Under the pieces are notes generated by a model that was not told the origin of the DNA, did not search any database, and worked only from the letters and a program-made list of their open reading frames with translations. Source: Candidatus Omnitrophota bacterium (GTDB lineage: Bacteria > Omnitrophota > Gorgyraeia > Tantalellales > Tantalellaceae). Taken from it: a DNA stretch of 57,040 bases. The stretch is from positions 1 to 57,040 of the forward strand of contig JAYEOV010000063.1 of NCBI GenBank assembly GCA_034723315.1, read 5' to 3'. The position numbers were made by a program, and so were the translations under genes. This document shows, one piece after another, positions 1 through 57,040 of the stretch (position 1 is the stretch's first letter; each line of letters starts with the position of its first letter).

Positions 1-93
1 ATCCGCCAAGCCAAAACACAAATTATTCCAAGCAAAAAAACAACTTATAAATACAGTTATTACAAATATAACTGCTTTCCTAATCTTCATCAT
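1..93 (-). CDS. 5' part of a signal-peptide-bearing protein running off the window edge (candidate immunity/partner of the giant protein)
   Basis: Not in the ORF track. AGGAG SD lies 6 nt before ATG at 93 and the start overlaps the giant gene's last codons. Reads MMKIRKAVIFVITVFISCFFAWNNLCFGLAD and is open to position 1: basic N-terminus plus hydrophobic core. Confidence 0.7.
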   Translation of the reverse strand, partial: MMKIRKAVIFVITVFISCFFAWNNLCFGLAD

Positions 94-3000
94 TAAAATC
101 TCCTATTAAAGGTATCGTATTAAATTGGGGATAAATTCTATGAATATCACTTCTCTGTTTATTGCAAGAATTCGTTAATTCAACAATCAGTCGGTCATGC
201 TCATGCTCTATACCTTGTACTTGTCTGGTATATTCTTCCTCTGTAATTCTCCCTTCCAGATATAAAGATACTGTAAGGTTTGTTGCATTATTTTTATATT
301 CTTTAAATTCTTGTGATTTTACCCTAAAAAAGTCATCAATGTCATCAAGTTTACTCTGTCTTGAAGCATTATACATGTTTATAAAAGTATTGTAAACTTT
401 ACCGATCTTTGAAAATAAGGCGTACTGAGGGCTCGTTTCAGAAGCTAATGAATTAATCATGACTGTCAGAAAATCTTCTACCCCGCTGACATTTCCTTCA
501 AAAAAAGGGATACCGTTTTCAGTTTTAAGAACTAATGCTATTTTATTTGTTTCCTTTTCGAAAAAGATTATTTCGCCACTTCCTTGATTTGTTCCATTTT
601 GTTCAAATGCCTTTACCTGGATATCAAATTTATCACTATAACCTCCTACTATCCTAAACTCAGAAGGCTTTCCGTTATAATCATACTTAATTCTATCATT
701 GCCACTGCTGGGCTCTAAAACAAGAACCTGATCGCCTTCTGAATCTATATAGATACATTTCGTAGTTTTAAATCCATCTTTTACATCAATTCTTTTCATT
801 CCATTTCCTAAATCATGTTCTTGTTCTCCGCCTTCTAATTGATAACTTCCATCCGATTGTTGTTCATAAAAACAATGTTCGGTAACATTCCCTTCTCTCC
901 TGCCCATCAATCTGTCGTCATTCAAAGACAGATCTATAAAATTTGCTGTTTCCTTATCCTGCTCGCTGTTAATTTCACTTAAATATATTCTTTTTACTTG
1001 CTCGCCTTTACCATTTAGAGTGATCTCTACTTGATCCGGATTAGCTAATAAGTCGTATATCCCGCCCAATTTCCACATACTATTTATTGTTTCCTGATGG
1101 AAATACCCGGCAGCATATACCTCAATAGCTTTTCCAATTCCGTCTTCCTTTATCATATTAGTAAAATCAAGCAACTGTGCCATATAAGCGGCTTCTTGCC
1201 ACGGTGTAGCTCCCGGACCACCTAACGTTAAAAATCCCATTCCAGCTTCATAGGAAGAATCAAAAATTCCTCTTACAGGATCACCATCTTCTAAAAATCC
1301 TTCAATTGCCCCCGCTATAGCATTTGAAGACAGGGCTGCTATTAATGGATCAATGTTTAATGCCTGGGCCGCCCATTGCAAGCCTACCGAAGTTACTCCC
1401 TGAAGTAATCCTGTCTGAACATCTTTCCACAAATCCCCGGGACTTCCTCCACCCATCCCGAACGTCCCTAACCCCGCCTGTAAACTGCTCCTTATCCCGA
1501 TCCCTGCCAGGTAGGAAATTTTCGGGTCTAGGCCCAGGGTTTCAGCGAATTTTTGGACGCCTGAATACGCGAGTTCTCCGGAAACATGGGGTAAAATAGC
1601 GGTGTTAAGTGTATATGCCACTGCTTCAAGACCGGTAAGATGTTCCGTGATCAGGGCACCTTCCGGGCCGGTCATGGTCACGTCAATACCGTTAAGAAAC
1701 GATATCCCGAGACTGCAGGCGGCAGTCGCGGTAAGGTCTGTAATGAAAGGATCAAGCCCTGTTTCCCTGCCGAATATACTAATACCCGTTCTCGTGCTCG
1801 TCATCAACGCTCCCGTCATGAAATTCCCGGTCGGCATGAATCCGTTCACGAGAAAATCTCCGGTCATGAAACCGCCCGTAAGAAAAGACGCCGTAATTCT
1901 TGCGATATCGGAATTTATGTTCAAAAAGGACATGCCCTGCGTGAGAGCGATATTATAAGAGATCGCCGTCACCGTATTCAATGCCGCATTCAACGTGAAC
2001 GCCGGCAGGTTCGATACCAGTCCGTTCATGCTCCCCTTGAAAATACTGATACCGGTCTCTATCGAATCCCTTAATATCGCACCGGCGCCGGCGATACTTT
2101 CATAGAAGTTGATAATTATACCGGGCAGGTTGACTACGACCGTGAATACGCTTAGAACGAGTGTGGCGACCCCTAATATCCTGCTTATCATCTGGCAGAT
2201 TTCATTGTCTATAAAGGAAAGAGTGGCGGAAAGAACAGCGAAACCTATAATTATCCAGGACAGAAAGTCGAGGTTCCCCCTGACGCTGAGGGCCTCTTGA
2301 GCGGAAAGAGCTTTTCCTGCCGGCGGCGCCCTTTCCGAGATGGTATACCCCGTCCAGTGCATCCTGAAGGTCATGCTGTCAACGGTCACCGACTCGCCGG
2401 AAGCCCCGTTATTCGGCTCATAATACGTGACGTTCCCCTCCGCGTCGATACCGGTAACTATCACAAAGTGATCGCTGTCCATATGGACGATAACCTGTTC
2501 GCCGCTTTGCACAATATCGACCAGGTCCTCAAATTCTAGCCTGAAATTATATGCGACTGTTTCCGTATCTTCCAGCTGCTTATTGATATACCTGTTCATC
2601 GCGTAAAGCGATATTTCAAGCGCGCCTTCGGTAAAACAATCGATAGCGCCGGCCAGAATATCTATCAATATCAGGGATACCGCTACCAGCTCAAGTTCCT
2701 GCTCTATACCTTTATTTTTCAGATAGTTACGAACTGTATCAAAAGCGCAGTATCCGAAATTTATATCAGTGCCGGACATCCAGTCAATGATCAGGTCCAC
2801 GTCTTTTATTCCCCAGGCAGCCTTATTAAGCCCGTTTATTTCACCGGAAGTGAGCCCCAGGCTTTCAAGCAACGACTCCCTCTCTGATCCCGTGGTCCCC
2901 GGGTCCAGGTAATTATAAAGAAAATCCTTAACTCTCTTTCTTACAGCATTATTAAAAGCCGTCTTTCCCTGATACTCCGATGAACTCAGCAACTCTTTTC

Positions 3001-6000
3001 TCAATACACCAACATCAAACGCGATCCTGTTCCGCGGATCCAGGCAACCCTGAGTCCCGGCAACATCCAACCATGAATCGATCTCGTTCCGGCCGGGATT
3101 TCTCCCCAGGATCTTCGTATAATAAACACAGAGTATCTGTTCGACTTCCTGCTGAAGTATCTCGACCTCAGCATTCGCCTCTCTTTCCAGAACAATGGCC
3201 ATTGAACTATTGTACTCATCCATGATCCCTTGTTTTGCTTCAGCTATATCCTGATCTATCTGCTCATAGGCTTCCGCTTTTGCCCACACAAGCTTACTTC
3301 TCGTGTCCCCCACGTGCTGTATCTGCCGTTCTATATCATTTCTAACGCTGTTCTTTTTATTCCTGTCCCACGGCCATAAGGGCTTCCAGCTGTTCACAGC
3401 GTTTAGCTGGGAATAGAGCTGCCCTAACGCGTTATCGCACGATCCTATCTGAGAACCTATAGTATCCTCCACATGCTGGATCGCGCCGTGTTTCGCCTCT
3501 CCAAGATCACAAAGGGCCTGCGCCGTTTTTGTCTCTATTTCGATCCTGGCATTCCGAATATTTTCACTGGTCTTGATCCTTGTCCCTTCGTAATTTATGT
3601 CCACCAGATCGCCGTTATCATCGTATGAATATTTCACTACTGAATCCCATTCCGGGTCGGTTATCTCAACAAGACGCCCCAGGGCGCCAAAATGCTCGAC
3701 CCTCGAGTTCCCTTTCAGGGCGCAGATTATCTTCCCCCTTGGATCATATACTGTTCTCATCGTCCATGAGTCATCCTTGAAATAGTCAGGAAGGTGTTCC
3801 CTGGCAAGTTTTATCTCCGGGCCAAGCTGTTCTTCAAAGGAAAGTATCATATCATTCTGCACGGCATACTGCTTGAGGCCGTTCACATCGATCTGAAGCT
3901 TGGGTGAGTTCTCGTGAAAAACTTCCGGCGGAGTTTCACATTTCACAAAGACAGGGCCTTCATGATCTATAGAAGAACCCTTCCCGCATGAGATCTTCAC
4001 CCCGATATTGATGATCCTGGCAGGTTCAAAATTCCCTGCTGTTACGCCGTTGTAAATATATCCGTTCTTCGGCGTAAGCGTCACTGTGTACCAGGTATCT
4101 TCCTTCTCCAAAAAAACACTTGTCCCGTACTGGAAATCATATTCCTCGTCCTTCACGAAAACCTGTGCCCAGCAGGGTTCACCGGTTGAAGTTACCAGTC
4201 CCGACGGTATCTTTACCTTGAATTTCAGTTCCTTCCCGGTGAGATCTAAAGGACCCGGATAGTTATATCCCGGAACGTCATAACGCAGGTCGACGAACAT
4301 TTCGCCATGGTGATAATTTGTGTCAGCTGTCTTCAACTTTGTCTCCAGGACCCACTGGTCATTCGCATCGTCCCTGGTCAGCGCTCTTATCCCTGATATA
4401 TAGTCGATATCCTGGGCCCTCCAATCCCCGTTCTCCAGGTCAAGTGTGCCAATATCCGGACCGTCCCCGGGATCGACATATGTCCTCATAGCTTCCCAGC
4501 TTATATAATTCGGGTTGCCCGGGTCCGGCTGAACATCAGGGATCGCGCCAATATAAGGTTCTACGGATCCCTTGCTCACGAGCATGGGTGTCTCCACGTA
4601 TGTTTCCCCTTCAGGTAATTTAAAATCATTTCCATCCTTCATATAGATCTTTCCGTTGTAACTCTTGTTACTATAAGGAGTCTTTATCCTCAGCCCGATC
4701 AAACGTATATTATCGGCATTGAACCCGGGATCCATTACGCCCCAGGGACAATTCTTCCCGGAGGGGATCAGGCTGACCCTGTACCATATGCCATCCTGTG
4801 TCAGTGTCACTTCCGTCCCGTACTGGCTCAGCCACCTGTTGTCCTTGGCAAACACCTGCGCGATCAAAGGTTTTCCGTCCGAAAAAGCTCCTTCTGGCAA
4901 TTTCACAAGAAAACTTATTTCCTGATCACGCAGGCTCAACGGGCCTGAAACATTCCCGGCAAAATACTGCAGATCAAGATATATCTCTCCCTGACGATAC
5001 CCGTATTGAGAGCCGATCAAACCGGCATCGATAATAAGCTGATCATTCGCGGGATCGAAGGCGGCCCCTGAAAAACCTCTGGAGGAAATATGTGTCTGGA
5101 CTTTCCACGTATTACTATTACAAACCGTATCAAAACCTATCTTCTCTATCTCGATCTCCCCGGTAGTTATTGAAGAGGGCCATTCGTCAGGCTGGAACCG
5201 CAAGACCCGTCCCTTTGTATTCACGGCCACAAGGCGGTAATCCCTGTAAATAAGTTTTGTGTTATCATCCGTTATGATCTCCGTCCATTCCCCGTCGACA
5301 AAACATGTTCTGGTGGCCCCGTCCGTGAGCACCAGGGTAAACTTTTTCAACTTTCCGATACTGTCAAATTCAATATTCGTTATTACGATCCCGTTCGGGC
5401 AATCAACATGATCAACGTTACCATCAGCGTAATATATTATTGTTCCGTTATCTTTATGCAGTTCGACAAATTCCGATATCATATTGCCTTCATCGTCATG
5501 GTAAAACCTGTGTACATGCCCTCTTGTATCATGAAATTCACGGATCATGCCGTTTGGATCAAAAACACGCACGGCCCCGTCAAGATCCCTGATAGCCGTG
5601 CCTGTATCGGAATATGTGTAAATAAATTCATTAACGACCTTTTCGCCCTTCTTCTGGGTGAAATGGGCGAGCTTGCCATCGCTGTACTCGTAGTATGACT
5701 CAAGGCCGATATCATTCACCTGGTAATACAGCAGATCTTCCCTGTAATACCGGTAAGAATTTGACTGCAGGTCGTGAACAACGACTATCACCTCTCCTTC
5801 CGCGCCTGTTTCATACGCATAATCATATTCCCTGCCATCGGGATGTTTTGCGCGGGTAACGCGGTTCAGGCCATCAAGCGTATAACTGACACCTTCTTTG
5901 TCAGTGATCGCCGAGAGACGTTTATCTTCATACAGAAATCTGACCCCGCCGGTATCCACTATCGAAGTGATATCTCCGTTCTTATCAAAATCCACGATCA

Positions 6001-8080
6001 TATCTTCACGGGTGATGATCCTGACCAGGTCCCCTCCGGTATCGTAGATCCTCTGCAAATTACCTCTCTTTACAAGGACCTCATTGATATACCCCAGATC
6101 GTTTGAGGAATAATTGAATGATACGTTCCCGCCATCAGTCATGAGACCGGCGGGCAAACCGCTTTCACACGTCAACACTTCTCCCTTTACGTTACGGACC
6201 TCGCTGACCAGGCCTTGCTCATCGTAATATATGACCATCGGGATGTGATCATTATCACTGCTCCCGATAAGCTCTGACCTGTGCGCGCCTTCGGAAATAA
6301 AAGCGTACGTATACACGGGGCCTTCCGGGGTGGCTAGCCTTTTGAGGCGGCCATTCTCATACTCGGCTACCTCACCGTTCGGTTTCGCGAACTTTACGGG
6401 GATACCGTTCGGATCGTATGTACATATTGCCTCATTATTTATCGTCTTTACGTAATTTATGCCGCCGTTCTCATCTTTGTTGTAGTAAAAAACAGTAAGG
6501 CCCATGACGGAGGAATATTCGGTTACCTTATACCCTTCCCTGTACCGCGCCAGTGCCCCGCCGGCAAGCTTTGTCTGGAGCAAATTGCCGTTGTAAACAA
6601 CCCCAATAGACCCGTCAGAATATTCGATAAGGGCATTTCGAAGCTTTCCTTCGGGATCAAGTTCTATGCGCGATATTGTCGATCCATCTTCCTTGAGCGT
6701 GACAGAAAAAATCCCGCCGTCAAGATACCGGACAATGTCCCCGCTGGATGTAGTAACAGAAATGACCGAAGCCGGATCCGCCGTTTGGTCCTGACCGGCC
6801 GAAGCTTCATACCAGTATATAAGGTTACTGTCTTTATCAAATACCTTTATAGCGCCGGCCGCATAATATTCGTGGTAACCTGTCAGTTTGCCGTCAGAGT
6901 CGTAAAAATTTTCAGTATAGCTCGCATCGGGACCAACCTTTCTGATAAGTTTCCCCGTCCTGTCATAATAATAAGCCTTTCCGTCCCCATTCAGCTTTGC
7001 CTCTAACAACCACTCATCATCTGAATCATAATTATAGACCTTTATATCGACGATCTCGCCCTCTGTGTTATAACAGGTCAATATCTCTACCTTGCCGTCG
7101 GAACGCCTTGTATAGACCTTGGTCCTTCCATCGGAATAAACGATCCTGATAATTTTGCCTCTGGCGTCACGGAGAAATTGCCCCCCGCCGTCATATTCTT
7201 GAAAACAACCCGTTCTTATCCCGTTCGCATCAAAAAAATGTTGAACATAATACTGGACCTTATTATTCGCATAGTAACTGGTCAGGGATTTTCTTTGCCC
7301 GTCCGGCTGTCTCGTATAGACCTTATATCTGCCGTCGGCGTAAACCTTCTTGATAAGTTCATTATTAGCGTCATAATGCGTTTCGCTTCCGTCCCCATTT
7401 ATCTGTGACCAACCTGTTCTTACACCGTTTTGATCATAGGTAGTTATATTTTTATAAATTAACCCGCCATCCGACCTGCAATAGGTCATGGTCTCCACTC
7501 TACCGTCAGAACGCCTCGTGTAAATCCTGTAACTGCCATTGGAATCAACCTTCTTTACAAGTTTATCATCAGCATCGTAGTGATACTCTCTCCCGTCAGG
7601 ATGTTTCCTTATCCGACCCGTGCTTTCACCGTTTGAATTATAACTGTATTCATATGTATAAATAACGCTGCTATCGGCCTTATAATAGGCCATCTTTTCG
7701 ACCTTGCCGTCAGGGCGTCTCGTATAGATCTTATATCTGCCGTCAGAGTAGATCCGTTCCTTCAGTTGACCTTCCAGATAGTAATAAACGTTTCCTCCCG
7801 AGGATGTCTTCACCGTGTCATATTCCACACCATGAGGTGAGACAGGATTATTTGAAGGTGTAAAATCTTCGATAGCGTTCCTGGTATTAACGAGGGATTC
7901 AACAGAAGCCTGGTTAGCTGTAAGATCATTGGGGACCATCAAGCCTGATGGATCGTTTATCGGATTTGCCGTCGGGTCCAGCAGGTCTGCCGCCCACGCT
8001 ATCTGGTTCCATAAAAAAATCCCGGCCAGGGCAACCGAGATCATCTTGACGGACATTTTTGACCGATTTTGCGTATTCAT
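80..8080 (-). CDS. Giant secreted YD-repeat protein with CBM-like domains, C39-like peptidase and variable C-terminus (polymorphic toxin/adhesin-like), 2666 aa
   Basis: AGGAGG SD before ATG 8080; signal peptide ending NQIAWA; many YD/YDxxG beta repeats; duplicated AQVFxKD...QYG domain; Cys...VIVHMDSDHFVIV...YYEP; hydrophobic helices after residue ~1935. Confidence 0.8.
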   Translation of the reverse strand: MNTQNRSKMSVKMISVALAGIFLWNQIAWAADLLDPTANPINDPSGLMVPNDLTANQASVESLVNTRNAIEDFTPSNNPVSPHGVEYDTVKTSSGGNVYYYLEGQLKERIYSDGRYKIYTRRPDGKVEKMAYYKADSSVIYTYEYSYNSNGESTGRIRKHPDGREYHYDADDKLVKKVDSNGSYRIYTRRSDGRVETMTYCRSDGGLIYKNITTYDQNGVRTGWSQINGDGSETHYDANNELIKKVYADGRYKVYTRQPDGQRKSLTSYYANNKVQYYVQHFFDANGIRTGCFQEYDGGGQFLRDARGKIIRIVYSDGRTKVYTRRSDGKVEILTCYNTEGEIVDIKVYNYDSDDEWLLEAKLNGDGKAYYYDRTGKLIRKVGPDASYTENFYDSDGKLTGYHEYYAAGAIKVFDKDSNLIYWYEASAGQDQTADPASVISVTTSSGDIVRYLDGGIFSVTLKEDGSTISRIELDPEGKLRNALIEYSDGSIGVVYNGNLLQTKLAGGALARYREGYKVTEYSSVMGLTVFYYNKDENGGINYVKTINNEAICTYDPNGIPVKFAKPNGEVAEYENGRLKRLATPEGPVYTYAFISEGAHRSELIGSSDNDHIPMVIYYDEQGLVSEVRNVKGEVLTCESGLPAGLMTDGGNVSFNYSSNDLGYINEVLVKRGNLQRIYDTGGDLVRIITREDMIVDFDKNGDITSIVDTGGVRFLYEDKRLSAITDKEGVSYTLDGLNRVTRAKHPDGREYDYAYETGAEGEVIVVVHDLQSNSYRYYREDLLYYQVNDIGLESYYEYSDGKLAHFTQKKGEKVVNEFIYTYSDTGTAIRDLDGAVRVFDPNGMIREFHDTRGHVHRFYHDDEGNMISEFVELHKDNGTIIYYADGNVDHVDCPNGIVITNIEFDSIGKLKKFTLVLTDGATRTCFVDGEWTEIITDDNTKLIYRDYRLVAVNTKGRVLRFQPDEWPSSITTGEIEIEKIGFDTVCNSNTWKVQTHISSRGFSGAAFDPANDQLIIDAGLIGSQYGYRQGEIYLDLQYFAGNVSGPLSLRDQEISFLVKLPEGAFSDGKPLIAQVFAKDNRWLSQYGTEVTLTQDGIWYRVSLIPSGKNCPWGVMDPGFNADNIRLIGLRIKTPYSNKSYNGKIYMKDGNDFKLPEGETYVETPMLVSKGSVEPYIGAIPDVQPDPGNPNYISWEAMRTYVDPGDGPDIGTLDLENGDWRAQDIDYISGIRALTRDDANDQWVLETKLKTADTNYHHGEMFVDLRYDVPGYNYPGPLDLTGKELKFKVKIPSGLVTSTGEPCWAQVFVKDEEYDFQYGTSVFLEKEDTWYTVTLTPKNGYIYNGVTAGNFEPARIINIGVKISCGKGSSIDHEGPVFVKCETPPEVFHENSPKLQIDVNGLKQYAVQNDMILSFEEQLGPEIKLAREHLPDYFKDDSWTMRTVYDPRGKIICALKGNSRVEHFGALGRLVEITDPEWDSVVKYSYDDNGDLVDINYEGTRIKTSENIRNARIEIETKTAQALCDLGEAKHGAIQHVEDTIGSQIGSCDNALGQLYSQLNAVNSWKPLWPWDRNKKNSVRNDIERQIQHVGDTRSKLVWAKAEAYEQIDQDIAEAKQGIMDEYNSSMAIVLEREANAEVEILQQEVEQILCVYYTKILGRNPGRNEIDSWLDVAGTQGCLDPRNRIAFDVGVLRKELLSSSEYQGKTAFNNAVRKRVKDFLYNYLDPGTTGSERESLLESLGLTSGEINGLNKAAWGIKDVDLIIDWMSGTDINFGYCAFDTVRNYLKNKGIEQELELVAVSLILIDILAGAIDCFTEGALEISLYAMNRYINKQLEDTETVAYNFRLEFEDLVDIVQSGEQVIVHMDSDHFVIVTGIDAEGNVTYYEPNNGASGESVTVDSMTFRMHWTGYTISERAPPAGKALSAQEALSVRGNLDFLSWIIIGFAVLSATLSFIDNEICQMISRILGVATLVLSVFTVVVNLPGIIINFYESIAGAGAILRDSIETGISIFKGSMNGLVSNLPAFTLNAALNTVTAISYNIALTQGMSFLNINSDIARITASFLTGGFMTGDFLVNGFMPTGNFMTGALMTSTRTGISIFGRETGLDPFITDLTATAACSLGISFLNGIDVTMTGPEGALITEHLTGLEAVAYTLNTAILPHVSGELAYSGVQKFAETLGLDPKISYLAGIGIRSSLQAGLGTFGMGGGSPGDLWKDVQTGLLQGVTSVGLQWAAQALNIDPLIAALSSNAIAGAIEGFLEDGDPVRGIFDSSYEAGMGFLTLGGPGATPWQEAAYMAQLLDFTNMIKEDGIGKAIEVYAAGYFHQETINSMWKLGGIYDLLANPDQVEITLNGKGEQVKRIYLSEINSEQDKETANFIDLSLNDDRLMGRREGNVTEHCFYEQQSDGSYQLEGGEQEHDLGNGMKRIDVKDGFKTTKCIYIDSEGDQVLVLEPSSGNDRIKYDYNGKPSEFRIVGGYSDKFDIQVKAFEQNGTNQGSGEIIFFEKETNKIALVLKTENGIPFFEGNVSGVEDFLTVMINSLASETSPQYALFSKIGKVYNTFINMYNASRQSKLDDIDDFFRVKSQEFKEYKNNATNLTVSLYLEGRITEEEYTRQVQGIEHEHDRLIVELTNSCNKQRSDIHRIYPQFNTIPLIGDFNDED

Positions 8081-8135
8081 TTCCCTACCTCCTGTTTCAT
8101 TAATAGCCGAAAGCGTTTTACTTCCATCCTTTAAA

Positions 8136-8203
8136 TAAAAAAGCCGGGCCGCCTATTGATAGAACGCGAAAGATCGCGAAATAAACCAATCGGCAACCCG
8201 GCT
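8136..8203 (-). terminator. Intrinsic terminator forming the riboswitch expression platform
   Basis: Minus strand AGCCGGGTTGCCGATTGGT...ATCAATAGGCGGCCCGGCT followed by TTTTTT. The 5' arm is the aptamer's 3' strand. Confidence 0.75.
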
Positions 8204-8368
8204 ATGCGTCACTCCCCGTCCAAATCTCAGAGAGCAACATTTGGAAGGCATCCGTAGCTTTGTCCAGGCTTTGCTTCCTCAGCTTTGCCTGGTCCGCCGA
8301 AACCGATCGATCCGGGATCAACCGGCGCAGACGGAGTCCCTGCCTCACGGCAGGTTTACCTTTGTCAC
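8186..8368 (-). ncRNA. c-di-GMP-I (GEMM-I) class riboswitch, atypical (A at position 20; 72-nt internal insertion)
   Basis: Minus strand GGTAAACC-TGCC-GTGA-GGCA-GGGAC...ACAAAGCTACGG...ATAGCCGGGTTGCCGA matches the GEMM-I P2/P3 consensus. It lies between a promoter and the giant gene. Confidence 0.75.
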
Positions 8369-8389
8369 ATTCATAAAGAACACATTTAT

Positions 8390-8418
8390 ACTTTAACTCA
8401 AGTTTTATCTTTTGTCAA
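8390..8418 (-). promoter_or_regulatory. sigma70-type promoter for the riboswitch/giant gene
   Basis: TTGACA (8418-8413), 17-nt spacer, TAAAGT (8395-8390), just upstream of the aptamer. Confidence 0.65.
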
Positions 8419-8522
8419 GTTAATTTTTCACTTTTTACAAATCTTACGGTATTTAAATAGGGCCGGATAATATAATAATATAATACCGTCTATGAAACTA
8501 ATCCTACACCGTCACTATTTAC

Positions 8523-8671
8523 AATCCCACACCTGTACCCTATTCTAAACCCAGACCAGTACCGTGTTCAAGTTTCTTGAAAGAATTTTGTCATACATAA
8601 AGAGCGGATCATGGACAAGTCGGATGAGATATTAGATGATTATGTGGCCTGAGGGGTACAGGTGTGAGATT
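8523..8671. repeat. 18-bp imperfect inverted repeat pair
   Basis: aatcccacacctgtaccc (8523-8540) versus gggtacaggtgtgagatt (8654-8671), 1 mismatch. Confidence 0.6.
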
Positions 8672-8787
8672 AACTTTGGGGACAGGTGTAAGATCAGCCT
8701 TAGGTACAACTGTGGGTTCAATTTGATAAACGGTACTGTTAAACTAACGGTACTGTTAAAACTGTTAAAAAAACTCTTCCGTTTTCC

Positions 8788-9819
8788 CTACTCTTCGGAC
8801 TGTATCGGTTGTTCCGCCTGTTTTGGATCTACCGGGGTTATGAGAGAAGTGATGTCTTCAGTTGAATGGATCGTCGTTACGTTCAGGGAACCGTCTATCT
8901 TTTTCAGCAGGCCTTTAAGGACGCTTCCGGGGCCTATCTCCAGGTAATCGGTTATTCCGAGGGAAACGGCTTTTTTTACCGAAGCTTCCCACAGGGTCCT
9001 GTTATCGAGCTGGTTGGCAAGGTTCTCTTTTATCTTCCCGGGGTCCTTTGTTATTTCAGCGTCTATGTTGCTTATGAAATCAATGGCGGGTTCTTTTATT
9101 TCTATCTCTTCAAGGATCTTTTGAAGTTTTTCTTTCGCGGGTTCCATGAGCTCGGAATGGAAGGCGCCGCTTACCTTCAGCATCATCACTCTTTTCGCGC
9201 CCTGGTCCTTCGCGAGGTCCGCCGCGAGTTCCACCCTGGCGGCGTGACCGGAAATCACCACCTGCCCCGGGCAGTTAAGATTGGCGACCTGGCAACCGAT
9301 GCCGATGCAGAGCTCTTCTACCTTCTCGAGGTCAAGGCCTATGACGCAGGCCATCTTTCCCTCGTTCTTCTGAGAGGCCTCTTCCATGAACCGGCCTCTT
9401 TTGTCCACGAACTTCAGGCCGTCTTCAAAACTCATAGCTCCCGAGGCGACCAGCGCGGTCGGTTCTCCCAGGCTTAACCCCATGGCCACCGCGCCGAGCT
9501 CCTTAACGTCTTCCGGTGAGAATAACTCCCTGCCCTCTTCGCCCACGGGAGCGCCCTTAACTTTTTCCAGAAGAACGTTCAGCGTTGCTATGCTCGTGGT
9601 GAATATCGCGGGCTGGCTGTTGTCGGTCTTCCGCAGTTGTTCTTCGGGCCCTTCAAAACACAGTCCGGTTATGTCCCTCCCCAGCACTTCGTTCGCCCTG
9701 TCAAAAACCCATCTCGCGGCGAGCTGCGTCCGGTAAAGTTCCTGGCCCATGCCTGCCGCCTGCGATCCCTGCCCGGGGAATAAAAGACCGAATTTCCTGT
9801 CCATAACCGCACCTACCAT
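8788..9819 (-). CDS. fabD: Malonyl-CoA:ACP transacylase
   Basis: LFPGQGSQ, QPAI, GLSLGE nucleophile motif, VSGAFHS; follows fabH. Alternative start at 9804. Confidence 0.95.
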   Translation of the reverse strand: MVGAVMDRKFGLLFPGQGSQAAGMGQELYRTQLAARWVFDRANEVLGRDITGLCFEGPEEQLRKTDNSQPAIFTTSIATLNVLLEKVKGAPVGEEGRELFSPEDVKELGAVAMGLSLGEPTALVASGAMSFEDGLKFVDKRGRFMEEASQKNEGKMACVIGLDLEKVEELCIGIGCQVANLNCPGQVVISGHAARVELAADLAKDQGAKRVMMLKVSGAFHSELMEPAKEKLQKILEEIEIKEPAIDFISNIDAEITKDPGKIKENLANQLDNRTLWEASVKKAVSLGITDYLEIGPGSVLKGLLKKIDGSLNVTTIHSTEDITSLITPVDPKQAEQPIQSEE

Positions 9820-10793
9820 TTAATTAACAGCGCTCCCCATGTCAATCCGCCGCCGAAGGCGTCCATGAGGATAATGTCGCCTTTTTTTATCCTTCCTTCC
9901 TCCACGGCTTCCGTAAGCGCTACCGCGCTCGATGCCGCCGACATGTTGCCGTATTTTTCTATGTTAAGGTAAACCTTCTTTTCCGGGTCAACGCCCATCC
10001 TCTTGGCCAGGGCGTTGAGGATGCGTATGTTCGCCTGGTGAGGAATGATAAGGGCTATATCATCGCCTTTAAGGCCGAGCGGTTCCGTCACCGCCAGGGC
10101 GGCGTCCGCCATGATCTTCACCGCGTGCTTGAACAGGACGTTGCCTTCCATCTTTATGGTGTGCAGCTTGTTCTCCACGGTCTTTATCGAGGCCGGCATG
10201 CGCGAACCTCCCGCGGGAAGCCGGAGCAGGTCCCCCTTGCTGCCGTCCGCGCCGAGACTCGCGCCCAGGATGCCTCCGTCTTCGACTTCACCGATAACGG
10301 CGGCCCCCGCGCCGTCGCCGAAAAGTACGCACGTGGAACGGTCCTCCCAGTCCGTGACAGCCGAAAGTTTCTCGGCGGCCACCACAAGGGCGTATTTACA
10401 CGAACCGTTCTTTATGAACTTCTCCGCTATCGTAAGGCCGTATATGTAACCGGAACAGGCAACGGCTATGTCAAACGCCGGGATGTTCCTCGCTCCCAGC
10501 TTATTCTGCAGAAGGCAGGCGGTTGAGGGAAAGAACATGTCCGGAGTTATCGTCGCGACTATTATCAGGTCGATATCTTTCGGTTCAAGTCCCGCCTTCT
10601 TCAGGGCGCCTCTGGCGGCTTTAGACGCCATGTCGCTGGTAGCTTCGTTATCGGCCGCTATGCGTCTTTCTTTTATGCCCGTGCGGGTAGTTATCCACTC
10701 ATCGCTTGTCTCGACCATCCTTTCGAGGTCAGCGTTCGTAAGTATGTTCTCCGGAAGATATTTTCCTAACCCTAATATGCCTACTTTTTTCAT
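9813..10793 (-). CDS. fabH: Beta-ketoacyl-ACP synthase III
   Basis: TSDEWITTRTGI, AC(S)G catalytic Cys, LFGDGAGA, PHQAN, YGN, FGGGLTWG. Confidence 0.97.
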   Translation of the reverse strand: MKKVGILGLGKYLPENILTNADLERMVETSDEWITTRTGIKERRIAADNEATSDMASKAARGALKKAGLEPKDIDLIIVATITPDMFFPSTACLLQNKLGARNIPAFDIAVACSGYIYGLTIAEKFIKNGSCKYALVVAAEKLSAVTDWEDRSTCVLFGDGAGAAVIGEVEDGGILGASLGADGSKGDLLRLPAGGSRMPASIKTVENKLHTIKMEGNVLFKHAVKIMADAALAVTEPLGLKGDDIALIIPHQANIRILNALAKRMGVDPEKKVYLNIEKYGNMSAASSAVALTEAVEEGRIKKGDIILMDAFGGGLTWGALLIKW

Positions 10794-10845
10794 TTTTATC
10801 CCTCATTTTCCTATTACATATAGTGAACTATTCTTTATTCACTGA

Positions 10846-11113
10846 ACTTAGCCGGCCTTCGGCCGGAACTTTTCTTCTATCCCGTAGGAGGCGGCTCCTA
10901 CGGCTTTGGTTATCGAAATTCCGTTACGATAAATTAAAAAATCCCCCTGGCCCCCTTTTTCAAAGGGGGGGAGGCGAGAAACTTAGCCGGCCTTTGGCGG
11001 AACTTTTCACCTGTCCCGTAGGAGCGGCCTCCTGGCCGCGAACAAAATTATCAACATGGGTTCGCCGCCTGGAGGCGGCTCCTACGGCTTTGGTTATTGA
11101 AATTCCGTTACGA
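10846..11113. repeat. Composite GTAG-type REP/REPIN element (full copy 10929-11113, internally deleted copy 10846-10929)
   Basis: GTAGGAGCGGCCTCCTGGCCGCG...TTCGCCGCCTGGAGGCGGCTCCTAC inverted pair plus a CCCCCTTTTTCAAAGGGGGG hairpin. Near-identical to 18525-18708. Confidence 0.85.
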
Positions 11114-11141
11114 CAAGCGAGACACGAGTCACGCATAACGA

Positions 11142-12134
11142 TCAATAACTTTCCAGTTCCTCCACAACGTGCATGTTCACCTTGTGGCTCACGTTCTCGC
11201 CGGCGGCGCGCACCGCGTTCTTTATCGACTTGGCGTCCGAAGCGCCGTGGGCGATTATCACGCTGCCGTCCACACCCATAAGGGGGGCGCCGCCGTATTC
11301 AGCCGCGTCCACCTTTTTTTTAATGGACTTGAACACCGGAAGCAGCATAAGAGCCCCCAGTTTAGTGCCGATATGGCTCCCACGCAGCTCCTTGCGTATA
11401 AGCTCGCCTGCCGCGTCCGCGAAACCTTCTGTGACCTTGAGCAGTACGTTGCCGACAAAACCGTCGCAGAGGACGACATCGGCTCTTCCGCGGTAAACGT
11501 CTTTCGGCTCGATATTGCCTATGAAATTGAGTTTACTTTCGCTGAGCAGCATGTGGACCTCTTTCACGAAATCCGTCCCCTTGGACTCCTCCTCGCCTAT
11601 ATTCAACAGCCCCACAACGGGATTCGTTGTCTGGAGTATGTGTTTGGAATAGGCGTCGCCCATTATACCGTATTGAAGAAGATGAAAAGGTTTCGGGTCT
11701 ATGTTCGCGCCGACGTCGATGATCACACAGCGCTTGATCAGCGTCGGCATGATTATGGCGATCCCCGGCCTGTCCACACCCGGCAAAAGGCGCAGGCTCA
11801 GCGTAGCGGCGCACACAACAGCCCCGGTGTTACCCGCGCTGACAAACGCGTCGAACACGCCTTTTTTTAAAAGGTCGGCTCCTTTCACGATGGAAGAATC
11901 CCTTTTCTTCCTCACGGAAAGGGCCGCGGGTTCATCCATGCCTATTACTTCCGAAGTGCTGATGATGTCTATTTTCGCGGATGGATAATTTAGTTCCTGA
12001 AGATGGGCGCGTATCTCGTTCTCGTTGCCTACAAGCGTCATGTGATAACCGTATTCCTCAACAGCCATCAAGGCGCCTTTTACCGTGCATTCAGGAGCAT
12101 TATCCCCCCCCATTGCGTCAAGGCCGATCCTCAT
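11142..12134 (-). CDS. plsX: Phosphate acyltransferase PlsX
   Basis: LDAMGGDNAP, SAGNTGA, DVGAN, LLNIGEE, DGFVGN, YGGAPLMG, HG. Confidence 0.97.
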   Translation of the reverse strand: MRIGLDAMGGDNAPECTVKGALMAVEEYGYHMTLVGNENEIRAHLQELNYPSAKIDIISTSEVIGMDEPAALSVRKKRDSSIVKGADLLKKGVFDAFVSAGNTGAVVCAATLSLRLLPGVDRPGIAIIMPTLIKRCVIIDVGANIDPKPFHLLQYGIMGDAYSKHILQTTNPVVGLLNIGEEESKGTDFVKEVHMLLSESKLNFIGNIEPKDVYRGRADVVLCDGFVGNVLLKVTEGFADAAGELIRKELRGSHIGTKLGALMLLPVFKSIKKKVDAAEYGGAPLMGVDGSVIIAHGASDAKSIKNAVRAAGENVSHKVNMHVVEELESY

Positions 12135-12180
12135 TCTTAACCTCCGGGTTCTCCCCGGACCCTTGTAAAATCAAGGATCC

Positions 12181-12360
12181 AGAATCCATTTTATAACCCT
12201 GTTCTACTGCGGCTGGCTGCAAAATCCATTGACCGCGTTTTCGGGGCAAAATGTCCTCAACGTAGCGCACCGGCTACGTTTCCGGGCATTTTGCCCCTCA
12301 GGCCTTGTCAATGGCTTTTTCGCTCAGCCTCGTAACGAACGGGGTTATGAAATAGGTTCT
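12181..12360. mobile_element. 180-bp palindromic MITE-like element, copy 1
   Basis: Terminal IRs AGAATCCATTTTATAACCCTGTTC / GAACGGGGTTATGAAATAGGTTCT, whole-length imperfect palindrome. Inverted near-identical copy at 27720-27899. Confidence 0.75.
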
Positions 12361-12583
12361 AAGTGCTTTTCTGCTTCTTTTCCCTGCGGGCTTTTCGATC
12401 TTCCAGGCTTTCGACATATTTCACCTGTGTGCCTTTATAATAACCGCAATAGGGACAGACCTGATGGGTTTTTTTGCTCTTTCCGCATTGCGGGCAATTG
12501 GAAAGAGAAGGCACTTCCGCTTTGTAATGGGTGCGTCTTTTTCTCCCGCGAGTTTTTGAATGTCTATGTTTTACTTTCGGCAT
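12359..12583 (-). CDS. rpmF: 50S ribosomal protein L32
   Basis: PK.KHRHSKTRGRKRRTH, CPQCG...HQVCPYCGYYKG; upstream of plsX. Confidence 0.95.
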   Translation of the reverse strand: MPKVKHRHSKTRGRKRRTHYKAEVPSLSNCPQCGKSKKTHQVCPYCGYYKGTQVKYVESLEDRKARREKKQKST

Positions 12584-12613
12584 CTTTTCCTCCGTGATAT
12601 CCGGGTCCGTGCC

Positions 12614-13762
12614 CTATTTTTTCGCCGTTTCACTTACGATACGGTGGGTGTCTTTTGCTATCAACAGTTCTTCGTTCGTGCTGATTGTCAGGAATTCAGC
12701 GCTGTTTCCCAGCAGATGGCGTAACTGTTCCCTGATGCTGTCTTTGATCCGCGGGACGTTCTCCCCTATCCCCGCCGTAAACACTACCGCATCGACTTTT
12801 CCGAGAACGGCCGCATAGGAACCGATATATTTTATTATCCTGTAAACGAAAATATCAAAGGCAAGTTTTGCCCTTTCGTTGCCTTCCTCTATGGCCTTGA
12901 GGATGTCGCGCATATCGTTGCTTATACCTGAAACGCCCAGAAGTCCGCTTTTTTTGTTCAGTATCCCGTTGACCTGATCGGGAGTCAGCCCCTCCCTCTG
13001 CATGAGGAATGTCACTACCGCCGGATCCAGGTCTCCCGAACGAGTCCCCATAAGAAGACCTTCCAGCGGCGTAAGCCCCATGGACGTATCTATGCTCTTC
13101 CCCTCCTTTATCGCCGCGATGCTGCAACCGTTACCGAGATGCACCGTTATTATGTTGAGCTGCTCGATAGGCCTTCCCAGAAGTTCCGCGGCCTTACGGG
13201 AAACGTACCTGTGACTCGTGCCGTGGAAGCCGTACTTCCTTATGCCGTATTTCTTGTAAAATTCGTAAGGGACACCGTAACAGAACACGTGCTCGGTCAT
13301 GGACTGGTGAAAGGCGGTATCGAAAACCGCTACCTGCGGAACACCCTTGAAGATATTCATGCATCCCCTTATCCCTTCCAGCGAAAGCGGGTTATGCAGC
13401 GGCGCAAGCTCCGCGAATTTCTCTATGCTTTCCAGGACCTTATCGTCTATCAGGGTGCTTTCGTTGAACTCCTCGCCGCCGTGGACCACCCTGTGGCCGA
13501 CCCCCTCGACCTCGCTGACATCATTGATGACGCCTTTATCCACGTGGATCAGAACGTCCCTGATGATCTCTATGGCCCGGTAGTGATTAGGACACGGTAC
13601 TTTTTCCTGCACCTTATCCCTGCCGTTGACCTCATGTGTAAGCGTTGAAGAATCTTCCCCGATCCTTTCTACTATCCCCTTACAAAGAACCGCTTCTTTT
13701 TTTACGACAAACAGCTCATATTTCGCCGATGAAGAACCACAATTTATTACCAGAATCATCAT
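12614..13762 (-). CDS. ackA: Acetate kinase
   Basis: ILVINCGSSS, GHRVVHGG, APLHN, VFDTAFH, YGFHGTSH, HLGNG, TNEEL. Start trimmed to MMILV. Confidence 0.95.
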   Translation of the reverse strand: MMILVINCGSSSAKYELFVVKKEAVLCKGIVERIGEDSSTLTHEVNGRDKVQEKVPCPNHYRAIEIIRDVLIHVDKGVINDVSEVEGVGHRVVHGGEEFNESTLIDDKVLESIEKFAELAPLHNPLSLEGIRGCMNIFKGVPQVAVFDTAFHQSMTEHVFCYGVPYEFYKKYGIRKYGFHGTSHRYVSRKAAELLGRPIEQLNIITVHLGNGCSIAAIKEGKSIDTSMGLTPLEGLLMGTRSGDLDPAVVTFLMQREGLTPDQVNGILNKKSGLLGVSGISNDMRDILKAIEEGNERAKLAFDIFVYRIIKYIGSYAAVLGKVDAVVFTAGIGENVPRIKDSIREQLRHLLGNSAEFLTISTNEELLIAKDTHRIVSETAKK

Positions 13763-13788
13763 TTTGTGTCTTTTTGTGTCTTTTAACT

Positions 13789-14790
13789 TTAAAACCCCTG
13801 CGCCCTTATGGATGTTACGACCGCCGTGTCGACGACATCTTCCCAGGAACACCCGCGGGAAAGGTCGCTGCAGGGTTTGTCAAGCCCCTGGATGAGGGGC
13901 CCGACCGCTCTCGCTTTTCCCAGACGCTGGCTGAGCTTGTAAGATATATTACCCGCGTCCAGGTTCGGGAATATCAGGACGTTGGCCCTGCCCTGGACAG
14001 GGCTGCCCGGACATTTATGGTCGGCCACCTCAGGCACTATCGCCGCATCTACCTGTAATTCCCCGTCTATCTTAAGATTCGGCCTTTTCTGCTTTATTTT
14101 TTCCAGAGCGGCCCTTATATTGTCTATCGACTCCCCCCTGGCGCTGCCTTTGGTGGAATAACTAAGCATGGCGACACGCTGTTCGATATCGAAAAGCTTG
14201 CCGAAAAGGTCGCTGGTCGCGACCGTTATCCCCACGAGTTGCCTTACGGAAGGATACGGTATTATGCCGCAATCGCCGAACGCAAAAAGCCCGTCTTCAC
14301 CGAACGGGCAATTCTCCATTTCCATTATGAAACAACTTGAAACGGTGCCTATCTCCCTGCTGATCTTAAGACAGTGAATCGCGGCCCTGGCAACTTCTCC
14401 CGTAGTGTGGCTGGCACCCGCCACAAAACCGTCGCCAAGCCCTATACTCGTCATTATCGCGCCATAAATGACGAAATTTTCCATCACCATCTTCTCGGCA
14501 TCCCCGGGCGTTATCCCCTTGTGTTTTCTTTTCTCGTAGTAGCCATTGATGATCTCATCCTTTTTCTCGTATTCGAACGGGTCAATGATATTGACGCCTT
14601 CAAGGGAGATCGATTCCTCTCCGGCCAGATCCATCACATCTTCCTTCTTTCCAAGAAGAAACACGTTGACCAGACTCTCGGCAGCCAGAACGGACGCGCC
14701 CTTGACCACCCTTTTATCCCCGCCCTCGGGCAGGATGATGGTCTTTTTCTCCCGGCTGGCCTTTTCCCTTAACGCCAATATCCTATCCAT
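13789..14790 (-). CDS. pta: Phosphate acetyltransferase
   Basis: LPEG, VAMLSYSTKGS, DGELQVDAA, FPNLDAGNISYK, SDLSRGC. Confidence 0.95.
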   Translation of the reverse strand: MDRILALREKASREKKTIILPEGGDKRVVKGASVLAAESLVNVFLLGKKEDVMDLAGEESISLEGVNIIDPFEYEKKDEIINGYYEKRKHKGITPGDAEKMVMENFVIYGAIMTSIGLGDGFVAGASHTTGEVARAAIHCLKISREIGTVSSCFIMEMENCPFGEDGLFAFGDCGIIPYPSVRQLVGITVATSDLFGKLFDIEQRVAMLSYSTKGSARGESIDNIRAALEKIKQKRPNLKIDGELQVDAAIVPEVADHKCPGSPVQGRANVLIFPNLDAGNISYKLSQRLGKARAVGPLIQGLDKPCSDLSRGCSWEDVVDTAVVTSIRAQGF

Positions 14791-15268
14791 TTCCCAATTT
14801 TTCCTTCAGTTTTTTCTCAACATCTTCAGGAACAAATTTGGACACATTCGCGCCCAGACGGGCAACTTCCTTGATGAGTTTACTCGAAAGGTATGAATAT
14901 GACTCGTTCGGCATCATGAACACGGTCTCGACCCCGGAGTTCAGTTTCCTGTTAGTCAGGGCCATCTGGAATTCGTATTCGAAATCCGAGATCATCCTCA
15001 AGCCCCTGATCACTACCCTGGCGGATTTGCTCTCGGCGTAATCAACCACCAGACCGCTGAATTCCTCGACCTCTACGTTCCCGAAAGCCTTTACCGCACC
15101 GGTCATCATCGCTAATCTCTCGCTGGCCGAAAAAAGCGGGGATTTATCCTCGCTGGAGGCCACGGCAACGAAGACCTTATCATAGAGAGCGGAAGCCCTC
15201 TCGATCACATCAAGATGACCGAAAGTAACAGGGTCAAAAGTCCCGGGATAAACCGCTTTTCTGATCAT
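14783..15268 (-). CDS. coaD: Phosphopantetheine adenylyltransferase
   Basis: YPGTFDPVTFGH, RGLR..SDFEYE, SS.LIKEVA. Confidence 0.97.
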   Translation of the reverse strand: MIRKAVYPGTFDPVTFGHLDVIERASALYDKVFVAVASSEDKSPLFSASERLAMMTGAVKAFGNVEVEEFSGLVVDYAESKSARVVIRGLRMISDFEYEFQMALTNRKLNSGVETVFMMPNESYSYLSSKLIKEVARLGANVSKFVPEDVEKKLKEKLGNG

Positions 15269-15816
15269 TTTTTTAAAAATACGGAAATGGAAATATCTCC
15301 GTAAGTCTTTTGTTTACAAACAGTAAAACACCCCCGGACCCCGGTGATGTCCTCGGTCCCGTGATGCTCAATTATCACAAATCCAGAATGGTTTACTATA
15401 TCATAATGATTTATCATAATCAAGATATTTTTGGACATACCTCTAATATATGGGGGGTCGCAGAAGACCAGATCGAATTTCTCCCCGCTGCTGCCCATAA
15501 GTTCCATGGCATTAAAGGCGTCTTCGGTCATAATGTCAGCCCGATCTCCGACTCCGAGCAGGTCTATATTCTCCATTATGACCTTTGAGCATCTCAAGTC
15601 CTTTTCTATAAAAACCGCTTTCCCGGCCCCTCGGGATAACGCCTCAAGGCCGTAGGCGCCGCTGCCGGCGAATATATCCAGGACGCTGGATCCCGGCACT
15701 TCCGCGGCGATAATATTGAAAACGGCCTCGCGGATCCTGTCCTTGGTAGGCCTGACAGTCTCAAATGCGGGCTGTTTTATCTTCCGCCCCTTGTGTTCAC
15801 CGCCTATAATACGCAT
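15265..15816 (-). CDS. rsmD: 16S rRNA m2G966 methyltransferase
   Basis: MRIIGG, RPT.DR.REA.FN, DIFAGSGA.GLEALSRGA, DPPY. Start trimmed because the upstream extension is repeat DNA. Confidence 0.93.
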   Translation of the reverse strand: MRIIGGEHKGRKIKQPAFETVRPTKDRIREAVFNIIAAEVPGSSVLDIFAGSGAYGLEALSRGAGKAVFIEKDLRCSKVIMENIDLLGVGDRADIMTEDAFNAMELMGSSGEKFDLVFCDPPYIRGMSKNILIMINHYDIVNHSGFVIIEHHGTEDITGVRGCFTVCKQKTYGDISISVFLKK

Positions 15817-15833
15817 CGTGTGTAAAAAATATA

Positions 15834-15891
15834 TTCTGGGGACATGCCTGGGCGCCTCCAAGTGTCGTCTACAACAGGCGTGTCCCCAGAA
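15834..15891. repeat. 58-bp GGGGACA...TGTCCCC hairpin repeat, copy 1
   Basis: ttctggggacatgcctg...caggcgtgtccccagaa; related copies at 18716, 26224 and 38652. Confidence 0.8.
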
Positions 15892-16035
15892 CTTCAGCAA
15901 TCTATATTGAAAAATCCCCCTAACCCCCTTTTTCAAAGGGGGGAGGAGAGCAAGCATAACGCGTTCTTTTAAATAAAGGGGAAGCAAGGGGCATCTCGTA
16001 TTGTGCATCACCGATACCCGCTAACCGCCAACCAA

Positions 16036-18102
16036 TCATATTCCCAACTTACCCCTGAACCTTTCGGTTATACTCTCTTTTATGCCCGCGTTACGCGGAT
16101 CTTTCAGGCCCGGATCCACTTTGACCAGATCGAACGCCTCTTCCCTGGCTTCTTCCATGATCTTGAAATCTCTCGCGATATTACCGAACCTCAGCTCTGG
16201 AAGTCCGCTCTGCCTGGTCCCCAGGAATTCCCCCGGGCCCCTTAGATCAAGGTCCCTTTCGGCTATTTGAAAACCGTCGTCCGTCTCGGCCATTGTTGAA
16301 AGCCGCTCAAGGGAAACCTCTGTCCTTGGTTCTCCCATCAATATGCAATAAGACGTATGTTTACCCCTGCCGATACGGCCCCTCAACTGATGAAGCTGGG
16401 CGAGACCGTAACGTTCGGCGTGTTCCACCAGCATAACGGTAACATTAGGTATGTCCACGCCGACTTCGATCACTGTAGTGGCTATAAGGATATCGTACTC
16501 GCCCGCGCGGAAATCTTCCATCACCTTTTTCTTGTCTTCGCGTTTTAACCGCCCGTGGACAATGGCCACGCGCAGATCCCTGAAAATCTCCTCCCGGAGG
16601 CGCTCGTACATCTCTTCGGCTGACTTGAGGTCCGACCGGTCCGTCTTTTTTATCCTGGGATAAACGATGAACGCCTGTCTGCCTTTGGAGACCTCGTCAC
16701 GTATAAAATCGTATACGGCTTCCCTGCGGTCCTCGCCCACCCAGTACGTGGTCACCGGCTCCCGGTCCTCCGGTTTCTCTTTCAGGAGCGATATGTCCAT
16801 ATCCCCGAAAACCGTGAGGACAAGGCTCCTGGGTATAGGCGTAGCGGTCATGACAAGGGTATCCGGCGTTACCCCTTTACGGCGCAGTGTTTTTCTCTGC
16901 GCGACGCCGAACTTATGTTGTTCGTCGATCACGGCCAGCCCGAGATCGGAATAATCTATGTCCTCCTGTATCAGCGCGTGGGTGCCTATAACTATATCCG
17001 CTTCACCTCCGGCCAGTTCCTCTTTCACCTTCTCCCTGTCCTTCCGGTCGATACCGTTTATCAACAGCCGGACGTTCAGGCCGAGGGGCATGAACGTCTT
17101 GCTGACGGTCACGTAATGCTGGCGGGCAAGCACTTCCGTGGGCACCATCAGCACCCCCTGATAGCCGTTCCGCGCCGTCAGCAACAACGCGTACATTGCG
17201 ACGACCGTCTTGCCGCTTCCCACGTCGCCCTGCAGGAGCCGGTACATGGTTTTTTCGCCTGACATGTCCTCTTCGATGTCCTTTATGCACTTTTTCTGTT
17301 CACCAGTGAATTTGAAATCAAAAAGTTTTTCAAACTCGGCAAGAAGGCCTTCGCGCACCTGGTGCGTTATGCCTTTCTCCCTTATCTTCCTGCGCCGAAG
17401 AGCCATTATCACCTGCAGGATGAAAAATTCCTCAAAGACCAGCCTTTTATACGCCCTTTCAAGGTTCTCCGGGGAATACGGGAAATGGATATTCTCTATC
17501 GAAAAACGAGAATCAACAAGCTTTTTCCTTGCCCTGATCTTCGTGGGTAAAGGGTCTTTAACGGCGGAGATATGGAAACTTATCGCCTGATGGACGATCT
17601 TGCGCATATATCTCTGCGTCAGCTTCTCGGTAAGGGAATAGAACGGCACTATCCTGCCGACATCAAGTGAATCCTTCAGGTTCTCCCCGTCAAGTATTTC
17701 AAAAGCCGGGTGATTTATTTGGAATCGTCTCGCCCTTTCTATTTTTCCGTAAAGCACAACCGTCTGTCCCTGGGAGAAGACCTTTTTCATGAACGGCTGG
17801 TTGTACCATACCGCGACGACCCTGCTGGTATCGTCGCCGACCGCCATCTCGAATATGCGGGTACCCGTTCTCGCGGTAAACACGCTCGTCTTTAGGACCC
17901 TGCCCACAACGGCCTGAGTCTGACCGGGCTTCAGGTCCTTTACCTCAACTACGGAGGACCTGTCTTCGTAGCGGCGAGGCAGGTAATAAAAAAGGTCGGA
18001 TACGTTCTCTATGCCCAGTTTCGCGAATAGATCGGCTTTCCGCGGGCCTACGCCTTTTATGTACCTGACGGGGATATCCCCGGTAGATTTTTTCACTTGC
18101 AT
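16036..18102 (-). CDS. recG: ATP-dependent DNA helicase RecG
   Basis: LQGDVGSGKT, DEQHKFGV, MTATPIPRS, QLHQLRGRIGRG, RGPGE..GTRQSG. Start chosen at MQVKK (AAAGGT SD); ORF-track start is 18165. Confidence 0.95.
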   Translation of the reverse strand: MQVKKSTGDIPVRYIKGVGPRKADLFAKLGIENVSDLFYYLPRRYEDRSSVVEVKDLKPGQTQAVVGRVLKTSVFTARTGTRIFEMAVGDDTSRVVAVWYNQPFMKKVFSQGQTVVLYGKIERARRFQINHPAFEILDGENLKDSLDVGRIVPFYSLTEKLTQRYMRKIVHQAISFHISAVKDPLPTKIRARKKLVDSRFSIENIHFPYSPENLERAYKRLVFEEFFILQVIMALRRRKIREKGITHQVREGLLAEFEKLFDFKFTGEQKKCIKDIEEDMSGEKTMYRLLQGDVGSGKTVVAMYALLLTARNGYQGVLMVPTEVLARQHYVTVSKTFMPLGLNVRLLINGIDRKDREKVKEELAGGEADIVIGTHALIQEDIDYSDLGLAVIDEQHKFGVAQRKTLRRKGVTPDTLVMTATPIPRSLVLTVFGDMDISLLKEKPEDREPVTTYWVGEDRREAVYDFIRDEVSKGRQAFIVYPRIKKTDRSDLKSAEEMYERLREEIFRDLRVAIVHGRLKREDKKKVMEDFRAGEYDILIATTVIEVGVDIPNVTVMLVEHAERYGLAQLHQLRGRIGRGKHTSYCILMGEPRTEVSLERLSTMAETDDGFQIAERDLDLRGPGEFLGTRQSGLPELRFGNIARDFKIMEEAREEAFDLVKVDPGLKDPRNAGIKESITERFRGKLGI

Positions 18103-18225
18103 ATTACCTTTTATTATGATATTATCGGCTACTGTTTCGTTAAGGGGAACACTTTTATCGATCAAAATCAGCGTGATATCATATCCCGGAAGATCAAATT
18201 CTAATTATAAAAGAAAGGCCCTGGG

Positions 18226-18456
18226 ATGGCAAGAGAATGTTATATATGCGGGAAAAAACCGGTCAGCGGAAGAACCATAGCCCGCAGGGGTCTCGCCAAG
18301 AGTAAAGGCGGTGTGGGCCGCCGGATAACCGGAAAAACCCTGCGCCGGTTCGAACCTAATATCCAGACCGTTAACGCGCTTATTGACGGAAAAAAGAAAA
18401 AGATCAAGGTCTGCGCTAAATGCATCAAGGCGGGCAAGGTCACAAAAGCCGTCTAA
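18226..18456 (+). CDS. rpmB: 50S ribosomal protein L28
   Basis: MARECYICGK...RRFEPNIQ...KVCAKCIK; divergent from recG. Confidence 0.93.
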   Translation: MARECYICGKKPVSGRTIARRGLAKSKGGVGRRITGKTLRRFEPNIQTVNALIDGKKKKIKVCAKCIKAGKVTKAV

Positions 18457-18459
18457 CCA

Positions 18460-18501
18460 CTTTCAGCCTTCAGCTTTCAGTCTTCAGCTATCAGCTTTCA
18501 G
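18460..18501. repeat. Heptamer tandem array (ctttcag)x6, degenerate
   Basis: ctttcag ccttcag ctttcag tcttcag ctatcag ctttcag immediately after the rpmB stop. Confidence 0.8.
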
Positions 18502-18524
18502 CCGTTTTGTTTGAATAAAAAATA

Positions 18525-18708
18525 ATAAATTAAAAAATCCCCCTGGCCCCCTTTTTCAAAGGGGGGAGGCGAGCAACTTAGCTGGCCTTCGGGCGAACTT
18601 TTTACCTGTCCCGTAGGAGCGGTCTCCAGGCCGCGAACAAAATTATCACCATGGGTTCGCCGCCTGGAGGCGGCTCCTACGGCTTTGGTTATTGAAATTC
18701 CGTTACGA
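18525..18708. repeat. Composite GTAG-type REP/REPIN element, copy 2
   Basis: Near-identical direct copy of 10929-11113. Confidence 0.85.
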
Positions 18709-18715
18709 AAACATA

Positions 18716-18773
18716 TTCCGGGGACATGCTTAGGCGATCTAAATAGTCGTATACAACAGGCGTGTCCCCGGAA
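18716..18773. repeat. 58-bp GGGGACA...TGTCCCC hairpin repeat, copy 2
   Basis: ttccggggacatgctt...caggcgtgtccccggaa. Confidence 0.8.
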
Positions 18774-18775
18774 CT

Positions 18776-20467
18776 TTATACGATCTGCAGGTCCTTAATA
18801 TTCAGCTGTATCGAATCTATCCCCGCCCAGCTGTTAATGGAAGGTGTATAGGCCAGGTTTATACTTTCCCCGGGCCTTGGTTTCGAGATATCGTTCTTCC
18901 TGAAAGTTATCGCCTCGCAGGTCAGGTTGCCGCAAGTGGCAAGAAATTTAAAGCCGTTCCTTCCGATGTCGCGGGGGTTATTTTTCACTTTTATGCCGTT
19001 TGTGGAAAATACCGGCTCGCTGTTGCCCGGGCCATGAGGCATGAGCATCCGGAGCTCGTCGATAAGTTTAACCCCTATATAAGAAAAGGGAAGGTCCAGA
19101 TCGATCGTTAGTTCCGGAACTCGCGCCTCTTTGTCAAGAAAATGTTTCTCCGCCGCCCCGTTAAGGGTTTCCCTGAAAAGACGGATATTCTCCTTTTCTA
19201 TCTTCAGGCCGCAGGCCTGTTCATGTCCTCCGAAATCTATAAGATGTTCACCCGCATCGTTGATGGCCTCAAAAAGGTTAAAGCCCGCAACGCCCCTTCC
19301 GGAACCTTTACCCCTGTCCCCGTCAAGAGCTATCAGGATAGCCGGCTTGCCGTATTCCTCGGTAAGCCGGGAAGCGACTATCCCGATAATGCCCGGGTGC
19401 CAACCTTCGTCCGCCAGGACAATGACTTTGTCGTTATCCAGGTCCACGTCCGTTTCAACCCTTTCGAGCGCCTCTTTAAGGATACCTTTCTGGATATTCT
19501 GACGGTTCCTGTTCTCGCGCTCAAGAATGCCCGCTATCTCACTCGCCCTGGCGGCGTCGGCGCACATCAGAAGGTCCAGCGCGACGTTCGCCGATCCCAC
19601 GCGGCCCATCGCGTTTATCCTGGGCCCCAGCGCAAAACCGATATGACGGCATGTAAGTTTTTCAGGTTCCACGCCCGCTACCTTCATCAGGGCCTTAAGC
19701 CCCGCCTTATCCGTCCGCCTGAGCTTTTTCAGGCCCGCTTTCGCAAGGATCCGGTTCTCACCGTTCAGCGGGACGATATCCGCGACTGTCCCAAGGGCGA
19801 CGAGGTCGAGATGTTCATCAACCGCATCTTCCTGTCCTTTCATCAGGGCTCTGGCAAGTTTATAAACCACACCCACTCCCGCCAGGAAATTGAACGGGTA
19901 CGGGCAGTCCGGCTGATGGGGGTCGATGATCGCGTAAGCCGGCGGGTGGACCTCCGTTTTCACTTCGTGATGGTCCGTCACTATCACGTCTATACCATAA
20001 TTATTCGCGCATTCTATCTCTTCCGCCGAGTTTATGCCGCAATCGACCGTGATTATGAGCTTCACTCCGTGCTCCCGCGCCAGGGCCACGGCCCTGATAT
20101 TGAGCCCATAACCTTCTTCTATCCTGTTGGGTATGAAAGTTTCATAATCCGCCCCCATACGTCCCAGAACGTCAGCAAGAAGCGCGGTCGACGTCACGCC
20201 GTCCACGTCGTAGTCCCCGTATATAAGGATCCTCTCTTTTCCCGCTATCGCCTTCTTTATGCGGTCCACCCCCTTTCGCATGTCCTTCATGAGAAAGGGG
20301 TCGTGACATGAAGAAAGCCTGCCGAAAAGGAACTCCTGCGCCTGTTCCGGCGTCCTGACGTCGCGGTTAAGAAGGATCTGCGCGAAAACGGGTGTTATTC
20401 CCAGATCGCTGCTGAGAACCTTCTGTCCCCTGGGGTTGGTTTTGTGGAATTTCCAGACCATTCTCAT
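18776..20467 (-). CDS. recJ: Single-stranded-DNA exonuclease RecJ
   Basis: IYGDYDVDG, EGYGL, TVDCG, TDHH, LGTVAD, PRINA.GR, GSGR, FGGH..ACG. Confidence 0.96.
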   Translation of the reverse strand: MRMVWKFHKTNPRGQKVLSSDLGITPVFAQILLNRDVRTPEQAQEFLFGRLSSCHDPFLMKDMRKGVDRIKKAIAGKERILIYGDYDVDGVTSTALLADVLGRMGADYETFIPNRIEEGYGLNIRAVALAREHGVKLIITVDCGINSAEEIECANNYGIDVIVTDHHEVKTEVHPPAYAIIDPHQPDCPYPFNFLAGVGVVYKLARALMKGQEDAVDEHLDLVALGTVADIVPLNGENRILAKAGLKKLRRTDKAGLKALMKVAGVEPEKLTCRHIGFALGPRINAMGRVGSANVALDLLMCADAARASEIAGILERENRNRQNIQKGILKEALERVETDVDLDNDKVIVLADEGWHPGIIGIVASRLTEEYGKPAILIALDGDRGKGSGRGVAGFNLFEAINDAGEHLIDFGGHEQACGLKIEKENIRLFRETLNGAAEKHFLDKEARVPELTIDLDLPFSYIGVKLIDELRMLMPHGPGNSEPVFSTNGIKVKNNPRDIGRNGFKFLATCGNLTCEAITFRKNDISKPRPGESINLAYTPSINSWAGIDSIQLNIKDLQIV

Positions 20468-20496
20468 AATTACAGTATCCGTTATTCTGCATCCCG

Positions 20497-21384
20497 TCAG
20501 TCTGTAATACCGCGGGGCTCGACGTGCACAATAATATCCCTTACGTTCTGAATATCCCTGAAAAGGTCTTTCCTGATCTTCATCGTTACGAGGTGTCCCT
20601 CTTCTACGGTCTTACCGCCGTCCACGCCTATTACTACCTCAATAAAAAACTCTATACCGGTCTTTCTCACCATTATTTTTTTCACTTCTTCCACGCCCTC
20701 GACACCCAGGACCGAATTCTCTATCTTTTTCCTGAACTCTTCGGGAGGCGCCGCGTCCATAAGCTCGTCATAAGCCGCGTGGAAGGCCTCGGCCCCTATC
20801 TTGATTATGAAACCCGCAACGATTATACCCGCGAGCGGGTCCATGAACGTCTTGCCCAGTTTCGCCCCGGCTATGCCTATAAGCGCCGCTACCGAAGACA
20901 GGACATCGCTCCTGTGATGGTAGGCTTCCGCCTTCAGGGAAGTGCTTTTTATCTCATTACTCACCGCGATAACGCGTCTATAGGTTATCTCTTTAATAAT
21001 GATGGAGATCACCGCGGCGACAAGAGCGATTGCCCCCGGTTCGACCATGCTTCCCGCGATCAGGGTCCTGGCGGAATTATAGGCTATCCCCAGACCGACA
21101 AGGATCAGTATCAGCGAAACTATTTTGGCGACGATGGACTCGGCGCGGCCATGCCCGAAAGGGTGATGTTTATCCGCGGGTTTTCCGGCTATCTTAAAGC
21201 CGACAAAAACCCCCACGCTGACCAGGATGTCGCTTCCCGTATGAAGGGCGTCAGCGATCATGGCCTGGGACCTGCCCGCGATACCGGCGAAAAGTTTCAG
21301 CGCGAAAAGCAGGATATTGCTGAAAATTCCCAGCCGGGCGCCTTTTTCGCCTATCTTGTAGCTGTATTCATGAATACGCGGCAT
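20497..21384 (-). CDS. Cation diffusion facilitator family transporter
   Basis: S.AMIADALH..SD, PAD.HHPFGHGRAE, HHRSD, C-terminal VHVEP; multiple TM helices. Confidence 0.92.
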   Translation of the reverse strand: MPRIHEYSYKIGEKGARLGIFSNILLFALKLFAGIAGRSQAMIADALHTGSDILVSVGVFVGFKIAGKPADKHHPFGHGRAESIVAKIVSLILILVGLGIAYNSARTLIAGSMVEPGAIALVAAVISIIIKEITYRRVIAVSNEIKSTSLKAEAYHHRSDVLSSVAALIGIAGAKLGKTFMDPLAGIIVAGFIIKIGAEAFHAAYDELMDAAPPEEFRKKIENSVLGVEGVEEVKKIMVRKTGIEFFIEVVIGVDGGKTVEEGHLVTMKIRKDLFRDIQNVRDIIVHVEPRGITD

Positions 21385-21515
21385 TGTAAGAAAATTCTTT
21401 AAATAAATTAAGCGCTTCGCGCAACTTTGGAGCTGCATGGTGCGCTTAATTTATGATAAGGGGGCTTCGCCCCCTTAAAATCCCCCGTTTTATTGAAATT
21501 CCGTTACGAGAACTT

Positions 21516-21603
21516 AGATCTCTCGACTCGGTCGCCTTCGGCTCCCTCACTCGGGATGACAACTTTATGTCATCCCGAGTGAGCAAAGCGAATCGAGGGA
21601 TCT
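21516..21603. repeat. Inverted pair of TGTCATCCCGAG...GATCT palindromic repeats
   Basis: agatctctcga...ctcactcgggatgaca-acttta-tgtcatcccgagtgag...tcgagggatct. Confidence 0.75.
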
Positions 21604-21881
21604 GATTTGTGTCAGCTTTTGAAATTCCGTTACAAGGACTTAACTCGTGGACCGTTGACTGCGGACCGCAGGCTGTTATCTTAATCCTATCCGTTCTCCA
21701 AAATCTGAACAAATCTGTTCAGGGCTTGGTTCCTGCTTCATAGAGGCCGGTTTCACTCAGAACTTTCGTATTTGAGCCAGCGCCTTCCTCTCCACAGGCT
21801 TGAAATCCGGTGGAACTCACCGTACTCGCAAGATCGATCGCGGCATTAAGATCCCGATCGATCTCTAACCCCCTTTTGCCC

Positions 21882-24113
21882 TTACCGCTTCCGGATGACC
21901 TTCCTGCCCGGCCAGTCGATAAGCAGAGGGCTGGCGATGAATATGGACGAATACGTACCTACTATCACGCCGACCAACAGGACGAACGAGAAGTCGTTGA
22001 TGACCTTCCCGCCGAAGAGGAACAGGGCCAGAACTACAAGCAGGGTCGTCAGAGACGTCAACACTGTCCGTGAAAGCGTCTGGTTTATGCTCGTGTTTAT
22101 TATCTCTTCCTGCCCGGCTTTGCGCATGAACTTCCTGTCTTCCCTTATACGGTCAAAGAGGACAATGGTATCGTTAATTGAATAACCTACGATCGTCAAC
22201 AGCGCCGCTATGACAGGCAAGGATATCTCCCGTCCGGTCAGCGCGATCATGCCCAGAGAGATAAGGACGTCATGGATAAGCGCTATTATGGCGGTTATCG
22301 CGAACCTGAACTCGAACCTGAACGAGATATACAGACATATCCCTATCATCGCGAATATCAGGGCTTTGACAGCCGCCCTCCTGAGATCCTCCCCTACGGC
22401 GGGCCCGACGGTCTCGATCCTCATCATCTCAAAGGAACCTTCCCCGAACTTTTCGCGAAGTCCTTCCAATATCGTCTCCGTCTTCACCCCGTATGACTTG
22501 ATGATGTATTCCCTGCCTTCGCCGAACTGCTGTATGGCGGCTTCCCCCAGCCCGATCCCTGAAAGCACCCCCCTTATTTCCCTGACAGGGATGACTTCCC
22601 TGAACCTGAACTGCTGGAGCGTTCCTCCGGTAAAATCTATCCCGTAATTCTTTACCCCCCTGTGGACGAAAAGGGACATACCGAGAATTATCACCAGGAG
22701 CGAAACCCCGTACGCTATCTTGCGGACCTTAACGAACGGGATGCTGGGCCGGCTGAAAAACTGCAGCATGGGCAGCTTTTGCATCTTGGGCCTGTACACC
22801 GTTATAACGTCCAGTATGAGACGCGTTACAACGAGCGCCGTGAACATGCTGGCGATTATGCCTATGCTCAGGACCGTGGCAAAACCCCTTACAGGTCCCG
22901 TCCCGAACTGGAAAAGGATAAGCGCCGTGATCAGTGTGGTCAAGTTCGCGTCAAGGATCGTCCAGAAGGCCTTGTCATAACCCGCGTGGATAGCCGCCCT
23001 GAGCGTTTTGCCGAGCCTGGACTCCTCGCGTATCCTTTCAAAGATAAGCACGTTCGCGTCCACCGACATACCGATCGTGAGCACGAGACCCGCTATGCCG
23101 GGCAGCGTGATGGTCGCGCCGAAATACGACAGCGCCCCGGTTATGATCAGTATATTGAGAACGAGAGCGAAATCCGCGATAACACCGCACAGGAGATAAT
23201 ATATCACCATGAAGACAAGGACGCATATGCCGCCGGTGATTATCGCCCTGATACCCTTCTCCACGGAATCTTTACCGAGAGCCGGACCGACACTGCGCTC
23301 TTCAATGATCTCCACAGGCGCGGGCAGAGCACCGGCCCGGAGCACGAGCGCGATATCCTTGGCTTCCTGTACGGAAAAATTGCCGGTTATCTGGGCTCTT
23401 CCGGAAGGGATCCTCTCCCTTATGACGGGAGCGGTGTAGACCTCGCCGTCAAGGACCACGGCAAGCCTTTTCCCTACGCTCATGCTCGTGATATGGTCGA
23501 ATATCTTCGCGCCTTCATTGTTAAATTCAATAGACACATACGGCTGTCCGAACCCCTGCTGGCTGAACTCCGTGGTAGCGTCCACGAGCATGTCACCTGT
23601 CAGGACGACATCGGTCTCAACAAGCAGCGTTTCCTCTTTCCCGTCCCTTCTTTCCATGCGTTTAAGTTCGTATCCTTCTACCGCTTCTTCGGCGGCCGCT
23701 TTCTTAAGAAGTTCGGGATCGTCGCCAACGAGCCTGAATTCCAGGTGAGCCGTTCTGCCGATAATGTCCTTGGCCCTCTCCGTATCGGTAATACCGGGAA
23801 GCTGGACAAGTATGCGGTTCTTGCCCTGGAGCTGGATCACCGGTTCCAGAACGCCGAACTCGTCTATCCTGTTCCTTATTATCTCGACCGCCCTCTGGGG
23901 AGCGTCCTTGGCCGCGTTCGGTTCCAGCTTGGACGTGTCCACTTCCAGGACCAGGTGCATACCCCCCTGAAGGTCGAGACCCAGGTTCAGCTTACCCTCT
24001 TTTACTATATCCCCTTTTTCGTCATGGATGTCCAGGGGCGGATAAGAGAACCATATCGCCAAACCGGCGATAATCACAACTAAAACGCTTTTCCACTTCA
24101 GGTTTTTCCACAT
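21882..24113 (-). CDS. secDF: Fused protein translocase subunit SecDF
   Basis: LGLDLQGG, VGPALG, VDANVLIFERIREE, GIDFTGG, GYSINDTIV.FDRIRE. Start trimmed to MWKNL (AAGGA SD). Confidence 0.95.
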   Translation of the reverse strand: MWKNLKWKSVLVVIIAGLAIWFSYPPLDIHDEKGDIVKEGKLNLGLDLQGGMHLVLEVDTSKLEPNAAKDAPQRAVEIIRNRIDEFGVLEPVIQLQGKNRILVQLPGITDTERAKDIIGRTAHLEFRLVGDDPELLKKAAAEEAVEGYELKRMERRDGKEETLLVETDVVLTGDMLVDATTEFSQQGFGQPYVSIEFNNEGAKIFDHITSMSVGKRLAVVLDGEVYTAPVIRERIPSGRAQITGNFSVQEAKDIALVLRAGALPAPVEIIEERSVGPALGKDSVEKGIRAIITGGICVLVFMVIYYLLCGVIADFALVLNILIITGALSYFGATITLPGIAGLVLTIGMSVDANVLIFERIREESRLGKTLRAAIHAGYDKAFWTILDANLTTLITALILFQFGTGPVRGFATVLSIGIIASMFTALVVTRLILDVITVYRPKMQKLPMLQFFSRPSIPFVKVRKIAYGVSLLVIILGMSLFVHRGVKNYGIDFTGGTLQQFRFREVIPVREIRGVLSGIGLGEAAIQQFGEGREYIIKSYGVKTETILEGLREKFGEGSFEMMRIETVGPAVGEDLRRAAVKALIFAMIGICLYISFRFEFRFAITAIIALIHDVLISLGMIALTGREISLPVIAALLTIVGYSINDTIVLFDRIREDRKFMRKAGQEEIINTSINQTLSRTVLTSLTTLLVVLALFLFGGKVINDFSFVLLVGVIVGTYSSIFIASPLLIDWPGRKVIRKR

Positions 24114-24135
24114 ATTCGTGAAATCCTTTCTTATA

Positions 24136-24263
24136 TCGTGGCTCGTGGCTCGTGCTTGTCCCGTACCCTTGTGGTACGGGGACCCGTGGCTCGTGATTCG
24201 TCGCTCGGGGTTCGTGACTTGTATACGAGACACGAGCGATGAGTCACGAGACACGATTCACGA
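24136..24263. repeat. Head-to-head heptamer array (tcgtggc)n / (acgagac)n with an inserted hairpin
   Basis: About 8 tcgtgNN units followed by about 5 reverse-complement-like acgaNNN units, interrupted by cccgtacc-cttgt-ggtacggg. Confidence 0.7.
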
Positions 24264-24590
24264 TTATTCCCCTGTCTTCGGTTTCTTCAACTTGGATATG
24301 GCGCTCTTCTGGACTTTTATCCTGGTATTATCGTCAATACGCAGGGTTATCACGTCGTTCTGCATATTGACAATAGTGCCATAAATGCCGCCTGAAGTGA
24401 CGACCTCATCGTTCTTTTTCAGTTCATCGATCATCTTCGCGTGTTCCCGCTGCTGTTTCTTCTGGGGGCGTATAAGCAGAAAATAAAAGATAACGAAAAT
24501 AAGCACTATCGGCAGCAACCCCATCAGCGGACTCTGCTGGACAGGAGAACCTCCCGCCGAAGTGCTTTGTGCGAATGCAAGAGTTAACAT
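24264..24590 (-). CDS. yajC: Preprotein translocase subunit YajC
   Basis: IFYFLLIRPQKKQQ, DEVVTSGGIYGTI; between tgt and secDF. Confidence 0.96.
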   Translation of the reverse strand: MLTLAFAQSTSAGGSPVQQSPLMGLLPIVLIFVIFYFLLIRPQKKQQREHAKMIDELKKNDEVVTSGGIYGTIVNMQNDVITLRIDDNTRIKVQKSAISKLKKPKTGE

Positions 24591-24718
24591 TTACTACTCC
24601 TTCTTTTAAGATTTTAGCGATCAGTTATAATTGAACGTATTAATTATACTAATAATTCCAAAAAAGACAATACCCGCTTTAACAAAGAGAGCTGCGAAAT
24701 GATATATTTCTGACACTC

Positions 24719-24870
24719 TGTCATCCTGCCTGCCCCGAGCGAAGCCGAGGGGAGCGAGGGCGAAGCCCGAGTCGAAGGATCTATAGTTCATATTTAATAA
24801 GGGTTTCAGATTCCTCAACTCGGCCGCAGTTTACCCCGAGCGAAGTCGAGGGGGCTCGCTCGGAATGACA
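24719..24870. repeat. Inverted pair of TGTCAT(C/T)C..GAG repeats, each carrying a nested 24-nt CCCCGAGCGAAGYCGAGGG insert
   Basis: tgtcatcct...gaaggatct (24719-24782) and agattcctc...cggaatgaca (24808-24870); inserts at 24728-24751 and 24829-24852. Confidence 0.7.
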
Positions 24871-25005
24871 GGAGAGGACCATTTCGCAACTCTCCCTAAC
24901 AATAACCCGGCATTAAACTCGCGTCAATGGATCAGCACGCCATGCTCGCGGTCCACTGTCCATTGTCTACGGTCGAGGAGTGGTCCATTGTCCGTGGACC
25001 AGTAC

Positions 25006-26124
<1,119 letters not shown>

Positions 26125-26223
26125 TTATCGTCCTGATAAAAACATAGCCCGGGGCCCCTCCCGAGCTATATCATGTTGTAATACAGTACGAGATCGTGGT
26201 TCGTGGATGATGAATGGTGGAAG

Positions 26224-26281
26224 TTCCGGGGACACGCTTGTTGCAGGCGCCTATTTAGTGCGCCCAAGCATGTCCCCGGAA
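26224..26281. repeat. 58-bp GGGGACA...TGTCCCC hairpin repeat, copy 3 (inverted)
   Basis: ttccggggacacgcttg...caagcatgtccccggaa. Confidence 0.8.
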
Positions 26282-26334
26282 TATATTTTTATATACGAGA
26301 TACGTGATACCCATAGCGAGCAAACTCGTTCAAT

Positions 26335-26691
26335 CTACGTAAGCTCCTGAACAGCCTCCACCAGGGTAGTCATCCTGCCGCCCTTTACCAGGAAACGGTC
26401 CGCGGTCCTGGCATAGACACTATTCTCGTATTCCCGATAGCCGGTATATATTATTATCCTGGAATACGGGGCGACCTCTTTCAGGGTAGAAAGTATGGAA
26501 AGACCGTCCTTCTCGGGCATCATAAGGTCCAGAATTATGAGAAACGGGTTGTTCTTCTCAAGATAGGCGAGCAGTTCATAGCCGTTATGGACCGAATCGA
26601 CCTTGTACCCCATCTCTTCAAAAACAGTGGAAACGAGATCGCATATCCCCTTGTTATCATCCGCTATGACTATCTTCCTGGATCTCTGCAT
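26335..26691 (-). CDS. Single-domain response regulator (CheY-like receiver)
   Basis: IADD, ILDLMMPEKDG, YTG, conserved K. Confidence 0.9.
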   Translation of the reverse strand: MQRSRKIVIADDNKGICDLVSTVFEEMGYKVDSVHNGYELLAYLEKNNPFLIILDLMMPEKDGLSILSTLKEVAPYSRIIIYTGYREYENSVYARTADRFLVKGGRMTTLVEAVQELT

Positions 26692-26715
26692 CGACCTGAC
26701 CTTTCAATAGCACCC

Positions 26716-27081
26716 TCAGGGCAGGACCTTTTTCACCCGTTCTACCAATTGCTCCGGCTGGAACGGTTTCGTAATATACTGCACCACGCCGAAGAACTTC
26801 GCGGTAAGCCTTTCCACATCGTCGTCAAGGGATGTCAGGAATATCTTCGGGATATCCCCATATAGCCCCTTTTCCCTGAAATCCTCCAGAAGGTTGAAAC
26901 CCGATCTCTCCGGCATGAAAACATCGATTATCAGCAGTCCAGGATCGTAATTTTTTATGTATTCCTCGGTTTTAGTAGAGTCGGTCAGTGTTTTAACCTC
27001 ATATCCTTCCCCTTCAAGGATGTCCTTCAGGGTGGTCAGAAACTCCACATCATCGTCTATCGCCAGTATGACCTTATTCAT
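26716..27081 (-). CDS. Single-domain response regulator (CheY-like receiver)
   Basis: IDDD, IIDVFMPERSG, FLTS, KPF. Confidence 0.9.
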   Translation of the reverse strand: MNKVILAIDDDVEFLTTLKDILEGEGYEVKTLTDSTKTEEYIKNYDPGLLIIDVFMPERSGFNLLEDFREKGLYGDIPKIFLTSLDDDVERLTAKFFGVVQYITKPFQPEQLVERVKKVLP

Positions 27082-27128
27082 ATTTCGATTTTCCTTTCTC
27101 CATTAAAAACAGTCTTATTTTATCACTA

Positions 27129-27692
27129 TTACCGGCGCGTTGTAAAGGATTTTGGGGGTTCTTTTAAAATGTTGAACCTTATTACCAGAAAAGCCGTGAT
27201 GCCGCTCGCGCCGTTGAAGAGAACATCCCTCCAGTCGAAGAACCTGCCCGGCAGGAAAAGCTGGATAACCTCGTCCAGAAACCCCGCCGCGACGCAGACA
27301 ACCCCTCCCAGCAGATAGAGTTTCACATCAAACCTGTCGAAATCCACCTTCAGCGCGTTATACAGCAGAAAACTCAACCCCCCGTATTCCAGGAGGTGTA
27401 CCTTCTCAACAGGCCGCACGGCAAGTAAGTTCAATTCAAAGAATATAGCCACAAAGATCAGGAGCATGAAATATCTGTCAGGTAATTTTTCTTTTTTTAC
27501 GAAAACCATGAAGGCAACAAGAGCAATAAAGCTTAAGGCCGCGGGGATATACACAAGGATCATTGCCTTCCCTCCCATAAAGGCATCCAGACTGTCCCAC
27601 ACCCTCGGAGCGATACCAAGAGTGGCATAGATGCATAAGAGATAAACGGCTATTACCCCCCACCATATGGTTCTAAGTCTTTTCTTTTCCAT
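27129..27692 (-). CDS. VanZ-like membrane protein
   Basis: EKVHLLEYGGL, DEVIQLFLPGR, D..DVLFN..G; several TM helices. Start trimmed to MEKKR because the longer ORF runs through the 180-bp repeat. Confidence 0.8.
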   Translation of the reverse strand: MEKKRLRTIWWGVIAVYLLCIYATLGIAPRVWDSLDAFMGGKAMILVYIPAALSFIALVAFMVFVKKEKLPDRYFMLLIFVAIFFELNLLAVRPVEKVHLLEYGGLSFLLYNALKVDFDRFDVKLYLLGGVVCVAAGFLDEVIQLFLPGRFFDWRDVLFNGASGITAFLVIRFNILKEPPKSFTTRR

Positions 27693-27719
27693 TACAAACC
27701 TGCTGTTCCGGGTTTTCAC

Positions 27720-27899
27720 AGAACCCATTTTATAACCCTGTTCGTTGCGAGGCTGAGCGAAAAAGCCATTGACAAGGCCTGAGGGGCAAAATGCCCGGAA
27801 ACGTAGCCGGTGCGCTACGTTGAGGACATTTTGCCCCGAAAACGCGGTCAATGGTTTTTGCAGCCAGCCGCAGTAGAACAGGGTTATGAAATTGGTTCT
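27720..27899. mobile_element. 180-bp palindromic MITE-like element, copy 2 (inverted)
   Basis: Reverse complement of 12181-12360 with few mismatches. It supplies the last codons and stop of the nucleotidyltransferase gene. Confidence 0.75.
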
Positions 27900-29023
27900 A
27901 TAAATATCTGTTTTACGATCTTGCCGGATATACCTAAAAAATGCCCCAGGTGACGCGGATAAGACACAAAACTCAACAGGATAAACCTTACCGTATCCCA
28001 TATGCTGTCAAACATCACCAGTTCCGCAAAATAATCCACATCACCGGGGTTCGCTTTTATCCTCCTGAAAGCCCACCTGTCAAGCCTTCTTTCTATCCGG
28101 GCAAGTTCTTCTATAACATGTCCCGGAATATCCGTGCCCAGAAGATCTTTCGTGAAAAGAAGCGAATAATAAACCGGCCTTCTGATCCTATACTCCCGTG
28201 TCAGCCTGAGGAATTCATCCCAGTCTATCCGTCCCTTGTGCCTGTTGATAAACTCGTGAATGTCAACGAACCACTTAAGACCCGCAAAACTGTGCTGAAT
28301 AGAGATATGGAGACACTGGTAAAGAAGATCATGGACAAGACCGGGAGTGAAGACCTTTATACCATCAAGACTTACCTCCCTCCTCCCTTCCCATGCGATC
28401 CCCGGGGTCAGCCCCAGCATCCTGTTATGCAGTATGCGCCCGAGAAAGCCCTTGTGAACATCCAGAAAGATCCTGTCCTCGAATGAATAGCTTATCTGGG
28501 AACGGTAGCTTTCCCCGGTTGTTTCCCCATCACAAAGCCGGAACCCTTTCTCTGAAAAAACACGGTTCACTTTCTTTAGTTCTTCCGGGACCACCAATAT
28601 GTCAATATCAGCGAAAGCCCTCAGCCCCCTGTCCCGGTATACGTCCATTATAAGAGGGACTCCTTTGAGGAAGAGAACCTTCAGGCCGTCTTCATGGAAT
28701 ACCGAAGATAACTCCTTTACCTTTTCCAGGATATATACGTTTCGCGACAGATCACCTGCCGATCCATCTCTCACGAAGTCCATCACGAACTCGGGCACGT
28801 GCCCTGTAAGAATTTGAAGCTGCCTGTAAACGAGGGATATCACGTCCTGAAAATTCACCGCGTCAACAAAATATTCCCAGTCTATCCTGCCCGACGATAC
28901 CAGAAAATTCGCGCGGGACCTTTCATCACAGGACAATTCTTGCCTGGAAAGCAGCAGGAGGAGCTCATCCTCCGCCGCAGCAGGCGACCGGTCAAGGGCG
29001 GGATACGGGTTCAACGACTTCAT
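27884..29023 (-). CDS. Nucleotidyltransferase family protein (NTP_transf_5-like)
   Basis: LFLKG...Y...GLR...DIDILV, LDVH, H...H...LKWFVDI, IDW. Confidence 0.85.
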   Translation of the reverse strand: MKSLNPYPALDRSPAAAEDELLLLLSRQELSCDERSRANFLVSSGRIDWEYFVDAVNFQDVISLVYRQLQILTGHVPEFVMDFVRDGSAGDLSRNVYILEKVKELSSVFHEDGLKVLFLKGVPLIMDVYRDRGLRAFADIDILVVPEELKKVNRVFSEKGFRLCDGETTGESYRSQISYSFEDRIFLDVHKGFLGRILHNRMLGLTPGIAWEGRREVSLDGIKVFTPGLVHDLLYQCLHISIQHSFAGLKWFVDIHEFINRHKGRIDWDEFLRLTREYRIRRPVYYSLLFTKDLLGTDIPGHVIEELARIERRLDRWAFRRIKANPGDVDYFAELVMFDSIWDTVRFILLSFVSYPRHLGHFLGISGKIVKQIFIEPIS

Positions 29024-37254: not shown

Positions 37255-37875
37255 TCAAAGATTGCCAAGTAGATATCTCAACGCTTTGAAGCCTTCGGCG
37301 TATTTGACCTTCGCCTGAAATCCGCGAAAATTCGCGACAGCTTTGACGCTTTCCAACAGATCCAGCCCTGTCGGATATTCTCTTTCAACCTGCGATTTAT
37401 GGATCTTGAGCAGCTCGACCTTCTCTTCCAGGACATCCTGAATATCAACAAAAATGTCCGGTTCATAATTGGTGCAGGTATAATCCTCATAGAAGAGGAC
37501 TTTCTTTGAATAACGCGAGGCAACTATCGTGGCATCGGCCAGATTCCTGTGATCCTGGTGTGTATCATAAGGATAATTCACAAAAATGACTTCAGGATCA
37601 CAGTCCCTGATCACATCCTCGATCCGGCCTATAAGCTGCCTGCCCATGGCGAGCTGTGTATCCTTGAAACCGCCCCAGTAAAGTTTTTTTATACCCAGAA
37701 ATTCGTCAGCTTTCTCCTGCTCGTTCATCCTGATATCAGCCCCGCTGGAGAAATCACCGTGCGTCGCCACGAAAAAGTATATATTCGCGCCTTTCTCTTT
37801 TTTCAATTTAAGGAGCGTGCCGCCGCATCCGTATTCTATATCATCCGGATGGGCCCCTATCGCCAATATATTCAT
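37255..37875 (-). CDS. PIG-L/LmbE family deacetylase
   Basis: GAHPDD.E.G.GG, HQDH, H.SQ, AEGF. Confidence 0.9.
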   Translation of the reverse strand: MNILAIGAHPDDIEYGCGGTLLKLKKEKGANIYFFVATHGDFSSGADIRMNEQEKADEFLGIKKLYWGGFKDTQLAMGRQLIGRIEDVIRDCDPEVIFVNYPYDTHQDHRNLADATIVASRYSKKVLFYEDYTCTNYEPDIFVDIQDVLEEKVELLKIHKSQVEREYPTGLDLLESVKAVANFRGFQAKVKYAEGFKALRYLLGNL

Positions 37876-38558
37876 TGTTTTCTCCCTTCTCTAATGATAT
37901 CCAGACTCTTTTTCCCCTGACAGAATAAAAGGTCCACAACCGCCATGTACGGTTCGAACCCTTCGAACATCTGCCTGTATTCGGGGTGTGAATACTCCTG
38001 GAACTCAAGCTTTATGCCGTTCTTCCGAAACATTTCAAGATCAAGATAGTCCGCGCCGCCGGCCCCCGAAAGGTAAGTATCCGCCCCGAGTTTTTTACAT
38101 ATATCGACAAGCCTTTGTGTCTTATCCGTTCTTATATCCAGGGAAGAACTCTTCAGCAGTTCCGTCTTGATCCCCAATGCTTCCTTAAGATATTCAATAC
38201 AATGAATATTGATGTCAGCGAGAAGCTCCCACTCCCTGCCGAAAACTTCCCGGAAGAACGGAAAATACCCGTCAAAATATCCGGCCCGGGAATAATTAAG
38301 CTCAAGGCCTTTTCTGTGCTTATCTCTCCAGTTCTCCCGGCTGTTTATTCTTACCTCGTTAAGTTTCTGTCCGAATTCATAAAGAACCGGCACGGTAAGC
38401 CATTGCCATCTGTCGGCATTGCGGATCTTGTTGCGGTTCTGCCACTCGTTCTTCTTGAACTGAACGTCATCCAGCAGGACGAACACGTCCGCCCGGTCCA
38501 TCTTATCAAAATATCCCAGCCAGGGCAAGTATTGCGGTTGGTGGATAGCTATTTTCAT
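37872..38558 (-). CDS. WbqC family protein
   Basis: IHQPQYLPWLGYF, DDVQF.K..WQNRN.I, WLTVPV, YLSG.GG..Y. Confidence 0.92.
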   Translation of the reverse strand: MKIAIHQPQYLPWLGYFDKMDRADVFVLLDDVQFKKNEWQNRNKIRNADRWQWLTVPVLYEFGQKLNEVRINSRENWRDKHRKGLELNYSRAGYFDGYFPFFREVFGREWELLADINIHCIEYLKEALGIKTELLKSSSLDIRTDKTQRLVDICKKLGADTYLSGAGGADYLDLEMFRKNGIKLEFQEYSHPEYRQMFEGFEPYMAVVDLLFCQGKKSLDIIREGRKQ

Positions 38559-38576
38559 ATCAATTAAACGCTATGG

Positions 38577-38618
38577 ATATTTCGTATCTCGTATCTAGTA
38601 TCTCGTATTGCGTATTGA
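38577..38618. repeat. Heptamer array (gtatctc)x6, degenerate
   Basis: atatttc gtatctc gtatcta gtatctc gtattgc gtattga. Confidence 0.75.
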
Positions 38619-38651
38619 ACGAGTTCTCTCGCTTTTGTATATAAAAATATA

Positions 38652-38709
38652 TTCCGGGGATATGCCTGGGCAAGCTCTCGAGGCGCCTACAACAGGCGTG
38701 TCCCCGGAA
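38652..38709. repeat. 58-bp GGGGA(C/T)A...TGTCCCC hairpin repeat, copy 4
   Basis: ttccggggatatgcctg...caggcgtgtccccggaa. Confidence 0.8.
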
Positions 38710-38768
38710 CTTCAGCAGTATTTATACGCGTCTAAAACAGGTATGTCCCCCAGATAACTGATCACACA

Positions 38769-39956
38769 TTACTTCTCTCCCAACAGTTCTTTATAGAGCT
38801 TGTCAAGGTCGTTGACCATTTTTTCCGCGGAATAACCGGAAAGCGCTATTTCCCTGCCCTTTTGGGCTATTTTCTTTGTCTTTTCCGGATGCTCAAGCAA
38901 GGATTCCACGGCCCTGGTTATGGCGCCTGCCGATGCCGGTTCGATCAGTATCCCGGCCTCCCCGGAAACTATCGAAGGCACACCCCCCACCCTGGTAGCT
39001 ATAACAGGCTTTCCGTAATACATAGCCATGACCAGGACGCGCCCCATACCTTCGTTGAGCGAGGACAGCACAAAAATATCAAGAGCTTTCAGAACCGCGG
39101 CGGTATGTTCCTGCCATCCGATCATATGAAAACGTCCATCGAGCCCCCCCGACTCTATCATCTTTTTGTACTTCCTGAGAAGGGGGCCGTCTCCCGCGAG
39201 AACGAAATGGACATCGTCCCTCTTATTTACAAGCTCAGATGCCGCTTTTATGAAATATTCATACCCCTTAACTTCCACGAACCGCCCGATGGACCCTATA
39301 AGTTTATGTTCGGGAGGAATACCGAGCTCCTCTTTCAGGTCCCTGCCCTCAAAAACACTGTTTTCCATCAACTCAAAATCCATGCCGCTGGGTATAGAGA
39401 TATAATTTTCTCTTTGCCCTATGCCGAAACTTATCCATTCATCACATTCCGCGGGAGTAAGACCTATGATCCTGTCAGTAACACGCGCTGTAAGAGATTC
39501 GATAAATATAATGACATTCGTCAGGGCACTGCTAAAATATCCATAAAAAACATGACCGTGCGGAGTATACACTATTTTACTGGCACCGGCCAGCCTGGCG
39601 GCAAATCTGCAAATAAGACCGGCTTTTGACGAATGGGTGTGAACGATATCATATTTTTTGTCGCGCAAAAACCGCAGAATGTCAAAAAATGCCACTATAT
39701 CCTTCAAAGGATGAATTTCCCTGACAAGGTCATCCTCTTCGATGAAATCCACACCTGCCTCCCTTGCCCTCTTCAAAAGCTCCACACTCACATCTTCGGT
39801 CCGTCCGAAAAGTATGTCCACTTTATACCCTTTTTCGGCCAGCCCGGCAGCGCTTAAGAGCGTATTCTCAGAGGATCCGCCTCTATCGAGACGGGTTATT
39901 GCGTGTAATACTTTTATTTTTTCACTCATGTCATTCTTATCTTCAAAATCGCCCAT
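38769..39956 (-). CDS. GT4 glycosyltransferase
   Basis: HTHSSKAG, TPHG, GRF..VKG, S.NEG.G.V...AM..GKPV.AT.VGG. Confidence 0.9.
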   Translation of the reverse strand: MGDFEDKNDMSEKIKVLHAITRLDRGGSSENTLLSAAGLAEKGYKVDILFGRTEDVSVELLKRAREAGVDFIEEDDLVREIHPLKDIVAFFDILRFLRDKKYDIVHTHSSKAGLICRFAARLAGASKIVYTPHGHVFYGYFSSALTNVIIFIESLTARVTDRIIGLTPAECDEWISFGIGQRENYISIPSGMDFELMENSVFEGRDLKEELGIPPEHKLIGSIGRFVEVKGYEYFIKAASELVNKRDDVHFVLAGDGPLLRKYKKMIESGGLDGRFHMIGWQEHTAAVLKALDIFVLSSLNEGMGRVLVMAMYYGKPVIATRVGGVPSIVSGEAGILIEPASAGAITRAVESLLEHPEKTKKIAQKGREIALSGYSAEKMVNDLDKLYKELLGEK

Positions 39957-40017
39957 GGTTCGCGATCAACTATCGACAGCGGACCAACAACTATAATACT
40001 CCCCAGTTTCTATCACT

Positions 40018-41055
40018 CTACGATAGGCACCCCGCCTCAATCAAAAGTTCCTTCACTTTCGCAAATACCTCCTCAGGTTCGATCAAGGAAAAGCATTCCA
40101 TTCTCTTGCATTTCACCCTGCCCCTTTTATAACAAGGGCTGCATTTTATTCCTTTTCGCACGATTCTTACATGTTTTGATACGGGGCAGGTTTTTCTGTA
40201 ATCCGTAGGCCCAAATATAGCGACAACCGGTACGCCAAGTGAAGCTGCGAAATGCATGAGCCCTGAATCGTTGCCAACAACGATATCGCATTTTCCCATC
40301 AGAGAAGCTAATTGATGAAAATCAGTTCTCCCGACAGAAGAAACAAACTTTACCCCGGTCTCAGCCAACTGCCCCACCAGATCCTTCTCGTTACTCCCGC
40401 CGATCAATATAACCTGAGCCCCCAGTTCTCTATTTGCCAGATCTATAAGGGAGGCAAACCTGGCTATCGGCCATCTCCTGAAAGAAGCCTGCCTCTGTCC
40501 CGATCCCGCATGCATGCCAATGATAATATCATCGTTATTTATATTGTTTTCCCTAAAAAATCCTTCAGTGAATTCCTTATCTTCCTCTATATCTATTTCG
40601 GGATACAAAGGTAATCTTAATCCCAAATAATCAGCGAATTTTCTATGAACCTCGTATTCGTGGAGCAACGGTTCAGACACACCTTTGTCAACAAGAAAGG
40701 AAAATATACCAGGGATAGTGGATATCTTGCGCTTTACTCCAGTCGCAGTAAAGAAAATCCAACTTTTTATCCAATTGGTATAAGCCGCGGTAATACCTGT
40801 CCCGATTTTTTCTCTTCTAATATCAAATATTTTCCCGATTAAATAAGCAGGTTCAAATCTTAGAGACAAAACCTCTTCATCCGAAAACCCCAAAGCCTTC
40901 ACCAACTCGTAAACGACCTTTTCGTTGACAACTACTTTTATGCCGTAATCCTTTTGTTCTCTTAATGCTTTGACCAAGGGATAAATAAGGATAGTGTTTC
41001 CCAACCCACCCAGATTAAGGATCAGCGCTTTATCTGCCTGTTCCTGCCCCTGCAT
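40018..41055 (-). CDS. GT9 (heptosyltransferase-like) glycosyltransferase
   Basis: GLGN, RRWP, NDSGLMH.AA, FGPT, CSPC...C...C. Confidence 0.88.
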   Translation of the reverse strand: MQGQEQADKALILNLGGLGNTILIYPLVKALREQKDYGIKVVVNEKVVYELVKALGFSDEEVLSLRFEPAYLIGKIFDIRREKIGTGITAAYTNWIKSWIFFTATGVKRKISTIPGIFSFLVDKGVSEPLLHEYEVHRKFADYLGLRLPLYPEIDIEEDKEFTEGFFRENNINNDDIIIGMHAGSGQRQASFRRWPIARFASLIDLANRELGAQVILIGGSNEKDLVGQLAETGVKFVSSVGRTDFHQLASLMGKCDIVVGNDSGLMHFAASLGVPVVAIFGPTDYRKTCPVSKHVRIVRKGIKCSPCYKRGRVKCKRMECFSLIEPEEVFAKVKELLIEAGCLS

Positions 41056-42151
41056 TTACGATAACCCTCATTATCTTTTCCGACAGGCGCTCTGCGGTAA
41101 ATGATGCAGCTCTTTTGAGCCCCATTTCAACACAATATTCGCGAAGCCCCTTGTCATTGACCAAATCCAAGATCTTTTTCGAAATATCTTCGGAATCACG
41201 CGGGTCGAAGAACACCGCCGCGTCACCAAGAACTTCCGTCATAGGCAGTATTCCAGACGAAACAACAGGCACACCCACGGCCATAGCCTCAACCGGCGGG
41301 ATACCAAAACCTTCAGCAAGCGATGGAAAAACAAAAATCGAAGCATGTTCAAGAAAAAACCAGATATCATCATGACTTATATTCTCAACGGGAATCACCT
41401 TTCCTATCAGCCCGTGGCTTATCAAAAAACTGTACATTGTTCCTGTTTCTTTCTCTGAGCCTCCCACAAGCATAAGTCTGAACTTATCTCTCGCTTCCTG
41501 CGGCAATAAACAATAAGCGGATATGAGCCTGTTAATATTCTTATGAGGTTTAAAATTCCCGACATATAGCAGATACGGTTTATCAAGTCCGTATCTTTTC
41601 ACCATCAAGTCCTCTTTATTATCATATTCGGTACTTGTCGCGGGTACAACTACCGAAGGGTAAGCCACTTCCAGTTTGTCTTTTTTTATCCCGAACATGG
41701 AGGAAATCTTATTTTTCGCGTCTTCTGAAAGAGTTATTACTTTCACCGACCTGCGGCTGCATACGTGAACGTAAAAACGGAAATACATCCTTTCAAGCAT
41801 GCCTTTCAAGTTCCTGTATCTCGAAACGACAAGAGGTATTACATCGCAAACCGTGCTTACATAAGGACAGACACGTTTCAAGGGTGTTTTAATATACGGC
41901 GAAAAAAAGACATTGATCTTTTCCCTCTTCAAAGCGGCCGGGAGCCGGACCTGATCCCACCATAAAGTACACACTTCATTAAGCATAACATGTTTACCGG
42001 GTGCGGGAATAGAATCAAAATCCGTATGCTGATTGCCGAAAAAAACGAACTCATACTCTCTCCCGACATAGGTGAGGAAATCCTCTAGGATCGTCCTGAG
42101 ACCCGTATAGACCCCTTTCTTAAATTCTCTTACATCTATCCCTATCTTCAT
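41030..42151 (-). CDS. GT4 glycosyltransferase
   Basis: YVGN.KPHKN, FPSLAEGFGIPPVEAMA.G.PV. Confidence 0.9.
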   Translation of the reverse strand: MKIGIDVREFKKGVYTGLRTILEDFLTYVGREYEFVFFGNQHTDFDSIPAPGKHVMLNEVCTLWWDQVRLPAALKREKINVFFSPYIKTPLKRVCPYVSTVCDVIPLVVSRYRNLKGMLERMYFRFYVHVCSRRSVKVITLSEDAKNKISSMFGIKKDKLEVAYPSVVVPATSTEYDNKEDLMVKRYGLDKPYLLYVGNFKPHKNINRLISAYCLLPQEARDKFRLMLVGGSEKETGTMYSFLISHGLIGKVIPVENISHDDIWFFLEHASIFVFPSLAEGFGIPPVEAMAVGVPVVSSGILPMTEVLGDAAVFFDPRDSEDISKKILDLVNDKGLREYCVEMGLKRAASFTAERLSEKIMRVIVNAGAGTGR

Positions 42152-42157
42152 GATTTT

Positions 42158-43006
42158 TTACGGTAAATATTTCTTATGTTTCCCCAGCCTGTCCCGAAAA
42201 GCATCTCCGAAACCTTCAATTATCGCTCCCGCTTCCCGTACCTCGCCGTTAAAAATGTGGAAACAGAAATTTTTCAATCCGCACAAAACGATCTTCAGGA
42301 CCTCTCTGTACCTCTTATGCTTCATATGTACCCATAATTCATTCCTGTATGAATAATATATGCGGAAAGGTTGTCTATAGGACTCTGTCAGTATCCTGCC
42401 GAATTTTCTTCTTATCTTTTTCGAATATTCCAGAGAATTTATTTTACTGGAAAAGACCAGATATATTCTGTATCCGGCTTTCCTGATACGCAGGCCATAC
42501 TCTATATCACCCCCATAGAGAAAAAAATCCTTTTCAGGAAGTCCCACCCTTTCCACGACCTCGGAAAAGATCATTGCACCCCTCCAGGCTATCAGGTCTT
42601 CGATCTCTAAAACAGGCACATCATCGCGCCGATCCCAGGGGCGCGCGCTTCTTACCGCACCGACCTTTGCTTCTTTCTCAAGCATCTCCGCCCACTTTAT
42701 CAGTTCAGATAAGGCATTCTTACCAGAAATACAGTCATCATCGAACAACCAGACATAATCGCTGTCCTTGTAGGCAAGCCTTATCCCCTCTGAAAAACCG
42801 CCTTCGCTTCCTATGTTGTCGGGGAAATGCCTGTACCCAACGAAAGGAAAATGTTCTTCTATCATCCTTTGTGTTTCATTTCCAGGGCTGTTGTCTATCA
42901 CGATTATCTTATCCGGCAATACCGCCTGCTTCCGCATGCTTTCCAGGGATTTTTTCAAATAATCAGGACGTTTATAAGTAACCACTACTGCTGTTATTTT
43001 TTTCAT
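42158..43006 (-). CDS. GT2 glycosyltransferase
   Basis: VVVTY.R, IDN.P, N.G..GGF..G, FDDD, D.EY.LR. Confidence 0.88.
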   Translation of the reverse strand: MKKITAVVVTYKRPDYLKKSLESMRKQAVLPDKIIVIDNSPGNETQRMIEEHFPFVGYRHFPDNIGSEGGFSEGIRLAYKDSDYVWLFDDDCISGKNALSELIKWAEMLEKEAKVGAVRSARPWDRRDDVPVLEIEDLIAWRGAMIFSEVVERVGLPEKDFFLYGGDIEYGLRIRKAGYRIYLVFSSKINSLEYSKKIRRKFGRILTESYRQPFRIYYSYRNELWVHMKHKRYREVLKIVLCGLKNFCFHIFNGEVREAGAIIEGFGDAFRDRLGKHKKYLP

Positions 43007-43009
43007 TTT

Positions 43010-44014
43010 TCACGCCTTTTTCGCATATATAAGCATCTCACTGCTCTGTCCGATCGCTTTCAAGACAAGAGCGAACGGAAGAAAAAATGCGCGAAGCATT
43101 TTATTGTTCACGTTGAAAAACCCGATCATCCGGCCCGGGAATCCATTATCTTCCAGAATATATCTTGTGCTTAGAATAAAATTATTAACGTTCAGGACCT
43201 GCGCAACTCTGACGGGTTCCAGTCCGTTCTTTCTCAACATGTTTATCAATGTCTTCCTGTTATAATGAAAACGATGCCTCGGCAGTTCATAAGCATGCCA
43301 GCGTCTGCCGAAAATAGCTGTTTCTATTCTGCTATAATTTGGGATATTGATTACTACCAGGCCCCCGGGCTTCAAGATATTATTGATCTTACCAAGTTCT
43401 ATAAGGGGCTTCAAAAAGTGTTCCAATACATGGTTCAAATTAATCACATCAAAGAAGTTTTCTTTATATTCAACATCCATAAACTTACCGGTAACAACAT
43501 TCAAGCTTCTTTCCTTCCGGGCATAAGAAGACATTTTTCTTTCCAGTTCGACCCCGTAGACTTCCCAGCCTAACTTTTTCTGTTCAGATAACAACTTCCC
43601 GTCCCCGCATCCGATATCAAGTAATCTGCCAGGTTTGTCCTTATATGGAATACACCTGTTCCGATACCGATAGAAAGAAAAAAGAAAAATACTCTCCAGA
43701 AAATCGATCAAGCGTGAAAGAGTCGTTCTCTTCCCCGATAAAATCTTCCATAACAACCTGCTGTAACGTCTTGAAAACCAATCTTCAAATCCGCATATTC
43801 CCTGAGAAAAAGCTCCATCTCTGATACTATAGTACCCTTCAGGATAGTATTTTTGCATCTCTTCTGCGCTGATATATGGCAAGGTATATATCAAACCACA
43901 GCCGCGACATCTCACAACACTGAATTTTTCATTTGAGCGGGATAATCTGTCCCTGCCCTCAATAATTATGTCGCACTCTGGTGACCCGCACAATTTACAT
44001 CTTACTCGATTCAT
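43010..44014 (-). CDS. Class I SAM-dependent methyltransferase with N-terminal Zn-ribbon-like motif
   Basis: CKLC...CRGC, LDIGCGDG, HVLEH, LKPGG, PRH. Confidence 0.88.
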   Translation of the reverse strand: MNRVRCKLCGSPECDIIIEGRDRLSRSNEKFSVVRCRGCGLIYTLPYISAEEMQKYYPEGYYSIRDGAFSQGICGFEDWFSRRYSRLLWKILSGKRTTLSRLIDFLESIFLFSFYRYRNRCIPYKDKPGRLLDIGCGDGKLLSEQKKLGWEVYGVELERKMSSYARKERSLNVVTGKFMDVEYKENFFDVINLNHVLEHFLKPLIELGKINNILKPGGLVVINIPNYSRIETAIFGRRWHAYELPRHRFHYNRKTLINMLRKNGLEPVRVAQVLNVNNFILSTRYILEDNGFPGRMIGFFNVNNKMLRAFFLPFALVLKAIGQSSEMLIYAKKA

Positions 44015-44016
44015 TG

Positions 44017-45144
44017 TTAATGCGCCTGCAAGGCTTTCAGTTCTTCATATTGTTTCTGTACAAGCAAGATATTTTTTTCAATACTGAAATAATTTTTAAC
44101 TCTTTCTCTTGCTTTTAATCCTATTTTCTCTCTGAATCCGATGCCCGCAATCAGCCGCTCTATCGCTTCTGTCAGCCTCATTACATCATCACATGGAACA
44201 AGTAGACCCGACTCCCCGTCTACAATCGCCTCATTATTTCCCCCTACATTAGAAGCAATTATAGGTGTTGAACATGCCATGGCTTCCAGCAGAACCCTGC
44301 TGAATCCTTCTCTTTGAGACGGCAGAACAAAAATATCAAGCGCGGATAAAACAGTTTTAACATCGTCACGGGGGGGACTAAAGATCACTTTCTCCCCTAT
44401 CCCCATATCCCTGACCATTTTCCTGAGCCTGGAACCATACGCCTCGTCAACGGTCTTGCCCAAAACAAGAAGCCTGACTTCGGGATGCTTTTCGGCAAGG
44501 ATTTTTAACGCCTCAAATAGAACCGGATGCCCTTTAAGCGGAACTAAAAGCCCTATTATGCCTAAAAGCACGTCACCACGGCGAATATTCATACCTCCTC
44601 TTGTTCTCTCGCTTTTTTCTTTGTCCATAAAAAACTTATTTGTATCCACGCCGTTATAGATAACCTGTATCTTAGGCGCAAGGTTCGGATAACCTCCGAA
44701 CCGCTCTTTTCTGACCGCCCTTGAAACGCAAATTATCCTTGCCGCCGAGCTGCCAAGGAACCTGTCATATATGGGGATATCCCTGATAGATTCCCGAACG
44801 TGCCACACAAGGTGGGCATCCATGTTTTTAAGCGCCAGTGCCGCGTAAAACTGTGCCCTGCTGCCGTTGGTGTGGATAATATCCGCGCCGCAATCGGTTA
44901 TGACGTCCCTAAGTTCCAGGGCTTTTTCCCTAATCTTCAGAATATTAAAGGTCCTGACTGAAGACATATCCCACAGATAGACTTTTATTCCCAGAGATCT
45001 AAGCCTTTCGGACATACCACCCTCTCCGGGGCAAAGCGCCACAGGCTCGAACCTCGACCGGTCAAGCCCTGACAGAAATTCCAGCAGACTGATCTGCCCT
45101 CCACTGAAGATCTCAGACCTGTTAGTCACATAAAGAATTTTCAT
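44017..45144 (-). CDS. GT4 glycosyltransferase
   Basis: GGQ, IYNGVD, KGH, PS.REGFSRVLLEAMA. Confidence 0.9.
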   Translation of the reverse strand: MKILYVTNRSEIFSGGQISLLEFLSGLDRSRFEPVALCPGEGGMSERLRSLGIKVYLWDMSSVRTFNILKIREKALELRDVITDCGADIIHTNGSRAQFYAALALKNMDAHLVWHVRESIRDIPIYDRFLGSSAARIICVSRAVRKERFGGYPNLAPKIQVIYNGVDTNKFFMDKEKSERTRGGMNIRRGDVLLGIIGLLVPLKGHPVLFEALKILAEKHPEVRLLVLGKTVDEAYGSRLRKMVRDMGIGEKVIFSPPRDDVKTVLSALDIFVLPSQREGFSRVLLEAMACSTPIIASNVGGNNEAIVDGESGLLVPCDDVMRLTEAIERLIAGIGFREKIGLKARERVKNYFSIEKNILLVQKQYEELKALQAH

Positions 45145-45224
45145 TCTGCTTTTCCCGCGCTTTTGTGTTCTTCGTGTTTACCGCTCCTATTGCGTCTGAA
45201 ACGACGTAAACACCACGAACGCAA

Positions 45225-45515
45225 TCACCCCTGCATTGCTCTTCTCCGCGAATATATCAACCATAAATTCCTGCTATACACCATGAGGCCCATGCTTTGC
45301 CCTATAATGAACACCGGATCCTTCCTGAACATCGCATAAATCAGGACAGAAAACGCCCCGACAAAACTGAGATACCAGAATACAAGGGGGATCGTGGACT
45401 TTTTTCTGCGTTCCGACACAATCCACTGTATGAGAAACCTCAGAAAGAAACAACTCTGTCCCAGAAACCCTATTACAAGCCATATATTCTCATTAAATCG
45501 TTCAAACAGCAACAT
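45225..45515 (-). CDS. Lipid-A-disaccharide-synthase N-terminal-like (LAB_N) membrane protein
   Basis: GFLGQ..F..RF.IQW..SE...KS..P..FW..S..G....YA..RKDPVFI.GQ..G..VY.RNL. Confidence 0.88.
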   Translation of the reverse strand: MLLFERFNENIWLVIGFLGQSCFFLRFLIQWIVSERRKKSTIPLVFWYLSFVGAFSVLIYAMFRKDPVFIIGQSMGLMVYSRNLWLIYSRRRAMQG

Positions 45516-45535
45516 GATCGCGTTTTCTCCTCTCT

Positions 45536-46078
45536 TTATGCTTTTTCACATATAAACAACTGGTTTAAAAAATATCTCCTGTAAAATCCGATAACGAAGT
45601 ACGGATATAAGATCCTCTCCATTGAAGTCTTGTCAAAATATCGTTTATGTTCGGCATCCAGGTCTTTGTGCCATAAACGAAGATACTTCTTCGACGAATT
45701 GAGCGGTGTCGTAAGGATCAATCTACCTTCCGGTTTAAGTATACGGCAGCATTCCTTTAACAGAGGACGAGGATCCTCAAGATGTTCTATAAACGCCAGC
45801 ATTGTTACGTAATCCGCGAATCCGCCGGGAAAATCAAGTTCATCCTCGATGTTATCGCCGTAGAGTCTGTCAAGTCCGATTTTTTTCTCGCATGGCGATA
45901 CCTTCAAAAGCGAGGCATCCCCGCACGCAAGATCTATATGAACACCTGCGCGCTCAATATGCCTTGCGACCATCCATATCCTAAACTTTTTTAAACAATT
46001 GCGGATAAAACGTACAAAAAATACGTCTCTTGAGAATTCAGAAGCGAATCTCCTGTCCAAGTCCCTCTCTGTGATCAC
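45536..46078 (-). CDS. Class I SAM-dependent methyltransferase
   Basis: DLACG, MLAFIEHL, RILKP.G.LILTTP, EH..YF. Confidence 0.85.
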   Translation of the reverse strand: MITERDLDRRFASEFSRDVFFVRFIRNCLKKFRIWMVARHIERAGVHIDLACGDASLLKVSPCEKKIGLDRLYGDNIEDELDFPGGFADYVTMLAFIEHLEDPRPLLKECCRILKPEGRLILTTPLNSSKKYLRLWHKDLDAEHKRYFDKTSMERILYPYFVIGFYRRYFLNQLFICEKA

Positions 46079-46096
46079 CTTCCAAACCTCCGAACC

Positions 46097-46792
46097 TTAC
46101 AGTTTTCCAGTAAAATACCGGCTGAGGACCCTCAGGTATCCGTACAAAAAGGCCGCTACAAAAGCTAACCTTCTGATTTTCGTCCCCTTGTCACGCCTTT
46201 CATATTTGATCGGGATATATTTTATCCTGTATCTTTTCAACAGCATAATAAGCGTTATGGACGAAGTGAGCGAAAAACCGTCAGGCAAAAGGTCAAGATA
46301 CTTCAGGAGCACACACCTTTTCATGATCCTTAACCCCGAGTTGAGGTCGGCGACCGGGACCTCGAAGACGCGGGAAAGGATCTTTTCCATCGACTTCTTG
46401 GCTAATAAATGGTCTTTCGGCCTTTTGACGTCATCCCGCCGGTCTCCCACCACCATGTCACATACATCCACCTCCGCTGTGAGTGACAATATATCGCTCA
46501 CAGAATATGTATTGTCGGCATCTATGATACAGATGTATTTACTTTTAGCCTGCCGCACGCCGCTTTTTAAAGAAGCACCGTATCCTCTTCTCCTCTCGTG
46601 ACGGACTGTCCGCACATCAAACTTATCGACAAGGTCAGGTGTGTTATCCGTGGAACCATCGTCCACAACAATTATTTCAGGCACCTTACCCTCCGCAAAT
46701 AGCTGAAATAACTCGTTCAACAAGTTATCGATATGAACATCCTCGTTGAAGACCGGTATTACAATACTTAAATTCTCGGCTATTCCTTCCAT
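46097..46792 (-). CDS. GT2 polyprenol-phosphate glycosyltransferase (DPM1-like)
   Basis: IVIPVFNE, VDDGSTD, GYGASLK.G, DAD, DLNSGLR. Confidence 0.88.
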   Translation of the reverse strand: MEGIAENLSIVIPVFNEDVHIDNLLNELFQLFAEGKVPEIIVVDDGSTDNTPDLVDKFDVRTVRHERRRGYGASLKSGVRQAKSKYICIIDADNTYSVSDILSLTAEVDVCDMVVGDRRDDVKRPKDHLLAKKSMEKILSRVFEVPVADLNSGLRIMKRCVLLKYLDLLPDGFSLTSSITLIMLLKRYRIKYIPIKYERRDKGTKIRRLAFVAAFLYGYLRVLSRYFTGKL

Positions 46793-48243
46793 ACCTTACT
46801 ATACAGCTCCACCTTGATATACTCCCTCTTTATATCACTTTTAATCCGAAACACGGTAAAATTTTTCATTATATCCGGATCCTTATCAATATCTTCCCTG
46901 AAACAGATCTTGATGTCCAGTTTTTTTCCATAACTGAGTTCAAGGGGATTTACCACACCGTTTATCCTGCCATAATAAGTAAACCTGGATTCCTTCCTTT
47001 CCGGAACGAACATTATCTTGTCATTTTCGGACACATCGGGTAGATAAATCATTACTTGTGAGATCAGGCTCTGATACCACCTTCCGCTGATCCGCTGCTC
47101 GGCATTATAATTTATTTTTAGTCCCCAAAACACTATCAAAACGAACAGCAGAATGGCGACTAATTTACGTATGAGTCCTCTTTTTTTTAAAAAAAATCCC
47201 GTTACGAAACTTGATACAACCAGACCGAGTCCTATTGACATAAGGTAACAATAATGAAGCTTGGCGGCAGAATAAACCGATATTAAGACTGTGGGAGTTA
47301 CCATCCAGATCCCACCGATCCATAAAAGCCGGTCTTTTGTTTTTCTGAAATCACGATTTTTAACCAGCGCAAATAAGAGAAATACCGCAAAAACAAACCC
47401 GGTTACCGCCTTTAACAGTTTTGGGTTATACGTGCCTATCAGCATCAATTGAAGCATCCTCAATATTGTCGCCGCCTGGTCTATCCCGTTAAAATGAAAC
47501 GAGTATCCATAAGAAAAAGGATATCGGTATATCACGTAATTGACCAGGTAGAGAAATATCGCCAGGCCGAAAAGGACATATTTTCCCCAGAATTTTTTGT
47601 GAATTATATCTCTATATTTTTTTTGCGGATCAGAGATGAGTTCAAGACTCATCATAATAACAGAAAGAAAGAACACGGACATCTCCTTTGAGAATATGGA
47701 AAAGACAAACGAGACTAAAGCGCCAACGTAAAAAATCCCTTTCCTGGACTGCAGGAACCTATACCAGTAAATAAGCGTCAATAAAATAAAAAAAGCGTTC
47801 ACCATCGAAGGAATATTTGCTATCCCCAAAACCCCCATAAAATGCTCGAAGTGAAAGGCAAATATCAGGCAGGTTATGAACGCGTACGTCTTGTGTTTTG
47901 AGATCATGTGAACGAAATTATAGCAAAGGACAATATTAAATAAGTGAACAAGCAGCATGAAAACATGGTAAGGAGCCGGATTCATCCTGAACGCATGATA
48001 GATATTGCAGAAAAACATCAGGGGTACCGGCCTGAAAAACTTCGTCCTATACCATAAAGGCTTGTAAAACGGATTGAAATATTTAAAGCAATTATCTGTA
48101 ACCGACGCGAATTTTAACCAGCCGTAATCGTCACCCACAAAAAAATAATGCAAACCCTTCCAGTACACCAGAATGGAAAGTGTCAGCAGCAGGAACAACT
48201 GCCATTTTTTCTCCCGAAGTAACGATGTTATAAATACCATCAT
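46780..48243 (-). CDS. Multi-TM membrane protein, GT-C/PMT-like glycosyltransferase
   Basis: First TM followed by F.GDD, FRP, YH...L..H..N, SKE; about 11-12 TM segments. Confidence 0.65.
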   Translation of the reverse strand: MMVFITSLLREKKWQLFLLLTLSILVYWKGLHYFFVGDDYGWLKFASVTDNCFKYFNPFYKPLWYRTKFFRPVPLMFFCNIYHAFRMNPAPYHVFMLLVHLFNIVLCYNFVHMISKHKTYAFITCLIFAFHFEHFMGVLGIANIPSMVNAFFILLTLIYWYRFLQSRKGIFYVGALVSFVFSIFSKEMSVFFLSVIMMSLELISDPQKKYRDIIHKKFWGKYVLFGLAIFLYLVNYVIYRYPFSYGYSFHFNGIDQAATILRMLQLMLIGTYNPKLLKAVTGFVFAVFLLFALVKNRDFRKTKDRLLWIGGIWMVTPTVLISVYSAAKLHYCYLMSIGLGLVVSSFVTGFFLKKRGLIRKLVAILLFVLIVFWGLKINYNAEQRISGRWYQSLISQVMIYLPDVSENDKIMFVPERKESRFTYYGRINGVVNPLELSYGKKLDIKICFREDIDKDPDIMKNFTVFRIKSDIKREYIKVELYSKVWKE

Positions 48244-49712
48244 GTCTTCTTGTTTTCCGGAATATTAGCCCACAATTTTCTGATGACTACAGCCAGACAA
48301 AATATGATTAGAAAGAAAAACGCGAAAAATATTAACTGGCGTCCTATCAGTCCCATAAAAAGATGCCTGTTATCCGGCAGAAGAAGTTCTTTCAAATGCA
48401 CGTTCGGACGCCCCACGTATGTATGGAATATTTCAACACCTAATTCCCTGGGTAAGACTTCTGAAAACAATGTCGGCATGCCGAAACTGCTTACAAACAC
48501 CTTGGAAGCATAAACAACCGGCCAGCTCCCGTAAGGAAGAAGCCCGGCCTGGGCTCCGAGATACGCAAAAAAGACGCTTACCCCACCCAACGCGTAAAGA
48601 ACAGGCCGTTTTACCTTATCAATGATGCAGGCCACGGGTATCATCATAAACGGACAAACGGGCAGAAAATAGCGGACCACTATATGTGCCTCATGAGGCC
48701 ATGCCACACAATATGGGTCCGCCTTTCTGACATATGACGAGCATATCAAGCCCGTAAACAGAAAGACGGAAGCGATCACCGACATTTCCGCCCTGAACTT
48801 TTTCCGCCTGAACGCTTCCACTACCCCCCACAGGGACAGGAGCATAACAGGCATGTAAACGAAAAAAGCCACCTTGAGTCCGAAGAAAAGATCAACTAAA
48901 TTGCGAAGTCTGGGATACGTCATCATGTTCGGGTTCTGTCTTATGCGATACGAATACGGCATCGTGAAGAACGACCCGAATGCGATCTTCATATACCCGG
49001 AAAGCAACGCCACCGGCAAAAAGGCTCCCGCAAGCATCACCGGTACCCTCTTGATACCTCCCGTGCAAGCACCGTAAACAAAAAGGACCAGGCTTATCGG
49101 GGCCATCCCCAAGTGACACGCCACTGCCGCACCTCCCAGAAAACCGCTCCAGAAATAAGGAGCGCTGCCTTCCGTCTCACCCAACCGTGAGCAGAACAGC
49201 AGAAAAAAAGCCGTAAAAACGTAAAGCGTCGCCTGTATGCCATTATAAAGCGCCGTCGAATATCCAAAATTCATTGTTCCGAACGCGAACAGGAACGTAA
49301 GAAGCAACCGGTCATTCTCTTTCACGTCCAGGCGACGTAAGAAGGAATAGAACAGCACCGCGATAAGCGCTCCGCAGACTGACGCTATGAATACGATCGA
49401 GAGAATATGCACGGCGAGAAACCTGGACCAGTCGGCCAAACCACCCATTAAAGGCCTGGAGATAAAATAAAGCGGGATCACGAGAGCGCTCCCTCCGGGC
49501 AAGTGCCCGGACATGTAATGCCCGCCATAGGTCGAAACATCCACGGAATTCACCCCGTATCTCATGTAAATATCACCGTGGTCAATAACCGATATGGCCA
49601 GGTCTACCAGGATGGCAGACATCGATTCCGGCTTGATATATATAAATAATAGATATACAAGCCATACCGTCAGAAATATTTTCACTTTTACACTTAATAC
49701 TCTTACGTTCAA
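48240..49712 (-). CDS. Multi-TM membrane protein, possible GT-C glycosyltransferase
   Basis: D.S.Y.GHY.S...PG...L..P, many TMs, RYFLP; in a glycan locus. Confidence 0.55.
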   Translation of the reverse strand: MNVRVLSVKVKIFLTVWLVYLLFIYIKPESMSAILVDLAISVIDHGDIYMRYGVNSVDVSTYGGHYMSGHLPGGSALVIPLYFISRPLMGGLADWSRFLAVHILSIVFIASVCGALIAVLFYSFLRRLDVKENDRLLLTFLFAFGTMNFGYSTALYNGIQATLYVFTAFFLLFCSRLGETEGSAPYFWSGFLGGAAVACHLGMAPISLVLFVYGACTGGIKRVPVMLAGAFLPVALLSGYMKIAFGSFFTMPYSYRIRQNPNMMTYPRLRNLVDLFFGLKVAFFVYMPVMLLSLWGVVEAFRRKKFRAEMSVIASVFLFTGLICSSYVRKADPYCVAWPHEAHIVVRYFLPVCPFMMIPVACIIDKVKRPVLYALGGVSVFFAYLGAQAGLLPYGSWPVVYASKVFVSSFGMPTLFSEVLPRELGVEIFHTYVGRPNVHLKELLLPDNRHLFMGLIGRQLIFFAFFFLIIFCLAVVIRKLWANIPENKKT

Positions 49713-49721
49713 TCTTCCCCC

Positions 49722-50924
49722 TTACCCTTCCATCAGCTCTTTCGTAGCCGCGTGGACCTTTTCCGGGTCGATATTTTTCAAACATTCGTTCTCGCCCGAT
49801 TCGCACCTGTCCCTCCTGTAATACAAGGTGCACGGCCAACAGGAGATCCTATTATGCAAAACGATGTTCCTGTCAGCGACAGGAGCGCATGTTTCCGGAT
49901 CCGTCGGCCCGAAAAGAAGCACCGAAGGTGCTCCCACCCCAGCCGCTATATGCGCGGGGCCGGAATCGTTACCGACAAAAACTCGCGATCTGGAAATGAC
50001 AACACCAAGCTCTCCCAGACCCAGATCACATGCCAGAACCGTTTGCGGGATTTCAGTTTTATCTTTTATCGCCTTCAATAATGGCTCATCCGATGGCGAA
50101 CCGACAAGAACGGTTATTAACCCTTCCCCGTCGAACATCATCTTGACAAGCCGGGCGAAATATTCGGCAGGCCACCTTTTGGGGGGCCATTTAGCACCCG
50201 GATGCATCGCGACAAAATTTTCCTTTTCCAGGCCATTTTCCTCAAAGAACATCTCGGCCTTCTTTTTATCCTGTTCGGAGATATAAAACTTTTCTTTTTC
50301 AATTGAAGCGCTACAGCCAAATTCGGCCGTGATCTCAAGATACTGTCTCAGTATATGCTTTTGTTTCAATTCGACGGCCCTGTTATAGAAATTTCTTGTG
50401 TTGCTCTTAAAAACACCGCTCTTCACCTCGCGTTTGGGACCCACAACACATGCCGCGTCTGAAAGCAACGCGCATATCACCGAACCGAAAGTCCCTCCAA
50501 GATCGATGCAGAGGTCATAACGTGTCTTTTTTAACAACTTTATCGTTTTGACCGAATTTCGGAAAAGGCGCGGATCAAAGATCATTTTTCTCCAGAACCT
50601 GTCCACGTATGTAAAAATCCTATCCACACATGGGTCCTTCTCTAACAGAACGGCGGTATGCGGCAGAGTAAGAACGCCTATCTCGCTTCCAGTGAAACGA
50701 TCCCTTAAACTCTTTAAAACCGGTGTCGACATAAGGACATCCCCTATGGAGTTTAACTGGACAAGAAGTATTTTTTTCGGAATTCGCCCGTTGACCTTGA
50801 GTCTATTTGTCCTGTCTTTCGCTCTGAACAGGACGATGTTCCAGACAATATACTCTATGCTCTCTACGGCCTGCTTCACCACATATCGAATGATCTCAAT
50901 AAGGTTCATAAGCCTTTTGTTCAC
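49722..50924 (-). CDS. GT9 (heptosyltransferase-like) glycosyltransferase
   Basis: SIGDVLM.TP, HPGA.WP.KRWP, NDSGPAH.AA, FGPT, CWPC. Confidence 0.9.
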   Translation of the reverse strand: MNKRLMNLIEIIRYVVKQAVESIEYIVWNIVLFRAKDRTNRLKVNGRIPKKILLVQLNSIGDVLMSTPVLKSLRDRFTGSEIGVLTLPHTAVLLEKDPCVDRIFTYVDRFWRKMIFDPRLFRNSVKTIKLLKKTRYDLCIDLGGTFGSVICALLSDAACVVGPKREVKSGVFKSNTRNFYNRAVELKQKHILRQYLEITAEFGCSASIEKEKFYISEQDKKKAEMFFEENGLEKENFVAMHPGAKWPPKRWPAEYFARLVKMMFDGEGLITVLVGSPSDEPLLKAIKDKTEIPQTVLACDLGLGELGVVISRSRVFVGNDSGPAHIAAGVGAPSVLLFGPTDPETCAPVADRNIVLHNRISCWPCTLYYRRDRCESGENECLKNIDPEKVHAATKELMEG

Positions 50925-50946
50925 TTCCTACAGCTTCAGATCAGTA

Positions 50947-52080
50947 TCATTTGCCCCTCGAATATACTTTAAGGGTCCTGTCCGCGATCCTGTCCCAGTC
51001 AAATTCTTCCGCCAGTTCGTTAACACCCACGGATAACTTCTCGCGAAGATCCTTGTCTTTCGCCAGGCGTTCAACAGCCCCGGCAAGCCGAACGGGATCC
51101 CCTCTCTCCACCAGGACAACGTTCTTACCATCCTTGAAATACGGTACCTCTACCCGCGGGAATGTGCTTATTATCGGGAGTCCGTTCACTATACCCGCCA
51201 TAAGCGACCCTCTGCGAATTGATATCCCGTCGGTATAAGGAACAACGTAGATATCCGATGCCTTCAACAGGGCCGATGCCTGCTGCTGGTCCAGTTTTCC
51301 GGTCCAGATGAAATTCTTTTCCATACCCCTCATCCTGATAAGACTCTTGAGATAGTTGCGGAATTCAACATCCTCGTCCCTAATAGCGCCTATCTGTAAC
51401 ACGTAATACCTGCCGTTCACGTTCAACCTGTTAAGCGCGTCGATCAGGTCTTCAAATCCCTTTCCCGGATTGGAAAACCCAAAATTGCTCAGGATAACCG
51501 CGTCTTTCACAATACCATATTTCTTTGCAAGCAACTCCCGGGTCTGCCTGATATCGGTCTCCGCAGGGGAAACGTTTGCGCCTATTGGTATCTGTGAAAA
51601 TTTCCCTTTGAACAGACCCAGCCATTTCCTGAAAAGAAAAGCGACCTCCTCATTCGTACCGATGATCTTGTGGCTGAATGCCGACAGCAGCAAGGCATTA
51701 AGTCTGGAGATCCACTTCCCGCCCACAAGAGTATGAAAGGTCGTGACAAAGAGAATGTCGTGAATGCTTATCTGGATCAAAAACGGCAGAAATTTGAACG
51801 TCACACCGAACCCGTAGGAAACCGGAGTATACTGCAGGTGGACAACGTCAAACCGCCCCTCCCTGATCTTCCTAAAAGCCTTTACCAGCTCACGGATACC
51901 CCAGTATCCGTCCCCTATCTTGATAACCCTTTGGTCATCCCCCGCGTAACGACCCGAAGCGATCACATGAACGTCATGCCCGCGTTGCCTGAGTTTCTGG
52001 ACTAATATACGCGTATAATCACCTATGCCATCCGCCTGGTAATTCGGCGAATATATGGAGAAAATCATACAGATCTTCAT
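50947..52080 (-). CDS. GT4 glycosyltransferase
   Basis: DGIGDYT, HLQY, FGF..P.KG, PY.DG.S.RRGSL.A. Confidence 0.85.
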   Translation of the reverse strand: MKICMIFSIYSPNYQADGIGDYTRILVQKLRQRGHDVHVIASGRYAGDDQRVIKIGDGYWGIRELVKAFRKIREGRFDVVHLQYTPVSYGFGVTFKFLPFLIQISIHDILFVTTFHTLVGGKWISRLNALLLSAFSHKIIGTNEEVAFLFRKWLGLFKGKFSQIPIGANVSPAETDIRQTRELLAKKYGIVKDAVILSNFGFSNPGKGFEDLIDALNRLNVNGRYYVLQIGAIRDEDVEFRNYLKSLIRMRGMEKNFIWTGKLDQQQASALLKASDIYVVPYTDGISIRRGSLMAGIVNGLPIISTFPRVEVPYFKDGKNVVLVERGDPVRLAGAVERLAKDKDLREKLSVGVNELAEEFDWDRIADRTLKVYSRGK

Positions 52081-53252
52081 TTTCCAAATATTTTCAAGAG
52101 TTTTTCGATATGCAGATCAGGGGCATATTTTTTCTCCGCGAGTTTACGTGCTTTTCGCCCAAATTCTATCGCTTTTTCAGGATCACCCAGAAAACAATCT
52201 ATCCTGTCTGCCATTTTTTCCTTGTTATACGGCTCGATCAAAAATCCAGTTTCGCCATCAATAAGCCAGTCGGAAATACCTCCGACATTAAATGCTACAG
52301 CGGACCTTCCAAAAAACGCCGCCTCTATCCCGCATATACCGAACGGTTCAGGCCACACAGATGGCACTACCAAAAAAGAAGCCCTCCGGTAATACTCAGG
52401 AAGATGCTCATGCCCCACCCATCCGTGAAATCTTACCTGTCCGGCTATTCCCAGGCTTTTTGCTTTTTCCCAGGAAATCTTTTCCATGGGCCCGGTCCCG
52501 ACTACATCAAGTATATAATCTTTCTCCACAAGCTTAAGCACATCAAAGAGCAGAACCAATCCCTTGCCCTCCGCGATCCGTCCCGTAAAGAGTATGCGTC
52601 TTCTGTCTGGTGTCTCACCCGCCTGTTGCTGCCGGTAATCCACAAAATACGGCAAAACGCTGATCCTGCCGGGCTCTATCCCATTGTTGATCAACGTTTC
52701 CTTCATATGTCCTGTCGCGACAATGATCTTCTCAAGGCGTTTCGTCGCTTCCAGAACGCTTTTTGCCCGCAGATACGCCTTTATCCCCTTCACGGGGTTA
52801 CGCGGCATCACCCCTCTCGTATACGCCCGCACAAAACATGCCGGCGAAAGCGGATAGCTATTTGCCTCGACAGGGTTACAAAGCAGCATCTTTCCGTCAG
52901 GATCCACGGTTTTGTAGCCGTGGATATACCTGACCGTCGGAACTTGAGTCGCAAAATAATCTATTACTTTCGCATTTTCAACATTATGTAAATACGCGAT
53001 GTCCGGGGAAAACTCCCGGAGGACAGCATTTAATCTGTCCCTTGTTTTCCCGGTCATAATCAATTCATTATTCCAAAGAGCAGTTATCCTGTAATGTTCG
53101 CTGAATCCGGCCCTTGCTCCCTCCCGGACTTCATCCCAATGGACAATCCCGATCTTATGGCCCTCATCCTGTAACCGCACGGCAAGAGCGTTAATATAAT
53201 ATTCTACGCCGCCGGTCTTTACTGAATATTTATTTGCAAAAAGAATGTTCAT
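52077..53252 (-). CDS. GT4 glycosyltransferase
   Basis: GGVE.Y, GR....KG, PSVWPEPFG..GIEA, VGGI.DW. Confidence 0.9.
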   Translation of the reverse strand: MNILFANKYSVKTGGVEYYINALAVRLQDEGHKIGIVHWDEVREGARAGFSEHYRITALWNNELIMTGKTRDRLNAVLREFSPDIAYLHNVENAKVIDYFATQVPTVRYIHGYKTVDPDGKMLLCNPVEANSYPLSPACFVRAYTRGVMPRNPVKGIKAYLRAKSVLEATKRLEKIIVATGHMKETLINNGIEPGRISVLPYFVDYRQQQAGETPDRRRILFTGRIAEGKGLVLLFDVLKLVEKDYILDVVGTGPMEKISWEKAKSLGIAGQVRFHGWVGHEHLPEYYRRASFLVVPSVWPEPFGICGIEAAFFGRSAVAFNVGGISDWLIDGETGFLIEPYNKEKMADRIDCFLGDPEKAIEFGRKARKLAEKKYAPDLHIEKLLKIFGK

Positions 53253-53293
53253 AACCCAGGCCCAATAACAAACAATCAGGATTTAAAAATCGA

Positions 53294-54088
53294 TCACGGT
53301 TTCCTATACACATAAATAACATTCTTCATGAACAAATGACCATAAAGACCTTCCAATCTTTCCCATGATCTTTCCCAAAAACGGGATATGGTCTTCTGTC
53401 CCGGACAGTCTTTAACAAAGGGTATTTTTTCCATCTTGCGATTCAGTGTCTTCAGGATAAAAACTATCTCAAATAGCGAACGCCAGTAATCATATCCGCA
53501 TTTTTCTAAAAACTCCAACTCTAGATAATCACCAAACCGTTTCAGTTGCCCGCTGGAATACTCCTTCTCATTTCCCCATTCCCACCGGCCCAGCAGTGCC
53601 ATAAGATGTTTATACAAAGTATAAACCGTATATTTCTGAGGAACGTTGACTATTAAAACTCCTCCCGGTTTGAGCACTCTTACCTGTTCCCTAAGCACGT
53701 AGATCGGTGTCTCAAAATGTTCTATCAAGCCCTGACTGAAAACCATATCAAATGAATCGTCCGCAAATTCCAGGTTCCGAACATCACCTAAAGCTAAATA
53801 AACCTTTTTACTGAAATATTGTTGTATTTTCCGCGCAATAACAAAAGCTTCTTGGGATATATCTATACCGAACATCTCTGCCTCGCACCCTTCGGCTATT
53901 ATGTGTAAATCGATTGCCGCACCGCACCCGACTTCCAATGCCTTGAGCTTGTTGCCTTTTGCTAAATATTTTATGATGAGATCAAGATATTTTATCCTGC
54001 TCTTTCTATGCGCTATTATCTGCCTCCCAAGATCCTCATGTTCCCATTTTTTCCAAACCCGCTCGTATCTTTCGTTCATGTTAGCCAT
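53294..54088 (-). CDS. Class I SAM-dependent methyltransferase
   Basis: LEVGCG, GIDIS, FD.VFSQGLIEHF, RVLKPGG. Start at MANM, right after the upstream stop. Confidence 0.88.
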   Translation of the reverse strand: MANMNERYERVWKKWEHEDLGRQIIAHRKSRIKYLDLIIKYLAKGNKLKALEVGCGAAIDLHIIAEGCEAEMFGIDISQEAFVIARKIQQYFSKKVYLALGDVRNLEFADDSFDMVFSQGLIEHFETPIYVLREQVRVLKPGGVLIVNVPQKYTVYTLYKHLMALLGRWEWGNEKEYSSGQLKRFGDYLELEFLEKCGYDYWRSLFEIVFILKTLNRKMEKIPFVKDCPGQKTISRFWERSWERLEGLYGHLFMKNVIYVYRKP

Positions 54089-54089
54089 A

Positions 54090-55259
54090 TCAACCCTGGG
54101 CAATTTCTATCAACAGTGTTTCGATTTTATCGATAAACCTTTCCAGAGAAAACTTTTGCACTGCTTTCTGCCGTGCCCGTCCACCCAACGCCAGTCTCTT
54201 CCCTCTGTCCTCTATCAACGGACCTAGAGTCCCGGCGAGCGATGCCGGATTGTTGGGATCCACTAAGACACCATCCATCCCGTCATTGACATTTTCAGGG
54301 ATCGCATCAACCCTCGAAGCTACCACAGGCAGCCCGGATGCCATAGCCTCTATCAGTGTTATTCCAAAAGGTTCCTCCAGCGAAGGAATAACTGCTATAT
54401 CCGCCTGGCGATAATACTCCGGCAGGTCCCTCTGCGGGACCATACCCCTGAAGACGAAACTCTCTTTTAATCCATAGTTTTCCACATCGCTTTTAATGGC
54501 TTTTTCATAATCATCATTTCCCTTCCCGATAATCTGCACTTGAAAGCCATAACCTTTCACCTTAAGTATCCGGGCTGCTTCCACCAGGACATGAACCCCT
54601 TTGCTTGGAAAAAGTCTTCCTACGTAAATGATATTTGCGAGACGTGAACTATCTTTCTTCTCTACCGGCCTGAACATGTGCGTATCCACTCCATGAGGCA
54701 CTATAAGCAATTTTTCTTCTTTAAATCCCGCTTTCAGATAATCATCGAACAATTTCCTGCTGGGACATAATATTTTCTGAAAGTCAAAATCGCCGTATAA
54801 ATACTTTTTAACTAAGTGGTTATAAATACTTGATTTATCACGGTTGGTCTTTAATTTTGCTAGCCAGTCATCCGGAACAAAAAATACTACCGGGATTTTT
54901 AACCTGAGCGCCGCCATAACCGGACGAAAAGATATGCCTCTAACGCTTCTGACAAAAAATACCGAAAAATTACCCCTCTTCAAAAAATCTCTCGCAATAA
55001 AATAAGATACCGTATCCAAGTTCAGTTTTCGTAAAAAAGACAGCCTGGACACGGTATCCCTCGGGTCGTTATAACGCGGAATCTTCCTGTAAATACGATC
55101 TTCGACGGAAGGGCGGCCGACATAACCGCTCAATACGGACACATCGTGTCCGCGACCTGACATCGTTTCATAGATCAATTGCGCTGTCCTCTCTGCCCCG
55201 CCAAGATGATCGGGAGGATAAAACTCGTTGAATATCGCTATTTTCAAAAACTTATCCAT
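54090..55259 (-). CDS. GT4 glycosyltransferase
   Basis: YPP...GGAE, GVD, VGRL...KG, PS.EEPFGI.LIEAMASG.PV. Alternative TTG start at 55307. Confidence 0.9.
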   Translation of the reverse strand: MDKFLKIAIFNEFYPPDHLGGAERTAQLIYETMSGRGHDVSVLSGYVGRPSVEDRIYRKIPRYNDPRDTVSRLSFLRKLNLDTVSYFIARDFLKRGNFSVFFVRSVRGISFRPVMAALRLKIPVVFFVPDDWLAKLKTNRDKSSIYNHLVKKYLYGDFDFQKILCPSRKLFDDYLKAGFKEEKLLIVPHGVDTHMFRPVEKKDSSRLANIIYVGRLFPSKGVHVLVEAARILKVKGYGFQVQIIGKGNDDYEKAIKSDVENYGLKESFVFRGMVPQRDLPEYYRQADIAVIPSLEEPFGITLIEAMASGLPVVASRVDAIPENVNDGMDGVLVDPNNPASLAGTLGPLIEDRGKRLALGGRARQKAVQKFSLERFIDKIETLLIEIAQG

Positions 55260-55303
55260 TGAACCAACCGTTTTACAGCGACAGAATAAACCAGATCTTT
55301 TAA

Positions 55304-56320
55304 TCAACTGAACATAATCATTTTATCAACACACAAAGTCGGTATCTTTGTTATTGCCCATATCTGTTCCGCTTCCCCAAAACTGCTTTCCCAGAACATT
55401 TCCGGTTTTATTTCCAAAAGGATCTTTATCTTGCGTTGTGCATAACGACCCTTTCTTTCCTCCTTGGATCGAATATTCCATAACACCAGTTCTTTCCAGC
55501 GAACACCGTGTTCAAACAGCCACTTTTCCGTATCAGCGCGGTATTTCTCCAATCTGTTTGACACGATTACATCGATCTCAAAATTAGGTATAAGATAAGG
55601 TTTGGCATTTCTGATCCACTCAAGATATAACTCATTATTTACATCAACGCCGGGTGGACAATTTTCACAGATCACTCCATCCATATCCAGGGCAAGTTTA
55701 GCTTTTTTCGCATGCAAAAGATTCCATTCGAATATCCTTGGTTGTGGTATTATCTCGTAGTACAAATCTACCAGGTCTTTTGACTCTTCAGTAGCAATTA
55801 AAGCGGCTTTTGTTATTACAAGATCTTTCCGGTACGAGTATAGACAATCCAGGCTCTGCCTCATAGTCTCACCGCTGTTAATGCTGTCATCAACCAGTAA
55901 GATTTTTTTATACTCTTTAACCTTCCCAATACCTTTGCTTTTCCAATAAATATCTTTACAGAAAAGTTCAGGAACAGTAAATGGTTTCCCCAACTTTAAT
56001 GCTATCGTATTACCGACCAGCAAACCACTTCTGGGTATTCCTACTATCACATCATAACTGATCGGAAGAGACTTTATAAATTCAGTCGACCATATAAGAA
56101 GTTCATTAATAGATATAAAATTATACTTTCCGCCCTTGATCTTTCTCTGCAGATCTATAATTCGGCAATATATCCTAGACGCTGCAACATTGTCACTCCT
56201 ACGAAGAATATCCCTGAGTTCTCTATATACAGATAAAATAAAAAACAAAAGTTTTTCCCCAAAATTCTTTTCTTCTTTAATGGTTAGATTATATAAAAAT
56301 TTCGAAATTCTCTTTCTCAT
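55304..56320 (-). CDS. Phosphoribosyltransferase plus HAD-like phosphatase fusion
   Basis: VGIPRSG, LLVDDSINSGETM (PRPP-binding loop); LDMDGVIC (HAD motif I), S.R, K, ES. Confidence 0.75.
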   Translation of the reverse strand: MRKRISKFLYNLTIKEEKNFGEKLLFFILSVYRELRDILRRSDNVAASRIYCRIIDLQRKIKGGKYNFISINELLIWSTEFIKSLPISYDVIVGIPRSGLLVGNTIALKLGKPFTVPELFCKDIYWKSKGIGKVKEYKKILLVDDSINSGETMRQSLDCLYSYRKDLVITKAALIATEESKDLVDLYYEIIPQPRIFEWNLLHAKKAKLALDMDGVICENCPPGVDVNNELYLEWIRNAKPYLIPNFEIDVIVSNRLEKYRADTEKWLFEHGVRWKELVLWNIRSKEERKGRYAQRKIKILLEIKPEMFWESSFGEAEQIWAITKIPTLCVDKMIMFS

Positions 56321-57009
56321 ATCTCCTGTTTTTCCTCCATCTTTTTTTGTTTTTTCGCTACAGCCAGATATTGAAAAACAAATAATTCCCGTAATGGGGT
56401 AAAGCGAAAATATTTGGCAAACCTGTTATTAAACACGTGTGGCCTTTCTATAATCCTAAAATTTCTTTTAAGTTGAATAATTTCCAAATTTGCCCCATGA
56501 AATAATTCATTTATACCTTCCAGGGTAAAAAACCTCAGATGCATCTTATCGTGAAGGCCTCTCTCCCTGTAAGGCCAGCGCCCTAAAAAGAGCAAATTGA
56601 TTATAGTTGTGTAATGCCTTACATTTGGTATACTTGCGACAACAATACCATCGCTGTTTAGAAAGGCCGTTGTGTCTTTCAGTACTTTCCATGGGTCTTT
56701 TAAATGTTCCAAGATATCTGCAAAAATTATGCAGTCGAAGTAATTAGGAGCTAAATATTCTTTTAAACTTATTTCATCCAGATCTCCTACTATCACTTTA
56801 TCTAGTTTCTCTTTTGCAACTTCGGCCATCTTTTCGTCTATCTCAATACCTACAACCTCTGACTTAAACCGTCGCTTTAGTTGTTCTCCAAGTTTTCCAA
56901 TACTACAACCGACATCCAGAACTTTCCTGACGTTTTCAGGAATTATCCTTAAAACATCTTCCCTGTTCCCAACATACGCTATGTTAAAATCCTGATTATC
57001 TTGTGTCAT
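56317..57009 (-). CDS. Class I SAM-dependent methyltransferase
   Basis: LDVGCS.G, GIE, FD.I.FADILEHL.DP, SIPNV.H, H.RFFT. Confidence 0.88.
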   Translation of the reverse strand: MTQDNQDFNIAYVGNREDVLRIIPENVRKVLDVGCSIGKLGEQLKRRFKSEVVGIEIDEKMAEVAKEKLDKVIVGDLDEISLKEYLAPNYFDCIIFADILEHLKDPWKVLKDTTAFLNSDGIVVASIPNVRHYTTIINLLFLGRWPYRERGLHDKMHLRFFTLEGINELFHGANLEIIQLKRNFRIIERPHVFNNRFAKYFRFTPLRELFVFQYLAVAKKQKKMEEKQEI

Positions 57010-57040
57010 TGAACCCCCTGATCTTAAGGAAAAATATTGC

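Follow-up and report, generated by a model that had tools for sequence, protein, structure and literature searches.

A putative self-processing polymorphic toxin and its coupled partner gene in Candidatus Omnitrophota

Organization of the locus

The window analyzed here is a stretch of 57,040 nucleotides (positions 1-57,040 of contig JAYEOV010000063.1, assembly GCA_034723315.1) from a Candidatus Omnitrophota bacterium, whose genome we refer to as G000. It carries a gene (80..8080) for a protein of 2666 aa, P0001, followed by the start of a second gene (1..90). An earlier note on this DNA had listed a series of elements from a promoter to the coupled downstream gene, and all of them are present in the same order on the (-) strand, to which all coordinates below refer.

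P0001 opens with a predicted Sec signal peptide (aa 1-30; 7991..8080), seen in hydropathy as a hydrophobic N-terminus with AWA at its end and conserved among relatives. Behind it lie four 68-aa repeats (aa 97-368; 6977..7792), anchored at aa 118, 186, 254 and 322 with identities of 29-38%, and a YD/RHS-like beta-repeat stalk (aa 369-970; 5171..6976) recognized by RHS/YD repeat matches. Two CBM-like domains (aa 990-1150, 4631..5113; aa 1215-1385, 3926..4438) form an internal pair with 35% mutual identity (E 2e-26). The CBM likeness comes from language-model features of the second, galactose-binding-like domain, which match the Exop_C, CBM30, SGBP_B_XBD and CBM27 clusters at 0.93-0.95 and serve as a lead only; Pfam and PDB sequence searches returned no match for a CBM-like domain. 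CBM-like and lectin domains differ from relative to relative. A probable coiled coil (aa ~1500-1660; 3101..3580), placed by reading the sequence, precedes the C39-fold domain and the double-glycine-like motif described below, behind which hydrophobic Gly/Ala-rich helices (aa 1937-2130; 1691..2272; low model confidence), with the hydrophobic stretch itself at aa 1936-1999, are predicted to be a membrane-entry segment. Sequence comparison then delimits a conserved pre-tip region (641..1690) containing a recombination junction at about aa 2170-2270, and the protein ends in an AT-rich tip with 32% GC against 44-49% in the rest. Rhs toxins have a PxxxxDPxG motif that closes the core just before the toxin. 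As had been noted, no motif of this type lies ahead of the tip; DPxG occurs in P0001 only at aa 43, 475, 556, 841 and 1446. The downstream ORF starts at 90, overlaps the stop of the P0001 gene by 11 nt and runs for 30 codons before the contig breaks it off.

The locus has no gene for an outer-membrane export partner. The reported lack of VgrG and PAAR extends to the genome (94.8% complete), where PF05954 and PF05488 had no match and controls were matched; PF03865 (CdiB/ShlB) was likewise unmatched in this genome, where no control matched either, and P0001 gave no TPS match.

A c-di-GMP-I aptamer with an insertion precedes the gene

A sigma-70-type promoter-like site, TTGACA-17-TAAAGT (8390..8418), scores 10/12 consensus positions and is a consensus match only; TTGACA is also present at the same place in the leaders of relatives. 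The cyclic-dinucleotide riboswitch that had been proposed next to it is a c-di-GMP-I (GEMM-I) aptamer (8190..8370), identified by alignment to relatives and recovered as two split c-di-GMP-I-GGC matches at 8320-8369 (27 bits, E 5e-4) and 8188-8283. No RNA family reaches its Rfam gathering score within the window, and the aptamer falls below its cut-off (27 versus 59 bits) because P2 and P3 are separated by an inserted pair of hairpins, 72 nt in all (8264..8335). This insertion is missing from 4/4 aligned relatives and accounts for the split match; the gathering score is passed at the same place in 4 out of 10 relative loci scanned. The insertion folds at -37.7 kcal/mol, as low as none of 500 base shuffles, and no second copy was found across the genome or in the relatives' loci retrieved. 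P3 is not formed in an unconstrained fold of the window aptamer. Our own alignment to the Rfam consensus places a G at the G20-equivalent position, and the meaning of G20 and A20 in this aptamer is treated in PMC6140456.

Folding further identified an intrinsic terminator (8137..8202) that takes the aptamer 3' strand as its 5' arm, which predicts an ON switch; this layout is kept in four relatives though the arm sequence has changed. A simple terminator scan missed it. The conserved c-di-GMP-I motifs and an expression platform are both present, and the genome contains 7 GGDEF matches and 5 other c-di-GMP aptamers. High c-di-GMP would probably be required for transcription past the terminator, and we keep this prediction at "probably" because the insertion may impair ligand binding.

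Variable tips on a shared core

P0001 was matched in 33 of 61 related genomes and, among the matches listed, none but its own passes aa 2469. The earlier note had suggested collecting homologs to look for a conserved N-terminal part of about 2250 aa with variable C-termini. The 66 non-redundant complete C-termini that we collected fall into 23 unrelated clusters, and a conserved N-terminal part does exist, but its end is not fixed near aa 2250 and varies among relatives between about aa 2270 and aa 2470. Pfam assigned PT-TG together with a weak RES to the tip of L022, C92 amidase to L030 and L052, RES to L055, TNT to L072 (E 2e-25) and a Tle3-like (alpha/beta) hydrolase to L054, and a further relative, L137, has an Ntox10 tip with Imm27 directly next to it. 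Many tips are envelope-active hydrolases. The core profile matches 181/401 Omnitrophota genomes at E 1e-20 or better, a count to which far longer proteins with weaker matches contribute, and the C39 profile also matches, more weakly, ORFs of 10,000-45,000 aa. All 18 of the best-scoring complete examples retrieved end in a tip plus an adjacent ORF. These data support the assignment of P0001 to an Omnitrophota polymorphic toxin family with its own processing module, of which we found no description in the literature searched.

Tips are shuffled across the core tree: 23 changes are required to explain the tip labels on the 40-row C39 tree, against a mean of 23.1 for shuffled labels. A topology uniting the four carriers of the hairpin tip found in P0001 in one clade is rejected (p-AU 1.5e-58), and this tip has moved among at least four core clades. 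The P0001 gene itself is, by computation, of mosaic origin, with aa 1667-2266 at 52-80% identity to its kin in the clade with a Cys nucleophile and aa 2167-2366 at 61-74% identity to distant hairpin carriers. Further, orphan tip-immunity cassettes occur in G214, L035 and L038, and none was found in G000. The one in G214 combines pre-tip and hairpin with an overlapping SPFH gene and lies behind two integrase-like genes.

Partner genes are coupled to the tips

In 33/34 loci the next ORF starts -23 to +31 nt from the toxin stop, and the same coupling is seen in L022, L134 and L137. A hydrophobic N-terminus is present in 31 of the 33 coupled partners, the two exceptions following RES and TNT tips. 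Among 49 tip-partner pairs, tip and partner were both shared in 50 comparisons (shuffled mean 6.4, maximum 17 in 2000); 68 pairs shared a tip class without a detectable shared partner and 14 shared a partner, mostly beta-propellers, without a shared tip. L039 carries four HEAT-repeat partner paralogs in tandem, and in L027 a short tip is followed by a nuclease-like gene, unlike immunity. Coupled position and co-variation with the tip bear out the downstream gene as a tip-specific partner, and by the same genomic evidence these genes are likely to be cognate immunity genes.

Alternatively, the main role of the same machine may be that of an effector for predation or host attack against larger prey cells, with the partner only preventing self-harm during export. 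Omnitrophota have been proposed to be epibionts or predators, with giant proteins linked to prey attack (PMC10066038; 10.1101/2023.11.21.568195), and the many envelope-active tips and the variation of CBM-like and lectin domains among relatives would suit such a role. However, the exchange of tips, the orphan cassettes and the partner paralogs in tandem are marks of conflict between kin, as outlined in PMC4436062, and we consider a mainly predatory function rather unlikely. Predation and kin conflict are compatible with each other.

A C39-fold domain with a leader-like site in the same chain

The C39-like protease of the earlier note was recovered as a C39 papain fold (aa 1773-1918; 2327..2764) on a structure model with a pLDDT of 83.6. 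Its predicted triad is C1778, H1871 and E1888 (Glu for Asp), a register that follows from the aligned ranges and the catalytic residue numbers of C39 enzymes. Among 45 relatives His and Asp/Glu are each conserved in 45/45, and the nucleophile is Cys in 6 and Ser, an unusual residue for this role, in 39. The model aligns with 5xe8 (Z 14.7, rmsd 2.1, 122 aligned) and matches ComA (Z 14.7), the LahT leader complex (Z 14.6) and also the HlyB-type C39-like domain (3zua, Z 13.4). No ABC domain was found in P0001, and PF03412 had no match in G000.

Double-glycine leaders have hydrophobic residues at -12, -7 and -4 and end in GG, GA or GS according to the rules given in PMC10885120. A motif of this kind is indeed present C-terminal to the C39 fold, 18 residues behind it (aa 1925-1936; 2273..2308; L-12, A-7, V-4, G-2, N-1), where alignment and model predict a cis cleavage site, but it ends in GN instead of the permitted pairs. 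Its -12 and -4 positions are hydrophobic and -2 is Gly in 45/45 relatives, and -7 is Ala in 29/45; the last two residues are GA or GS in 39/45, and the GN of P0001 recurs in its clade (6). The set with Cys and GN is a single clade, so this co-variation counts as one event. Cis cleavage after G1935-N1936 would, with somewhat better than even odds, free a 730-aa fragment starting with bacteriocin-like hydrophobic helices.

Given the Ser for Cys in 39/45 relatives and the Asn at -1, the C39 domain could be non-catalytic; like the HlyB domain that matches its model, it might chaperone the leader-like segment while the helices anchor an uncut protein in the producer's membrane. Yet only Cys or Ser occupies the nucleophile position next to the invariant His and Asp/Glu, and the RES, TNT and Ntox10 tips, which act in the cytoplasm and have partners located there, would have to be released into another cell. 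We regard a purely chaperoning domain as improbable and favor a C39-fold peptidase acting in cis.

The hairpin tip and its probable SPFH-like partner

The tip of P0001 (83..490) is, from sequence and model, a long acidic hairpin of two helices (aa 2553-2608 and 2614-2649). No enzyme fold, family match or hydrophobic pore segment was found in it, so its toxicity rests on the family context. The remainder of the cut partner gene is most likely an SPFH-like fragment that contig C21 carries at its end (G000:C21:16542-17123 (-)), a join we infer between halves that lie on different contigs and share no sequence overlap. The SPFH protein of the G214 cassette, P0020, matches SPFH/Band 7 above the cut-off (E 2e-7), and a search of 401 genomes with it returned only G214, the C21-end fragment (36%, E 1e-21) and one marginal match (E 1e-3). 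The fragment itself matches Band_7 below the cut-off (E 0.025) and HflC over a 24-residue stretch with a probability of 11.7%.

Hairpin tip and SPFH-like partner are predicted to bind each other. Their modeled complex scores 0.69 against 0.01 for the best of three controls, with at least 94% of contacts shared between runs and a partner pLDDT of at least 77; the score mark, reached by 116/157 solved and 2/215 mismatched pairs, is only roughly valid for the alignments built here. Because the partner has a hydrophobic N-terminus, we place the predicted action of the tip outside the cytoplasm. There the SPFH-like partner would quite probably neutralize it. In the most speculative step, the partner would be a target decoy and the tip would jam SPFH scaffolds of the victim such as HflK/HflC; we think this doubtful, and our literature search found no toxin aimed at SPFH cages. 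That the family is toxic but this hairpin, with its SPFH partner, is a non-toxic kin-recognition or adhesion pair seems very unlikely: the hairpin has neither a catalytic fold nor a hydrophobic pore segment and the other c-di-GMP riboswitches of the genome precede genes with signal-like N-termini, but it stands where relatives carry named toxins, has been passed among at least four core clades and is retained with its partner as an orphan cassette.

Proposed function

We propose, with a probability of about 0.82, that the locus encodes a polymorphic toxin with a likely immunity gene, that is, an exported, cell-binding, self-cutting protein with a swappable tip. P0001 would likely be exported by Sec and use its repeat stalk and predicted glycan-binding domains to attach to a neighboring cell, and its own C39-fold peptidase would likely cut it to yield a membrane-entering, tip-bearing fragment. 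The targets would most likely be related Omnitrophota or other susceptible bacteria. The earlier note had left a choice between a polymorphic toxin and an attachment or invasion protein; the variable tips and the tip-specific partner support the first and leave the second less supported. Of the outcomes that the note had named as refuting its reading, neither of the two open to computation, invariant C-termini in homologs and absence of a protease fold, was observed. Its suggestion that the protein may not belong to a named class is not upheld, as the locus shows the genomic hallmarks by which polymorphic toxin systems are defined.

We also considered a bolder reading, which we find unlikely, of a phylum-wide class of toxin delivery in which bacteriocin maturation chemistry works in cis, mostly with Ser for Cys, a new non-enzymatic tip kills by jamming HflK/HflC-FtsH SPFH cages, a truncated HflC-like decoy neutralizes it and expression is turned on by a c-di-GMP riboswitch whose binding junction accommodates the 72-nt insert.

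In the available literature these Omnitrophota surface proteins are viewed as adhesins or prey-degrading coats. The toxin reading offers a concrete, testable function for a large class of unexplained surface proteins, and the family supplies small domains: what may be a papain-fold autopeptidase of the serine type, a large number of unnamed tips and the hairpin-SPFH pair.

Comparison with known systems

The aptamer shares with c-di-GMP-I (GEMM-I) riboswitches (RF01051/RF03167) P2, P3, the junction motifs, the G20-equivalent G and a terminator overlapping the aptamer 3' strand; the 72-nt double hairpin between P2 and P3 is its own, and a long P3 loop is found in the window aptamer and its relatives.

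With the Archaeovorin and Dockerin types of Omnitrophota giant proteins (10.1101/2023.11.21.568195; 10.64898/2026.06.07.730766) the family shares the phylum, signal peptides, RHS-like beta structure, hydrophobic helices and C39 domains, there proposed to cleave a polyprotein. Those proteins have at least 10,000 aa with enzyme arrays, whereas variable toxin tips, immunity genes and riboswitches are not among the features reported in the available text.

The top Foldseek match of the C39 domain is Citrobacter rodentium StbD (10.64898/2026.05.07.723447; PDB 8ssk, 8ssm), a CdiA-like polymorphic toxin that contains a C39 domain and, as described there, auto-processes. In StbD the C39 domain is the C-terminal toxin itself, whereas in P0001 it lies in the constant region, some 750 residues ahead of the variable tip. 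The C39 domains of PCAT/AMS transporters (ComA, LahT, PCAT1) share the fold (Z 14.3-14.7), the Cys-His-acid positions and the leader register (hydrophobic -12, -7 and -4, Gly at -2). In contrast, P0001 has no ABC transporter, enzyme and site lie in one chain and action is predicted to be extracytoplasmic; the family has a Ser nucleophile in 39/45, and in its Cys clade position -1 is Asn.

Another close architecture is that of Sec-exported RHS/YD polymorphic toxins such as Bacillus subtilis WapA/WapI. As far as PMC4436062 and Table 1 of PMC3482391 describe them, these share the signal peptide, YD repeats, a variable C-terminal toxin, a cognate gene directly downstream, orphan modules and toxin families (Ntox10/Imm27, RES, TNT, PT-TG, hydrolases), and C39 is absent from the Sec-class processing proteases listed in that table. 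The Omnitrophota family differs in lacking the Rhs core motif before the tip and in its processing module, where the C39 fold precedes an internal leader-like site and then hydrophobic helices. Its tips are mostly envelope-active, its partners membrane-anchored and part of the family is preceded by a c-di-GMP riboswitch.

The toxin gene and its relatives

The gene at 80-8080 (minus strand), encoding a protein of 2666 aa that we call P0001, is a real, well-supported polymorphic toxin locus. Here the earlier note had described, in order, a promoter, a cyclic-dinucleotide riboswitch, a signal peptide, a region of 68-aa repeats and YD-like beta structure, two CBM-like domains, a coiled coil, a C39-like protease, a double-glycine-like motif, hydrophobic helices, an AT-rich tip and a coupled signal-peptide gene, and we recovered all of these in that order on the minus strand. 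The host genome (1.8 Mb, 94.8% complete), in which the window is contig C63, yielded no P0001 paralogue. All named homologues belong to Candidatus Omnitrophota, the closest being from Ca. Tantalella remota (60% identity over aa 1500-2420). A whole-protein search found matches in 33 of 61 related genomes; among the matches listed, none but P0001's own extended beyond aa 2469. A profile of the core, the shared N-terminal part, matched 181 of 401 genomes of the phylum, including weaker matches in proteins of 10,000-45,000 aa. The host genome itself has open frames of 4,400-11,000 aa on contigs C6, C13, C23 and C57, typical Omnitrophota giants, with a GGDEF domain in one on C6. The P0001 contig also carries a long cluster of glycosyl- and methyltransferase genes for making surface polysaccharide (36093-57009), in which two 490-aa ORFs have no Pfam match (46780-49712).

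Variable tips on a shared core

Our family sample comprised 20 genome regions, 60 metagenome loci, 11 genome-collection loci and 18 proteins besides P0001. Once redundancy among the 74 complete C-termini was removed, 66 remained, whose last 170 residues fell by single linkage into 23 tip clusters; a few of these (L024, L027, L050) may reflect frameshifts or truncation. The two largest (n = 19 and n = 12) contain nucleophile-elbow motifs, from which we read them as putative alpha/beta hydrolases; Pfam supports such a tip only in the singleton L054 (Tle3, E 1e-5). Further types include C92 amidases, RES, TNT and PT-TG-linked domains. Another 19 regions, drawn from the top phylum-wide matches, gave 18 complete proteins, of which 15 had tips in known clusters and 3 had new ones. 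One of the new tips is Ntox10, and the gene behind it encodes Imm27, the two being a named toxin-immunity pair. Mapped onto a 40-row maximum-likelihood tree of the C39 region, the tip labels needed 23 changes, practically the mean after shuffling (23.1); tip type is thus not tied to core descent. The loci L041 and L054, for instance, share 81-89% identity across the core, with 16-22% across the tip. Three family members lie within 90 kb on one contig (G250:C1, L125-L127), and the two complete ones differ in their tips.

P0001 itself is, as judged from its alignments, a mosaic: it shares 52-80% identity with its Cys-clade kin (relatives with a Cys nucleophile and a GN site) over aa 1667-2266, whereas its identity to P0007 and P0018 is 21-37% as far as aa 2166 and rises to 61-74% across aa 2167-2366. 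The low GC content of the tip (32%, against 44-49% elsewhere in the gene) fits a recent tip swap. Contigs of a ~97% identical strain (sequencing runs X1/X2) cover 29 of 30 bins and miss the tip end; since no contig was found joining across that end, we do not count the strain data as evidence for the swap. Among the sequencing runs listed as carrying this sequence, none was of RNA.

Partner genes

The next ORF, the predicted immunity partner, begins -23 to +31 nt from the toxin stop in 33 of 34 loci. Partners sort by tip, with TPR proteins after one hydrolase class, HEAT or small membrane proteins after another, and beta-propellers or membrane proteins after C92 tips. Tip and partner were both shared in 50 comparisons against 6.4 expected, a figure in which kin are not independent, though tips are scattered over the tree; the tip alone was shared in 68 comparisons and the partner alone in 14. 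Partner N-termini are hydrophobic except after RES, TNT, PT-TG and Ntox10 tips (L022, L055, L072, L134, L137), as would be expected if each partner protects the compartment in which its tip acts. At one locus (L039:6499-9494) a single hydrolase-like tip precedes four tandem HEAT-repeat partner paralogues, and at another (L027:7110-7802) the gene after a family member whose tip is unusually short encodes a membrane-anchored protein resembling staphylococcal nuclease.

The C39 module and export

An AlphaFold2 model of aa 1640-1990 built from 14 sequences (pLDDT 83.6) matched the C39 peptidases ComA (Z 14.7), LahT with leader (Z 14.6) and PCAT1 (Z 14.3), as well as the StbD toxin (Z 13.5) and the HlyB-type C39-like entry 3zua (Z 13.4). 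Provided that the aligned ranges are colinear, C1778 falls on the catalytic Cys, using residue numbers that we take to be the catalytic ones of these C39 structures. Catalytic residues were counted from alignment columns after 12 duplicate or truncated rows of 57 were dropped, leaving 45; the C39 tree leaves off 5 more that lack a complete tip. The nucleophile position is Cys in 6 of the 45 relatives and Ser in 39; H1871 does not vary, and an acidic residue (Glu or Asp) stands at position 1888. Directly after the domain stands a 12-residue segment in the register of a double-glycine leader, as judged by the rules in PMC10885120, with Gly at -2 and Ile/Val at -4 in 45/45 each; the -1 residue is Asn in Cys-type relatives and Ala or Ser in the Ser-type ones. 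The group combining Cys and GN is a single nested clade (support 100/99). The segment was modelled at high confidence (blocks of 91-93), and the hydrophobic helices of P0001 begin immediately after it.

We infer from this arrangement that the C39 domain would cleave P0001 in cis at the leader-like site and that the freed fragment would enter a membrane through its hydrophobic helices. StbD is a reported precedent for C39 auto-processing (10.64898/2026.05.07.723447), and C39 domains have been suggested to cut Omnitrophota giant proteins (10.1101/2023.11.21.568195). The host genome encodes two secretins, and our guess is that P0001 might cross the outer membrane through one. A search for the ShlB transporter family gave no match, but its controls gave none either. 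For the CBM-like region, comparing its sequence with PDB and Pfam returned nothing credible, and its TolC matches (E 0.02-0.07) were dismissed.

The hairpin tip and its SPFH-like partner

A search of 1.84 billion representatives gave 5 relatives of the P0001 tip, to which P0007 is added, and carriers of this tip fall in four separate core clades. It is modelled as a long helical hairpin (pLDDT 97-98 within the hairpin) with no specific fold match: Foldseek gave none at E <=0.001, structural matches were generic helical hairpins only (best Z 10.0) and Atlas matches showed low recognition. Among the 401 phylum genomes the tip search found one strong further copy, in genome G214, and four weak matches (E 1e-3 to 6e-3). 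In G214 the tip sits in a stalkless 432-aa cassette, downstream of two integrase-like genes and overlapped by a 181-aa membrane-anchored SPFH protein. The surrounding module (L118, G214:C103) looks mobile, with a DnaG-like primase beside the two integrase-like genes upstream of the orphan cassette and a 320-aa ORF of no named family downstream.

The P0001 partner is cut at the start of the window, which encodes its residues 1-30, an N-terminus similar to that of the G214 SPFH protein. Among the 401 genomes the latter matches a fragment in the P0001 host whose first residue, equivalent to residue 54, is encoded at the extreme end of contig C21; the DNA there has 23-33% GC. Because the window holds residues 1-30 of the similar N-terminus, C21 most likely continues the cut gene, which would then encode about 245 aa, across contigs without overlap; no contig-end overlap extending the downstream gene was found in the host genome. 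Homologue searches gave nothing beyond these two copies, and neither has an NCBIfam hflC match. The predicted complex of tip and C21 fragment scored 0.69 (best of 3 controls, 0.01), with contacts agreeing by at least 94% between runs and partner pLDDT of at least 77. The mark for binding was reached by 116/157 solved and 2/215 mismatched pairs, a calibration that holds only roughly because our own alignments were used. The modelling thus supports binding of the tip to this C21 fragment, with the predicted interface on aa 2578-2643 of P0001. That the partner is a decoy of the tip's target is a lead and not a result, since its likeness to the host HflC is one 24-residue stretch (E 0.003, probability 11.7%) and HflK has no stretch in common with it. 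The C21 fragment has a C-terminal extension of ~70 aa (C21:16542-16780, minus strand), missing from the G214 partner, with a weak GWxTD match and presumably resembling an SmpA/OmlA-type motif.

An interrupted riboswitch

A 72-nt insertion separating P2 from P3 brings the score of the predicted c-di-GMP-I aptamer in the window below the Rfam cut-off; an uninterrupted element passes the cut-off in four relatives (4/10 loci). The insert forms two hairpins by itself, and a fold in which P3 is enforced lies ~3.4 kcal/mol above the unconstrained minimum. The 3' strand of the aptamer is also part of a strong terminator (-37.3 kcal/mol), so the folding predicts an ON switch. The G20-equivalent base is G in the window and A in the relative L034, where, going by PMC6140456, A would move specificity toward c-AMP-GMP; the L034 element (13021-13133) is a candidate c-AMP-GMP sensor in Omnitrophota. 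The host genome contains 7 GGDEF matches and 5 other aptamers. One c-di-GMP-I aptamer precedes the first gene of a tandem pair encoding paralogous secreted proteins with repeats (436 and 433 aa; C21:13123-16001, plus strand), a region that also carries a duplicated 78-90-aa ORF on the opposite strand. Between fabD and the promoter of P0001 (8520-8790) lie three 24-nt copies (8654-8725) with an inverted partner (8523-8563); several unrelated contigs match this region, which suggests a dispersed repeat element.

Comparison with known systems

A canonical Rhs identity and a PCAT reading of P0001 were discarded, as was a T6SS effector, since a search of the host genome found neither VgrG-type nor PAAR families. 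We found no published description of the family in the literature on Omnitrophota, C39, polymorphic toxins or SPFH immunity, supplements aside (which may hold parts), nor in that on riboswitch insertions and Omnitrophota RHS or immunity. The available parts of the Omnitrophota giant-protein papers, again without supplements, mention no variable tips, immunity genes or riboswitches, and one polymorphic toxin paper that mentions Omnitrophota does so in connection with Lipocone domains. As read from sequence, the organisation of tip and partner fits the genomic definition of polymorphic toxin systems in PMC4436062 and PMC3482391, to which this locus adds three unusual features: a predicted cis C39 and leader module that is mostly serine-type across the family, a hairpin-SPFH pair and an interrupted riboswitch.
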